In this document: in pieces, positions 1 through 64,000 of the stretch
Numbering within the stretch: position 1 is the stretch's first letter
Layout of the letters: every line of letters starts with the position of its first letter
Source: Octopus vulgaris
Lineage: Eukaryota
Assembly: GCA_951406725.2 (NCBI GenBank)
Contig: OX597819.1
Coordinates: 12,276,001 to 12,340,000 of the forward strand
Length of the DNA: 64,000 nt
Direction: 5' to 3'
The notes under the pieces: model-generated
The model's input: only the letters and a program-made list of their open reading frames with translations
Told to the model about the DNA's origin: nothing
The model's database searches: none
Translations under genes and position numbers: made by a program

Positions 1-431
1 GGCCGATGCCAGCGCTGCCTCGACTGGCTCCAGTGCCGGTGGCACATAAAAAGCACCTTCCGAACGTGGCCGATGCCAGCGCCGCCTTGGCTGGCTTCCG
101 TGCCGGTGGCACGTTAAAAGCACCAACCGATCGTGGCCAATGCCGGACCCCCCTGGCACCTGTGCAGGTGGCACATAAAAAGCACCCACTACACTCGCGG
201 AGTGGTTGGCATTAGGAAGGGCATCCAGCTGTAGAAACTCTGCCAGATCAGACTGGAGCCTGGTGCAGCCCCTGGCTTTCCAGACCCCGGTCGAACCGTC
301 CAACCTGTGCTAGCGCGGAAAACGGACGTTAAACGATGATGATGATGAATCTTTGTAACTGTGGCAAGTAGCAAATAATTTTTTAAATGGTTTTATTTGT
401 AAAAAAATAAAAGAAACATATGACAACATAC

Positions 432-533
432 TTATGAGCCAACATAACAGGAATACTGCCATATAAGGCCATAGGATTGTATAATTCATATTCGAACACA
501 TCCAAGTTGTAAAGCCGATAGGGATCAGTGCTC
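432..533 (-). CDS. GANAB: GANAB exon 8 ([33 protein letters not shown]); gene continues beyond window start
   Basis: tttccag acceptor, AA|GTATGT donor, 102 nt. [10 protein letters not shown]...LYGSxP GH31 motif. Confidence 0.96.
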
Positions 534-1115
534 CTGGAAAATACAAAATAAAACAAAGCCTGAGTGAATTAATTCTGACAATGAAATGTATTGCTATTTA
601 TAGCTGTTAATTTGGAATACAAACCTTGAAATAATTGTATGGCTTTTCGAAAACAGAAAATTTTGATGAAAAGATTCTATACCAACATTATGAAGGAACA
701 ATAATGGTTCAAATTCTTGTAGAATGCCAATAGTTCTTTTAGGGGAGTAGGTAAGTGAAATACATTGACCCTAATACTCAAATGGTACTTATTTTATCCA
801 CCCCAAAAGAATGAAAGGCAAAGTCAAAAATGACCAAATTTGAACTTCAAACGCAGAAAAGCTGCCAAGTAACATGTCTGACTTGCTATTTTTCCAGTGC
901 ACCCGTAAGAAAACCACTAGAAAATAAAAATGGATAAACTGGCCTAATAAAGTTCTTTGGATAAGCTATTGAAAATTTCATTCTTAAGAATAATTGCTTT
1001 ACAATATTTCTAAGATTTCATTCTAGATAGCAGTTTAAAAAATTAAAATTATTTCAACAACCACCAAGTTCAATTAAATAAAATACAACTTGCAAACAGT
1101 CTTCTTTCTCAAAAG

Positions 1116-1498
1116 AAGGAGTGGCTGTGTGGTAAGTAGCTTGCTTACCAACCACATGGTTCCGGGTTCAGTCCCAATGCGTGGCACTTTGGGCAAGTGT
1201 CTACTATAGCCTTGGGCTGACCAGAGTCTTGTGAGTGGATTTGGTAGATGGAAACTGAAAGAAGCCCGTCGTATATATGAATATATATGTATGTGTGTGT
1301 ATATATTTGTCCCCCTAACATTGCTTGACAACCGATGCTGGTGTGTTTACATCTCCATAACTTGGCGGTTCGGCAAAAAAGGAGACCGATAGAATAAGTA
1401 CTAGGCTTACAAAGATTAAGTTTTGGGTCGATTTGCTTGACTAAAGGTGGTGCTCCAGCATGGCCGCAGTCAAATGACTGAAACAAGAGTAAAAGAGT
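1116..1498 (+). mobile_element. tRNA-derived SINE family A with internal TA/TG microsatellite; copies at 16865-17217, 45495-47731(-, interrupted), 60005-60390(-)
   Basis: Head ggagtggctgtgtggtaag...ggttcagtccc and tail ccagcatggccgcagtcaaatgactgaaac. Confidence 0.88.
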
Positions 1499-1548
1499 AT
1501 CTCAATTTATCTAAAAGTTGTGATAAAAGTGATAAAAATCATACATAC

Positions 1549-1645
1549 TTTGTAGACTTTAGTGCAAAACTGTCAGCATGTTCTGGAATGCCATAAACAT
1601 TTTCAAAGCCAGGGAAAGAGATGTCGATACCAACTGACGTGGGAC
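1549..1645 (-). CDS. GANAB: GANAB exon 7 ([32 protein letters not shown])
   Basis: tacag acceptor, AA|GTATGT donor, 97 nt. Contains the VYGIPEHA signature. Confidence 0.96.
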
Positions 1646-4230
1646 CTGTACAATAAACAGTAGAACTAGTTTATAACAACAAACACTTCAACATTGAGCA
1701 AACTAAAATTTAACTTATTAGAAATAATACAAATCAATAATAAGTATTTTCACCAAAATGGCCATGTTTAAGGGAACAGAATTAAGATCAATTAGAATAT
1801 TCGTGAAGGAAGCAGTCAAAATTGAATTTCTTTTTTTTTTTAAGAAACAACTGTACACTCATCTCTATTATAAAATCAAATATGAATAATCCATCCAGAT
1901 CTCAGATGAGAGTCATTCAACCAATTCATCATCATCATCATCATCATCAATTAGCGTCCGCTTTCCATGCTAGCATGGGTTGGACGGTTCAACTGGGGTC
2001 TGGGAAGCCAGAAGGCTGCATCAGGCCCAGTCTGATCTGGCAGTGTTTCTACGGCTGGATGCCCTTCCTAACGCTAACCACTCTATGAGTGTAGTGGGTG
2101 CTTTTTACGTGCCACCCGCACAGGTGCCAGACGGAGCTGGCAAACAGCCACGGACGGATGGTGCTTTTTACGTGCCACCGGCACGGGGGCCAGTCCAGGC
2201 TGGCAACGGCCACGATCGGATGGTGCTTTTTATGTGCCACTATCTAACAATAAATACAATCTACAGATAATTAATAACAGAAGCATTATTAATACCAAAA
2301 AGGAATCTCTTATGCACCATGAGTCCATATGAGAGGACTCTCAAAGTAAATAACACAATATTTGGTAACACTATTCTATATTTTTGAGATGAGGAATTAT
2401 GTACATTATTTACAATGGATGGACAGGTGTCCTCACCTTGTTTGTTGTCACCACAACGTTTTGGCTGATGTATTCTCCAGGGGTTCTTTATTTAATAAAA
2501 TAAAGGGTTGGGTTTGAAATTCCATCAGAACACCTGATGAAAGCCAAAATGTGGTAACAACAAACAAGATGAAGACACCTATCCCTCCATTGTAAATAAT
2601 GTACAATATTTGGTGTTCTAACAAAACCTCCGTGCTAAGTTGGAAATAAAGATTGTCTTTTGCTGTGACTGAGAAGACCTGGCAAATAAAGTGAAATCAC
2701 AGCTCTAACCTACACCAGTGTCGCATAATCAGCCAACTCAAAAGTACCCTTGGATCATAGGGAGACTTGCTGTGCTTGAGGAGACCTATTGAGTCAAGTA
2801 CACCAACATCAAAATGAAATGAAATCACAATCAAATGGAAATTGTAGTTGTGGTCCCCGTACCGGTGACACGTAGAAAGCACCATCCGAAGGTGGTCGAT
2901 GCCAGCCCCCTTGCCCCAACTGACTTCTGTGCCGGTGGCATGTAAAAAGTACCATCCAAACGTGGCCAATGCCAGCACTGCCTTGACTGGCTCCCATGCC
3001 AGTGGCATGTAAAAAGCACCATCCAATCGTGGTTGATGTCAGCCCCTTCTGGCCCCTGTGCTGGTGGCATGTAAAAAGCACACACTACACTCTGAGTTGT
3101 TGGTGTTAGGAAGGGCATCCAGCTGTAGAAACATTGCCAGATTAGACTGGAGCCTGGTGCAGCCTCCTAGTTTTCCATACCCCAGTCAAACCGTCCAACC
3201 CATGCCAGCATGGAAAACAGACGTTAAACGATGATGATGACAGTTTTCAGATATATTGCAACACCACCTAATTAAGAACTGCATTGACATATGTAGGAGT
3301 AGAGGCACTTTAGTTAGGGATCACAATCATTAAGTTATAGGTCCCATTTTTCACTACACTACATACCTTCACTACAAAGAGAGGCTCGCATGCTTATTTT
3401 TGTTTTCATCTTCTTTGGATGTTGAAGCCATTGTGTGTTGTTTGTGCAAGGAAGGTGAGCAATGTGGTAGTTGAAGGGATGGGGTTGGAATATGGTTAAT
3501 TGAAAAGAGAAATGATGGAATGGGTGACATCAAGGATCAGTTCTCAAAAGACTACAAATAATATGAACAAGAAACGTAATAGGTTTGTGTGATGCTTTGT
3601 AATTTGTGATCCTGAGTTTTAAAATTCATTATTTTGCTTGAGTTTTGAAATGGTGGCAATTGGGAAACTATCGGTAAGTGATTCTAGACATGTCCTGAGG
3701 TCTTTGAAATACTTTGTTATAACCTATGCTAGTATGGAAAGCAGGGAGGGATGTTAAATGATGGTGATGGTAAGAGGGAGGTAAATATCTTGCATTTAGA
3801 ATCTTCATGCAGTTTTAGTGATTCTGGGAAGTGTTTGGTAAGAGAGTTTACCAAGTGTTGGTGTGTGACCATGTCACTGTCAATTTATTACGAGATGTAG
3901 TATGAAATGGTTACAGCCGATGATGTTATTCATACAAGGTTTTTTACTGCTAGTTTTGTAGATACCATCAGAGTTTATTATACATTTACACAATTGATTG
4001 TATTACTACAAATTTAGCTTTTTATATATTTTCTACATGTCTGGTTAATGTGGTGTATTTCGAATGTAGTGTACTTAGGTTTTGACTGTCTTGGGCTGTT
4101 TTTTGTTGTTGTCATAGTTTGTGCAGTTATAGAGTTGGAGCTGATAAATAGGGATACATTCAGATTTCTGATATGATTCAGACTGTGTTTAGGTAAGTTT
4201 ATAGTGTTTTGTGCTGTTAGTTTGTAAGTG

Positions 4231-4614
4231 TGGAGGCGCAATGGCCCAGTGGTTAGGGCAGCGGACTCGCGGTCATAGGATCGCGGTTTCGATTCCCAGA
4301 CCGGGCGTTGTGAGTGTTTATTGAGCGAAAACACCTAAAGCTCCACGACGCTCCGTCAGGGATGGTTGTGATCCCTGCTGTACTCTTTCACCACAACTTT
4401 CTCTCACTCTTACTTTCTGTTTCTGTTGTACCTGTATTTCAAAGGGCCGGCCTTGTCACTCTCTGTGTCACGCTGAATATCCCCGAGAACTACGTTAAGG
4501 GTACACGTGTCTGTGGAGTGCTCAGCCACTTACACGTTAATTTCACGAGCAGGCTGTTCCGTTGATTCGGATCAACCAGAACCCTCATCGTCATAACCGA
4601 CGGAGTGCTTCCAA
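4231..4614 (+). mobile_element. tRNA-derived SINE family B; copies at 21322-21680(-), 31390-31758, and 50548-50802 (related head)
   Basis: A box TGGCCCAGTGG and B box GTTTCGATTCC. TSDs AGTTTGTAAGTG (this copy), ACTGACAATGTCT and ACATAGCATAATAA. Confidence 0.9.
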
Positions 4615-4726
4615 AGTTTGTAAGTGGGAGATTTTTTTAATTAAGCAGAGAAACAAATGAGTGCAAGTTAAAGAATTTTGGCACTGTTCTCTATGCCAAC
4701 TGCAATAACAGCTACACTTGAATTAC

Positions 4727-4817
4727 CATTTGGTTTGGAATCAGTGAAAGACTTGAAGGTTTCTTCCCACATATCTGGTTCCTCAGGTTCAGATTTAGAT
4801 TCCTCTTGAGTATTTTC
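4727..4817 (-). CDS. GANAB: GANAB exon 6 (ENTQEESKSEPEEPDMWEETFKSFTDSKPNG)
   Basis: ttttag acceptor, G|GTAATT donor, 91 nt. Contains the WEETFKxxxDSKPxG signature. Confidence 0.95.
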
Positions 4818-5615
4818 CTAAAATCATAAAATAAATAAAAAACATTACATTAGCATTTTCCAGTTAAGTCATTCTATCAAGAGTAGTATTAAAAGAACAG
4901 GATCAAAAGATGCATGCATGCACCCAAACATATTCCCATATAAACTGGGCAGATTTTCTATGCAGTACCTTTCCAGGCACAAATCAATCTTGTGTCAGAC
5001 TGCAAGCAGTTTTTGGTTTCATTTTTTGTTATTATAACAGTTATGCCCAACCTTTAGGCAACTGCTGTGATGGAGTGAGCTAAGGTTGTTTATTACAATA
5101 AATACCAAAAAATGCATGTTTCATTAGTCAACACCATTACTGGAGTGGAATTTACTCCACAACATCACATTCAAAATACACAGCACCAAACCAGTGTACA
5201 CCACTGAAGGTGTCACTACCCGGATGAAGATGCATTGACAGCCAACTTTTTGAGCAGAGTTCAAAGCAGCCAAACATGGCATTTATAGCAACATTTCAAT
5301 TTCAAAAGAAAACAATATTCAGTTTTGGACTACACTGGATGTAAAGAACCAAAAACGTTTATAAATACCCAGATTTAAACATTTCCTATTCAGTTTGAAG
5401 CTAAATGCCATATACAACTAGCTAGATAATAGAGATATATTGAATAAATATTATGAAAATTAGAAAAAGTTTTAGTGTAAAAATGGCAGATTGAATGCAC
5501 TCAATCACAGATCAATAAATATAAATGCTCTTCTAATGGTGTAAGTGTCCATGCACTTGCAGATGTTACAAAGTTCCTTCATTCTAGGAGGCGGGAAAAA
5601 AATCCATTATCTTAC

Positions 5616-5673
5616 CTTTTTCTCTTCATTAGATTCACCCCCTTCTTGTGGAGGCTCAGCAGGATTAGCATCT
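5616..5673 (-). CDS. GANAB: GANAB exon 5, acidic linker (DANPAEPPQEGGESNEEKK)
   Basis: ctttcag acceptor, AAG|GTAAG donor, 58 nt. It converts phase 2 to phase 0 exactly as needed between exons 4 and 6. Confidence 0.85.
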
Positions 5674-7207
5674 CTGAAAGGGGTTGAAAACCAAGAATAT
5701 ACATAGGAACCAATCCTAGACAACACCCCCCTACAAAGGGAACAAATGGGCAGTCATTGTATTGCCTATTATGGCTGCTATAGTAGTTATTTTAACAATA
5801 GCACACATAAATTAGCAAATGATTGGTTTTAGATTTTAATTGTTAATCAGAAAACATTTGAGGAATTGGCAGAAAGGGCACTATTAATGTCTTTATCCTT
5901 TAATCACAGTTAATTAGTAGATTAATAGCCTTTATTTATAAATGAAATTGTGAAGTTCATATCTCATGTGGACACTGTAGATATTCAGAAACAGGCCATC
6001 TGACAATGATAAGAACTAAATACTAACACAAAAGATAAGGTCAATAGATATAATTTAATTATCATGTCACAGAGGAATTTAATTACCATAATATTTCAGA
6101 GGAATTATCATTTCTCAGACTTTCAAATAATACAATTAACCATATCACTAATTATTCAAATGTTCTAAATTTGTAGTAATCATTGGTGCAATCATTCCAT
6201 TCCATTCATTGTTTAATGTCCGCTTTCCATGCTAGCATGGGTTGGACAATTTTACTGAGGACTGGTGAACCAGATGGCTGCACCAGGTTCCAATCTTGAT
6301 CTGGCAAGAGTTTCTACAGATGGATGCCCTTCCTAACATCATCATCATCAGTTAACGTCCGCTTTCCATGCTGGCATGGGTTGGACGGTTCAACTGGGGT
6401 CTGGGAAGCCAGAAGGCTGCACCAGTTTTTAATAAATAGAATATCTTTGATACCAATCTGAGACTGCCCCTAGTTCTATGATACAAACACAACCCCTTGT
6501 TTTAAAATGATCTTAAAAACTTTTGATCAAAATTTCATGTTAGTTATTGTTCAAAGAAACACCAGCTTAATAATCGTTTCTACTATAGGTACAAAGCCTG
6601 AAATTTTTGTGGTGGCCAAAGGTGGTAGGATGGGTGCTATCTGATTACATCAGCCCCAGTGCTCAACTGGTTGTATTTAGTTTATCTACCAAGGAAGACA
6701 CAGTCAGCTTTGGCAGAATTTGAACCCAGAATGTAAAAAGCTGGAAGAAATGGAGCTAAGCATTTTGTTCAGCTAAAATTAATTAAAATAAAGGCAGTGT
6801 ATGCCTACAGAAATATGGTAACAAAAGGGTTAAATAATAAAATTTAACCACAAAGAATGAACAGCATTTCTTTCTCAAATACAAAGTTATGTAACAGTAT
6901 CAGGAAATATTGCAGTTTATAATCCTGCACCCAGAATATCTGTTCTTTATATAGAATCACCATAGAACCTACTGTAAAATATATTTATGTCATTTTACAA
7001 TTTAGTACATAATCACTTAAGACGAGGGATTGGAAAGACAAGAACCTTTTTTTTCACCCATCAACTAATTTACAACTCCAGTCCAATATTTACTGTTCAG
7101 TGTTTAATACGTAAATCTAGAGGGCAGACCGGTTAAAATCTAAAACAAATCATTTGATAATATTTTTTAAAATTTCAAATGTAACAATTTTTCAACATAT
7201 TGGTTAA

Positions 7208-8282
7208 CCCTTTCGTTACTATATTTCTGACCAAAATACACCCCTTATGTGTTTCAATTAATTTCTAACGTAATCATAAATTTAGTCTGGTTTCATTAAA
7301 CAACTATAACTTTTTTATTTATCAATATATTAACGGGAATTTTGGAAGATAATTTAATGAAATGTTCTCAACCAATTCTATACTATAATTTTTGTCACAA
7401 AGTGACTCTAATTGCAGGTAGATACAGGTAAATTCAACAAAATATAAAATTATTAAAATTTTGTTCAAACATCGCTATAGAAAATGGGTTATTAGCTAAT
7501 ATTCAATTGGGTATACAACAAAATTTTACGATAGAATTTGTTATTCTGGGTAACTTTCTGATACCCATAATAATATTTATGGCAAAATAGTCTTAATTTC
7601 ATTTAAGGTTGTGGGAAACCACTAACTATACTTTCTTTCGTTTTGTTTACATTTAGCCTAACGGTTCGTTTCCGCCGTAATGATTTCAAATAGGCTCATT
7701 CGAAAAAGTAAAAAGAAATAGTCTAAGGCTTTACTCTTCTGGGAAAGTCTGTGGCTTGGTCCAGTTTCTTCAGAAAAATCACCGAAAGAAACAGTTTTTA
7801 AATTTTCACTCCATTCAGGTGCCAATTCATTTTCTTTATCGCTGTCGGAGCTCTCGGATTCACTGTTTTCACTTTCAGAAAATGAAACATCAGATTCATT
7901 ATCAAATACCACATGCTTTTTTTTTTCAGTCATAGAGTTAGATTTATGAAGGTCTTCAGTAGAAAATCCTTCGAATTCTGACTCGCTGCTTGATATAATG
8001 AAATTCGTATCCATTTTTGTCAGAATTACAAATTTTGAAAACACAATAGGAACAAATTTCGGAAAAAAATCTCCCAAAATTCACGGAATTAAAATTACAC
8101 TTCGATTGTTGTACAAAACTGTAGTTGAACTCTTTACGAAGTATAATACATATTTTCACGAATGTATTAAAGAGATTTGCTCTGATATTCTCATTTAAAT
8201 ATGAATAGGTAAATTCGGGCGGCTTTGGGCGGTTTGGTCACATTAACCAAAATTTTTTTCGGGCGGTTTGGTAACGAAAGGG
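7208..8282 (-). mobile_element. Internally deleted piggyBac transposon
   Basis: TTAA on both sides and TIR CCCTTTCGTTAC/GTAACGAAAGGG. ORF 7658..8077 resembles the acidic N-terminus of piggyBac transposases (F.E.TGP...LDYFFLLF...I..ETNR). Confidence 0.88.
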
Positions 8283-11200
8283 TTAAGTTTTTCAATGAAT
8301 CTTTTAGCATTCGAAATAGTAGAAACAAGTTTCAAAATAGAAATAGTGAGTCAATTCTTTTATAGCATTAATTACAATGGCCAAGTTAGGAAGGTAATTA
8401 GCTTATAGCTGATAGTCTTAAGAATTTGTGTTCCAGCACTACTGGAGTATATCTTTGGACAAAAACAAACCTGTCTAGGTTCCAGAGAGAGAAAGAGAGA
8501 GAGAAAGGGGCAGTGAACTGGCATCGTTAGTTTACAATAGTGAAATAGCATTCATTATCATTGTTTAATGTCCGCTTTCCATGCTGGCATGGGTTGGACG
8601 GTTTGACTGAGGGCTGGCAAACCAGAAGGCTGCACCAGGCTCCAATCTGATCTGGCAAAGTTTCTACAGCTAGATGCCCTTCCTAATGCCAACCACTCTG
8701 AGAATGTAGTGGGTACTTTTTACGTGTCACTGGCATTGTATTAAATAATATCAACCCCCATGAAAACATTGAAAAACAAACAGATCCATCCCTGCACCAA
8801 TTTAGGGATTAAACTTAATTCAAGCGTTTGTAACAATTTTTGTTTTCAGTTAAAAACTTTCTTCAATATGTTGTTTGAGCAAACGAAATTCAGCAATCTG
8901 AGAGAGAGAGAGAGAGAGAAGTGACAGTGCAGAGAGAAATTGACCTCTATCTTTATCACTTGCTGTGTAACCATGTTACCGATTACACTACAGGAATGCT
9001 GACATCATCAAATTAGATACTATAATTTGCTTCTGCTCGTTACCATATTCCTGTTGAAATGCAGTGCCTTTGTTTCAATTTCAAAACTTATGAGGAATTT
9101 AGTAAAATAACTCATTATGGAATATAAATCAGCATGAAATTTTTTGACGGAATCTTTCCAATTGAATTTCTAAAACAAGAAGTTTGAATAATCCAACTAA
9201 AAGCAGTGTCAGGCAGGATGGTACCAAGAGGGTTAACATTACTTATTTATCTCCACATGATAAGCTATTCAACTAACATGCAGCATAGTGAAGTGTCCCA
9301 CTTTGGTTTGATATTTGTGACAAGAAAATAAACCTCACCAGGATTCAAATTATGAATAATTCATAGGGACACCTTGTTATGTTGGACTTTTGGTAAAACA
9401 GACCAACCTACAAGTACAAAGTCATTGATAAACTATCTAGAGTTAAAATAATATAGTTCAAAAAATAGCAGAAACAAATTATAGGATGTATTTTGAAGAG
9501 ACAGAATGATAGGCATACTACAATGAAATCAGTAACACTGTTGTATGAGCAGGTGATAGACAAGGGTTTAGGCCTCCTCATCAGTGAACTTGTTACACAA
9601 TAAAAACACTAATTTGAGACCAAGATCAAAAGGTTTATTGGATTGGTTAAGAAAACTAATTTAGTCCATATAATATGTAAGTGCACAATGGAGGCACAAT
9701 GGCCCAGTGGTTAGAACAGTAGACTCATGGTCGAACCATCCAACCCAAGCCAGCATGGAAAACGGACATTAAATGATAATTATTGGAAAGGGGGAAAACA
9801 ATGACAACAAATATTAAGACTAACACTGGTTTGGGGAGTTAATAGTCACTCAAGCTGTTACTAATGAGTGCCCTGCTCTCTCAATGATATTCACCGGACT
9901 GGAGTCTGGTGCAGCCTTCCCGAATGCCAGCCTGGTCAAACCATCCAACCCATGCAAGTATGGACAATGGACATTAAATGATGATGAACTAATAACACTG
10001 ACCTTACAGCACTTTCTAAAGTATTGAGGTTCATGACAAAACGTCAGTGGATATGAACACAACACTTCAGAATATCACACATCATTATCTTCTCAATTAT
10101 AGATTTCAACAAGATATATACACTCATAATTAAAGTAATGACTACAAAGCTCCATGTGATTGTTAGATAAGTGATACTTTTCCAGATCAAAACAGAAAGC
10201 AAATTAGCATACACATGCCACTAATAGAACGTACTTCTCCCAGTATAAAATGGAGATCCAAATAAATAGAACCAATAGGGAAAGTGACAACCATCCGAGA
10301 TGGTCAGCAGTTTGCGTCTCATTGTGCTGGGACAAACCAAAACTGTTGATGAGCATAGTACCACATGTGGGTGGAATGGTCCACCGCAGATAAAATAAAA
10401 GTTGTGCGATAATGTAAACTGCATTTCATCAACCCAGCAGAACCGAGTTCAGACCTTCATGTAAGCTTGAGCTATGATAGAAATACTAACACGGCTTAAT
10501 ATATAGAAGTAAACTAAAAGGATGAGAATTGCATCAGACAAGGGTTAGTCATGATAGCAATCTCCTTCAAATCACACAACCATTTCCAAAAAACAATGGC
10601 TTATGTAATACTCAAAGAAGAACAGTGTGAAAATAAGGTGGAATTATTATGGCTGGAAATACCTTTGATCATAATTTTGCTCATAAATAATATCCACATA
10701 ATCATTCAAGAAGTTACATTATTTCATCATTCTTAATCTCATCAGTTTCGTTTAATTCAATATAATGAATATTATTAGCTTTTAACAAGGCCTCACTGAG
10801 GCAATGACTAGTGACCAAGACTTTTGGAAATATGCTGTGCTTGAGAAGTCCCAGCAAGCCAAGTGAGACCATAACCTCGTGGCCTATGTCAAGGGTGTAA
10901 CCAGCCCACTTATGTGTACCTTTCTTTCATTGAACACTAAACTCTGCTTGCAAAGACCTGTTGAGGCAAGTGAAATCGAAATCAAATTCGATGTCTGGCA
11001 TCCGTGCTAGTGGAGCGCTAAGAGCACCATACGAGCGTGATCGTTGCCAGAGCAGCTAACTGGCTTCCATGTCGGTGGCATTTAAGCGTGATCATTACCA
11101 GCGTTGCCTTACTGGCACATGAAAAAAAACATTCGAGCAAGGTCGTTGCCCGTACCGCTGGACTGGCTCCTGTGCAGGTGGCACATAAAAAAACACCATT

Positions 11201-11804
11201 TGAGCGTGGCTGTTGCTAGTACTACCTGACTGGCCCTCGTGCTGGTGGCACATAAAAGCACCCACTACACTCTCGGAGTGGTTGACATTAGGAAGGGCAT
11301 CCAGCTGTAGAAACTCTGCCAGATCAAGATGGTGCAGCCATCTGGTCACCTGTCCTCAGTCAAATTGTCCAACCCATACCAGCATGGAAAGCAGACATTA
11401 AACAATGATGATGATGATGATGATGTTGAGGTTTCCACTGGGTAGATGCAGGCATGGCTGTATAGTTAAGAAGCTTGCTTCCAAAGTATGTGGTATTGCA
11501 TGGCATATTGGGAAAGTATCTACTATAGCACTGGCCCAACCAAAGCCTTGTGAGTGGATTTGGTAGATGGAAACTGGAAGGATCGTGTCGTGTGAATGTG
11601 TATATTTAAACTTGTCTTGACATGATGCAATGGAGCACCATCATACAAGCAAGGATGTTCATTGCCAGTCTTCTGTGAAAAACTGGCCTAGTTAGGGAGA
11701 AATGTTACCTTGCTTGGAAACAGGTGAGCATTGGCAACAGGAAAGGAATCCAGCTGTAGAAAATCTGTCTCATAAAATTCAGTATGACCAAAGCAAGCAC
11801 ATTA

Positions 11805-11839
<35 letters not shown>

Positions 11840-12752
11840 GGCATGCGTGTGTATTGTCCATGTTTCATGCAGGTGTGGGTTGGATGGAGTGACAGAGTAC
11901 AAGGACTGCAGATATCATCGTTGTTTAACGTCTGCTTTCCATGCTGGCCTGGTTTGGACAGCTTGACTGAGGAGTGGTGAGCCAGAAGGCTGCACCAAGC
12001 TCCAATCTGATCTGGCAAAGTTTCTACAGCTGGATGCCCTTCCTAAGTGTAGTGGGTGCTCTTACATGCCACCGGCACGAAGGCTAGTCAGGCAGTTCTG
12101 GCAATGACCACAATCAAAAGGTGTTTTTTTACGTGCTACCTGCATGGGAGCCAGTCCGGCGGCACTGGCAACGACCACGTTCAAATGTCGTTTTCCCCCG
12201 TGTCACTGGCACATATGCTGATAAGGCGACGCTGGCAATGATCACACTCAAATGGTGCTTTTTATGTGCCACCGGCATGAGAGTCAATCCGCGGCCCTGG
12301 CAATGATCATGCTTGAATGAGCTTTTAACGTTCCACTGACACAAGTGCCAATCAGGTGGTACTGTCATCGGCTGACTTTTAGGAGGAAAGCAAGGGGTTA
12401 AGAGCACCAAGTAATGTTAGGACTAAGTATCGAGACAAAGAGATAAGAAAATTACAGGATAGTCAGAGTAACTTTTAAACACACTTGCATAAACTGGTTT
12501 ATTTTCTTACATGTGCAATATTAGACATCAACAAGTGTTGGTACATATATAACCTAGTCACAAACTATTCCACCAGCTTTGCAGTGATAGTAGAATATAA
12601 TTAGCATCAAATAATAAAGTGAGTATGAAAACATGTGCATATTATAATCAACAATCATAACTTGTGATGCAAAACGCCATCTCAGATTAGCTCCAAAAAA
12701 AGAACAAAAAAAAATTCTTGAAAACAAAAATCAAATTAGCTTCTTTACTCAC

Positions 12753-12920
12753 TGTTTTTGTCGTAAATGTTCAAACTTAAATAAACCTTGACTGTTAATG
12801 CTTAAAACAGGATGGTCATTTGTGAGAAAGTCAATCCGGAATGGTTCGGCTGTGATGACTACATGATTTGTTTCAAACGATAGAATTAAACTATTTTTTT
12901 CTTTAGATACTAATTTCAAG
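12753..12920 (-). CDS. GANAB: GANAB exon 4 (LKLVSKEKNSLILSFETNHVVITAEPFRIDF...SINSQGLFKFEHLRQK)
   Basis: tttcag acceptor, CA|GTGAGT donor, 168 nt. PFRID and NxxGLxxFEH motifs of glucosidase II alpha. Confidence 0.95.
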
Positions 12921-15900
12921 CTGAAATAAACAAAAGATAAAGATTAATAAAAAAAAAAACAAAAAAAAAAAACTGCTGAGCACACACGATTAAACGTTTT
13001 CCCTATACAGCATAATATACCATCACTTGCAAAAGTTAACCAAATGTTGAATTATAAAGTGCAAGGTCTCTTATAGAGAGTATTTTATTTACTGCTACTG
13101 TTCCAGTCACTGGGTTGTGGCCATACTGGGGCACTGTTTTTCTACAGTATAAGAGAGAATAACAAGAGTGGTGTTGACTTTGTTGTGAAATACAGCTCAT
13201 TAGCAAACTGAGCTTCTCCAAGTCTCATAACCTTGAACCTATTCTTATCATTTGACCCATGCTAGCATGGAAGACCAATATTAAACGATGATGAATAAGC
13301 ACACATTTACTCCACCCTCTCATACATAAAAAATGCATTTGTGTGTCATCCATGGTAGATTCAGACAAGTCAGAGCTGCTGCGATGCATTCCTGTAGTTG
13401 TAGACTTATTCAGAGTTTGAGCACAAAATGAACAGGGAAAATATTTTATATGAATGTGGTCAGTTTAAAGGGTTATGCATTTCAGAAACTATATAACCAG
13501 CAGTAAGGCAACACATACGGACTAAAATGTGTAGGTAACCAAGTCTTAAGTTCCCAACTGGCACCAACTGTCAGAACCACCAACATGCCATCGTCAAGAT
13601 CTGTATCAAGTCAGAAAGATGCCGACAAGTTCAAAATAACTCCAGAAAAACTTATAAAGTTGAAGGCCACTATCAGTAAATAATCTCTTGTTGTTATCTG
13701 AGAAGAGCATTTGTAACTTCGTTATAAGATGCTCGATAGTCAGTTAAAAACACAATGATCCTGGGGCCTATAATCAAACAGCTGACATATTGTGAAGAAA
13801 TATTGTTTCCACAAAGATTACTGTGGTCAACCAAGGTACATCTTACAGAACTGCACAACATCCCATAGAACTGAACAGTAGAAATTTCACTGGAAGCAAG
13901 ACATTTGGCCATGAATGAACAGATCCATGCAAATTTCTGCCAGACAGCCACGGTGGATTTCAACAGGGGAATCAAAATTAACATGATGGGAATAACTTCT
14001 AGAACAGGCCTTGGAAAATATCTGCAGTCAGACATTCTCAAGGGAATTGTCAATACGGTCAGAAACTCATGGAATGGAAGATACTCTTTTGTAAAAGAAG
14101 AAAACCCTTGAAAATTATCAAGCATCTTCCACGATGCAAGTTGGGAATCAGGATAAAGTGAAGAGCAACAAACCATCACCACCACCAACAACCAGTGTGA
14201 GTGTTCTGCTGGTTTGCTTGCCAATTTTGATGATAGGCATTTAGCACGAGTTTGCCAAAGTGTGAGGATGAGGGTCCGGTAACTATAAAGAAGTTTTTTT
14301 CCCCAAAATTACAGATCCAAAATCGTCTTCTATTATGCAGTATCTAGGAAACCACAAAATACTAAAGCTTTATGAACATATTTATGACAACTTCTTGGGT
14401 AAACATTCACTCAAGATGTTGCCAATGAGTGTCTTTCTCACTCTTTCTTCTTTAAAGGCAGTGATCCAGTATGGCCTGAACCGTGATGGCTAAAATAAGC
14501 ACACATTTACTCCACCCTCTCATACATAAAAAAAAATAATGTAAAATAAATCTAATCCAGCCAAAAATATGTTAAGGAGAGATAAACCACTGGAAACAGA
14601 TAATTCTTTTCCTAGGTTTCAGTCATTGAATTGTGGCCAAGCATGAGCACCAGCCTCGAGGGTTTAGTGGATTCCATCAACCCTTAGTACTTATATTATC
14701 AACTAATTGTAATTGTGCTAAGACGAAAGACAATATGGTTTTGGATGTAAAAGGGATTTAACCTAATACCACAAAGCATTTTGTCTGATGCTCAACTGAT
14801 TCTCTACATCCATCAGCCATAATAAAAAAAAAAAAGTTAATTCAAATGTGGAATTCATTAAGAAGCTGAAGGGAAGCAAAAAACAAAGAAAAGGCAATGA
14901 TATTCATTAGAGAGGAAACAATAACGAGTCAGAAACCTAAGAACAGAATAGCAGGAAGAGAGAAAAATTTGAAGCTAAATTTAAATATAAACTCTTGTTA
15001 ATGAAGACTACATGCTAGGTTGAAAATTAGGAAGATAATTGGGATTCAAAATGAAATCTATAGCAACAAGCCAACAACGAAGCTCGTTTATGGTGACTTG
15101 ATTTGTTACAAACAGCAGTCAAATCTCCTGTGTACCACACCTTACCACATTGTACAATATGAACCTTGATATAAAATAATGAGATGGTCACAGCTGGAAA
15201 GACTGATAAGTCTGCAAGATGACTCAAACATCAAATAAATCTATAAATTATCTATTTTTGTATAATCACAATCTTCTCATATGTTATAAGAGGTGCAGCA
15301 GATTAATGGATCTTTGGTAAAATTTAGTGAGAAATAAAATTTAAAAAAGTAAAGAGATGGACACAAATTTTTCAAGATCAAATGAAAAATTAAACATGGA
15401 AAAACTAATTTTAAAATCCTTCTATCTTAGGAAATTGGAAGCCCACAACATTTCGTTTATCTCAGCATTATCACTTTCCAAGCAATGGTACAGATAAAAC
15501 ACTTTTAAAAAACTGAAATTAATTTCAACATCTTTCAGCCACAGAACTTAAGTTCTTCAAAAACACAAGGTCTTAAATTTTTCATTGAAATTCTATTTAA
15601 ATGAAGTCTAAAAATAAATGCTGATATTTAGACATGACCTACTTCAAAAGTATTTCACTATGAAAGTAAATATCAACAACAGGAATGCAATAAACATTTT
15701 CATAAATATGTTTAACCATTTTGATACTAACCAGCCTGAAACCGCATCTGGCTCTGTAGTACAAATGTCTTATTTTCAAAAATTCTGCATCAAAATCTTC
15801 CACCAAACCTTAGTCACAATTTATGTTCCTAACACTAACTGAATGACAACAAAGTTATTTTGCTAAATTCTTTGTTATATTTAAAATTAATTGAGAGAAA

Positions 15901-17329
15901 CACAGAGCATCTCAAAATAAATATTGTAACGAAAGGGTTAATGCAACCACATATCAACAATGCAATTCTTAATTCTTCAAACCACTAAAAGTACTATGTT
16001 CATCACCATATCAGTTTGTCATCCTTGACTATAATGGAGTGTTTTAACACTTGTTACCATATTTCTGTTGAAATATGCTATCCTTGTTTCAATTAATTTT
16101 GGAAGGAGTGAAGAATTTAGTAAAATAATTGTCATTAAATTGGTGTTTGGAAAGCAAATTAACACAAAATGTTTTGATGGAAATTAACTCATAGATGTAG
16201 GGATAGTTTCAGGTGGATTGATACCAAAAGGGTTAAATTCCCCATTTGTCTTAATCTCGCCAATTGGCCCATGAGGAGTGCCTTTAACAGAGTCTACCCT
16301 GTGGTAAAGATTTACAACATTTTCCAATCTGAGGACAACCTTGATCGAATGCTTCCTACCACAATAACCAATTAGTTACTATTTCTTCCTCAACCACCAT
16401 TAATCTATGAAGCACTGCAAAAGGCTATGCAAGCAGTTTCTTCTTCTCTACGATATAATTTTTTTTAATTAAAACCACTTCACTCTCCTTGAACTCAAGT
16501 AGATCGTTTGTATACGTTACATGTTTAGGTCTTGAGTTTAGAGCCTCATTAACAGTAGACGCCATCTGATAGAGAATACAGACTCTTGCAAGCTAAGAGG
16601 AATTTTTCTGCAGTTTGTATAAGGCTTGTAGCACAAACTAATTTGCAGGAGCTGTAGAGAATAGAGTTGATTCTGATCTGTTAGTGGCTTGGAGTTAAAT
16701 TGTCTAAATCATCCTTGGTTTTTAAGATCATATGGTGTGATTTGAGGGAGAAATTTCTAGCAAATTAAGCGACCATGTAGTGATTCTGTTTCAGTTCTAT
16801 AATGGTAGCTGCAAGACTATTTTATTCAGAAAATGGAATTATTTCCTTTGAAACATAACCAGGAGCAGCAGGTGTGGCTGTGTGGTAAGGAATTTACTTT
16901 CCAACTACATGGATTTATGTGGCACCTAGGGCAAGTGTCTACTATAGCCTCAGGCTGAGCAAATCATTGTGAGTGAATCTGGTAGACGGAAGCTGAAAGA
17001 TGTCCGTCATACATGCACATCTGTGTTTGTGTCTCCCACCACTGCTTGACAGCCAGTGTTGGTTTGTTTACGTCCCCATAGCTTAGCGGTTTGGCAAGAG
17101 GTACCAATAGAATAAGTACCTGGCTTAAAGAAAAAAAAAAGAACCAGGGTCAATTCATTTGATTAAAAATTCAAGGTATGCCCCAGCATGGCCATAGTCT
17201 TATGACTGAAACAAGTATAAAAAAAGAAAAAGGCAATCGGATGTTTTGAAAATATAAAGATGTTCCATAAGAGAAATAATAAAGTTGCAACACTCGTAAT
17301 TTTTCTCAATAGCATTACCAGCATGAATG

Positions 17330-17455
17330 AAACGATTCCAACTGGAACATTAAAGAATCATCATCATCATCATCGTTTAGCGTCCGTTTTCCATGCTAAA
17401 CGATGATGATGATGATGATGATGATGATTCTTTAATGTTCCAGTTGGAATCGTTT
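17330..17455. repeat. Inverted repeat (fold-back) around an RTE-tail remnant
   Basis: aaacgattccaactggaacattaaagaa(tca)n..gtttagc / gctaaac(gat)n tctttaatgttccagttggaatcgttt. Confidence 0.95.
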
Positions 17456-17464
17456 AAGACAAGG

Positions 17465-17506
<42 letters not shown>

Positions 17507-18224
17507 AACAATAAAATGTTATAGAAACAACTTTCTGTATACTGGTTAAGTTCTGTTAAGGTGGAGAGAGATAAGCATTTTGTTTATTTCTGTGGTCATT
17601 AGACCATTTAAAGAGCTCAGAATACAGTGAGCCATGTTTGCAGAGACCACAAACAATAGAGAGAGAGAGAGAAAAAAAAAAGAAATCAAAAACAGAGTAT
17701 TTTAACCTAGAAGCAATAACAACACATCTCAACAAAAACTGAAAACATGAAACACTGCAGATAGCTTGCATGTGAATAATCACTGAAATGCTTTTAAACA
17801 TCACAATTAATAAATATTTCGTAAAAGAACAATCTTAGCTTTTTGAACATTTCACTGATAAACAGGTTTAAAAAAAAAAAGATTCTCGTGCTTTTATTTG
17901 ATGAAAGGAGTCATTTGCTTGTTCAGACATGATCAAAGGGGAATGTCACAATGGATAAATAATAATATATTGACATATGCCAAGGAAATCTGGTTGTAAT
18001 TTCAGACAACTACATGAACTGGAACAATGAGGAAGAGAGAAAGTGTGAGTGTGTGTTCACAAACACAATGAGTTAGCTGCAGTAGATGTGAGCTCACAAA
18101 CCATAAAACAGCAGTGCTATATTTTATCCATAAAGCTATTTAACGAAGTCACTTGATCTGCAAGAAGTAGAAACCAAATCTTCCTCAAATCACACTTTTA
18201 GAAAAAATAATGGATAATGTGGTC

Positions 18225-18548
18225 ATGCCACAAAGTTATCAACCACCTCACCACCAATAACAACACTGAACACCTTTTTGATCTCCATGTGTCTAACACA
18301 CGTGGACATGCCTACAAAGTCAGAAAACAGCACAGCTCCCATGACTTTCGGAAACATTTTTTCACGCTCAGAGTTGCTGAAGCATGGAATAAACTGCCTG
18401 CGTCAGTTGTTGACTGCCATGACACTGCATCCTTTAAGGCCCTCATGCTTTCCGAAATCCGCCGAAACTACACCTGATTATACATACACTTTAGATGAGT
18501 TGTAGTGCACCTGAGCACTGTACACAATGTTTTATTATTATTATTATT
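18225..18548 (+). mobile_element. 3' end of a CR1-group LINE
   Basis: TRGHAYKV...RKHFFTLRVAEAWNKLP C-terminal motif, short 3'UTR and (TTA)n tail. Confidence 0.85.
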
Positions 18549-21500
18549 CCTGAGGTAAAAACAAGATAACCACAGCTGGAATAATATGGTAATAGGCATG
18601 AATAATCAGTATTTATCTGCAGCCAAACAACTTCTCAAACAAATCTTCAGCCAAATGTTTGGATGTTTAAGGGTTCATAAACTAGTTTTGCACAACATCT
18701 ATTTGGAAGAGAAATGTTAATAGCCCTGTCTAACTTTGTATAAACAAATATCACAGTAAGGTGGAAGACAAACCATTAACCTGAATGAAGCCAATTCCTT
18801 TCAAGACAAACATTTCAGCTGTACTTGAATATTCTTCATCATTTAACACCCATGTTCCATGCTAACATGGTCTCAATTGTTTGATAGGATCAAACTGATC
18901 CAAACACTGCACTGTGCTCCAGTGTGTGGTTTGACAGAGGAATGACATCCAGCAATAGAAACTAACTCTGACCACCTTGGTGCTTTTTCTGTGCCACCAG
19001 CACTGGTGAGATCACCATGCAACTTGCAAGACTATAAATTTGTGCGCATGCTCAAGGATGCAGCCACCAAATACCCATGAGGATTTTGCTCATTATTTTG
19101 TGCAAGAAAAGAAAATCAAGGTCAGACACATTTTGACTACACCTCGTATATGAATTAAAAAGAGACCCACCCTAGTTACATAGATGAGAACTGTTGCAAG
19201 CCACAGAGAAGGCAACACATCTAAGTGAGCAATAACTGTGAATTAGCAGTGACAGCATGTAAAGTGGTTGGTAAGAGAGCATCCAAATATAACAAACAAA
19301 AGCTAACCAAAATAGAGAAAAAAATAACGGGGGGGGGGGGTAACAGGATAGAAGGGAATTTTAAAGTTCCATTAAAACCATCTCTAGTGACAGTGGCAGA
19401 ATAAAATGCACTCAGTCCATGCTGTAAAATGATTGGTCATAAGGGAATCAACTATAAAAACATACCAAAAACATGATAGCAACACAAACTTGTCAAGTGT
19501 GTTGTATGTTTGTTGTGTGGCAGGTAATGAAGGACTTGTCTAACCCTTGCTAGTATGGAAAAAATGGACAAATGATATGATGATTGTATATGCGAGACCA
19601 CCGCTCCAGGGATGTGTGAGCAACACTCCTTGACAGCATAAACTCATCTTCACTAATTGAAAATTGGCAGAAGAAAAATGAAACACGACACTAGATCACA
19701 GACAATCAGAAATTGTGATTTAAGTCAGAGAAAAGTTTCTCTGCTGTTGTCATTAAACCTACTAGAAATAGCAACCAAATAACCCTCAACCATCTTAAAA
19801 AGGATACATTTAATAATATAATTCAAGATACAATACATTTGAATAGAGACAAGATGGCCATGGTGGGAATACCTTAAGTTATAGGTTTGCTGAGAGAAGG
19901 CTGATCTAAGGCAAAGTAACAACAAGCAGTTTTGCTCATGTATATTAAACTATCAAAGTGTACTGAACCTAGACTATAGTTGAAGAGATTGCTTTGCAAT
20001 CATACAGTTTCAGGAGCAATCCTACAGCAGAATAAATTGAAGGTTTTCAAACTATCACCTTGGACTGACCCAGTCTTTTCAGGGAAACTGGATAGATGCA
20101 AAACTACATACAAGTTGCTGGTTAAATTATTGAAACTGCTCTTGTGCATAGACTGAATCACCTGATTTCACACAATCAGTTGGTCCTTGTGGGCTTCAGT
20201 AAAAAGTCTACTGTTGCAAACATTTGGAGCAGGTCTCCAGTCTGAGAATGACAATATGTAAAGAAATCTCAACAGTAAATAGATACCATTTTTGGAAGAT
20301 TTATCCCTAGAAACAAAACTGTCCTTTGATGCATTTAAATACTTAATCTAGGATTTAGCAGACATGCTCTGTGCAGATTTTAATAATTCAAAATTTGTGG
20401 AAGAGGGAGACCCAGGAAGACATGGAATGAAGTATTAAAAGCTAATCTCAAAATGCTGGGCCTCACAAAGAAGAATGACAAAGGACTGAGATATATAGGG
20501 TGCTTTGCTGTACTCAAGATCCACCCATCACAGCAGAATTGAAATCCTAAACCATCTTGGTAATACATGTCCACAACCTTCTCCCCCAACTCACATTTCA
20601 TCCCTTAACTCCCATCACTTCCTCTACAACATGAGGGATGTCTATCTTTGAAATATACTGTGTCGTTTCTCCCAACATTAACTTATAAAATTTCTTAACA
20701 CCCTGCCACACACACACATCCCACAGACATTGCCATTCCTTCTGACAAAACATAGAAAAAACATTTTTATCTGCCAGCTGTAGAAACATTGCCAGATAAG
20801 ACCGGAGGGTGGTGCAGCCTTCTGGCTTCCCAGATCCCCGGTCGAACCGTCCAACCCATGCTAGCATGGAGAACGGACATTAAACGATGATGATGATCAT
20901 CATTTTGATAGAAATTTGATAAATGGAAATTGTATGAAAGCTCAGTATGTGTGTGTGTGTGTGTGTGTATGTGTGTGTGTGTGTGGAGTGCTTGTGTATA
21001 TCTCCACGTCATTAGGTCAATACCACTCGGTAGTGGTAATATTTATGTCCCAAAACTTACGGTTTAAAGACCACTGGGGCAAATATTTTACTTGAAGACA
21101 ACTTAAGGTTGGTGAGAGGAAAAGCATCCAAGCTGTAAAATACTGTCCCAAGAAGTTTATCCAATCTTGGCCACCAACATAGATAAAGCGAACGTAAAAA
21201 CAATGAATGAATGAACACAATATAGTTAGGTTTCAGTTTGCTTCAAGCTTATAAATACACTTTCAATTCTTTTACCATATTTCTACAAAGAGGTATTGAC
21301 AAATGTTAACTGACAATGTCTTAGGGGGGAAGCACTCCGTCAGTTACGACGATGAGGGTTCCGGTTGATCCGAATCAACGGAACAGCCTGCTTGTGAAAT
21401 TAACGTGCACCCTTAACATAGTTCTCGGGGATATTCAGCATGACACAGAGAGTGACAAGGCCGGCCCCTTGAAATACAGGTACAACAGAAACAGGAAGTA

Positions 21501-22098
21501 AGAGTGAGAGAAAGTTGTGGTGAAAGAGTACAGCAGGGATCACCACCATCCCCTGCGGGAGCCTCGTGGAGCTTTAGGTGTTTTCGCTCAATAAACACTC
21601 ACAACGCCTGGTCTGGGAATCGAAACTGCGATCCTATGACCGTGAGTCCGCTGCCCTAACCACTGGGCCATTGCGCCTCCACTGACAATGTCTATGGTTC
21701 AAATGTATAAAAAACAAGACAGAGACAGGTGAGGGAACAACAAACAATGTACATTAGTTTGACTCTTAGGGAAAATGGAAAAGTCTTCGATGTTTCAAGC
21801 CCATGCCCTTCAACAAAAAAGGCACGAGAAAAGAGAAAGAGAAAAATGTGTCTGGTTTAGTGGTTTCAGATGTTGGCATATATTTTACTTGCTTGATGCT
21901 GTAAAAATCAGAGTTAAATCCCTGATGTTATTACGGACTCTTCGATCCATAAAAAGGAAAAAAATTGGTGAGAAAGACTGAGTAAAAAAAACAAAAGTAT
22001 ATGAAGAAGCGAACCTAAATTTGATAATACATTCTTCGAGAAGAGAAAGAAAAAAAAATCAAAAACCAATTAAAATAATAATAAATAATTCTACTTAC

Positions 22099-22341
22099 TT
22101 CTGCAAAACTGGTTCTTTTATTAAAGTATCTCCAATAGGAATTTCATATCGAGATTTTAATGGGGAGAACTCGTTTAATTTTATGCGAGCCATATTATGT
22201 GCCAGAGCATAGAGCTCAAGTTTAAAGCGTACATTGTTTTTTCTGTTAACAAGTTGCAAAGTTATACTTGAAGGTTTTAAATCCAAAGAATCCAGCAGTA
22301 CAGCGTATGAGGAATGACCAGCTTCCACTGCCCTTTGGCGC
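22099..22341 (-). CDS. GANAB: GANAB exon 3 (RQRAVEAGHSSY...MARIKLNEFSPLKSRYEIPIGDTLIKEPVLQ)
   Basis: tttccag acceptor, AA|GTAAGT donor, 243 nt, phase 2 to phase 2. Overlaps ORF 22095..22328. Confidence 0.95.
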
Positions 22342-23562
22342 CTGGAAATGGAATTTTAGAAAAGTATATAACAAAGATGAAATGTACATAAGTTTCAGTT
22401 TATTTACTTATCTAGTTCTATAAAAAAAAAAAAGATTGAATGTCAATAGACATTCAATTGCTGTTTGTTGTGTGGCAGGTAATGAAGGACTTGTCTAACC
22501 CTTGCTAGTATGGAAAAAATGGACAAATGATATGATTGTATATGCGAGACCACTGCTCCAGGAATGTGTGAGCAACACTCCTTGACAGCATAAACTCATC
22601 TTCACTAATTGAAAATTGGCAGAAGAAAAACGAAACATGACACTAGATCACAGACAATCAGAAAGTAGACCCAATCGAAGTAGATATGACTGTGTGGTGA
22701 AGGTGGTGAGCTGTCACAATCGTTAGCACACCAGGCAAAATGCTTAGCATTTTGTCTGCTGCTATGTTCCGAGTCCAAATTCAGAACATAGGTCAACTTT
22801 GCCTTTCATCCTTTCAGAGTCGATTAAATAAGTACCAGTTACACACTGGGGTTGATGCAGTTGACTTAGTCCATTTGTCTGTCCTTGTTTGCCCCTCTAT
22901 ATTTAACCCCTTGTGGGTAATAAAGAATTAGATATGACTGTGTGGTTAAATTCTTCACGATCATAATTCTACATTCGATTCCAGAGTGTACCATTTTGAA
23001 CAAATTTTTTTTTTATTGTATCAGTTTGATCAAACACTTGTAAATGAAATCTAGTAGATTGAAGATACGTGCATATATGTGTGCACATGCATACATGTGT
23101 ACTCAAGCAGGTATAAGGTGGCGAGCTGGCAGAATCGTTAGCGCGCCGGGCGAAATGCTAAGCGGTATTTCGTCTGTCGTTACATTGTGAGTTCAAATTC
23201 CGCCGAGGTCGACTTTGCCTTTCATCCTTTCGGGGTCGATAAATTAAGCACCAGTTACACACTGGGGTTGATGTAATTGACTTAATACCTATGTCTGTCC
23301 TTGTTCGTCCCCTCTATGTTTAGCCCCTTGTGGGTAATAAAGAAATAGTTGATAGTGCAAGTGTGATAGTGTGGCTAAGAAACTTGATTCCCAACCATGG
23401 GTTCAGTTTCAGTTCTTGATTCCCAACTTGGGTTCAGTTTCAGTTCCACTGCATAGCACCTTGTAAAAAGTGGCTTCTACAACAGCATCAGACCAACCAA
23501 AGGCTTGTGTGTGGATACGGTAGATGGAAACTGAAAGAACCTGTCATACATACAAGAATATA

Positions 23563-24790
23563 TTGGGTCATCCCATAAATAATGCAGTTTTTTCAATTGC
23601 ATGAACTAAAAGCTGAAGTGGGATGGGATAAACTACCTGCATCAACTTGCTATAAAAGCAGGTGGTAATTTTACCTTTTATTTATTCTTAGTGCAAGTTT
23701 TGAAGAGTGCAGTTCGAGCTTAACAGTTTTTTTTGCAAAGCTATTATGGAAGTGACAAAGGAGCATATTCAGTACATTTTGCTTTATGAGTTCAATAAAG
23801 GCAACACAACTGAAAGTGCGAGGAATATTAATATTAATGCAGTATATGGGGATTAGACAATAAGTATAAGCCAGTGTCAATGGTGGTTCCAGAAATTCTG
23901 AGCCTGAAACTACAACCTAGAAGATGAGCTTCGTCTTAGAAGATCTGTAGAGCTCGACAAGGACGTCCTGCAAACCCTGGTGGAACAAAATCCCATCGTA
24001 ACTTAAGAAACTAGCAGAGAAGCTTGGATTTGGTTATTCAACCATTCACCAACACATATGTGTCATCAGAAAAGTCAGCAAATTGGGTCAATGGGTTCCT
24101 CACAAACTTTCCAAGTCAAATTGCACGCAGAGAGTGAATGTGTGCTCTTCTTTGCTGTCACATCTCTTGAATGAACCTTTTTTGGGGGGGGACCGAATAG
24201 TGACGTGACGAGAAATGGGTTCTCTGGTCAAAGATAGGAGCTAGGGAAAGGAGAGACACTGACACCCCAAGCTAAAGAAGGTCTTCACTCACGTAAAGAG
24301 TTGTCTGGGTGGGATATGAAAGGTTTAGTCCACTGAACTTTTAAACCTAAACCAAATGATAAAGGAGATCTACTAGAAGGAAAACAACCATCTTTATTTC
24401 AAGAGGAAAGGTGTTCTTCCATCAGGATAATGCTCAGCCACATACAACAAGGATGACATTCCAAAGGTTGGAGTAGTTCGAATGAGAAACAATGCCCCAC
24501 CCACCATATCCGCCAGACATTGCCCCATCTGATTATTATTTATTCCGCAGTTTTCAAAATCATTTGGATGTAAAAATATGAATTCTGTAGATGAGGTAAG
24601 AACAGTACTGAAGGAGTATTTTTCATCATGGACAAGTGAATTTTGGAAGAGGAGCCTCACATATCTACCAGATAGGTGGACGAGCATTGTAGAAAATGAA
24701 GGAGTATATTTTAGATTAAAAAATATTTTCGTTTATCTTAATTTTGAAAAATAAAGTAAAAAAAAAAGAAAAATTTATAGGATGACCCAA
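23563..24790 (+). mobile_element. Degenerate mariner (DD34D-type) transposon
   Basis: TIR TTGGGTCATCC.ATAAAT / ATTTATAGGATGACCCAA. Broken transposase starts MEVTKEHI (23746) and shows WVPHKL, HQDNAQPH and HPPYPPDIAPSDYYLFR, with stops and frameshifts. Confidence 0.92.
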
Positions 24791-25230
24791 GATTTATATA
24801 CAGTGTGTGTGGGTACATGAGTACACTTGCCTTGACATCACATGATGGTTGTAAACAAAAACTACTATTATGTACGTGAGGGGTTCCACCCACCTTTGTC
24901 TTGTGTGGGAAACTGGTCTGGCCATGAGAAAATGTTACCTTGCTTGAAAACAAGTGAGGATTAGTAACAAGGGACAATGGTCCATATAAAATCTGCCTTA
25001 ATACCAATCCAACTCATACATACATGGAAAAAGTGGATGTTAACCCTTTTCTTACCATACCCCTTGAAATGCACTGCCTTCATTTCAATTAACTTTGAAA
25101 CTTATGAAGAATTTAGTAAAATAACTCCTCATTAATCCTTTTTTTAAACATAAAATTCTGATGGGAGACTTTCATTCAAATCATCTTTTAAATAAAAAAA
25201 AAAGCAAGTTTATATCATAGAACAAAGGGT

Positions 25231-26023
25231 GGATCTTTTCCTTTTGAACGGCAGACAATTTCTAGTTAACTAAACACTTTAAAACTTCGTATACTGGTAG
25301 AATGTGTCAAAAGAAAACATTTTTTTCTCTTGGCTTTCTTGAGAAAATTGTAATTTGTTTGTTTAACGTAGTTTAAGTTTTAGAATTTTAACCAATCCTA
25401 TGCTCTCTTTTGAGCTAAAATCATTTGCTGCGTCTAAAACTGAGACAACATCCTGTCACTAACCCAAAATTTTTTTTTCTTAATTGTTAAATCAATTTAA
25501 TTGTTATGTGTGTAAAAAAAAACTAAAGCAATGGAAAATAATTTAAACAATTAACAAACAAAATAATTCTATAATTTTATACACACGCTTTCCGTATACA
25601 TACGGAATTCTATAATTTTATACACACGCTTTCCGTATGTATACGGAAAGCGTGTGTATAAAATTATAGAATTATTTTGTTTGTTAATTGTTTAAATTAT
25701 TTTCCATTGCTTTAGTTTTTTTTACACACATAACAATTAAATTGATTTAACAATTAAGAAAAAAAAATTTTGGGTTAGTGACAGGATGTTGTCTCAGTTT
25801 TAGACGCAGCAAATGACTTTAGTTCAATGGAGGTAATCGATTGGTTAAAATTGCCGAAATGCTCGGATTTTCAGACGAAATATCTTACAAACTATAGAAT
25901 TTTCTCAATAAAACCACGAGAAAATGATGTTTTATAAATACATTCTACCAGTATACGTAGTTTAAAACTTTTTAGTTATCTAGAAATTATGTTACAAACT
26001 GCCGTTTAAAAAGGAAAAGATCC
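25231..26023. mobile_element. Fold-back MITE, Merlin-like (GG termini, 8-bp TSD), nested in an old piggyBac MITE
   Basis: TIR GGATCTTTTCCTTTT.AACGGCAG. Flanks CAAAGGGT / CAAAAGGT (7 of 8 match). The whole element is an inverted repeat. Superfamily assignment is inference. Confidence 0.72.
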
Positions 26024-26104
26024 CAAAAGGTAGCTTCAACACAGGTTTAAATGGTATCAAATGGGTTAAAACAATAATATCTTTTATTAAAACTTATGAC
26101 TCAC

Positions 26105-26218
26105 TTGCAAAAGCCACTTTGCTCACAGGTTTTGAAATTTTCTCTACTAACAGCTACCACGCTGTATATTAAACATATACAATAAAGAACAACATGCCAA
26201 TGTTGGGCCATTGTTGAC
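26105..26218 (-). CDS. GANAB: GANAB exon 2: signal peptide and start of mature protein (STMAQHWHVVLYCICLIYSVVAVSRENFKTCEQSGFCK)
   Basis: ttttccag acceptor, AA|GTGAGT donor, 114 nt. Matches the glucosidase II alpha N-terminal motif AVDRSNFKTCEESSFCKR. Confidence 0.95.
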
Positions 26219-27079
26219 CTGGAAAAGAAAAGAAAAAAAACTTTAAAATTTCAACAAATAACCCAAAACAATGTTGATTTATAACAATAAAAACTATTAA
26301 CATTTCAATTTTTTTCCCCGGGTCAATTTTATCTTTTCACTCTTCCAGAGTCAAGAAACATAATAAAGGATTGATCTAATAAACTTTTTTTATGACTTTT
26401 TTTATAATTTAGGTGGCAGGCTGGCAGAACTGTTAGCATGCTGGACAAAATGCTTAGCAGTATTTCACCCATAGCTACATTGAGTTCAAATTCTGGCGAG
26501 GTTGACTTTGCCTTTCATCCTTTTGGGGTTGATAAATTAAGTACCAGTGAAACACTGGGGTTGATGTAATCAACTTAACCAGAATTTTTTTTTTAACACC
26601 ACAGGATCTCAAAGATTGATAAGAGAAGAGCAAAAAATCTATACTGCATGGGTAGAAGCAGCAGGAATTAGTGCATCAAGATATCAAAAATTATCCTCAG
26701 ACAGGAGGAGACCTTGTCCTAGTGCTTGCAATTGGGTAGTAGACTCAACTAAAATCACCTGAAGGTCAAGGGGTAGGTATCACATCAAACACATTAACCA
26801 TTTTTTTACCATATTTCTGTTCTAAATTAACAAAGAATTTAGTAAAATAACTTATTGCAAAGCTGGTGTTTAAAATAACACAAAATTTCAATGGAAGTTT
26901 GTATCATAGAACCAAAGATGGTCTCAGGCTGGCTGGTATTAAAAACAGTTAAGTCTACTCTTCTAACTAATGTTGATACAAAACAGTACTGTACTTGGTC
27001 AAGAAGAAACAACAACAAAATAAACAAATAATGCAATAGTCATTTTAGCATTGGGACGATAAAATAAAACATCAAACAT

Positions 27080-27327
27080 ATGGCGTAATGGTTAAGAACA
27101 CGGGCTACTAACCCCAAGATTCCGAGTTCGATTCCAGGCAGTGACCTGAATAATAACATCGAAAGCTATCTTAGGAATGAGAACCCAGGTTCGAAATTTC
27201 CCCAAGACACCTGATGAAGGCTGGAGGGTATAGCACTCAAAACGTGTTAACAACAAACAAGATGAGGACAAATATCCGTCAAATGTAAATAATGTACATA
27301 ATTCCTCATCTCTTAAATATAGAACTG
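27080..27327 (+). mobile_element. tRNA-headed SINE with Penelope-like tail
   Basis: A box TGGCGTAATGG and B box GTTCGATTCC. The tail with cctgatgaagg..aaacgt is also seen at 2367-2602. Confidence 0.6.
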
Positions 27328-27487
27328 TAATAAAGATTTCTCAGAAATTTATAGAGAAAGAGAGAAAACCAGTTTGACACTCCCCACCCATGGGTACAAG
27401 TTCCAGGATACAAATTCACTATTTTAAACATATCTAAAATAAAACCTTCCTCTTAAATTTCATGTTAGGTTTCAGATACCAGCTTAA

Positions 27488-27707
27488 CCCTTTTGATACC
27501 AATCCGGCTGAAACCGCCTCTGGCTCTCAGTACAAATGTCTTATTTTCATAAGTTCTGAATTAAAATCTTCCACCAAACCTTAGTCACAATTTATGTTCC
27601 TATCACCAGCTGAAAAATAACTAAGTTATTTTACTCAATTCTTTGTTATATTCAAAGTAATTGAAAGAAACACAGAGCATCTCAAAATAAATACAGTAAC
27701 GAAAGGG
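27488..27707. mobile_element. piggyBac-type MITE (~220 bp); other copies at 15716-15937, 28385-28605, 31976-32197, 36014-36235
   Basis: TTAA TSD, CCCTTT..TAC TIRs shared with the 7208-8282 element, and a highly similar body across copies. Older related copies near 9030-9235, 16045-16235 and 25040-26068. Confidence 0.88.
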
Positions 27708-29729
27708 TTAATACTGATAAAATTATTAACTTATGGATTATATTCCAAAATCGAAACACAGGCTGTGTATTTCAATAGAAACATGGTAACAAGGGTTCGA
27801 AAGATTCCAAAACATACTCAACACTTATTTTATAAACTCCTACAGAAGGAGGAGGATAAGTGTACCTAGACAAGATTTGAATGAAATCCCAGAAGTGAAG
27901 TGATCTAATTTTGCTGCCACCTCGCCACCTTCGAAAATCAATATGTAATAAAATGTGAAAAAGTTGAGAAAACTACCACAGCTTTTATATATAAAATGTG
28001 TTGCAGTAGACATTGAATAAATAGTTCCACTTATTGTGTTTGACTGAGCAAACCTTGAGCCACAGGAAGTCAGCTCTCTAAGATCAACTTTTCTACATAT
28101 ACTATGTTTCTAATTAATTATATTACACATTCAGACGGCAAGCTGGCAGAATCGTTAGCATACCTAGCAAAATACTTAGTAGTATTTTGTCCATCGATAT
28201 GTCCTGGGTTCAAATTCCGCCAAGGTCAACTTTACCTTTCACTCTTTCGGGGTCGATAAATTAAGCACCAGTGAAACACTGGGATTGAGATAATCAACTA
28301 CTCCCTTCCCGCCAAATTTCAGGCCTTGTGCCTATAGTAGAAAGGATTTCATTACACATTCAGTGATGGTAACAACCGACTTAACCCTTTCGTTACCGTA
28401 TTTATTTTTGAGATGCTCTGTGTTTCTTTCAATTACTTTAACTATAACAAAGAATTTAGTAAAATAACTTAGTTATCATTAAGCTAATGTCAGGAGCGTT
28501 AATTGTGACTAAGGTTTGGTGGAAGATTTTAATTCAAAACTTATGAAAACAAGACATTCATACTCAGAGCCAGAGCCGGTTTTGGCCGGGTTAGTAACAA
28601 AAGGGTTAACACAACTACAGATTTTAAACTATTTTTATTATTTCTATCCTGCCAACAAATCACATGGACAATTTCATTTTGATTACTCATTAACATCATT
28701 TGACTTACTTTTCAAAAACCAAAAATTAAAACAAAACAAAACCTCTTTACTTGCTACATGTTAACAAGTGACCCACATTATACAACCATTTAGCTTAACA
28801 TTATTTTAATCCATAGCACCAAAAGACTTCCTCTGTGAAAGACACTTGACAAACGAATATCCTGAGAGACACGAAGTGTAAAATAAAACCCAGAATGATT
28901 TTAATTCAAACAGTGCTACTAATTGACCAACTGCATTATCATAATCAATGAGCTGTTAGCATAAAGTTAGATTTACAAGATGGGGATTAACCCAATGTCT
29001 GGTACTTCCTTTTATGAACTTGGGAGGGCGAGGGGAGAGAAAATTGCAATGTAAATAAATACAAAACAGAAGTACATAAATACTGAAGTATCTGGTCTAA
29101 CACAATTTGTCAACCTCAAGATGATGGGGTGCTTTGATGGTCATTCAACTAACTAGAAATAACCAAATCTTCGTCATATCTACTGTACTGTCCTAAAATA
29201 CACATTTGATGAGGTGGTCCTAAATACATATCTGAAAGAAAGTATGAAGTGGTCATGGGTGGAATGCATTTGATCTGACCTAGGGCTAAACAATATTACA
29301 ATAATTATATTAAAAAAAAAAATATGTATATACTTGATGGTTGCCCATCATATGACATGACTTTGGAAGTGTATTTTTGCTGTTGTGGGTGAAATCAGGA
29401 AATATGGTATACATATAATAAATATAATCAAACTTTTAGCAAATCTTAAAAGGCTTATTCAAAATGACAAATACTAATTTTCAAAAGAAAAATATTACCT
29501 TAAAATATAATTCCTGTAACTCTTGTCGTTTATTCTTTCCCCTCCGTTTCCTTCCTCATTGTGAAGGAGTGTTGGGGGTGGCCTACCATCATGCTCAGAT
29601 TTACATACTCATCCCGCCCCACTCATGTTATTTCTTTCTTTATCTCTTTTACTCTCTTCCTCTCTCTCAATATGATGTAAAGAGTGACTGCAGAATTCAA
29701 CCCACCACTATTTATATCAGCTACTGTTA

Positions 29730-30303
29730 TTATTACCACTGCCTTGGCGAAGGCAGAGGTATTGTTTTCAGTTGCATTTGTTTATCCATGGACAAGATAT
29801 CACAAGAACCAACCGCTGGATGTATTCAGATGAAACTTTCAGGAATGCTTAACTTCATGACTGGCACGAACTGATTAGATTTTGGGATTGATCCAGTACT
29901 GGACAAGGACTCTGGATTATTTGTTATATTTACTTTACACGATTATAATCTTATGTTAACTTTCAAGTCTTTCTCAATTGTCCCCCTTTAGGCTGTAACT
30001 ATTTTGAATAGTGAATTCATTGACTGGCTTGTATTAGATAAGGATAAACTATTTATTACTGTTACTAAATTTTCTACAGCCACCTTCACATCCCAAGACT
30101 ACCATTGGGATCAATCCCGTACCGGACAAGGATTCTGCATTATTTTTCCAGTTTTAATCTTTGAGATCGATCGGGTTCATTTTTAGTATTCTCATTTGTG
30201 AGAGCATTCAAGTTTATTTCAGATATTCTCATTTTAAAAATTATCTCTGGCTAATCATTGAGAAGACGGTGTTACTTGGCAGAGGTTTGCACTGAGTGCT
30301 CTT
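29730..30303 (+). mobile_element. Non-autonomous DNA element of CryptonV/Helentron-associated type
   Basis: Starts ttattacc.ctgcc...ggtattgttttc and ends ttggcagaggtttgcactgagtgc. Internal inverted gatc/ccgtac repeats. Confidence 0.5.
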
Positions 30304-31313
30304 ACTATAATTTAGGTGGCAGGCTGGCAGAACTGTTAGCATGCTGGACAAAATGCTTAGCAGTATTTCACCCATAGCTACATTGAGTTCAAATTCTGGC
30401 GAGGTTGACTTTGCCTTTCATCCTTTTGGGGTTGATAAATTAAGTACCAGTGAAACACTGGGGTTGATGTAATCAACTTAACTCCTCCCCCAAATTTCAG
30501 GCCTTGTGTCTTTAGTAGAAAGGATTATTTTTATATATATATATATATATTACAGAATTAATGAATGTCAAAAAAGCAAGAAAGTAATTTTATTGTACAT
30601 AGCATTAAGATGGACAAATCTTGTCAAATTTCACTATTCATTCCTCTATTGACAAACATTACCAGTAATTCACTGGGGTTGATTCAATTATACCGCTCTA
30701 TCTCACACACACAAGTTAGCAAGACATTGTTAAAAGGATTGATAACAAATTTAGAATTAGACAATTTTATAAGTAAATGAGTTTGTTACGGTCACTGCTC
30801 TTATATCCCAGTCATAAAAGGTACAAGTAACATTAAACCTATTTTATAAAGCTACACATTTATAAAGGAAAGGGAGAAAGAAGATTCTCAATGGAATTAA
30901 AACAGCAGAAATGAATTCTGAAGTGGCTTTTGTGAAGAAGTGAAATCTGGATTACAAACACAATTTATATGGAAAGGTTACAGCTACACAACAATGGTAT
31001 TAAATAGAACTTGTTATATAGAGATCAAACAAAAAGATGAAGCTAATGTTAATTCAAACATTTCCAATCAAATCCTGACAACACTCTTCAATGATAGCCA
31101 TGTGCAGCTCGTCAAATTATAAGACCAAGCAAGGAAGGGGGTGGGGTGGGGAATAAAAAACAACATACAAAGATGAGAAACGCCTACATTTTAAATTTTA
31201 TCAATAAATACAATCCCAGCAATTGAATAAAGGGCCACAGATGGCTTCAGAAAATGTCAGAGAGAACAGAAATATCTGTTTGTGGATTTATTTGTTAATC
31301 TGGAGACAGTTGG

Positions 31314-31344
<31 letters not shown>

Positions 31345-32289
31345 ACACACACACACATGCACAAATGTAACATGTTTAGTGTGCAGTAGTGGAGGCGCAA
31401 TGGCCCAGTGGTTAGGGCAGCGGACTCGCGGTTTCGATTCCCAGACAGGGCGTTGTGAGTGTTTATTGAGCGAAAACACCTAAAAGTTCCACGAGGCTCC
31501 GGCAGGGATGGTGGTGATCCCTGCTGTACTCTTTCACCACAACTTTCTCTCACTCTTACTTCCTGTTTCTGTTGTACCTGTATTTCAAAGGGCCGGCCTT
31601 GTCACTCTCGTGTCACGCTGAATATCCTTGAGAATTACGTTACGGGTACATGTGTCTGTGGAGTGCTCAGCCACTTACACGTTAATTTCACGAGCAGGCT
31701 GTTCCGTTGATTGGATCAACCGGAATCCTCGTCGTCGTAACCGACAGAGTGCTTCCCAATGTGTAGTATGCTTCCTGACCAGACTAAAGCATAACATATC
31801 CAGGTTGTAGATATGTTGGTTAGTGATTGACTACTTTTATAAAACCAAGATCAGATCAGATGGAGTCACTGAACCTGGCAAACTACAATCAAGTAACCCA
31901 ACAATTCTAAAATACCTACAACATTTAACCCTTTTGTTACAATATTTCTATGGAAATACACTGATCTCCTTTTAACCCTTTCATTACCAACCCGGCTGAA
32001 ACCGGCTCTGGCTCTGTAGTACAAATGTCTTGTTTTCATAAGTTCTGAATTGAAATCTTCCACTAAACCTTAGTCACAATTTATGCTCCTAAAACTAGCT
32101 TAATCATAACTAAGTTATTTTACTAAATTCTTTGTTATATTTAAAATTAATTGAAAGAAACACAGAGCATCTCAAAATAAATACAGTAACGAAAGGGTTA
32201 ATTAACTTAGGATATAATGAAGAATTTAGTAAAATAATTTCATTATTAAGCCAAAGTTTGGAACAAATTTACCTGAGATGAAATAAAAA

Positions 32290-33265
32290 TTGGAATTCTT
32301 TGCCTGATGCAGAAACTGCAGGATCTACTTAGACATATTGCAAACTCCTCTTCTAAACCTATCATAATGTTGGAGACCCATATCATCAGCAGGTATCTTT
32401 GGGGTCACAAGCATTTTGCCCTTTAACATGTACACTTTAACTGGGTGGGACAGCAAGAACTGAATTAGTCATTGTCTGTAGAAGGTTCCATCTGCAGTTT
32501 ATCAGACCACAGCCTCCTGATCTGGTTTCAGCCACCTCCTTGGTGGCTTTCTTCAATTGTCTAGGTTCCAGGCCAATCTCCTGCAGCAAATAGTGCACCA
32601 ACCCAGCTGGGAAGCCACAGCAGCCAGCTTCTACACAGAATGAAGTTACATGCTGTCCCTTAACAAGTGCTTAATTGACAAATCTTTATATTTAGTTTTT
32701 ACTTTAACTTGTGAAAAATATAGAGTCTATCCTCCCGGGGCATTGTAAAGTCAACCATGATAATTATTTTTTGCACTCCTGGATAGTAAGAACACAGTTA
32801 GTTAGACCAAAGTTACCATGTCCTCCTCTGAGAAAAAGAAGGTCCACTTGCATCTCCCAATCTGAGGCTGGATGCTAAACAGAAAACGAGCCACCAACCG
32901 CTGCTTCTGTCATACTTTCTCTCAGAAATCTGATACTCTTAGGGGTGATGACTGCTGTTGGTTGGGCATAACCCTCTGCAGGTCTGTCCATTTAGCAATA
33001 TCTGTAAGGACTTTGTTGTGCCTCCACTTGTCAAAATGTTGTTCAGGATACAAAAAGTTGCTCCACACTGCTTGCAGGATAGGTCCTCTTTGCTCTATAT
33101 TTTAAGGTTGTTTAGGGTTGACAAGAGAAAGAACAATCTTCCCTGACCAGTATCCCAGAGTTCTCTCCAGGACAACGGCTGCTCAAGTGCTTGGTCCCAT
33201 TATATCCCGTGTCCCTGTTATGCAAGCCCTACTGCCTTTATGTGGCAATCTTCCTCTGTTGAATC
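32290..33265 (-). mobile_element. Decayed C-terminus of an RLE-type (R2/Hero-like) non-LTR element, nested in a piggyBac MITE
   Basis: Minus-strand remnants CKQCG, WRHNKVL, KKIIIMVDFTMPRED, KYKDL and VEAGCCGF. Confidence 0.65.
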
Positions 33266-36200
33266 ATGTGGAAAGTTTTAATTCCAATCACATCATTTAT
33301 GAAGTTTGTACCATAGAACCAGGAGCAGTTCGGTGCCAAAAGGATTAATAAGTGTTTAGTATTTTACTCTCTTAAGTCACCAACATTTTGTTTTGACTAT
33401 GAAATATTTATGAAGTTAATTCCTGAAGAAAAGAAAAAACCCTTACCTACAAGTGAATGGAGAAGCTGATGATTGCAGTGTTAAAATGGATAGAAAAGAA
33501 GTGGGGAAAACAAAACTAGTGAAGAACACCAGAGCATTTCTCAATATCAACATACTGCAAACCACCAACTAGCCTCATGGCTATTGAAGCCAAATAAAGC
33601 AGCTGGTAACACAGCAGAATACTGCAACAGATGTTCTCATTGATAAATGCAAAACTTGGAATGAGTGGAAAAGAAGCAGTCAAAAATTATAGCCAGAGAC
33701 AATGTGAAAAAACCAGCACACAGACAGGTGATAAGGTATGGATGATTATTTAAAATAGAAACAGCAGATAAGCTTATCTATGCGGTGAGGATTGTTTAAA
33801 ATGGAATCAGTGAGAGATGCATGAAATGTTCTTCAAGTCAGAATGAATCTCAAGTATTCTTCAATGAAAATCTAAGAAAATTTAAAGGAACTGTGAGAAT
33901 AGTAAAGAAATACACTTCAAAGAGAGTAAAAGAGATGGTTTATTCTTGGAGGAAAATGTTTCAGCTGAAAGACCTAGAAAATCCAGAATAACCTTCTAAT
34001 TTAATAGCAATTTATTTTGAGACATTTTTATAAAGAATTCCACACGAAGGGAGACAGGAAATAATCCTCAGAGCATATTCGAAACCAATGTTTACAATAA
34101 TTAAAAAGGAAATATCAGTGTTTGCCATTTTAATTAAAAAGCTGATTGAAGATCGATAAGAGAGAGAAAGCAAGGAGTTCACTGTGGAAACATTATCAAA
34201 CACTTTTGGTGTGAAATATGAAGAGTTCCATGTCAGAAGCACTGGCTACATCTGAAAACTAGAAAGACACCTATTCCTGTCCCTCTATCATACTTTCACC
34301 TCTTAGCACTCAGTATAAAGCCAGTTATGCAATCCACCACTCAGTCGAGTGGGGTCTCATCCTGCGAGTTACTTGGTGATGTCACTAGTGCTGGAGCTAG
34401 AAAAAGCACCCAATACACTCTGCAAAGTGGCTGGTGTCAGAAAGAGCACCTAGCCATAGAGACCCTGCCAAAGCAGACAAAGGAGCTCAGAGCAGCTCTC
34501 TGACTCATCAGTTCAGGTCGAACCATCCAATCTATACCAATATGGACATAAAATAACAATAATGATGAAGACATTGAAACTGAAAATTAATCTACAGTTT
34601 TATTTTCCTCAATTTCTGTGTCTGTTGAAAATAAAAAAATGACGAAGAATATGTCAGCAGGCATCAAATCTTCAGCAACAGACAATGCTTTGTCTAAAGA
34701 AACAAAACCAATATTTAATCCATAACAGATTTCTATATTCTTAAGCATTAAGTACACAATGAATTCCAGATCAAGATACGTTTTGAATATCCTTAACTGA
34801 TCAATACTTAGGAGATGGTAGATAAACATTTTAAGAAGCTATGAAAACAATAGCTTGTCAATTTCTCTTTCTCTCCTTTGTTGCCTTATTAAATCAATTT
34901 TACTCTTGAATCAATGAAACATTTAGAATTTAAGTTTGTTGAAATGTTCAAAGATATGAAAAATCAAATGACAACCGTTAAAAGCTGAAGACAATTTTTT
35001 CAAATATACAGTTGTCACAAAGTATTTAATTATTGATTAAGTGAGATCAGAAGAATTCATGCTATGCTTCGTAAGGTTTTTGCAGTAACTATTAGCATTT
35101 GAACCAACCACATTGGGGCCCAAACATTTTATCTGTTTTATGTTCAACCCAGCCTAATCTGATCTCTTACACCTACCGTACAGAGTAATTCTAAAAATAC
35201 AACAATCGCATTAATGAACTCCCAAAGAAAATGTATAATTAATTCAAAACTGCTTCAGCCAATCCAGTAAGAAAAACTTACTTGGTGAGACAAGAATTGT
35301 CTTTCCAAAATATAAAATACTTAAAAACAAAAGAAGACCCATGAAGCCAAGTAAAACCAGTCATGGCAGATATCAGTATCACACAAATGGCACATAAAAG
35401 CACCCACTACACTCTTGGAGTGGTTGGCATTAGGAAGGGCATCCAACAGTAGAAACCATGCCAAATCAGAGTGGAGCCTGGTGCAGCCTTCCAGCTTGCC
35501 AGCCCTCATCAAACCATCCAACCCATGCCAGCATGGACAACAGACATTAAATGATGATGAAGAGAGGCTTGAAGAGAACCTCCAAGCAGTACTTATTAAC
35601 AAGGTCTCCCTTAAATCACACCCATCTAAAATGAACTAATATGGCCCTTAATACATTGAAGGGGTGATGATACAACTGGAACTAACAGAACAGTAAAAAG
35701 CCAAGCACATCTTGGTGACAATTTCTTTTAGTCATCTCTTATGACAACAGTAATAAAGCTGTCTTTTCTAACGACTGGTTTACACAGAATAGAAAAAGAA
35801 AAACAAGGCAAGCCGGAAGGAAATAAATGGGGAAAAGAAAAAGACAAGGAAGTGGGGAGTGAGAGAGGAGGAGGAAGGAGGGAGCAGGGAAGCAGCAAGA
35901 AAGGGGAAGGGAAAGAGGAGAGGGGGGAAAACCATCCAGTGACATGAGAAGATGGGCGTGGTGAAACTAATGAGCAATCAATATAATTCATTACAGAATT
36001 TTTTTAATATTAACCCATTCGTTACCATATTTATTTTGAGATGCTCTACATTTCTTTCAATTAATTTTAAATATAACAAAGAATTTAGTAAAATAACTTA
36101 GTTATCATTCAGCTAGTGTTAGGAACATAAATTGTGACTGAGGTTTGGTGGAAGATTTTAATTCAAAACTTATGAAAACAAGACATATGTACTATAGAAC

Positions 36201-36809
36201 CAGAGCCGGTTTCAGCCGGATTTGTATTGAAAGGGTTAATGACATGCATAGCTTATCATGACAAAAACTTGGAATAGACCTAGTTATTAGATACAGTTGA
36301 TTGTCTAGTTTGTCTGTTTTAAATGATTTCAAATTTAATATAATTTGTGTATGTGAAGCCAGGACTGATAACCATCAAATCAACCACCACCCGCCTGTCC
36401 AACTTCCTCAAACCACGACAGACTATACAGAGATAAAGGAGAACAACAAGAGAACAGAGTCCAAGATCTCCCATACTTTAGACGATAAAAATAAAAATGC
36501 TCAAGCGATTGCTTTGAAAGTGGGGTTTGCTGAAGCATAACAAAAACAAGACTAAAGGAAAACTGATATTAAATCAATTGACAGAATTAAAATAGGATTT
36601 GAAATTGAGGTCAGAGTTTGATTGAAGTGGAGATGATGTATTCATAATATGTGAAATATGAAACTTTCAATTAAGATTATACAAAATATCATCTTTGATT
36701 AGTGTTTGACTTTAAGAGATAGGCTAATGATTAGATGGGGAGGGGGGGGGGGGCATAGTGATGAGGAGAGGAGAGAGGGAGAAAGCCAAGAGACAAGAGG
36801 AGAGAGCTG

Positions 36810-37183
36810 GTGAGAGAGAGGACGGGAGAGAGAGAGAGAGAGAGGGAAGGTGAGAGAGAGAGAGAGGGAGGGCGAGCAAGAGAGAGAGAGCAAGCAAGAG
36901 ACAGGGTGAGCAAGAGAGAGAAGGCGAGAGAGAGAGAGAGAGAGAGAGGGCGAGCAAGAGAGAGAGAGAGAGAGGGCGAGCAAGAGAGAGAGAGAGAGAG
37001 AGGGCGAGCAAGAGAGAGAGGGCGAGCAAGAGAGAGAGAGGGCGAGCAAGAGAGAGAGAGGGCGAGCAAGAGAGAGAGAGAGGGCGAGCAAGAGAGAGAG
37101 AGAGGGCGAGCAAGAGAGAGAGAGAGGGGGCGAGCGAGAGAGGGACAAGGCAGCAAGAGACTATCAGTGCTAAAAAGAAAGAC

Positions 37184-37225
<42 letters not shown>
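36810..37225 (+). repeat. (GA)n-derived minisatellite, unit GGGCGAGCAA(GA)n
   Basis: About 10 GCGAGCAAG spacers separated by variable GA runs. It produces the spurious RE-rich and SL-rich ORFs. Confidence 0.95.
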
Positions 37226-37227
<2 letters not shown>

Positions 37228-40200
37228 GAGGGAAGGAGAGTATTAAAGTGAGTGAGTGGGGTAAGAAGGTAAATAAGTTAGTGGTCATTACACACAGTTT
37301 CTTTAAAATGTAATTTATGATGCAGAATGGGAAATAACAGCTGTTAGTCTAAATTGATTTAACAGGGAATATAAAGAAAGCTTCAAAGCTCTGAGTAAAG
37401 AGAAGAAGATTTTTTTTCTAATCGCAAGTAAAGAATTGTACCACTCAATGGCTATTGAGTAAATACACCTCTACTTCATTTTCACTTTAGTAATACACAG
37501 GAAACATCTTAAATCTTTTGCAGACTTCAATCTAATGATATAATTTTTGCTATTTAAATTTTAAGCTAAATATTAAATGTCCAATTCTCAATAGGTCTCA
37601 TTCAATACATTTGTCGGTAGACAGAAGTGGGCTGATTCAAGTTTGAAACTCTTAGGTTATTACTAAATACTAGTTTAGAAATTAAAGATCCCTAGTTTAA
37701 AATGTCGTCCAGTACATCAAGATGTATATACTGAAATGTTTCTGCTCTTCTGAAGACAAAGCTAATCTTATTGTTCACAATGAACCTGGCACAACGCCAC
37801 TTTTATTACTGTCCACTCTCCTACTGTCAAGGGTTCTTGCACAAATTGTTAGGTGCCAGGAAAACAAAACAAAAAGGGGGCACCAAGTACACTCTGTAAA
37901 GTGGTTAGCATTAAACCACACAAAATAAAAGGAGAAATTGGAACTCAATGTAATCATCAGGCCAACTGACCATGCTTGTGGAACTGTCCAGTTCATGACA
38001 GGATGGACAAATTCATCTCAGACATTTAGAAAACAAAATATCAACAGACAAGTGAGACTTCCATTAGGTACTTAATCAGCTGATGTTATCTGAAAGATTG
38101 GTTCAAGGCTATATTCTTAGAATTGCTTATGGGTTAAGATTTAAAATGGTTAGCTTTGCAAAACAGCATTTGCTGAAAGCAGCGTCAGAACTTGGGTTAA
38201 TTTAAGACTTGTGAGTGAAGTTTGATATATGAAATGTGTGGAAGTCCATCATAGGTATAAATATATATTTTATTACCATTAATAGAGGAGTTCCAAAGTT
38301 TATCTCTGCAAGACACCTGCCAACCTATCCCTGGTCTTATCTATTCCACTGCTAGCCACACCAACCAACTTTGCAATACAGGCAGCTCAGCTACCATCAC
38401 AATATAGCTAAATATGATCTTAGTTTTGCAAAGGTACGCTACCAAAGAAAGGTTTTTCTTTTTTCATAATCGAGACATTATACACATCAAGAAAGGGAGG
38501 AACAAAAACAACACGGTAAAGTGGAGGGAAGTTTTGTCAGAGACGATCTTTCTGTAGTAGGTGGCATTCTATAAAATGGTCTGTGTTAAGAAGGGTATCC
38601 AGATGTAAATGCTATGTGCCAAGAGATGAAAGAATGGACAGGGGAAACAGAAGATAACTCCAGTTTTTTTCCAGGGTCCTCTTTAGTACCAATGCCAAAA
38701 TAAAATAAAAAACTTTAATATGGCTACAGTTAATATTGGTTTCAAATCTGGGGACAAGAGCAATAATATCAGTGAAGGGGAGAAGTGAATTACACCAACC
38801 CCAGTGCTCAACTGATACGTATTTCATTGACCCCCGAAAAGATAAAAGGCAAAGTCAACTTTTGATTCCATGTTGAGCATCAAGCACAAACAAGAGATCT
38901 CCATCTGTCTCAATCTTTGACAATGAATTGTATTAGTCTCCTGATGTAACCACTTGCCAATGCTTCAGTTTCTGTGGACCTTCATTGTATTTGGTCGGCC
39001 ATGCTTCTCTCTCCTTCGAGGTGTTCATCAGATACAATATATACATATTCAAAATGAGAGAGAGTGTGTGTGTGTGTGCATGTATACAGAGAGAAAGAAA
39101 AGCTACATGCATAGCTGTGGCTACAGATTTTGTTTCATAAGTTCTCATCCAATTCATGCCAAAAGAACAAATATATTTACAAAACACAGATAAGAGTACT
39201 CCGCACACGACAGAGCATATTGTGCCTCAGCTACTTGTAGTCTCATAGCAAATTAGAAATACTGGGGACTGGACTGCTATGGTGTAAGGGAAACCACCTA
39301 CCTAGCCCAGGCCTGTAGTCATTAAAGGACAATTATTCCACCATGTTTATTAAACCTGATAGCCATCTCTTTGAATGGCTAGACCTTGGATTTTCAAGCA
39401 TGTAAAAGCTGTCCAAATGGAATTATTCTTGATGATGATATTGGAGTATGGAGTGACTTTATCAATGCTACCTGATGTTATTGAAAGGTAGATTGAGAAT
39501 TAGCTTAGCTGGTCTGGTGCAAATATTGCTTTAACTATTCAAATACTGCCTGACCATTCTTGTGTGTACCTTACAGGTATGAAATCCAAGTAGTAATGTA
39601 GGAGATCATCTATGAATTTCTAACACACACACACCACATTTGTAATTTGAACACATTCTTTCCTCTACTTGTGATTGAAACTTTTAAGACAAAATCAATA
39701 TTAAAGTAAATAACCAATAGAACAGAACTTAGCAACCCTTCTGTAAACACAAATCAGTCAAGGAAATAATATAGTGAGGATTCTAAACAGTTGCTCAAGT
39801 TTTTAGACACTGCAGGTTGATTCTCCCTCAAATCATGCCCTCAGCTCATCAAACAAAGAAAATACATTGGATTAATGTATTCCTAGATACACCATCTAAA
39901 TGAAAGCTGAGTAAGATTGGAATACCTTTAATTAAATCCTTTCTGCTCATCTATGGCAGACATGAGATTAAATTATGTTTTAGTATATAAGAAATTTGTA
40001 TATTGGGAAAAAAAAAACATTCGAGTAAATGTGAAAACTGAAAAGTGAAATGTCTAGTGGTTCAATCAAACCTGAATCAGTCGATATACAGCCAAAAAAG
40101 TGCTCCACTAATGACTATCCCACCTTATGTTTAGTCACAATTCATATAGGATTACATTATCTTTTCTTTAAGGGAAACATGGGGGTTCACTGCTACTTGT

Positions 40201-43200
40201 AGCTGATCAAACTCAGTTTCTATCACTGGCTCTGACTAAAAGATGCTCCTTCTAGTAAGGGACTGAAGTGGCAGAAGCATGGCTGTTTTACATAACACAT
40301 AACCAGACCAAAAACATACTAAGAAGTAAGTGAACTGACTTAGGTAGATAAAAATAAAACATTGAAAAACTTTTATCAGTGACCAATGGTAGAATTACTG
40401 CCAAACCCTCCTAAATCACTTCTTTTTTTAGAAATACACTTTGCCTAGAATAAATGGTCATGGTCACAGTTGCAATATTTGATGGCAGGCATGGCTGTGT
40501 GGTTAAGTTTGTTTCCCAACCATATTGTTTCAGGTTCAATCCCCCTGCATGGAACCTTAAAGTGTCTGCTATTATAACCTTGTACCAACAAAAAACTTAG
40601 AAGTAGATTTGGCAGACAAGCTGAAAAAAGTGTCATACACACACACAGATAGATGAGAGAGAGAGATATCATAATTTAATATCTATCTTCCATGCTGGTA
40701 TGGGCTGCCAAATGCTGGTGAGCCAGAGGACTGTAACACGATCCAGTGTCTGCTTTGGCATGGTTTCTGCAACTAGATCTCCTTTCTCACACCAATCACT
40801 TTACAGGGTGCTTTTTATGTGGTACTGTCACTTGTGCAGTCACCAAGCACCTCACAACATCCCTCAACCCAAGGGGTGTACACTGAGGGATGTGGCTTTA
40901 TTCCAGAGGTTAAAGTATGATAGAGAGAAACAGGTACAGGTGTTTTGTTGTAGAGAAGGTACATGATTACAAACATGTTTGCGTCTCCTTGTCTTAACAT
41001 TATGCAACTATGGTAAATGAATGTGATTCATTTCCAATATCCTCCCTATTTGTCATGGGACAACATTACCTTGCTTGGAAAGAAGGGTTGGTGACAGGAA
41101 CAGTATCCAACTGTAGAAAATCTGCCTCAATAAAGTCGGTCCAAGCATGAAAAACTGGATGGCAAAACAATGGTCATGATGATAAATCTACCTAACCAGC
41201 ATTGATATGGCGTTATTATATTTGTCATACGAATCATACTGATACAGAGCCCCCAAAAGTAATTCAGTCAAAATACACATTTTGGAGAAATTAGCCCATC
41301 CCTACAAACTGACACAGCAATTCCTACAGACCATCATCAAAACGTGAAGGATGCATCTCTACATTATGCAGCCCACACGGTTTGCAACCGATTCTGTTAG
41401 TGCCTTACTACCAAAAAGTTTTAATAACTAGTAGACCTATGAAAAAAGGCCTCCGGGATTGCTGCCTGCTCTGCATCACAACTCCACACATTAAATGAGG
41501 TGCGATGGTCACGGTTAAACTGCTTTGATTATAGGGCTGCTTGGTCCGAGATAATCTAGAGCTAAACGAGGAAGAGTGTACTTAACTAAAGAGCCTGTGT
41601 AAGTCACTCGATATGCTAGAAATAGGAGCTGAATATCACTCGAAGTCTACACAGCCATCTTAAAAAAAAAAAACCTGTTGATACATTACGACTAAATATT
41701 CGATGGAATGGTCATAACTGAGACGTAGCTAATTCAATGTTTGCTCAGAGCCGACTAAGGAATCAACAACACCGATTAGAAGAGCTAGGAATAACGGAGG
41801 ACATTTCACACAATACAAAACATTCAACACAGGAAATTATTTACCCCTCAAAATTCAGAATTCAGGAATTATATTTTATTAAGATGTAAAAACAAACATT
41901 TATCTTATCGTTGGCTAAACTAGTTCGTTTAACAAAAAATATTAAGAGCAATTAACTTATAACAAATCTTATCTCTTATAAACATTGATAAGTTGTATTA
42001 AATTAAAACTCACAAACCGAGACGTTGCGTATTTTTCTTTTTTTTAACATTTGGCAATTATAACTTGATGGTCTATATCGCCAAACGTCAAACAAAGGGA
42101 GGGGCCGCGTGAAACCTATATATATGTGCGTGTGTGTATGTATATATATATATATATATAAGGGCCAGCAAAGTTGTCAATACTGATCCCTGCTGGTAGC
42201 GGGGATCGATGTGACCAACCAAGGGGGTTGGTAAACACCTGAAACGATTTTGAGCATTAAGGGCACTGAAATTATTTGCAGAATGAATCTAGACGAGTAT
42301 GGCTAATTTAAGGCTAAAAACCACTAATTTCCAACCAAATATCAATGCAATATCCATTAGTATTCACCAAACACGTATTTCACATTAAATATTCCGGTTA
42401 TATCAATATAACAGGACTGAATTTTTATTGTTCTTTATCAATTTCGTTAAGTATTTTCATTAAATTTCTTTCAATATTGTTTTTCAAAAGCAGTAATGAC
42501 ACCAAAGAACGAAGGAAATTGTTTTCTTAATTATACTTTATAAATTTAATTTAGAAATTTATAGGATGGGTGTAACTGATCTAAGAAGTTTGCCAACACC
42601 TGGTTCTTCAATTTTCTTTTCATTCTATTTTATTTATAAGGAAAGACATATTGGATAATGCAGTCCTAGAACGACAATCTGAAAATAAGACCGACTAAAA
42701 CGCCTTTTATCAAAACGTCCACTGGATCAGGGCTAACCTGGGGTCGAACACCACCACCAACAATTATTTCAATATTTTATGATATTTACTCCACTGTATT
42801 ACTAATATTTCTCAAAATGTTGGCTTTTCCTTCTTTCAAAACAACTCCTTTATGAGGGTATCGTGTGCTTATATATGTATTATACACACACTAATATCAT
42901 ATATATATATATATATACATACATACATACATACCGCACCTTGGTTGTCGAGACATACCGGTCAACATTGAAGGAACAGACCAATGGAAAAGAGTAAGCA
43001 TAAAGCCGTAAACAGACCGTGGTTTTCTTTTAAGGGGTACCTAGAATGAGGGATAATTTGAGAGATATGTACCAGCTATTTTTCTACCAGGTAAAGGTTG
43101 TTTCAAACAAAATACAAATCACGACCATCCCACACTTCTTTGTATTCTAACGATTCTTTTCAATGTAGTATATCAAATAAAATGAAATATACTGGAAAAA

Positions 43201-43280
43201 TTCCCACACACTTCTCTCTCTCTCTCGCTCATATATACATTTATATATATATAGATAGATAGATAGATATGGTAAAAAAA

Positions 43281-43512
43281 AAGGCGACGAACTGGCAGAA
43301 TCGTCAGCACGCTGGGCGAAATGCTTAGCGGTATTTCGTCTGCCGCTACGTTCTGAGTTCAAATTCCGCTGAGGTCGACTTTGCCTTTCATCCTTTCGGG
43401 GTCGATAAATTAAGTACCAGTTACGCATTGGGGTCGATGTAATCGACTTAATACCTATGTCTGTCCTTGTTTGTCCCCTCTGTGTTTAGCCCCTTGTGGG
43501 TAGTAAAGAAAT
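43281..43512 (+). mobile_element. tRNA-derived SINE family C with Meta-like central domain; copies at 22700-22929, 23115-23347, 26410-26579, 28135-28350, 30313-30530, 53481-53683, 60838-61062
   Basis: gcctttcatcctttcggggtcgataaattaagtaccag core. TSDs include ATAGATATGGTAAAAAAAAA and TAGATATGACTGTGTGGT. Confidence 0.88.
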
Positions 43513-44432
43513 AGATATGGTAAAAAAAAATAAATGTATTAAGCCACTTTATTTGTTGTTGTTGGTGAGGCTCCAGTGAGCTGCCGGTAGTATTAAACAC
43601 CCACCGAAAATATGTAAACAAGAGACTAACAAAAAAGCCGTGAAAATTAGTGACTTAGCAAGGCGAGAGAAAGAAAAATAGTTGTTATTGTAAAAGAAGA
43701 AAAATCGAAAATAGATATCTTTTGTCTCAACAAAGACGGGAATGTTTTTTTTTAGGGGTGGTGCTTTCTGTTTTCTGTTATATAGAAAATAAAAGCCGAC
43801 AGGTGTAGGCGAATTAGTATTAGCATATTATTAAGGAATGTCATTATATTGCTTGGAAGAACAAAATGACAAAATCCCAGCGGATTTAAGTGAATTGTGT
43901 GGCGAGGACCCGAAATAAATATACAACATAATACTAATGTGATTCGTTGTTCTATCAAATATTTAAGGAAAAAAAACTAGTTTAAATAAAGAGTTGCTGA
44001 AGGAACCGATGCGAAATTTATAGAAGTATTTTGTCTTTCTTTTCGGTGAGTAAAAACAAAACGACGTTTCAGGAAGAAGAAGAAAAAATAATAGAAAGAG
44101 CTGAGTTAAGTACAGTAGTCGGAAGTGCAGGGGAAAAACACAACAGAAATACTAGAATGGTTCTAAAATGGGGGGTCAGAATATAACCGTCGACGTTTTG
44201 TAAACTGGTCCCTCAATTCCTGGCCCGTTGATTGTAGTCAGCGCACTGCTTGCCACGTTGTCGGAGAACATCGTTATATATTCATAAACAAGACGAGTTA
44301 GGTGTTTAAAAACTAGCAATTTCGCTAAGAAAAAGAGCAATGCTGGCTTGAAATGCCACGAGGAAAGAAATACGAAAGATTCATAGGTTCAATTCTGATA
44401 AAACATGCAGAATAAAACACGAGCAAACTTAC

Positions 44433-44461
44433 CGGATTAGACATGTACAGGAGAGCGCCAT
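44433..44461 (-). CDS. GANAB: GANAB coding exon 1 (MALSCTCLI/R)
   Basis: aaacATGG context, 29 coding nt, then CG|GTAAGT donor (phase 2) that joins in frame to exon 2. Lies in a CpG-retaining region. The short phase-2 first exon mirrors vertebrate GANAB. Confidence 0.8.
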
Positions 44462-44470
44462 GTTTCATAT

Positions 44471-44510
44471 ACTACGTAGTTCTACGTAGAGAATTCTGAT
44501 TGGTTGAGAC
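44471..44510 (-). promoter_or_regulatory. GANAB proximal promoter: CCAAT box / ERSE-like element and ACGT palindromes
   Basis: Minus strand reads CCAAT-cagaattct-CTACG (44503..44485) versus the ERSE consensus CCAAT-N9-CCACG. The surrounding ~43.5-45.4 kb keeps many CpGs. Confidence 0.55.
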
Positions 44511-45863
44511 AGGACCAACAACAGATTTATTAGAAAGAAGCGTGGAGTGCGCACAGTTACCGATTTTCAACTATGGAAGAGCAGAAGTGAATGTTCTCGT
44601 ATCTTCTTACCGGCTTAACGAAACGCCTATTTCTCTAAAACAAAAGAAACTAATTGAATTTCCTTTTTGTTGTTTTTTATTAAATTCTTTTCAGTTGTTG
44701 CTAGCTGATATGTAGAATCTTGTTTTAAGCCAATATAAGGCAGATTTAAAACAGGAAGGAATTTTAAAAAAACACACAAATAAATAACGTATCAACCCCT
44801 TCGCTCGTTCATTCATTCATTCGTGCTGAAGTCGGGCAGGAATTCGATTAAATGCTTGAAAGACTGATTCACGTTGAAATCAAAGTTTAAAAAAAATTTT
44901 TAATCACAACTAGACCTTGAAGAAGCTCAGATAATGTTTAGTCCTAACCGAAGTGATTAACGGCATGATGTAATTATTTCGTATGGTATCCAGTGTTATA
45001 TTAGCTAAAGTTCACTTTTCTTTACATGGTTTCACTTGAGGAAAATTTGGCTGCTACTTCTAGCAGATCGACCAATCATGTAGAGGCTCCTGTTTTGGCT
45101 CGTTCAGTCTCTTGGTTTCGTAATCAAAATCAATAGTACGTTATTTGATTAAGTACGAAACCTTTTTTCCCTGCGGTAGCATATAATCCGTCAGATGTTC
45201 ACAATAAATTAAAGGGTTTTATTTCATCGATCCAGACAATTTGAATACGAAACCAATTACAGGAATGTATTTAGACCGACGTCTTTCATATCTCGCGGTA
45301 TGCACCCAGTGAACCGAATCAATGATTCAGTTTCAATCCTTGTCTGAATTAAATCCGTAAAAATCGTTCCAAATAAACGTCAGCGTAACACATAATCTCA
45401 TTTTCCAACACGAAGGTCTGCGAACCATCTTTCTAGTTTCTAGACTCAATTCTCTCTCCATATATATATATATATATTCTTTCTTTTATTCTTTTACTTG
45501 TTTCAGTCATTTGACTGCGGCCATGCTGGAGCACCGCCTTTAGTCGAGCAAATGGACCCCAGGACTTACTCTTTGTAAACCTAGTACTTATTCTATCGGT
45601 CTATTTTGCTGAACCGCTAAGTTACGGGCCGTAAACACACCAGCATCGGTTGTCAAACGATGGTGGGGGAACAAACACGCACGCATGCACACACACACAC
45701 ACACACACTATATATATATATACGATAGGCTTCATTCAGTTTCCATCTACCATATCCACTCACAAGGCTTTGGTCAGCCCGAGGCGATAGTAGAAGACAC
45801 TCGCCCAAGGTGCCATGCAGTAGGACTGAACCCAGAACTATGTGGTTAGTTAGCAAGCTACTT

Positions 45864-47693
45864 TATTTCAAAGAATTGGCCATAAAGGCCGTACATAGAA
45901 GAAGATGCGGGCTGGACAAAACACAAGATGAAATGAATAGAAAAAATGAATAAACGAAATTGGTGAAGGCAGACGATGCCTGCCGATCGCTGCTTCCCAA
46001 AATCATTGTTCTTTTTTTTTTTAAACAAATTGAGGTTATAAACCTCTTACATTGGTTCATTTGGACACAAGGCCCTTAAAAATGAGGCACTAAGCCTCTT
46101 ACATTTTTCAAAAATGGGTTGTACACCCTTACAACGCGAAGCACTAAGACCTCTTAACTTTTTTTGCTATTATTTTCTTGCCTGCTGATACCCGACCAGG
46201 CTCAATGCCTCAATGGTGCTAGGTCGGGGTGCTTCAGCAGGAAGTGAAACATGTCTTCAGGGAAGGAGTCCATCACCTTGCAAAGACCTGTATCCCAAAT
46301 GACCTCCACAGCTAGCTTTGTAGTTCATTCAGGATCCTTAGTGCAGGTTAGAACCCCTCCCCCCGATCTTCTTTGACAAACTTTTGAACTGCCCCTCCCT
46401 TGTGGAAGAAAACCAAAAATTCCTCCTCCAAATGGAGGGAGGCTACAGCTTCCTCTGTTGGTGGCACAATTCCCACCGACGGGGCTTCAGAAATTTCCGG
46501 CAATGGCCTGTTTTTCTTCTTTTTTTGCTTATTTTTACCATGGGAAGGTGGAGCTCCTCCGTTTTGTCAGGGAGATTTTCGTTCCCTCCCACAGTTTCAG
46601 TTTCCTTTTTAGGATCCCTCAGTGGGCAGCCATTGTTACCCACCTTCTTCCTCTTTCTTCTCTTTTTTGAGGAGGCTTCCACCTCCTCGACCATCTCCAT
46701 CTCTCCTGAATGAGGAGTGGGAGGCACTTCTTCAACTAACTGCTCCAGTATCACTGAATACCTGTTACCAGCCATAGTCAAAAGATCTGGAAAAACCAGA
46801 TTTCTTGCAGCTGATTGGGTCCACAGGACCAAAACAGCTTTTGACCCGCCAGCAACAACTTCACATTCAACAGCTTGGGTCCGCTGCCACCTAGACCCCG
46901 GCGGATAGTATCTTCTATCCACTCAGGTTCCATTCCAGGTGGCAATCCACAGACCCAAGCTCTTGTTAATTTCTTCCCACAATATGTGGGAAGAAACAGA
47001 ATCTCTTGCCCTTCCAAGGGCTGGCTCACAAACCTGTGAGCCTCCTCAGGGGTGTCAAACAGCAGCCACACTGTTGCATATTTGGCACCCCTGGAAATAA
47101 ATCTTATGGTTGGCAGATACTCTGCCAACTCTTTTTCAATATCTATTTTTTTTAAGACGGCGATGGTGTTGAGCAACTTTGAGTATGTCCTCAACACCAC
47201 TATCCTCTCCTCAAAGTTTTTCACCCACTCTTTGAGTGGGACAATCTCCCACTCCAAAGCAGTGTCCTTCTTCTTCGCCATATTCATTTAGAAAAATGTT
47301 CAAAAAATCAAGAAAAAAGAAAGAAAAGAAGAAGGAAAGAAGACAGGTCACAGACACAGTGAACACAATTCTGGCTAACTGGTACTCTACAGGAACAGGA
47401 ACACAGCTCCACAAATTTCACCTAAAATTTGGTGGAAAAAAATTCCACAATTTTTTGGAGGCCCCAAAACAACAGTCTTCTCACAGCTAAGTGAGACACT
47501 TAGTGCAACTACAGGCAGACAAATGCCCAGAATCCAGTAGGGATTTCTTGTTCGAGAAAAATAAACAATAAACAACAAACCCTCACTGAATCCAAAAAAA
47601 CAAATGCCTTCAATAGTTCAACAATTCATGATGCTGCATACCAACATCGTGACACCATTTAGTGAAAGGAAAACACTGACACGCGCATGCAAA
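45864..47693 (-). mobile_element. ORF1-only non-LTR retroelement (HAL1-like, L1/Tx1-type ORF1), frameshifted
   Basis: 15-bp TSD GT(T/A)AGCAAGCTACTT at 45849-45863 and 47694-47708 splits a SINE. AATAAA sits at the 3' end. Overlapping ORFs 46778..47287 and 46443..46922. No reverse transcriptase. Confidence 0.7.
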
Positions 47694-50600
47694 GTAAGCA
47701 AGCTACTTACCACACAGTCACTCCTGCACCTATATATATATCATCATCGTTTAACGTCCGTTCTCCATGCTAGCATGAGTTGGACGGTTCGACCAGGGAT
47801 CTGGGAATCCAGAAGGCTGCCCCAGGCTCCAGTCTTATCTGGCAATGTTTCTACAGCTGGATGCCCTTCCTAACGCCAACCACTCCGTGAGCGTAGTGGG
47901 TGCTTTTTACATGCCACCTGCACTGGTGCCAGGCGAGGCTGGCAGCGGCCACGGTCGGATTGGTGCATTTTACGTGCCACCTGCACGGAAGCCAGTCGAG
48001 GCGGCACTGGCTTCGGCCACGATTTGGATGGTGCTTTTTACGTGCCACCGACACGGAAGCCAGTCGAGGCGATATATATATATATATATATATATATTCA
48101 AATTATCAGTGATCAGAATTGGCAATCATTACAACGAGGGACAGAATGCTTCATTTGTTCTTACTTTCTATGTTTGAGTTCAAATCCTATTGATGCCAAC
48201 ATTTCCCTTCATCTGTTGTACAAATTCAAGGTTGTAGATTGGCAAAACTGTAAAAACCTTGGGCCTTGTGGTATTTCTTCCACCTCTATGCTTTCTGCAT
48301 TCAAATTCTGCCATTACCCCTTGGGTGGCAGACCAAACCTCTCACCTGGTTTGACACCCATCTGGCACCTTGGCTGCCTTCAGTGGAGTTCATTCTGTTG
48401 CAAGTATTTGGACCCCAAGTCTCTGGTTTGAAGATACCTCCCTTTTTTCCCTCCTCTGCATCAAGAAGCTTTGAAAACAGTAACAACCCTCAGGTCCATA
48501 TATTCAATCAAGCTGATTATGTTTGGAGACTGAAAAGCTTCTTAAAACATCGTTATCAGCTCATCCAGGTCAACTAATCCTTGTCCACAAGAAACATGGC
48601 TTCCTTTTCAAAGTTTTTAATCTGTCAATCTTCTCCGGCAACTGAGCAGAAACACAAAGTAAACCCATCTTGGAACACTGTTCTGGTGATCTGCCATTTA
48701 TTTGATAAACTTATATGAGGAAGATAAGATTTAGAGAAACCTTTCATATCTAATGTTGTCTTAAGAGGATAAAGAACCAGTGGTTTGAGGTTCTTGAAAT
48801 ATTGTCACCAAGAAAGAAAGTCACATGATTTCTGAGAGCCTTGAACCCTGGTGCAGTTTTTTCCTTCTAATTTGGTATTTGTTTCCAAAACAGGTTTGTT
48901 TCACTTACTTGAAAATATTTGCTGCAGTGTGTGTCCTGCTATGTCTATGATAATTTTCTGTATTTTTGTCAATACTTCTACACTGATCTCTGGTCTATTT
49001 ATCTTACAATTCTGAGCAATTCTTGAGACATTCAAACCAATCACAGCTTGCCACAAAGCTTTGACTTTCAATGCCAGAATCACATATTTTGAGATCATTC
49101 CATAAACTTAATGCTTTCATTTGGCAAGTATAGTGAGTTACATTAATTCATTTTCTTTATCCCTATATTCCATTTTGCTGGGTCTATTCCAAGCTAATTG
49201 TGTAGCAGTTAAAGATGTTACACTTTCGGATTTTTTTTTTAATGTTACAGCAGATTTTCCAAACAGTTGTTGGCCACAGACCAAGAACTCATCCCATATC
49301 TACAGCTCATTATCCAACACCAAATCTTTGTAACACTTCTAAGTTAGTTTCTAATGCTACTCTTTTTGAGTTGGCTTCTTTTTTCTTTTTTCATTCATAA
49401 GTAGCAGTAGCGCAAGATGTATTTTTCGTTGCCATTGCAACAGTGATAAATCAAGGAATAAATATTTGCAGAAAACAAATTCTAGGGTGTACCATCTACC
49501 ACCTAATACTTCAAAACTGGCTCAACTACTTCGTTTTAATTGTAATGAAAGAATATTTTGGTTGATAGACAGAACAAAACTCTGGGATGGATGTCTATAT
49601 ACACAAATATTTATTTTATCATTAACAAAAAAAAAAAAATGCTGTCATTGTGACAAATGATAGAAAATATTTACACCAAGTGAAGCAGTGATAGTAGCCG
49701 TATAGCTAGGTGAGAGGCATAAATTCCTGCAGCAAGTTGGCTTTAGCTGCATTATGGCCACTAGCCAAATGAGCTATATATATCTAATGGTCTGTCAAAG
49801 AAAGGATGCCAAAGACAAGATTGTTAATAATATTTCAATGCATTGCTTACAATAACTGCAATTCTAACAGGTTAAACATTTGCTGGTCAGCCCAGCTACT
49901 GGTAAAAGCAAGTTTTTAATGAGTCTTCCAGAGACTTAAATTGTTTGCTGACATCATCAATCCCTGACCGAATTCTGTTGACTTTTCTCTGCATATGCTA
50001 AATAGAAATATGAAGATAGTTTACATTATTGAGAACAAATAAAGAAGAAAGAATGAGATTGCTTTATCCCAAAGCTGACTGACATAGCTTCCAATAGTAC
50101 ATCGGGTCATCGTGTTGGGGAGTTTGAAATCCCAATATTTTTTATAACACCAAACAGAGTTTCTAGAATATTCAACCAAGCTATTGCCAGGAAGATTCCT
50201 GTTCAGTTGGTTGCACACCAGTTGACCTGACTGACTGTGCTATGTTTGCAAAAGTGTTAATGTCTTTTATGACAACACTGTTTCATAACTGGCCTTGCCT
50301 TTTATGGCAATATTGTAGGCAATGGTCCTGAGCTGGGGAACCTGAGTGTAATAGTTTAAAACTCAATGAGAATCTTGAGTTTTATGTGACATAATGCTTT
50401 TCTTTTTAAGATGGATTTGAAACAATTATTTAATGATAGTTAATCTATTTACCATTTATATTCAAAAAATAAAACTTCCGTTCTTCACCCATGAAAAGAG
50501 TTTCACATTTTGCTTTTGTGTAACATACAAGCACATAGCATAATAAGTGGAGGCGCATGGCCTAGTGGTTAGAGCAGTGAACTCGCGGTCGAGGGATTGT

Positions 50601-52189
50601 GGGTTCGAATTTCAGACCGGGCAATGTGTATGTTTATGAGCGAAACATCTAAGCTCCATGCGGCTCCAGAAGAAGGTAATGGTGAACTTCTGCTGACTCT
50701 TTCCTCCTGCATCTTGCAGCTCACCTGCGACGGACCAGTGGGGAACCTATACGCCAAAGAAACCGGCCCTTATGAGCCAGGCGTGGCTCGAGAAGGAACA
50801 AACAACATAGCATAATAAATGGAATAATATTGTAGATTCTTAGAATTATTGCTTAGCTCCAAATCAGTTATGATCATGCGAATTTACAAGCAAAAATTTT
50901 CCAACCATAGCAATTTTGTCTTATATTCAGATAAAGTGTATGAATGTATCTAGGACTACTTTTTCCAAATGCTTACACCTACTCTTATTTAAGACAGTAA
51001 GGTGTGTGTATTTGAGGGAGATTCAACAACTTTTTCTAGTAGATTAAGCAATCATATGGAAGTACTCACACTGACTCATTGTCAAATAGTGTGGTGGTGG
51101 TGGTAATGACAGTGGTTTGTGATGCAGTAACCAAACACCCAGTCATCATACAATGATTCAAGGCTGAACTTACATGTGTTCTCTTAGGGTCTTCAAAGAC
51201 TTGAAATCATCACTGCAAGCTAACAAAAACACTTGTAATTTTGACTGTGCCCCCTACAGTGTTTTTTCCCATTGGTTGCAAACCTTTCCTAAACTCATTA
51301 CTTATAGTCACACCACCACCACCACTGTATGCTTTAATATGTATGTGGGTTATTGAAAATTAAGTGTTCTGGTTTGGAACATAGCTTTGTGTCACTGAAA
51401 GGTGAGGAAACTTGTTCATCAATACTATGACTTGTTCTCAAACTCTTCTTTAACCTCAGAAATTTATTGGACCCAGCTTTTAATTCTCAAACAAAATAAA
51501 ACTTCCCTTGGCTGTAGTACAAGTCTATTGCAAGTATTTCTAGAATTACATCATTTACTTACCCTCAGCCCAAACAATGCTTTTACTTTCTCTCATTTCC
51601 CTTCCTTTAGATGAAACGCAAAACTTGTGACATTAGATACTTCATGGCAACTGAGCTTATTGAATTCTCTTGTTTCCAGCAGCTTAAATGAACTGGAGCA
51701 TGTAGAATATAGTGTTCTTCATTAAGATTCAACAAAGCAGTTGGTTTGATCACACAAAGTCAATGTAAATAGCAAAATAAATATAAAAATTACAATAAAA
51801 AAAAGAAGCAATATAAAGGGTGAAATCTAGCAAAAATTGACCTCTGAAGAGAAATATTCTTAGCTAGATATTGTCACCATGTACTTTTAATTTAGCTTTC
51901 AGCTGAGAGTGAAGGGCATTTATCCCTCTACAAGGTCTCTGAGAGAAAGGGATGCTGAAACTAGAAATCAGGTCTGAATGTCTGCTAACAGAGTGGATAC
52001 CACAAAAAGTACCCAACAGGCCAAGTGATGGTGATAAACTGGGTGCTTGGTTAAGTCTGTTAATCATTACTGAGAAGGAGGGCATGTAGAATAAAGTGTG
52101 AAGCTTGAAGACAAAATGAAATATATGCAATGGATTTGAATACATGAACAACCACCACCATTGGAATTAATTAACAAAGACAAGAAAAA

Positions 52190-52718
52190 ATATAGCGTAA
52201 AGATCTCTAACTGTGGAGGGAACCTGTGACAGAGGTAGACCCAGGAAGACATGGGACAAGGTGGTGAAGCATGATTTATGAACATTGGACTAAGACCTTT
52301 GGTGATATGCTGTGCTTGGGAAGACCCATCAAGCCAAGTGAAATCATAGTTTTGGCTGATACTGGCGTCACATAACTGGCACCCATGCTGGTGGCACGTA
52401 AAAAGCACCTTTCAAGTATTGGGCCTCATGGAGGCAATGACTGAGGCTTTTGGTATTATGTCATGCTTAAGAAGTCCCATCAAGCCAAGCAAAATTGCAG
52501 TCACAGCAGATACCGGTGTCATGCAAATGGCACCTGTGCCGGTGACATGTAAAAGCACCCATTACACTCTTGGAGTGGTTAGCGTTAGGAAGGACATCCA
52601 GCCATAGAAACCATGCCAAATCAGACTAGAGTTTGGTACAGCCTTCCAGTTTGCTAGCCCTGGTCAAACATTCAATGTATGCCAGCATGGAAAACGGATG
52701 TTGAATGATGATGATGAT
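52190..52718 (+). mobile_element. RTE LINE 3' end; 5'-truncated relatives at 1-347, 1926-2240(-), 2640-3240, 8556-8737(-), 10785-11424, 11914-12376(-), 35330-35560, 47741-48070(-), 54590-55030(-), 59077-59546, 63514-63914(-)
   Basis: VEGTC.RGRPRKTWD.VVKHDL ORF end runs into a 3'UTR with tandem ggtggcacgtaaaaagcacc units and the ccaacccatgctagcatggaaa..(GAT)n tail. Confidence 0.82.
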
Positions 52719-53797
52719 GTTTATTGAGAACTGAACTGAAAACAGAGGGTTACCAGATTTTGATACTGGAAATAACACCTGTTTCATACTTTAGCTTCTC
52801 CTCAATGCTACACTGAGTTGATGGGTCTTGTCTTGCAAATCACTTGGTGACCCCATTAGTGTTGGTGTCACAAAAAAAAAAAAAAAATAAAGAACTCAAT
52901 ACACACTGTAAAGTGGTTGGCATCTAGTCATAGAAACCATGCCAAAGCAGATACTGGAATTTGACACTGTCCTCTGTTGTGCTGGATTCTGTTGAACCAT
53001 TCAACTGATGCCAGTATGGAAGGCAGATATTAAACGATGATGATGATTGTTATTGAAGCTAACAGGTATTAATCAGTAACAGCTAGGCTTAAAATGTTTT
53101 CTAAATGCTAATTTATATTGATTTTATGACATCCATTCAAATGAATTGATTTATGCAGCTGTATTCACACAATTGTTTTAATCTGAGATGTGTGTGTGCA
53201 TGTAGGCAACAGATTGATATAGGTGGAAGGAAAGACAGCAGAGGAGGCAAATCACAGCGAAAAATAGATATAATGAGGACAGGGGAAGAGAAAGAGAGAG
53301 AAGATAGAATGACGGGACAGGAAGACAGAAATTTGCAGAGTAGAGACAATGAAGAGTGGTGACGTGGGGTGGGAAAACTTCTATGAGAAGGTAAATGTTG
53401 ATCTTTCATAAAAACAAAATAAAAAATGCTCAGGTGCAGATCTAAGGCCTCTTGAGACCTTCAGAAACTTTGGATATTCTAAGGTGGCGAGCTGGCAGAA
53501 ACGTTAGCACGCCTGGTCGAAATGCTGAGTGGTATTTCGTCTGCCGCTACGTTTAGTTCAACTTTGCCTTTCATCCTTTTGGGGTTGATAAATTAAGTAC
53601 CAATTACACACTGGGGCCGATGTAATCCACTCAATCCGTTTGTCCCCCTCTATGTTTAGCCCCTTGTGGGCAATGTAGAAATAATAAACTTTGGATATTT
53701 TAATTAGTTTATGTAAAATTTTGCATAGGAAAACTTGTGCAGCTGCTCAACCTGCTAAAATGGCGACTAAATCTCCATTAAATCACATCCTAACATA

Positions 53798-54300
53798 TCA
53801 TAAATCTTCAAGTATAGTCCGCCCTTGAGTATAACACACAGGGGATTTTCCCTCTGAAAAACCTAAACCTTGTGTATAATACGCATTCCCTCTCTAACTT
53901 GTCATGCATAATTAAGCCAGCAGCACCTAGTCAAACACTACTGCACATGCGTAACAATAATGGTGATGTTCTTAACTGTTATATGGGACTGTAAATATGT
54001 TTGTAAATTGTTTTTGTTATATGTTATTCTGTGTTCTGAATACTCCTATTGTAATAAATGTTGCTTACTGCAAGTTATGGATGATTCTTTTATGACTTCA
54101 TTACTTTCAGGCTTAGCTTAAGGTATTTTCGCGCCCGACATCACAAAATGCATCTAAATAAACATTGCTGGATAGCAAATAGAGACCCAGACATTGATTA
54201 GAAAATAATTTTCATTTTTAACCTCGTATATAGTACACACAAGGGATTTTGACCTTTAAATTTTGGGAAAAAAATGCAGATTATACTTGAGGATTTGCGC
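53798..54300. mobile_element. Non-autonomous Tc1/mariner-pogo (Tc2-like) DNA element
   Basis: Decayed TIRs cataaatcttcaagtatagtccgc / gcagattatacttgaggatttgcg, with subterminal GTATAA repeats. Confidence 0.6.
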
Positions 54301-55644
54301 TAAGTTAAAGTTTTAGCCCTTTGGTATTCAGTAAATTCTGTCAAAAGTAATGTTTATTTATTCATATTGTCTTTAATTAATCCTACATTATTTCTTAGCT
54401 TCAAGATTTCGGTGATGTGATTGTTTATTTTTAAAATGACATTGTTGGGTAGGTATGAAAGGCCAGATACGATCAGTCTGAAGATAAAACAGGCAGAATA
54501 TTTTGGCTGGTTATGACCGGTTTAAATGCTAAAGTATTAAACTATCAAAACTAAACTTCATCATCACCACCACCATCATTTAACACCTGTTGTCCAGGGG
54601 TGATAAGCTGAGGGGCTGCACTAGACTCTTTTACATGCCACTGGCACAAGTATCAGTTGCACCAATATCTGCCATGACTACAATTCCACTTGGCTTGATG
54701 GGTCTTCTCAACCACAGCATATTGCCAAAGGCCTTGGTCACTTGTCATTACCTCCATGAGGCCCAACACTCTTTTGCATGTGCCACCAGCACTGGTGCTA
54801 GTAACACAACACCAGCATCGGCACATTGCGTCTATGAGGCCAAAATGCTTGAAAGGTACCAGTTACATGACACCGGTATCAGTCACGACTACAATTTTAC
54901 TTGGCTTGACAAGTCTTCTCAAGCACAGCATATTATCAAAAGTCTTGGTCATTAGTCATTGCTTCCACGGGGCCCAATGTTTGAGGATAAAGCCTCATCC
55001 CATGTCTTCCTGGGTCTACCACTTCCACTTGAAAAAGATAATATAACAACTATTGACAAACATTACATGAATCCATGAGGAGTCTTCTATGCAGTTACTC
55101 TTCTTATTGAAAATTTCTCTCAAATCAGACTGACAGAAGGCTACATTGGGATAATGCTATCATAGATGATAGGACAGTCACAACAACAACATATTGGGTG
55201 ATAGAGTAAATATGTAATTAAACAAGAAGTGCATTACACTTGGAAACAGAAGAGACAATCAGAAGGTAGTTTTGCCTCAAAGGTTCTGAGTTCAACTTTG
55301 TCTTCCATTTTTCCCCAGGTGTTTATATTATAAAATACCAACAAAAAGTTGGGGGCTGATCTGAATTGACTATATTTCTGTCCAATATGAAACCTATATT
55401 GAAAACCATTATATTATGGATATAGGCAGATAGAATGTTGGGAATGGTAGAGAACTAGACTTAATACCTTGTGATATTAACTAAATCTCTTTCGACTTGA
55501 GTTCAACTCTCGACAGAGCTGATGTTAATTGTCATTCCTCTCAGGTTAGTCAAATACTGGAATCCAACTCTACTTCTTCCTGACAATGGAATGAGAAGAT
55601 TTGGTGCAGGTGTTTGGATGCAGACAATTTGGCATGGCTGATTT

Positions 55645-55812
55645 CAACCTCGAGTAGCTCCCAGGGGCATCCTGTCTTGAATTCCTTTGTTATTGCCTGG
55701 AGGACTATGATGAATAAGAGGGGGCTGAGGACTGATCCTTGGTGGACCACTACCACTACCCAGATTTCTTCACTGTACTTGTTGCCAACCCTCACCTTAC
55801 TGACAGCTGTAT
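55645..55812 (-). mobile_element. RTE LINE reverse-transcriptase fragment
   Basis: VHQGSVLSPLLFIIVLQAITKEFKTGCPWELL (RT motif QGSxLSP). Confidence 0.85.
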
Positions 55813-55814
55813 GT

Positions 55815-56600
55815 CGTCTAAATTACAAAAATGAAAATAACACTTATCTCATTTTAACAGATAAATTTATCAAAATTACATAAAAATATCTTGAAATACT
55901 AAAGAGTAAATTTATTCAATAAAATCACCATTGGCTTCAACCACTGCTTCCAGACGACTTCAGAATCTCCTGCAACTCTTCTGGACGGTCTCCTTGTTTA
56001 AGCTGCCATAATCCTTGCCTTCAGTTCATCTTTGGTGTTACAAGGAGTTTTGTTGGTCTCTCACTCAACTGCAACCCACACATAATAATCAAGGGGATCG
56101 CAGTTTGGGGAGTTAGGTGGCCAGATGTTAGAGAGGTCACAGAAATTGTTTGACAGCCATGACTGGTTTCTCTTGCTTGTGTGGCATGGTGCAGAGTCCT
56201 GTTGCCAGACATAGGGTCTTCTAGCAGCCACCATCAGAGCCCAGAGCAACATTACCACCTCCAGACACTTGATGTAGGCCTCTGTGTAGAATCTAAGGCC
56301 ACATGGGAAGATGAATGGAAGCATAAGGTCACCATCACTAGTGATCACTCCAAACACCATGATGTTGATTGGATGTTTGTTTTTATCACCCAAATGCTCT
56401 GAAATGTACATATTGGAGCTTCCGGTGCAAATGCCAAGCAGTACAGCATGTCGTTTCCAAATTTCTGGCAGAGTGAATTACATCATGGTGCTGTGTTTTC
56501 ACAGACAGTGCCCAACTGACCCTACTATACTGTATAGCAGACAAAATCAAAAGCAAACAATGCACATGCGTGAAATAAAAAAAAAAAAAAAACCCTGTCT
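55815..56600 (-). mobile_element. Internally deleted Tc1/mariner-superfamily (maT/DD37D-like) element; boundaries approximate
   Basis: ORF 56061..56411 contains KHP..IMVFGVITSDG, WQQDSAPCHTS and WPPNSPNCDPLDYYVW. Confidence 0.8.
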
Positions 56601-56979
56601 ATGTACACACAATATAACAAGTAGTTTCATGTTTTATAGAAGTGGCAAAGTAAAATAAACAAAATTTGAAAGCAAAGCAGTATATTTTCTTGGTATTAAT
56701 AATCTTCAGGTAAATATTTATGTAATGGTAGCATCAACAGGTATTGTGCCTCACATTCAAGTAGCTGTAGTGAAATTACTGGATTTTTTTACATCCCCGT
56801 AATGTAGCAGTTCGGCAAAAAGAGACCAATAGGCTCACAAAGAAAAAGTCCTGGGGTCGATTTGCTTCACTAAAAGGTGGTGCTCCAGCATAGCTGTAGT
56901 CAAATGACTGAAAGAAGTATAAGAATATCTACAAAAACACATGAAGCACAAAGAAAACTGGAAACAAAAACAGGTTTGT

Positions 56980-56985
56980 TTTATT
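56980..56985 (-). terminator. Probable polyadenylation signal of the SRA gene (3'UTR about 1.6 kb)
   Basis: AATAAA on the minus strand followed by a U/GU-rich tract (tgtttttgtttccagttttctttgtg). The interval 57000-58570 has no recognisable transposon. Confidence 0.55.
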
Positions 56986-58570
56986 CACATTTTAAAAGTT
57001 AATTTGCTTTGGTGATCAACAAGAATGTAAAAATACAAATAAAAAAAAAACATTTATTACAAAAATATGAATATGCTGCTGCCTTAAACCATTCTTTTCC
57101 AGTTCCAGAGTTCTTATATGTCTCAGAAATTTTCAGCAACTTTTGCCACATTCAGAAGAATAAACTTATAGAAAGGCACATTTTGAGATCTCCAATGACA
57201 AAAAATTAAAACACAGATTAACCAACCACAAAGTCATAATTATGAAGTTGATGAACCAAACTTAAAAACAGACATCCACAATATGAACTGCGATCCAAGT
57301 TAAATCAGTCAAAAGTTAAAAAAGCCAATTGAAGTACTCTTATAGACCCAGTTTCTGTTAGAAAAATGGCACAAAAGGAACTGTAAATGGAAATCAGTGA
57401 ATCACAGATTAAGGAACTTCTGTAATGAAAAATTTTAAGATAAATCTTTATTGCACTTTTTTCTCTCTTAACTTACTGTTCTTGAAGAATCCTACCTTTA
57501 TGAGAAAATAACACTATTTCATAATACTAATAAATAAATGCTTGTAACCTTTTTTTCTTCTGAATTCTAAGTGGTGAAGTAAAACAAGACCAAGATTGAT
57601 AGAAGACAATTTATGAGCTGCAACCTCTCAGATATCAAATAGTGAATGCTTAGTTATTTATATAACAATATACACATATATTTCTTATAAAAGAAATTTT
57701 CTTTAAAAATATTTGTATGATTTGTTTAGAGCAATATACAGTGTACTAAAATGCTGCACTATGTTTGATAAATTATAAATTGAAAGATTTGTCCTTCAAT
57801 GTATGATGAACAAAATTTCATAAAGTCCACACTTGTAAAAGAGACTTTCTTGTGTTGAAGTTACACATGATGGAATACAAACTGACAACCACTGAGTCTG
57901 TTGTCTGAGTCTAATATCTTACTGATTGACAGCTAAATAAATATTAAGTTTTAACATACAAAAGTAACTAGTTCTACAAATTAAAGTAAAATGGTTTCAG
58001 TGAAATATTAAAATATTTGTTCAATGTTGCATTTTCAAAAACAAAAACTTTACTAGTACCTTAAATATAGAATTAAATTTTGATCTGAATGAGTAGCTAA
58101 AAGACGATAACACCACAAGGTACACATTGTTATTCTGAGACAATTCCTCATGCAACAATGAAAATCTAATCAGTAATCTTTAAACCATAGTGGAAATTGA
58201 AAATGTGAAACTACAATGCATGAATATCATTTGTGATATAAAAACCTATTTGCATTTTCCCATAAAGGCCCATTTTAAAAATGTTCCAATCAACATAAAA
58301 AAAAAGTAAAAATATGAACCAAAACCTAAAGAGATTTTGTGTGCATATCTAGTATTTGTTTCAAACATTGAATGGCAACACCACAGCCAATTGACAGAAA
58401 CCAACAACAAAGTCTCTTCTTTCTTCTAAAATATTGCAAGTTTTAGACAACACCATACAATTTGTTCATTTGGCAATTTGATAAATTGTTAGACTTTTGT
58501 TGCTTACCCTCCACCCAAACAGATTTATTTCTGAAAATTTGCTTTCTTTTCTTAGCTTCGAATTTTCTTC

Positions 58571-58831
58571 TTAAACACTGGAATCTTCACCATCGACATC
58601 ATTATCCGTCATTTCATTACATTTGCCCATGCCATCCTCATCACTGTCATTTTCTTCAGCAGGAGAATCACCATCACAGTTGTCTTTCTTCACCAAATCC
58701 AATCCATTGTCTTTATTACTACTACTGCTGCTGTTTGAGTGTTGACTCGCTGTATCAGAGTCTAACAAATCTACACCAGAGTCAGCATCCGATTCTTCAT
58801 TTGCTTTATCACTAAAAGTATCTTGGTTTTT
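58571..58831 (-). CDS. SRA-YDG domain protein terminal exon, acidic Ser/Asp/Glu tail ending in TAA
   Basis: ttttacag acceptor in phase 0, 87 codons KNQDTFSDKANEESDADSG...DGEDSSV*, in frame with ORF 58571..58768. Confidence 0.85.
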   Translation of the reverse strand, partial: KNQDTFSDKANEESDADSGVDLLDSDTASQHSNSSSSSNKDNGLDLVKKDNCDGDSPAEENDSDEDGMGKCNEMTDNDVDGEDSSV

Positions 58832-58964
58832 CTGTAAAATAGAACAAAGATCATTGAAACCTGAGAAATGAAGGCAAAATAATAATTCAATGCAGTAAAT
58901 TTAAGAAAGGATATCAATTGCTCACTTTATTTGGGTCATCGCATTGTTTAATGCTAGACTTATG

Positions 58965-60000
58965 ATATGGTGTCTTACATTATGAATTTCTTCTAATTCC
59001 ATCAAAGTTGGTTTAATACATGACCGAAGTCATCCTCTGTGCCTAGTGTAAAGATGTGAGCAGTTTCAACTGGTGTCGAAATCAAATTTGATGACTGGCT
59101 AGTCCTTGCTAGTGGAGCGCTAAGAGCACCATCCCAGCGCGATCGTTGCCAGAGCAACAAACTGGCTTCTGTGCCAGTGGCACATAAAAAGCAACATTCG
59201 AGCATGATTGTTAGCCCTGCGAAGCCTTACTGGTACTTGTGCTGGTGGCACGTGAAAAAACAATCGAGCGAGGTCGTTGTCAGTGCCGCTGGACTGGCCC
59301 CCATGCAGGTGGCATGTAAAAAGCACCATTTGAGCGTGGCCGTTGCCAGTACCGCCTGACTGGCCCTCATGCCGGTGGCACATAAAAAGCATCCAATACA
59401 TTCTCGGAGTGGTTGGCGTTAGGAAGGGCATCCAGCTGTAGAAACTCTGCCAGATCAGATTGGAGCCTGACACAGCTGCCTGGCTTGCCAGTCCTCAAAC
59501 TGTCTAACCCATGCCAGCATGGAAAGTGGACGTTAAATGATGATGATATCTCTTTACATTCTACTACAGACACACTGTTCAGACATCTGGGTCTTTAAGA
59601 AATCAAGTTTTTATTATGAATCAGTGTTTATGCACCAGTAGTTATCACCATGGTCACTGGAGTGTAGACGGAATCACAGAGTCTAACACAGCAATTAAAC
59701 CTCAATTGTAGACTTGCTGCTCACCTATATACGGCAACAACAGCTTCAGTTATACACTTATTATCTGACATATCCTCCTATCTATGCACCTTTGGGTTTC
59801 TATTACGGATTGAGCCAGGTATGATTTAGTAAGTCAACTGGTCGAACCAGGAATTGAACCTGTAACCCAGACTGCTTACTGAGGTCTTAACACCAGTTGA
59901 AACTGCTCACAACTTTACACTAGGTACAGAGGATGACTTCAGTCATTTAAACCAACTTTGATGGAATTAGAGAAGAACTTCATAATGTAAGACACCATAT
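58965..60000. repeat. ~112-bp inverted repeat pair (58965-59076 / 59890-60000) in the last intron of the SRA gene
   Basis: atatggtgtcttacattatgaa...cagtttcaactggtgt matches the reverse complement of acaccagttgaaactg...taatgtaagacaccatat, with few mismatches. Confidence 0.9.
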
Positions 60001-60591
60001 AACTCTTTTAGTTGTTTCAGTCATTTGACTGCGGCCATGCTGGAGCACCGCCTTTAGTCGAGCAAATCGACCCCGGGACTTATTCTTTGTAAGCCCAGTA
60101 CTTATTCTATCGGTCTCTTTTGCCGAACCGCTAAGTGACGGGGACGTAAATACACCAGCATCGGTTGTCAAGCAATGCTAGGGGCACAAATACATACACA
60201 CACACACACACACACATACAGACATACATATATACGATAGGCTTCTTTCAGTTTCCGTCTACCAAATCCACTCACAAGGCTTTGGTCGGCCCGAGGCTAT
60301 AGCAAAAGACACTTGCCCAAGATGCCACGCAGTGGGACTGAACCCAGAACCATGTGGTTGGTAGGCAAGCTACTTACCACACAGCCACTTCAGTCTAGCA
60401 TTAAACAATGTTATGTAGAATACCGAAAACATACTTAGAAAACACTATAGAATGCACTCGAGGGATGTATGCTGCTGTTTCTAGTAGCTTGAGTGACTAC
60501 AAAGAGGCTCTATCAAAAAGTTATACAATTGCTTTTATTCTACAGCAGTCATTTGCATAAATAAATAATAAACAGTCAACAATCAGCTTAC

Positions 60592-60701
60592 CACAGTCCA
60601 TGGAGGAGGAGCCTGGTTGGGACAGCGCCGGAGTGCAAATTTCCACACACCGAAACCAGAAAGACCAATGGTGTACCAGTATTTTTCCACAGTGTAGAGG
60701 C
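60592..60701 (-). CDS. SRA-YDG domain protein exon (LYTVEKYWYTIGLSGFGVWKFALRRCPNQAPPPWTV)
   Basis: ctacag acceptor, GTG|GTAAGC donor, 110 nt. C-terminal half of the SRA domain. Confidence 0.94.
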
Positions 60702-61148
60702 CTGTAGCGTGAAGAAAAAGAAAATATAAAAATACATGTAAAACAACTTTAAATCACATGGCTTTGCATGGTGCAGGGACATAACAGAAGATGATTGCCC
60801 AAGGTACAGTGCAATGGGACTAAAGCAACACGGTTGAGAAGCGAGCTGGCAGAAACGTTAGCACGCCGGGCGAAATGCGTAGCCGCATTTCGTCAGCCGT
60901 TACGTTCTGAGTTCAAATTCCGCCGAGGTTGACTTTGCCTTTCATCCTTTCGGGGTCGATTAAGTACCAGTTACACACTGGGGTCGATATAATCGACTTA
61001 ATCCGTGTGTCTGTCCCTGTTTGTCCCCTCTGTGTTTAGCCCCTTGTGGGTAGTAAAGAAATAGGTTGAGAAGCTAATTTAACCACATAGCCATGCCAGT
61101 GTTAAGCTCAGAAAGCCAGTTCAGCCAACTCAATAAAATAATCCTTAC

Positions 61149-61302
61149 CATCATAACGATATCCTTCTTCAGGGGCAAAATCACTCTTGGATTTATAGCC
61201 TCGGATCACTCTAACAGTTCTCCCTAGTTCACAGTTGCGACTCAGAGCTAAGTTTCCTCGAGTCAATGTTTGGTCTTTAGACTGTGGTGCTGTTCGTAAA
61301 TT
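61149..61302 (-). CDS. SRA-YDG domain protein exon (NLRTAPQSKDQTLTRGNLALSRNCELGRTVRVIRGYKSKSDFAPEEGYRYDG)
   Basis: ttttcag acceptor, G|GTAAG donor, 154 nt. Contains DQxL-NxAL, VRVIRG and the YRYDG (YDG) motif. Confidence 0.95.
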
Positions 61303-62745
61303 CTGAAAAGGTGGGGAAAAAAAAAAGAAAGTTTTAAAATTTGAGTAAGCAATAGTTTATTCTGTAAAATAAACATGGATAAAGTAGAAAAGAAACAAAG
61401 GATCTCATCATCATTTAACATCCGTTTTCCCACTCTTGCATGGGTCAGATGGAATTTACTGAGGCAGACTTTCTATAGCCTGATGCCCTTTCTGCTGTCA
61501 GCCCTCACCGGTTTCCAAGGAAGGTGATATTTCTCCAGGGCGAGACATGTTCATCACAGAAGATTGGAGATGAACAACAGTTTGTGTGATGCTCATATAT
61601 CTCACATACAGTGGGGTGCAAAAGTCTGGCACTCTGTCGCTTACAAGGGTTCCAGTTGATCCAATCAATGTAACATCTTGCTCAGGAGATTAATGTGTAA
61701 GTGGCTGAGCACTCTACAGACACATGTACCTATTCACATACTTCTCAGGAAGATCCAGCGTGACACAGAGTGTAACAAGGCTGGCCCCTTGAAATACAGG
61801 TGCTACTTATTTTTGCCAGCTGAATTGACTGGAGCAACGTGAAATAAAGTGTCTTGCTCAAGGACACAACGTGACACCTGGAATTGAACTCGTGATCCTA
61901 TGATTGTGAACCGAATACCTTAACCACTATGCTATGCACCTTCAAAAGTAGGTAACCAGTATCACATCAATGTTATAATACTTAATTGATTAAAATTATT
62001 AGCACATTAAATTAGTTAGTCTCATTTTTGATATTTTCAGTGTCATTAATTATAATAATACATTTGTAAAAGCTAACACTTATTTTCCAAGCTAAGATTC
62101 GAAACTGCATCTAAGGATTATTGCTCGTCTGATCCACCATTGGCCAAACAGGCACGAAAGGAATTTTTTTGACCTGTCAAAAAATGATGGATGGATTTCC
62201 CTTTGACCTCGGACCTGAGTAGTGTCACTGAAGGTTCAAGTGGACAGGAGGCAACCTACATAGGTAGAAATTACTCCTGTGGTATGTTTGTCCTTTTACC
62301 TGGGATCACCATTATAAATACAGTCAGACACATGACAGATAAACAGATAGCCATCAACAGGCAAATGGTCAAGAGACAGCAGACAACAGAGAACCACATA
62401 TTCAGCATGAATTACCCAACACAGTAGCGGTCACAGAACATAAACAGACATGACCAAATGACCAACGCACACACAGACACAAAAAATGTCTGGTTCCACC
62501 TCATCACATCAACACAGCATATCTCCAGTTCATTTTTTACTTTACCAACTCGAAGCAGATTGGTAACATCATGTAGCAGCTTTCCTTGTGTATACCACAC
62601 ATAAATCCAAGTGTCGATTAAATAAATCATTTAAACCACAATCCAATGCTTGTTTTACTTTGTTGTCGTCAACATCTGCTACATCAACAATATCTTTTGC
62701 TACACATTTATCATAACTATTATTATACTTTTAACGTAACTTTTA

Positions 62746-63262
62746 AATGTCTTGCTATGCTAGAGTAAGAATAGCCTGGACAAAGTTCAGCGAGCTCTTA
62801 CCCCTGCTGGTGACAAAAGGCCTCTCGCTCAGAGTAAAAGGCAGACTGTATGATGCATGTGTACGAACAGCCATGCCACATGGTAGTGAAACATGGGCCG
62901 TGACTGCTGAGGATATGCGTAAGCTCGCAAGAAATGAAGCCAGTATGCTCCGATGGATGTGTAATGTCAGTGTTCGTACTCAACAGAGTGTAAGTACCTT
63001 GAGAAAAAAGATGGCACGTAAAAAAAACACCTTCTGAGCATAGTCATTGCCAGTACCGCCTGACTGGCCCTCATGCTGGTGGCATGTAAAAGCACCTGCT
63101 ACACTCTCGGAGCAGTTGGCATTAGAAAGGGCATCAGGCTGTAGAAACTTTGCCAGATGGGATTGGAACTTGGTGCAGCCTTCTGTCTCTCCAGTCCTCA
63201 GTCAAACCGTCCAACCCATGCTGGCATGGAAAGCGGATGTTAAACAACGTTGGTGATGATGG
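62746..63262 (+). mobile_element. RTE-clade LINE fragment joined to its 3'UTR
   Basis: ARVRIAWTKF.ELLPLL...KGRLYDACVRTAM.HGSETW...EASMLRWMCNV, followed by the ggcacgtaaaaa repeat and a (GAT)n-type tail. Confidence 0.88.
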
Positions 63263-63930
63263 GGATATTGTGGGAAGACTTTTGCCAAGGGAACCACAGA
63301 GTGGGACTGAACCTAAGGCTGCCTGGTTGGGAAGCAAGTTTCTTAACCACACAGCCACACTTCAGCTGTAGTACAATAACCAACAATAAAAATAAAATAA
63401 CTACAGAATTTAGTTAGCGATAAGGCTAAAACTTTCATTCTCTTTATTCATACATTTTTGGGGTTGTGTTGCTGTAAGAAATTTTCATTATTGTTTCTTC
63501 ATACACCTGCAGAATCATCATCATCATTGTTGTTTAACGTCCACTTTCCATGCTGGCATGGGTTAGACAATTTGATTGAGGACTGGCAAGCCAGGCAACT
63601 GTATCAGGCTCCAATCTGATCTGGCAGAGTTTCTACAGCTGGATGCCCTTCCTAACGCCAACCACTCCGAGAGTGTAGTGGGTGCTTTTCCATGCCACTG
63701 GCATGAGGGCCAGTCAGGTGGTACTGGCAACGGCCACGTTCAAAAGGTGTTTTTTATGTGCCACCTGCACAGGAGCCAGTCTGGCAGCACTGACAACAAC
63801 CACGCTCAAATGTAGTCTTTCATGTGCCAGTACGGCGACACTGGCAACGATCATGCTCGAATGGTGCTTTTTAAGTGCCATTGGCATGGGAGCCAGTCAG
63901 CGGCCCTGGCAATGAAGAAATACAACTTAC

Positions 63931-63968
63931 CTTTGGATTTGTTTTGGTACCTCTGAGATCTCGACCTC
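63931..63968 (-). CDS. SRA-YDG domain protein, internal exon (GGRDLRGTKTNPK); upstream exons lie outside the window
   Basis: tattaccag acceptor, AAG|GTAAGT donor, 38 nt. GGRDL motif of SRA domains. Confidence 0.88.
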
Positions 63969-64000
63969 CTGGTAATATGAAGAAGAAAGGATTCAACGAT

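Follow-up and report, generated by a model that had tools for sequence, protein, structure and literature searches.

A candidate HELLS adaptor in Octopus vulgaris with an SRA domain in place of the CDCA7 zinc finger

A spliced gene of nine exons on contig OX597819.1 of Octopus vulgaris encodes a 358-aa protein composed of an N-terminal helix, a basic linker, an SRA domain and an acidic tail, which is probably (roughly 60%) a CDCA7-like adaptor of the chromatin remodeller HELLS in which the SRA domain replaces the zinc finger. CDCA7, which consists of an HLBH and a zf-4CXXC_R1 domain, is an adaptor and activator of HELLS (PMC11343034, PMC11417364, PMC12885070). In the proposed mechanism, the SRA domain would capture the 5-methylcytosine of hemimethylated CpG by base flipping, while the helix would attach to the HELLS/DDM1 coiled-coil, and this docking would recruit HELLS or switch it on at hemimethylated CpG. 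The protein thus likely represents an overlooked second route by which invertebrates and fungi bring HELLS to half-methylated DNA. Exons 6-9 lie inside the window, i.e., the whole 64,000-nucleotide stretch analyzed here (12,276,001 to 12,340,000 of the contig), and exon 1 sits 21 kb outside it. The features are as follows, with contig coordinates for exons 1-5 and window positions for the others.

12361000-12361083, minus strand: coding part of exon 1; ATG and helix (aa 4-22) matching the HELLS-binding helix of CDCA7
12347308-12347457, minus strand: exon 2; basic linker with the R-R-S-x-R-L motif (aa 69-77)
12346120-12346222, minus strand: exon 3
12343046-12343106, minus strand: exon 4
12341808-12341923, minus strand: exon 5; thumb Val136 and pocket Tyr156, Asp159 and Tyr168
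63969..64000, minus strand: end of intron 5; the gene continues past the window
63931..63968, minus strand: exon 6 (38 nt); opens the SRA finger and holds the six-residue insertion, joined to exon 7 in 4/4 runs
61149..61302, minus strand: exon 7 (154 nt); N-L-R, the counterpart of UHRF1 N489-K490-R491, through the YDG motif
60592..60701, minus strand: exon 8 (110 nt); final SRA strands
58571..58831, minus strand: coding part of exon 9; unconserved, net-acidic, low-pLDDT tail of 86 aa and stop (TAA)
56950..58570, minus strand: 3' UTR of about 1.6 kb, with AATAAA at 56985 and 57058

The preliminary description, made from the window alone, had proposed four in-phase exons running to a stop, and this structure holds: the introns between exons 6-9 are all GT-AG, the quoted motifs read through to the TAA, and contigs skip the three introns in all four runs, each from a different study (joints 61302/63931, 60700/61148 and 58831/60592). 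The runs were taken as RNA by the tool's guess and none is recorded as RNA, so that splicing rests on the joints and not on labels. In three runs, the 3' ends of the transcript contigs fall at 56948-56969. The upstream exons that had been called for were recovered as exons 1-5; exon 1, whose ATG follows an in-frame stop, is part of these contigs and lies 41-167 nt inside their 5' ends.

The protein is not a UHRF1, as had been surmised. Pfam analysis returned SAD_SRA as the sole domain, far beyond chance (E 2.1e-55), and Foldseek confirmed the SRA fold (E 6e-19 to 2zo1). Neither UBL, TTD nor PHD was found upstream by Pfam, SET and HNH domains were likewise absent by Pfam, and the lack of a C-terminal RING is borne out by the contigs, which pass from the stop straight into the 3' UTR in 4/4 runs. 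A complete UHRF1, for which a check had been proposed, is encoded on a separate contig of the same genome, which also carries separate CDCA7 and HELLS genes. In SRA trees, which are quick trees with an unsure root, the NKR clade (22 rows, including the genome's own UHRF1; support 98) leaves out the helix-SRA protein with or without the finger columns. Databases often call its relatives "E3 ubiquitin-protein ligase UHRF1(-like)", as would suit a truncated UHRF1 duplicate, a mis-annotation or a pseudogene; this possibility was rejected as practically negligible, given the complete spliced ORF with its contig joints, the identity of 350/358 residues to the O. bimaculoides protein, the position outside the NKR clade, and orthologues ranging from chytrids to amphioxus. 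That stand-alone SRA proteins are common to invertebrates and fungi, as suggested beforehand, agrees with the relatives found in both.

Evidence for a HELLS adaptor comes from the conserved helix of exon 1, which the preliminary description missed. The helix is confidently modeled (aa 1-20, pLDDT 90-95) and occurs in 84/85 full-length family hits, including 15/16 outside the training set, and positions Y5, R9, N12, N16, L20 and G24 are kept in 90-100% of 70 rows. Profile-profile comparison (hhalign) with 13 CDCA7 proteins gave a probability of 92% (E 6.4e-7), the aligned stretch being the helix. A rerun gave 88.6%, compared with at most 1.4% for 60 column shuffles, 0.4% for the reversed profile and 0.14% against HELLS. 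When a profile of the CDCA7 helix only was run over 14,364 open frames of the DNA retrieved, exon 1 ranked first (19.6 bits), followed by a retrocopy of exon 1 in the same genome (15.1) and a next score of 7.3. In fish CDCA7, the matched stretch precedes the first zinc-finger Cys by 138-142 aa, which corresponds to a position within human aa 112-140, where the helix required for HELLS binding is located (PMC11343034, PMC11417364, PMC12885070). Exon 1 thus matches the HELLS-binding helix of CDCA7 by sequence, from which we infer that the helix would bind and activate HELLS. For octopus CDCA7, 70 kb of the animal's own genome yielded no helix exon, and the helix was therefore taken from P0122. 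A single-query search of that genome with exon 1, in which two candidates were scored, returned itself and the retrocopy but neither CDCA7 nor WDR76; a search of PDB sequences, in which CDCA7 is represented by its zinc finger only, gave no match (best E 1.4), and aa 1-85 gave no usable match in the ESM Atlas once SRA clusters were set aside. The start of WDR76/Cmr1 may bear a similar helix. WDR76/Cmr1 interacts with HELLS (PMC4714748).

The match is short, comprising 22 core columns from a charged helix, and the two families end their helices differently, with L-G in the SRA family versus L-x-x-D/E in CDCA7. On the SRA-family profile, the CDCA7 helices of fish reach only 1.2-9.2 bits, while decoys score up to 5.3. 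These features would also suit a hemimethyl-CpG reader whose helix binds a partner other than HELLS, such as a DNA methyltransferase, histones or itself, with the likeness to CDCA7 reflecting a shared chromatin motif or convergence. The listing of two blastocladiomycete fungi with a UHRF1-like protein and without HELLS, taken here from that listing, points the same way, as does the promotion of Dnmt5-dependent 5mC by the Cryptococcus protein Uhf1 in the available part of its report (10.1101/149385). However, far lower scores were obtained for the controls (shuffled, reversed and HELLS helix), snail CDCA7 helices reach 19-25.7 bits on the SRA-family profile, and the order of parts is the same as in CDCA7 (helix, basic R-rich stretch, methyl-CpG reader, with no enzyme domain), so that a partner other than HELLS appears rather unlikely. 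The adaptor differs from CDCA7 in its reader, a base-flipping SRA domain instead of a zinc finger; Pfam found no zf-4CXXC_R1 in the helix-SRA protein, and the genome's match to that domain lies on another contig (C1). The R-R-S-x-R-L motif might, speculatively, contact the nucleosome or help activate HELLS, a role like that of the basic stretch that follows the helix in CDCA7.

The SRA finger is, as first described, extended, being six residues longer than in mouse and human UHRF1, and it is the most conserved part of the protein (94% mean identity). The claim that the NKR finger is lost was rejected, since placing the gap before N-x-R restores the residues; N-x-R is intact right after the insertion in 221/221 matched fingers. 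The residues by which UHRF1 reads hemimethylated CpG, V446, Y466, Y478, N489 and R491 (PMC4615792, PMC4333417), then all have counterparts, and V136, Y156, D159, Y168, N185 and R187 are kept at 81-100% in the family alignment (thumb Val136 in 98%). The finger is poorly resolved in the structure model (pLDDT 54-59), and the register of N-x-R is therefore an alignment argument. UHRF1/UHRF2 and ORTH/VIM share the SRA fold, thumb Val, pocket and N-x-R with the octopus protein, but they possess the UBL, TTD, PHD or RING parts, fall in a separate clade, and lack both the insertion and the change of the middle K to L; rows bearing RING or PHD have no N-terminal helix. SUVH-type and bacterial SRA domains share the fold and the 5mC pocket, whereas they have a Gln thumb and a short finger and also bind fully methylated DNA (PMC4333417), and SUVH proteins contain a SET domain.

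The gene is already known, having been noted in 2022 as YDG-OCTBM (Ocbimv22020196m; PMC9476566) and then set aside. This SRA-only protein is almost certainly the O. bimaculoides orthologue, and the figure labels "S486A" and "N494T" fit octopus Ala171 and Thr179. It was described there as lacking the CpG-recognition residues, which the gap placement used here restores, and no mention of the helix was found in the available text of that paper. A connection between this helix and the one in CDCA7 was likewise not found in any paper.

A close known system is Uhf1/"Uhrf1" of C. neoformans (CNAG_00677). According to the part of the report available (10.1101/149385), Uhf1 is an SRA protein without Tudor or RING, published as a UHRF1 orthologue, that binds hemimethylated CG selectively and supports 5mC, although its loss alone hardly alters 5mC; no link to HELLS was found described in that part. 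Its relatives in Kwoniella, a sister genus of Cryptococcus, and Cutaneotrichosporon carry the helix, the R-R-S motif and the long finger as in octopus, and together with smut and chytrid rows they share SRA as the sole Pfam domain, a finger ending in N-L-R and the N-terminal helix; in the ESM Atlas, the Kwoniella protein has SRA clusters at the top. From these relatives, rather than from its own sequence, Uhf1 would belong to the helix-SRA family.

Because the UHRF1 hemimethyl-CpG residues are kept and this likely fungal counterpart binds hemimethylated CG, the change of specificity suggested in the preliminary description is not supported and is probably wrong. The octopus protein would be expected to flip the base and to prefer hemimethylated CG, as judged from the structures of UHRF1 and from Uhf1. 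In its strongest form, the earlier suggestion would have the protein bind HELLS but read another mark (5hmC, fully methylated or non-CG 5mC, or damaged cytosine) or act in repair, with the invariant insertion altering the finger. The conservation of the finger implies that the insertion does something, the family is kept in smut fungi, for whose model species, Ustilago maydis, no DNMT is listed (PMC10538959 table), and Neurospora HELLS homologues act in repair without 5mC (PMC4714748). On the other hand, thumb, pocket and N-x-R are the same as in UHRF1, a long finger with a Val thumb accompanies hemimethyl preference (PMC4333417), and Uhf1 favors hemimethylated CG, no 5hmC assay of Uhf1 being found in the available part of that report; reading of another mark is accordingly considered quite improbable. 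For a hemimethyl-CpG reader, the insertion could speculatively make extra DNA or nucleosome contacts.

An inhibitory role was also considered, in which the protein holds hemimethylated sites and HELLS CC2 without activation, thereby dampening maintenance methylation as an antagonist of HELLS or UHRF1. The missing RING, without which H3 cannot be ubiquitylated, and the coexistence with UHRF1 and CDCA7 in octopus would fit, but loss of Uhf1 cuts 5mC further in clr4 mutants, from 31% to 11% (10.1101/149385, available part), which indicates a promoting role and makes antagonism very improbable.

The tail encoded by exon 9 had been described as 86 acidic/Ser residues; its length and net acidity are correct, whereas the composition was overstated (26 D/E and 15 S, plus 6 K). 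It is the least conserved part of the protein, with 6% column identity and a length of 4-236 aa across the family, so that a role as a specific DNA mimic has no support beyond charge and was rejected. The tail may, speculatively, only tune DNA binding.

Regarding distribution, CDCA7 is also retained in octopus, other molluscs and cnidarians, and the helix-SRA protein is therefore not needed there as a stand-in. C. neoformans, in contrast to octopus, is listed without CDCA7, and it and Daphnia pulex are both listed with 5mC and HELLS (PMC10538959 table). The family is present in several HELLS-bearing lineages listed without CDCA7, namely Daphnia, thrips and spiders. Spiders and thrips are listed as having lost CDCA7, but their helices have drifted and score no higher than 4 bits with the CDCA7 profile. 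The barnacle record is without the N-terminus.

HELLS alone is inactive, and the only activator found described for it is CDCA7, mutations of which cause ICF syndrome. If true, a second adaptor that uses another type of reader would mean that the docking helix is modular, and it would re-read a family that databases name "UHRF1-like E3 ligase" despite the lack of a RING. More tentatively, and with the balance somewhat against it, the HELLS-binding helix may be a portable docking module and the helix-SRA family an ancient second HELLS adaptor standing in for CDCA7, with the fungal "Uhrf1" functionally a CDCA7 rather than a UHRF1. This would provide a reason why methylating species can do without CDCA7, explaining the combination of HELLS and DNA methylation without it in Cryptococcus, Daphnia, thrips and spiders.

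The part of the SRA (SAD_SRA) gene inside the window comprises the four in-phase exons that the preliminary description had proposed, on the minus strand and with GT-AG introns:

63968-63931, minus strand: exon 6
61302-61149, minus strand: exon 7
60701-60592, minus strand: exon 8
58831-58571, minus strand: exon 9, coding part

All three introns are skipped by one contig per run in 4/4 runs, which stem from four studies (one from a second organism) and whose RNA status is the tool's guess only. These contigs continue into the 3′ UTR (~1.6 kb in three runs), with no RING exon. Using exon 7 as the query, 540 relatives were retrieved and 120 of them listed; the best among the matches listed, the Octopus bimaculoides protein P0002 (358 aa), placed five further exons reaching 21 kb outside the window. 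The nine exons give 1,077 nt of coding sequence, with 350/358 residues identical to P0002, and the ATG sits four codons after an in-frame stop. Exon 1 shares contigs of equal lengths and depths with exons 6-9, and in contig X1 it occupies record 2593-2798, exactly as predicted by the exon lengths. Since only 41-167 nt of 5′ UTR remain on the contigs upstream of exon 1 and its ATG, the transcript has no room for UBL-TTD-PHD, and the earlier view that the gene is not UHRF1 holds. SAD_SRA was the sole significant Pfam family in 7/7 scanned relatives. The introns at 59000-60500, 60770-61070 and 61400-63900 are full of highly repeated short elements, on which many contigs per run lie. Open frames of 138-169 aa, at 7661-8080, 46446-47287 and 56064-56477 (all minus strand), resemble transposon pieces (piggyBac-like, LINE ORF1-like and mariner-like), and the three scanned had no Pfam match at E 0.01. 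A truncated intronless copy lies at L060:1336-1687 (G000:C4 ~62792600-62792950, minus strand), with the 5′ UTR, exons 1 and 2 and the start of exon 3 joined; its protein identity is 87% over 83 aa, followed by unrelated sequence, and this processed copy retains the exon 1 helix and R-R-S motif without the SRA.

An SRA search of the O. vulgaris genome gave two loci, the window gene and one on contig C8 with UBL, TTD, PHD, NKR-finger SRA and RING exons, which is the separate true UHRF1 anticipated beforehand. CDCA7 and HELLS are located on C1 and C17, respectively, and a second sequence resembling the CDCA7 C terminus (73% identical), which may be a paralogue or a pseudogene, lies at G000:C26:22231478-22231615 (L063). 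A near-complete SRA was present in 205/266 proteins; thinning of the animal hits and addition of the genome's UHRF1 left 157 rows for a quick IQ-TREE analysis with SH-aLRT support only. A 22-row clade (support 98) includes the UHRF1 of this genome together with the rows that carry PHD/TTD/RING, and the window protein falls in an animal long-finger clade (support 97). In a FastTree analysis with the finger removed (151 rows, six without a finger match being dropped), 22/22 NKR rows lie on one side (98), with the window protein still outside. Both trees place the window protein outside the UHRF1 clade, contrary to the nesting that would have refuted the initial reading. The trees, without a SUVH outgroup, were midpoint-rooted, and at this provisional root the NKR clade falls within the long-finger family. 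DUF7923 precedes the SRA unit in five representatives (P0274, P0277, P0295, P0305 and P0339), which may be fusions or merged gene models.

Regarding DNA specificity, the window finger is six residues longer in alignment than that of mouse and human UHRF1, in agreement with the insertion described initially, and ends in N-L-R-T-A with the spacing of N-K-R-T-A. The HMMER alignment sets a Thr opposite the UHRF1 Asn, as a 2022 cephalopod paper apparently also does, judging from the figure labels "N494T" and "motif disrupted in YDG" (PMC9476566). A finger pattern not requiring Asn matched 221 of 260 proteins (39 unmatched), and N-x-R occurs in 221/221 of the matched fingers (205 NLR, 12 NKR, 3 NRR, 1 NCR). 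Because the finger has a pLDDT of only 54-59 in the predicted structure, we infer the N-x-R register of the window finger from sequence. Across 70 aligned members, the finger region has a mean identity of 94%; N185 and R187 are invariant, and V136 (98%), Y156 (100%), D159 (81%) and Y168 (91%) are conserved, these six being counterparts of UHRF1 N489, R491, V446, Y466, D469 and Y478 (numbering counted on UHRF1 chains). We take D469 to be role-bearing like the others. Roles of N489, R491, V446, Y466 and Y478 are described in PMC4615792 and PMC4333417, the latter tying hemimethyl preference to a long finger and a Val thumb. According to 10.1101/149385, the Cryptococcus SRA-only protein Uhf1 selectively binds hemimethylated CG; its loss alone has little effect, and in clr4 mutants lowers 5mC from 31% to 11%. 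The long finger also occurs in Kwoniella and Cutaneotrichosporon proteins, the comparison covering these rather than C. neoformans' own sequence. With N-x-R, thumb Val and pocket counterparts all kept, and Uhf1 selecting hemimethylated CG, the different specificity suggested earlier is disfavored, and the window protein would prefer hemimethylated CpG.

The C-terminal tail had been described as 86 acidic/Ser residues; its length and net acidity stand, and its composition is more mixed (26 D/E, 15 S and 6 K). Tail pLDDT is mostly <50 in the predicted structure. Over the family, column identity is 6%, length ranges from 4 to 236 aa in 68 rows, and 64/67 tails are net acidic; the aligned tails thus indicate that charge is kept and sequence is not. 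The initial observation is confirmed overall, and its interpretation is partly supported.

In the region encoded by exon 1, residues 4-22 form a confident helix in the predicted structure. This helix is found in 84/85 full-length matches (15/16 of those outside the training alignment), followed by an R-x-S-x-R-L/I/V motif in 68/85. Among 140 new representatives, it occurs in 48/67 long-finger proteins with enough N-terminus versus 1/15 NKR proteins; the remainder comprised two of other type and 56 too short or without a finger match. When 13 full-length CDCA7 proteins (of 14 found) were compared with 70 family members, the two profiles matched at 92% (E 6.4e-7), aligned on the helix, and a repeat gave 88.6% (score 51); controls reached at most 1.4% and a score of 22.8 (60 column shuffles), 0.4% (reversed) and 0.14% (versus HELLS). 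On the helix-SRA family profile, eight invertebrate-type CDCA7 helices scored 12.4-25.7 bits and five fish-type helices 1.2-9.2 bits (decoys ≤5.3), and when 14,364 open frames were scored with a profile of CDCA7 helices only, exon 1 came top at 19.6 bits, the best unrelated frame reaching 7.3. The matched stretch lies 138-142 aa ahead of the first zinc-finger Cys in fish CDCA7 and therefore maps into human aa 112-140, if that Cys is taken at about human 270. Deletion of human CDCA7 aa 112-140 ends HELLS binding and activation, as stated in PMC11343034, PMC11417364 and PMC12885070.

Among the matches listed (120 of 540), named relatives belong to molluscs, cnidarians, echinoderms, hemichordates, amphioxus, annelids, brachiopods, bryozoans, some arthropods and chytrids, and further fungal relatives to basidiomycetes, an ascomycete and other fungi; no vertebrate name appeared among these matches or 30 representatives looked up. 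The same sample was compared with parts 2-6 (of 18) of a PMC10538959 supplementary table, its columns identified from their layout and its rows tallied manually, in which 45 arthropod rows include nine with DNMT1 and HELLS without CDCA7 and 22 with all three. Five of the nine (spider, barnacle, Daphnia and two thrips) are from groups with a named helix-SRA protein. For the 22, no such protein was seen in the same taxonomic family, and three of them belong, like a leafhopper match, to the order Hemiptera. Tracking of CDCA7 absence by the family in arthropods is only a lead, given this sampling, the non-independence of related rows, a helix that is diverged in spiders and thrips, and barnacle and damselfly records without it. 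PMC10538959 records 5mC and HELLS without CDCA7 for both C. neoformans and D. pulex; counter-cases are two blastocladiomycetes, which have an entry for a UHRF1-like protein and none for HELLS, and U. maydis without DNMT, beside which other smut fungi carry the helix-SRA family.

Previous work recorded the gene under the name YDG-OCTBM and then set it aside (PMC9476566), and counted fungal SRA proteins without RING as UHRF1 homologues (PMC10538959). A literature search, mostly outside subscription papers and covering 10.1101/2023.01.30.526367, PMC12718391 and PMC4714748, found no paper that connects such an SRA-only protein with HELLS or describes its helix. P0353, P0400, P0368 and P0406, one cluster from a marine microbial eukaryote set and sister to the UHRF1/ORTH rows, combine an NKR short-finger SRA with a helix-like stretch and an R-R-S-x-R motif, which suggests that the helix-SRA layout predates the finger insertion and extends beyond animals and fungi. 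We consider it somewhat probable (about 60%) that the window protein is a CDCA7-like HELLS adaptor with an SRA reader; it would work like CDCA7, but lacks a zinc finger and is not a member of that family, nor of UHRF1. In this model, built on the observed gene, residues and helix likeness, the SRA would read hemimethylated CpG behind the replication fork by flipping out its methylated C, and the helix would dock on HELLS at CC2 and lift its autoinhibition, so that nucleosome remodelling by the freed HELLS may serve the maintenance methyltransferase.
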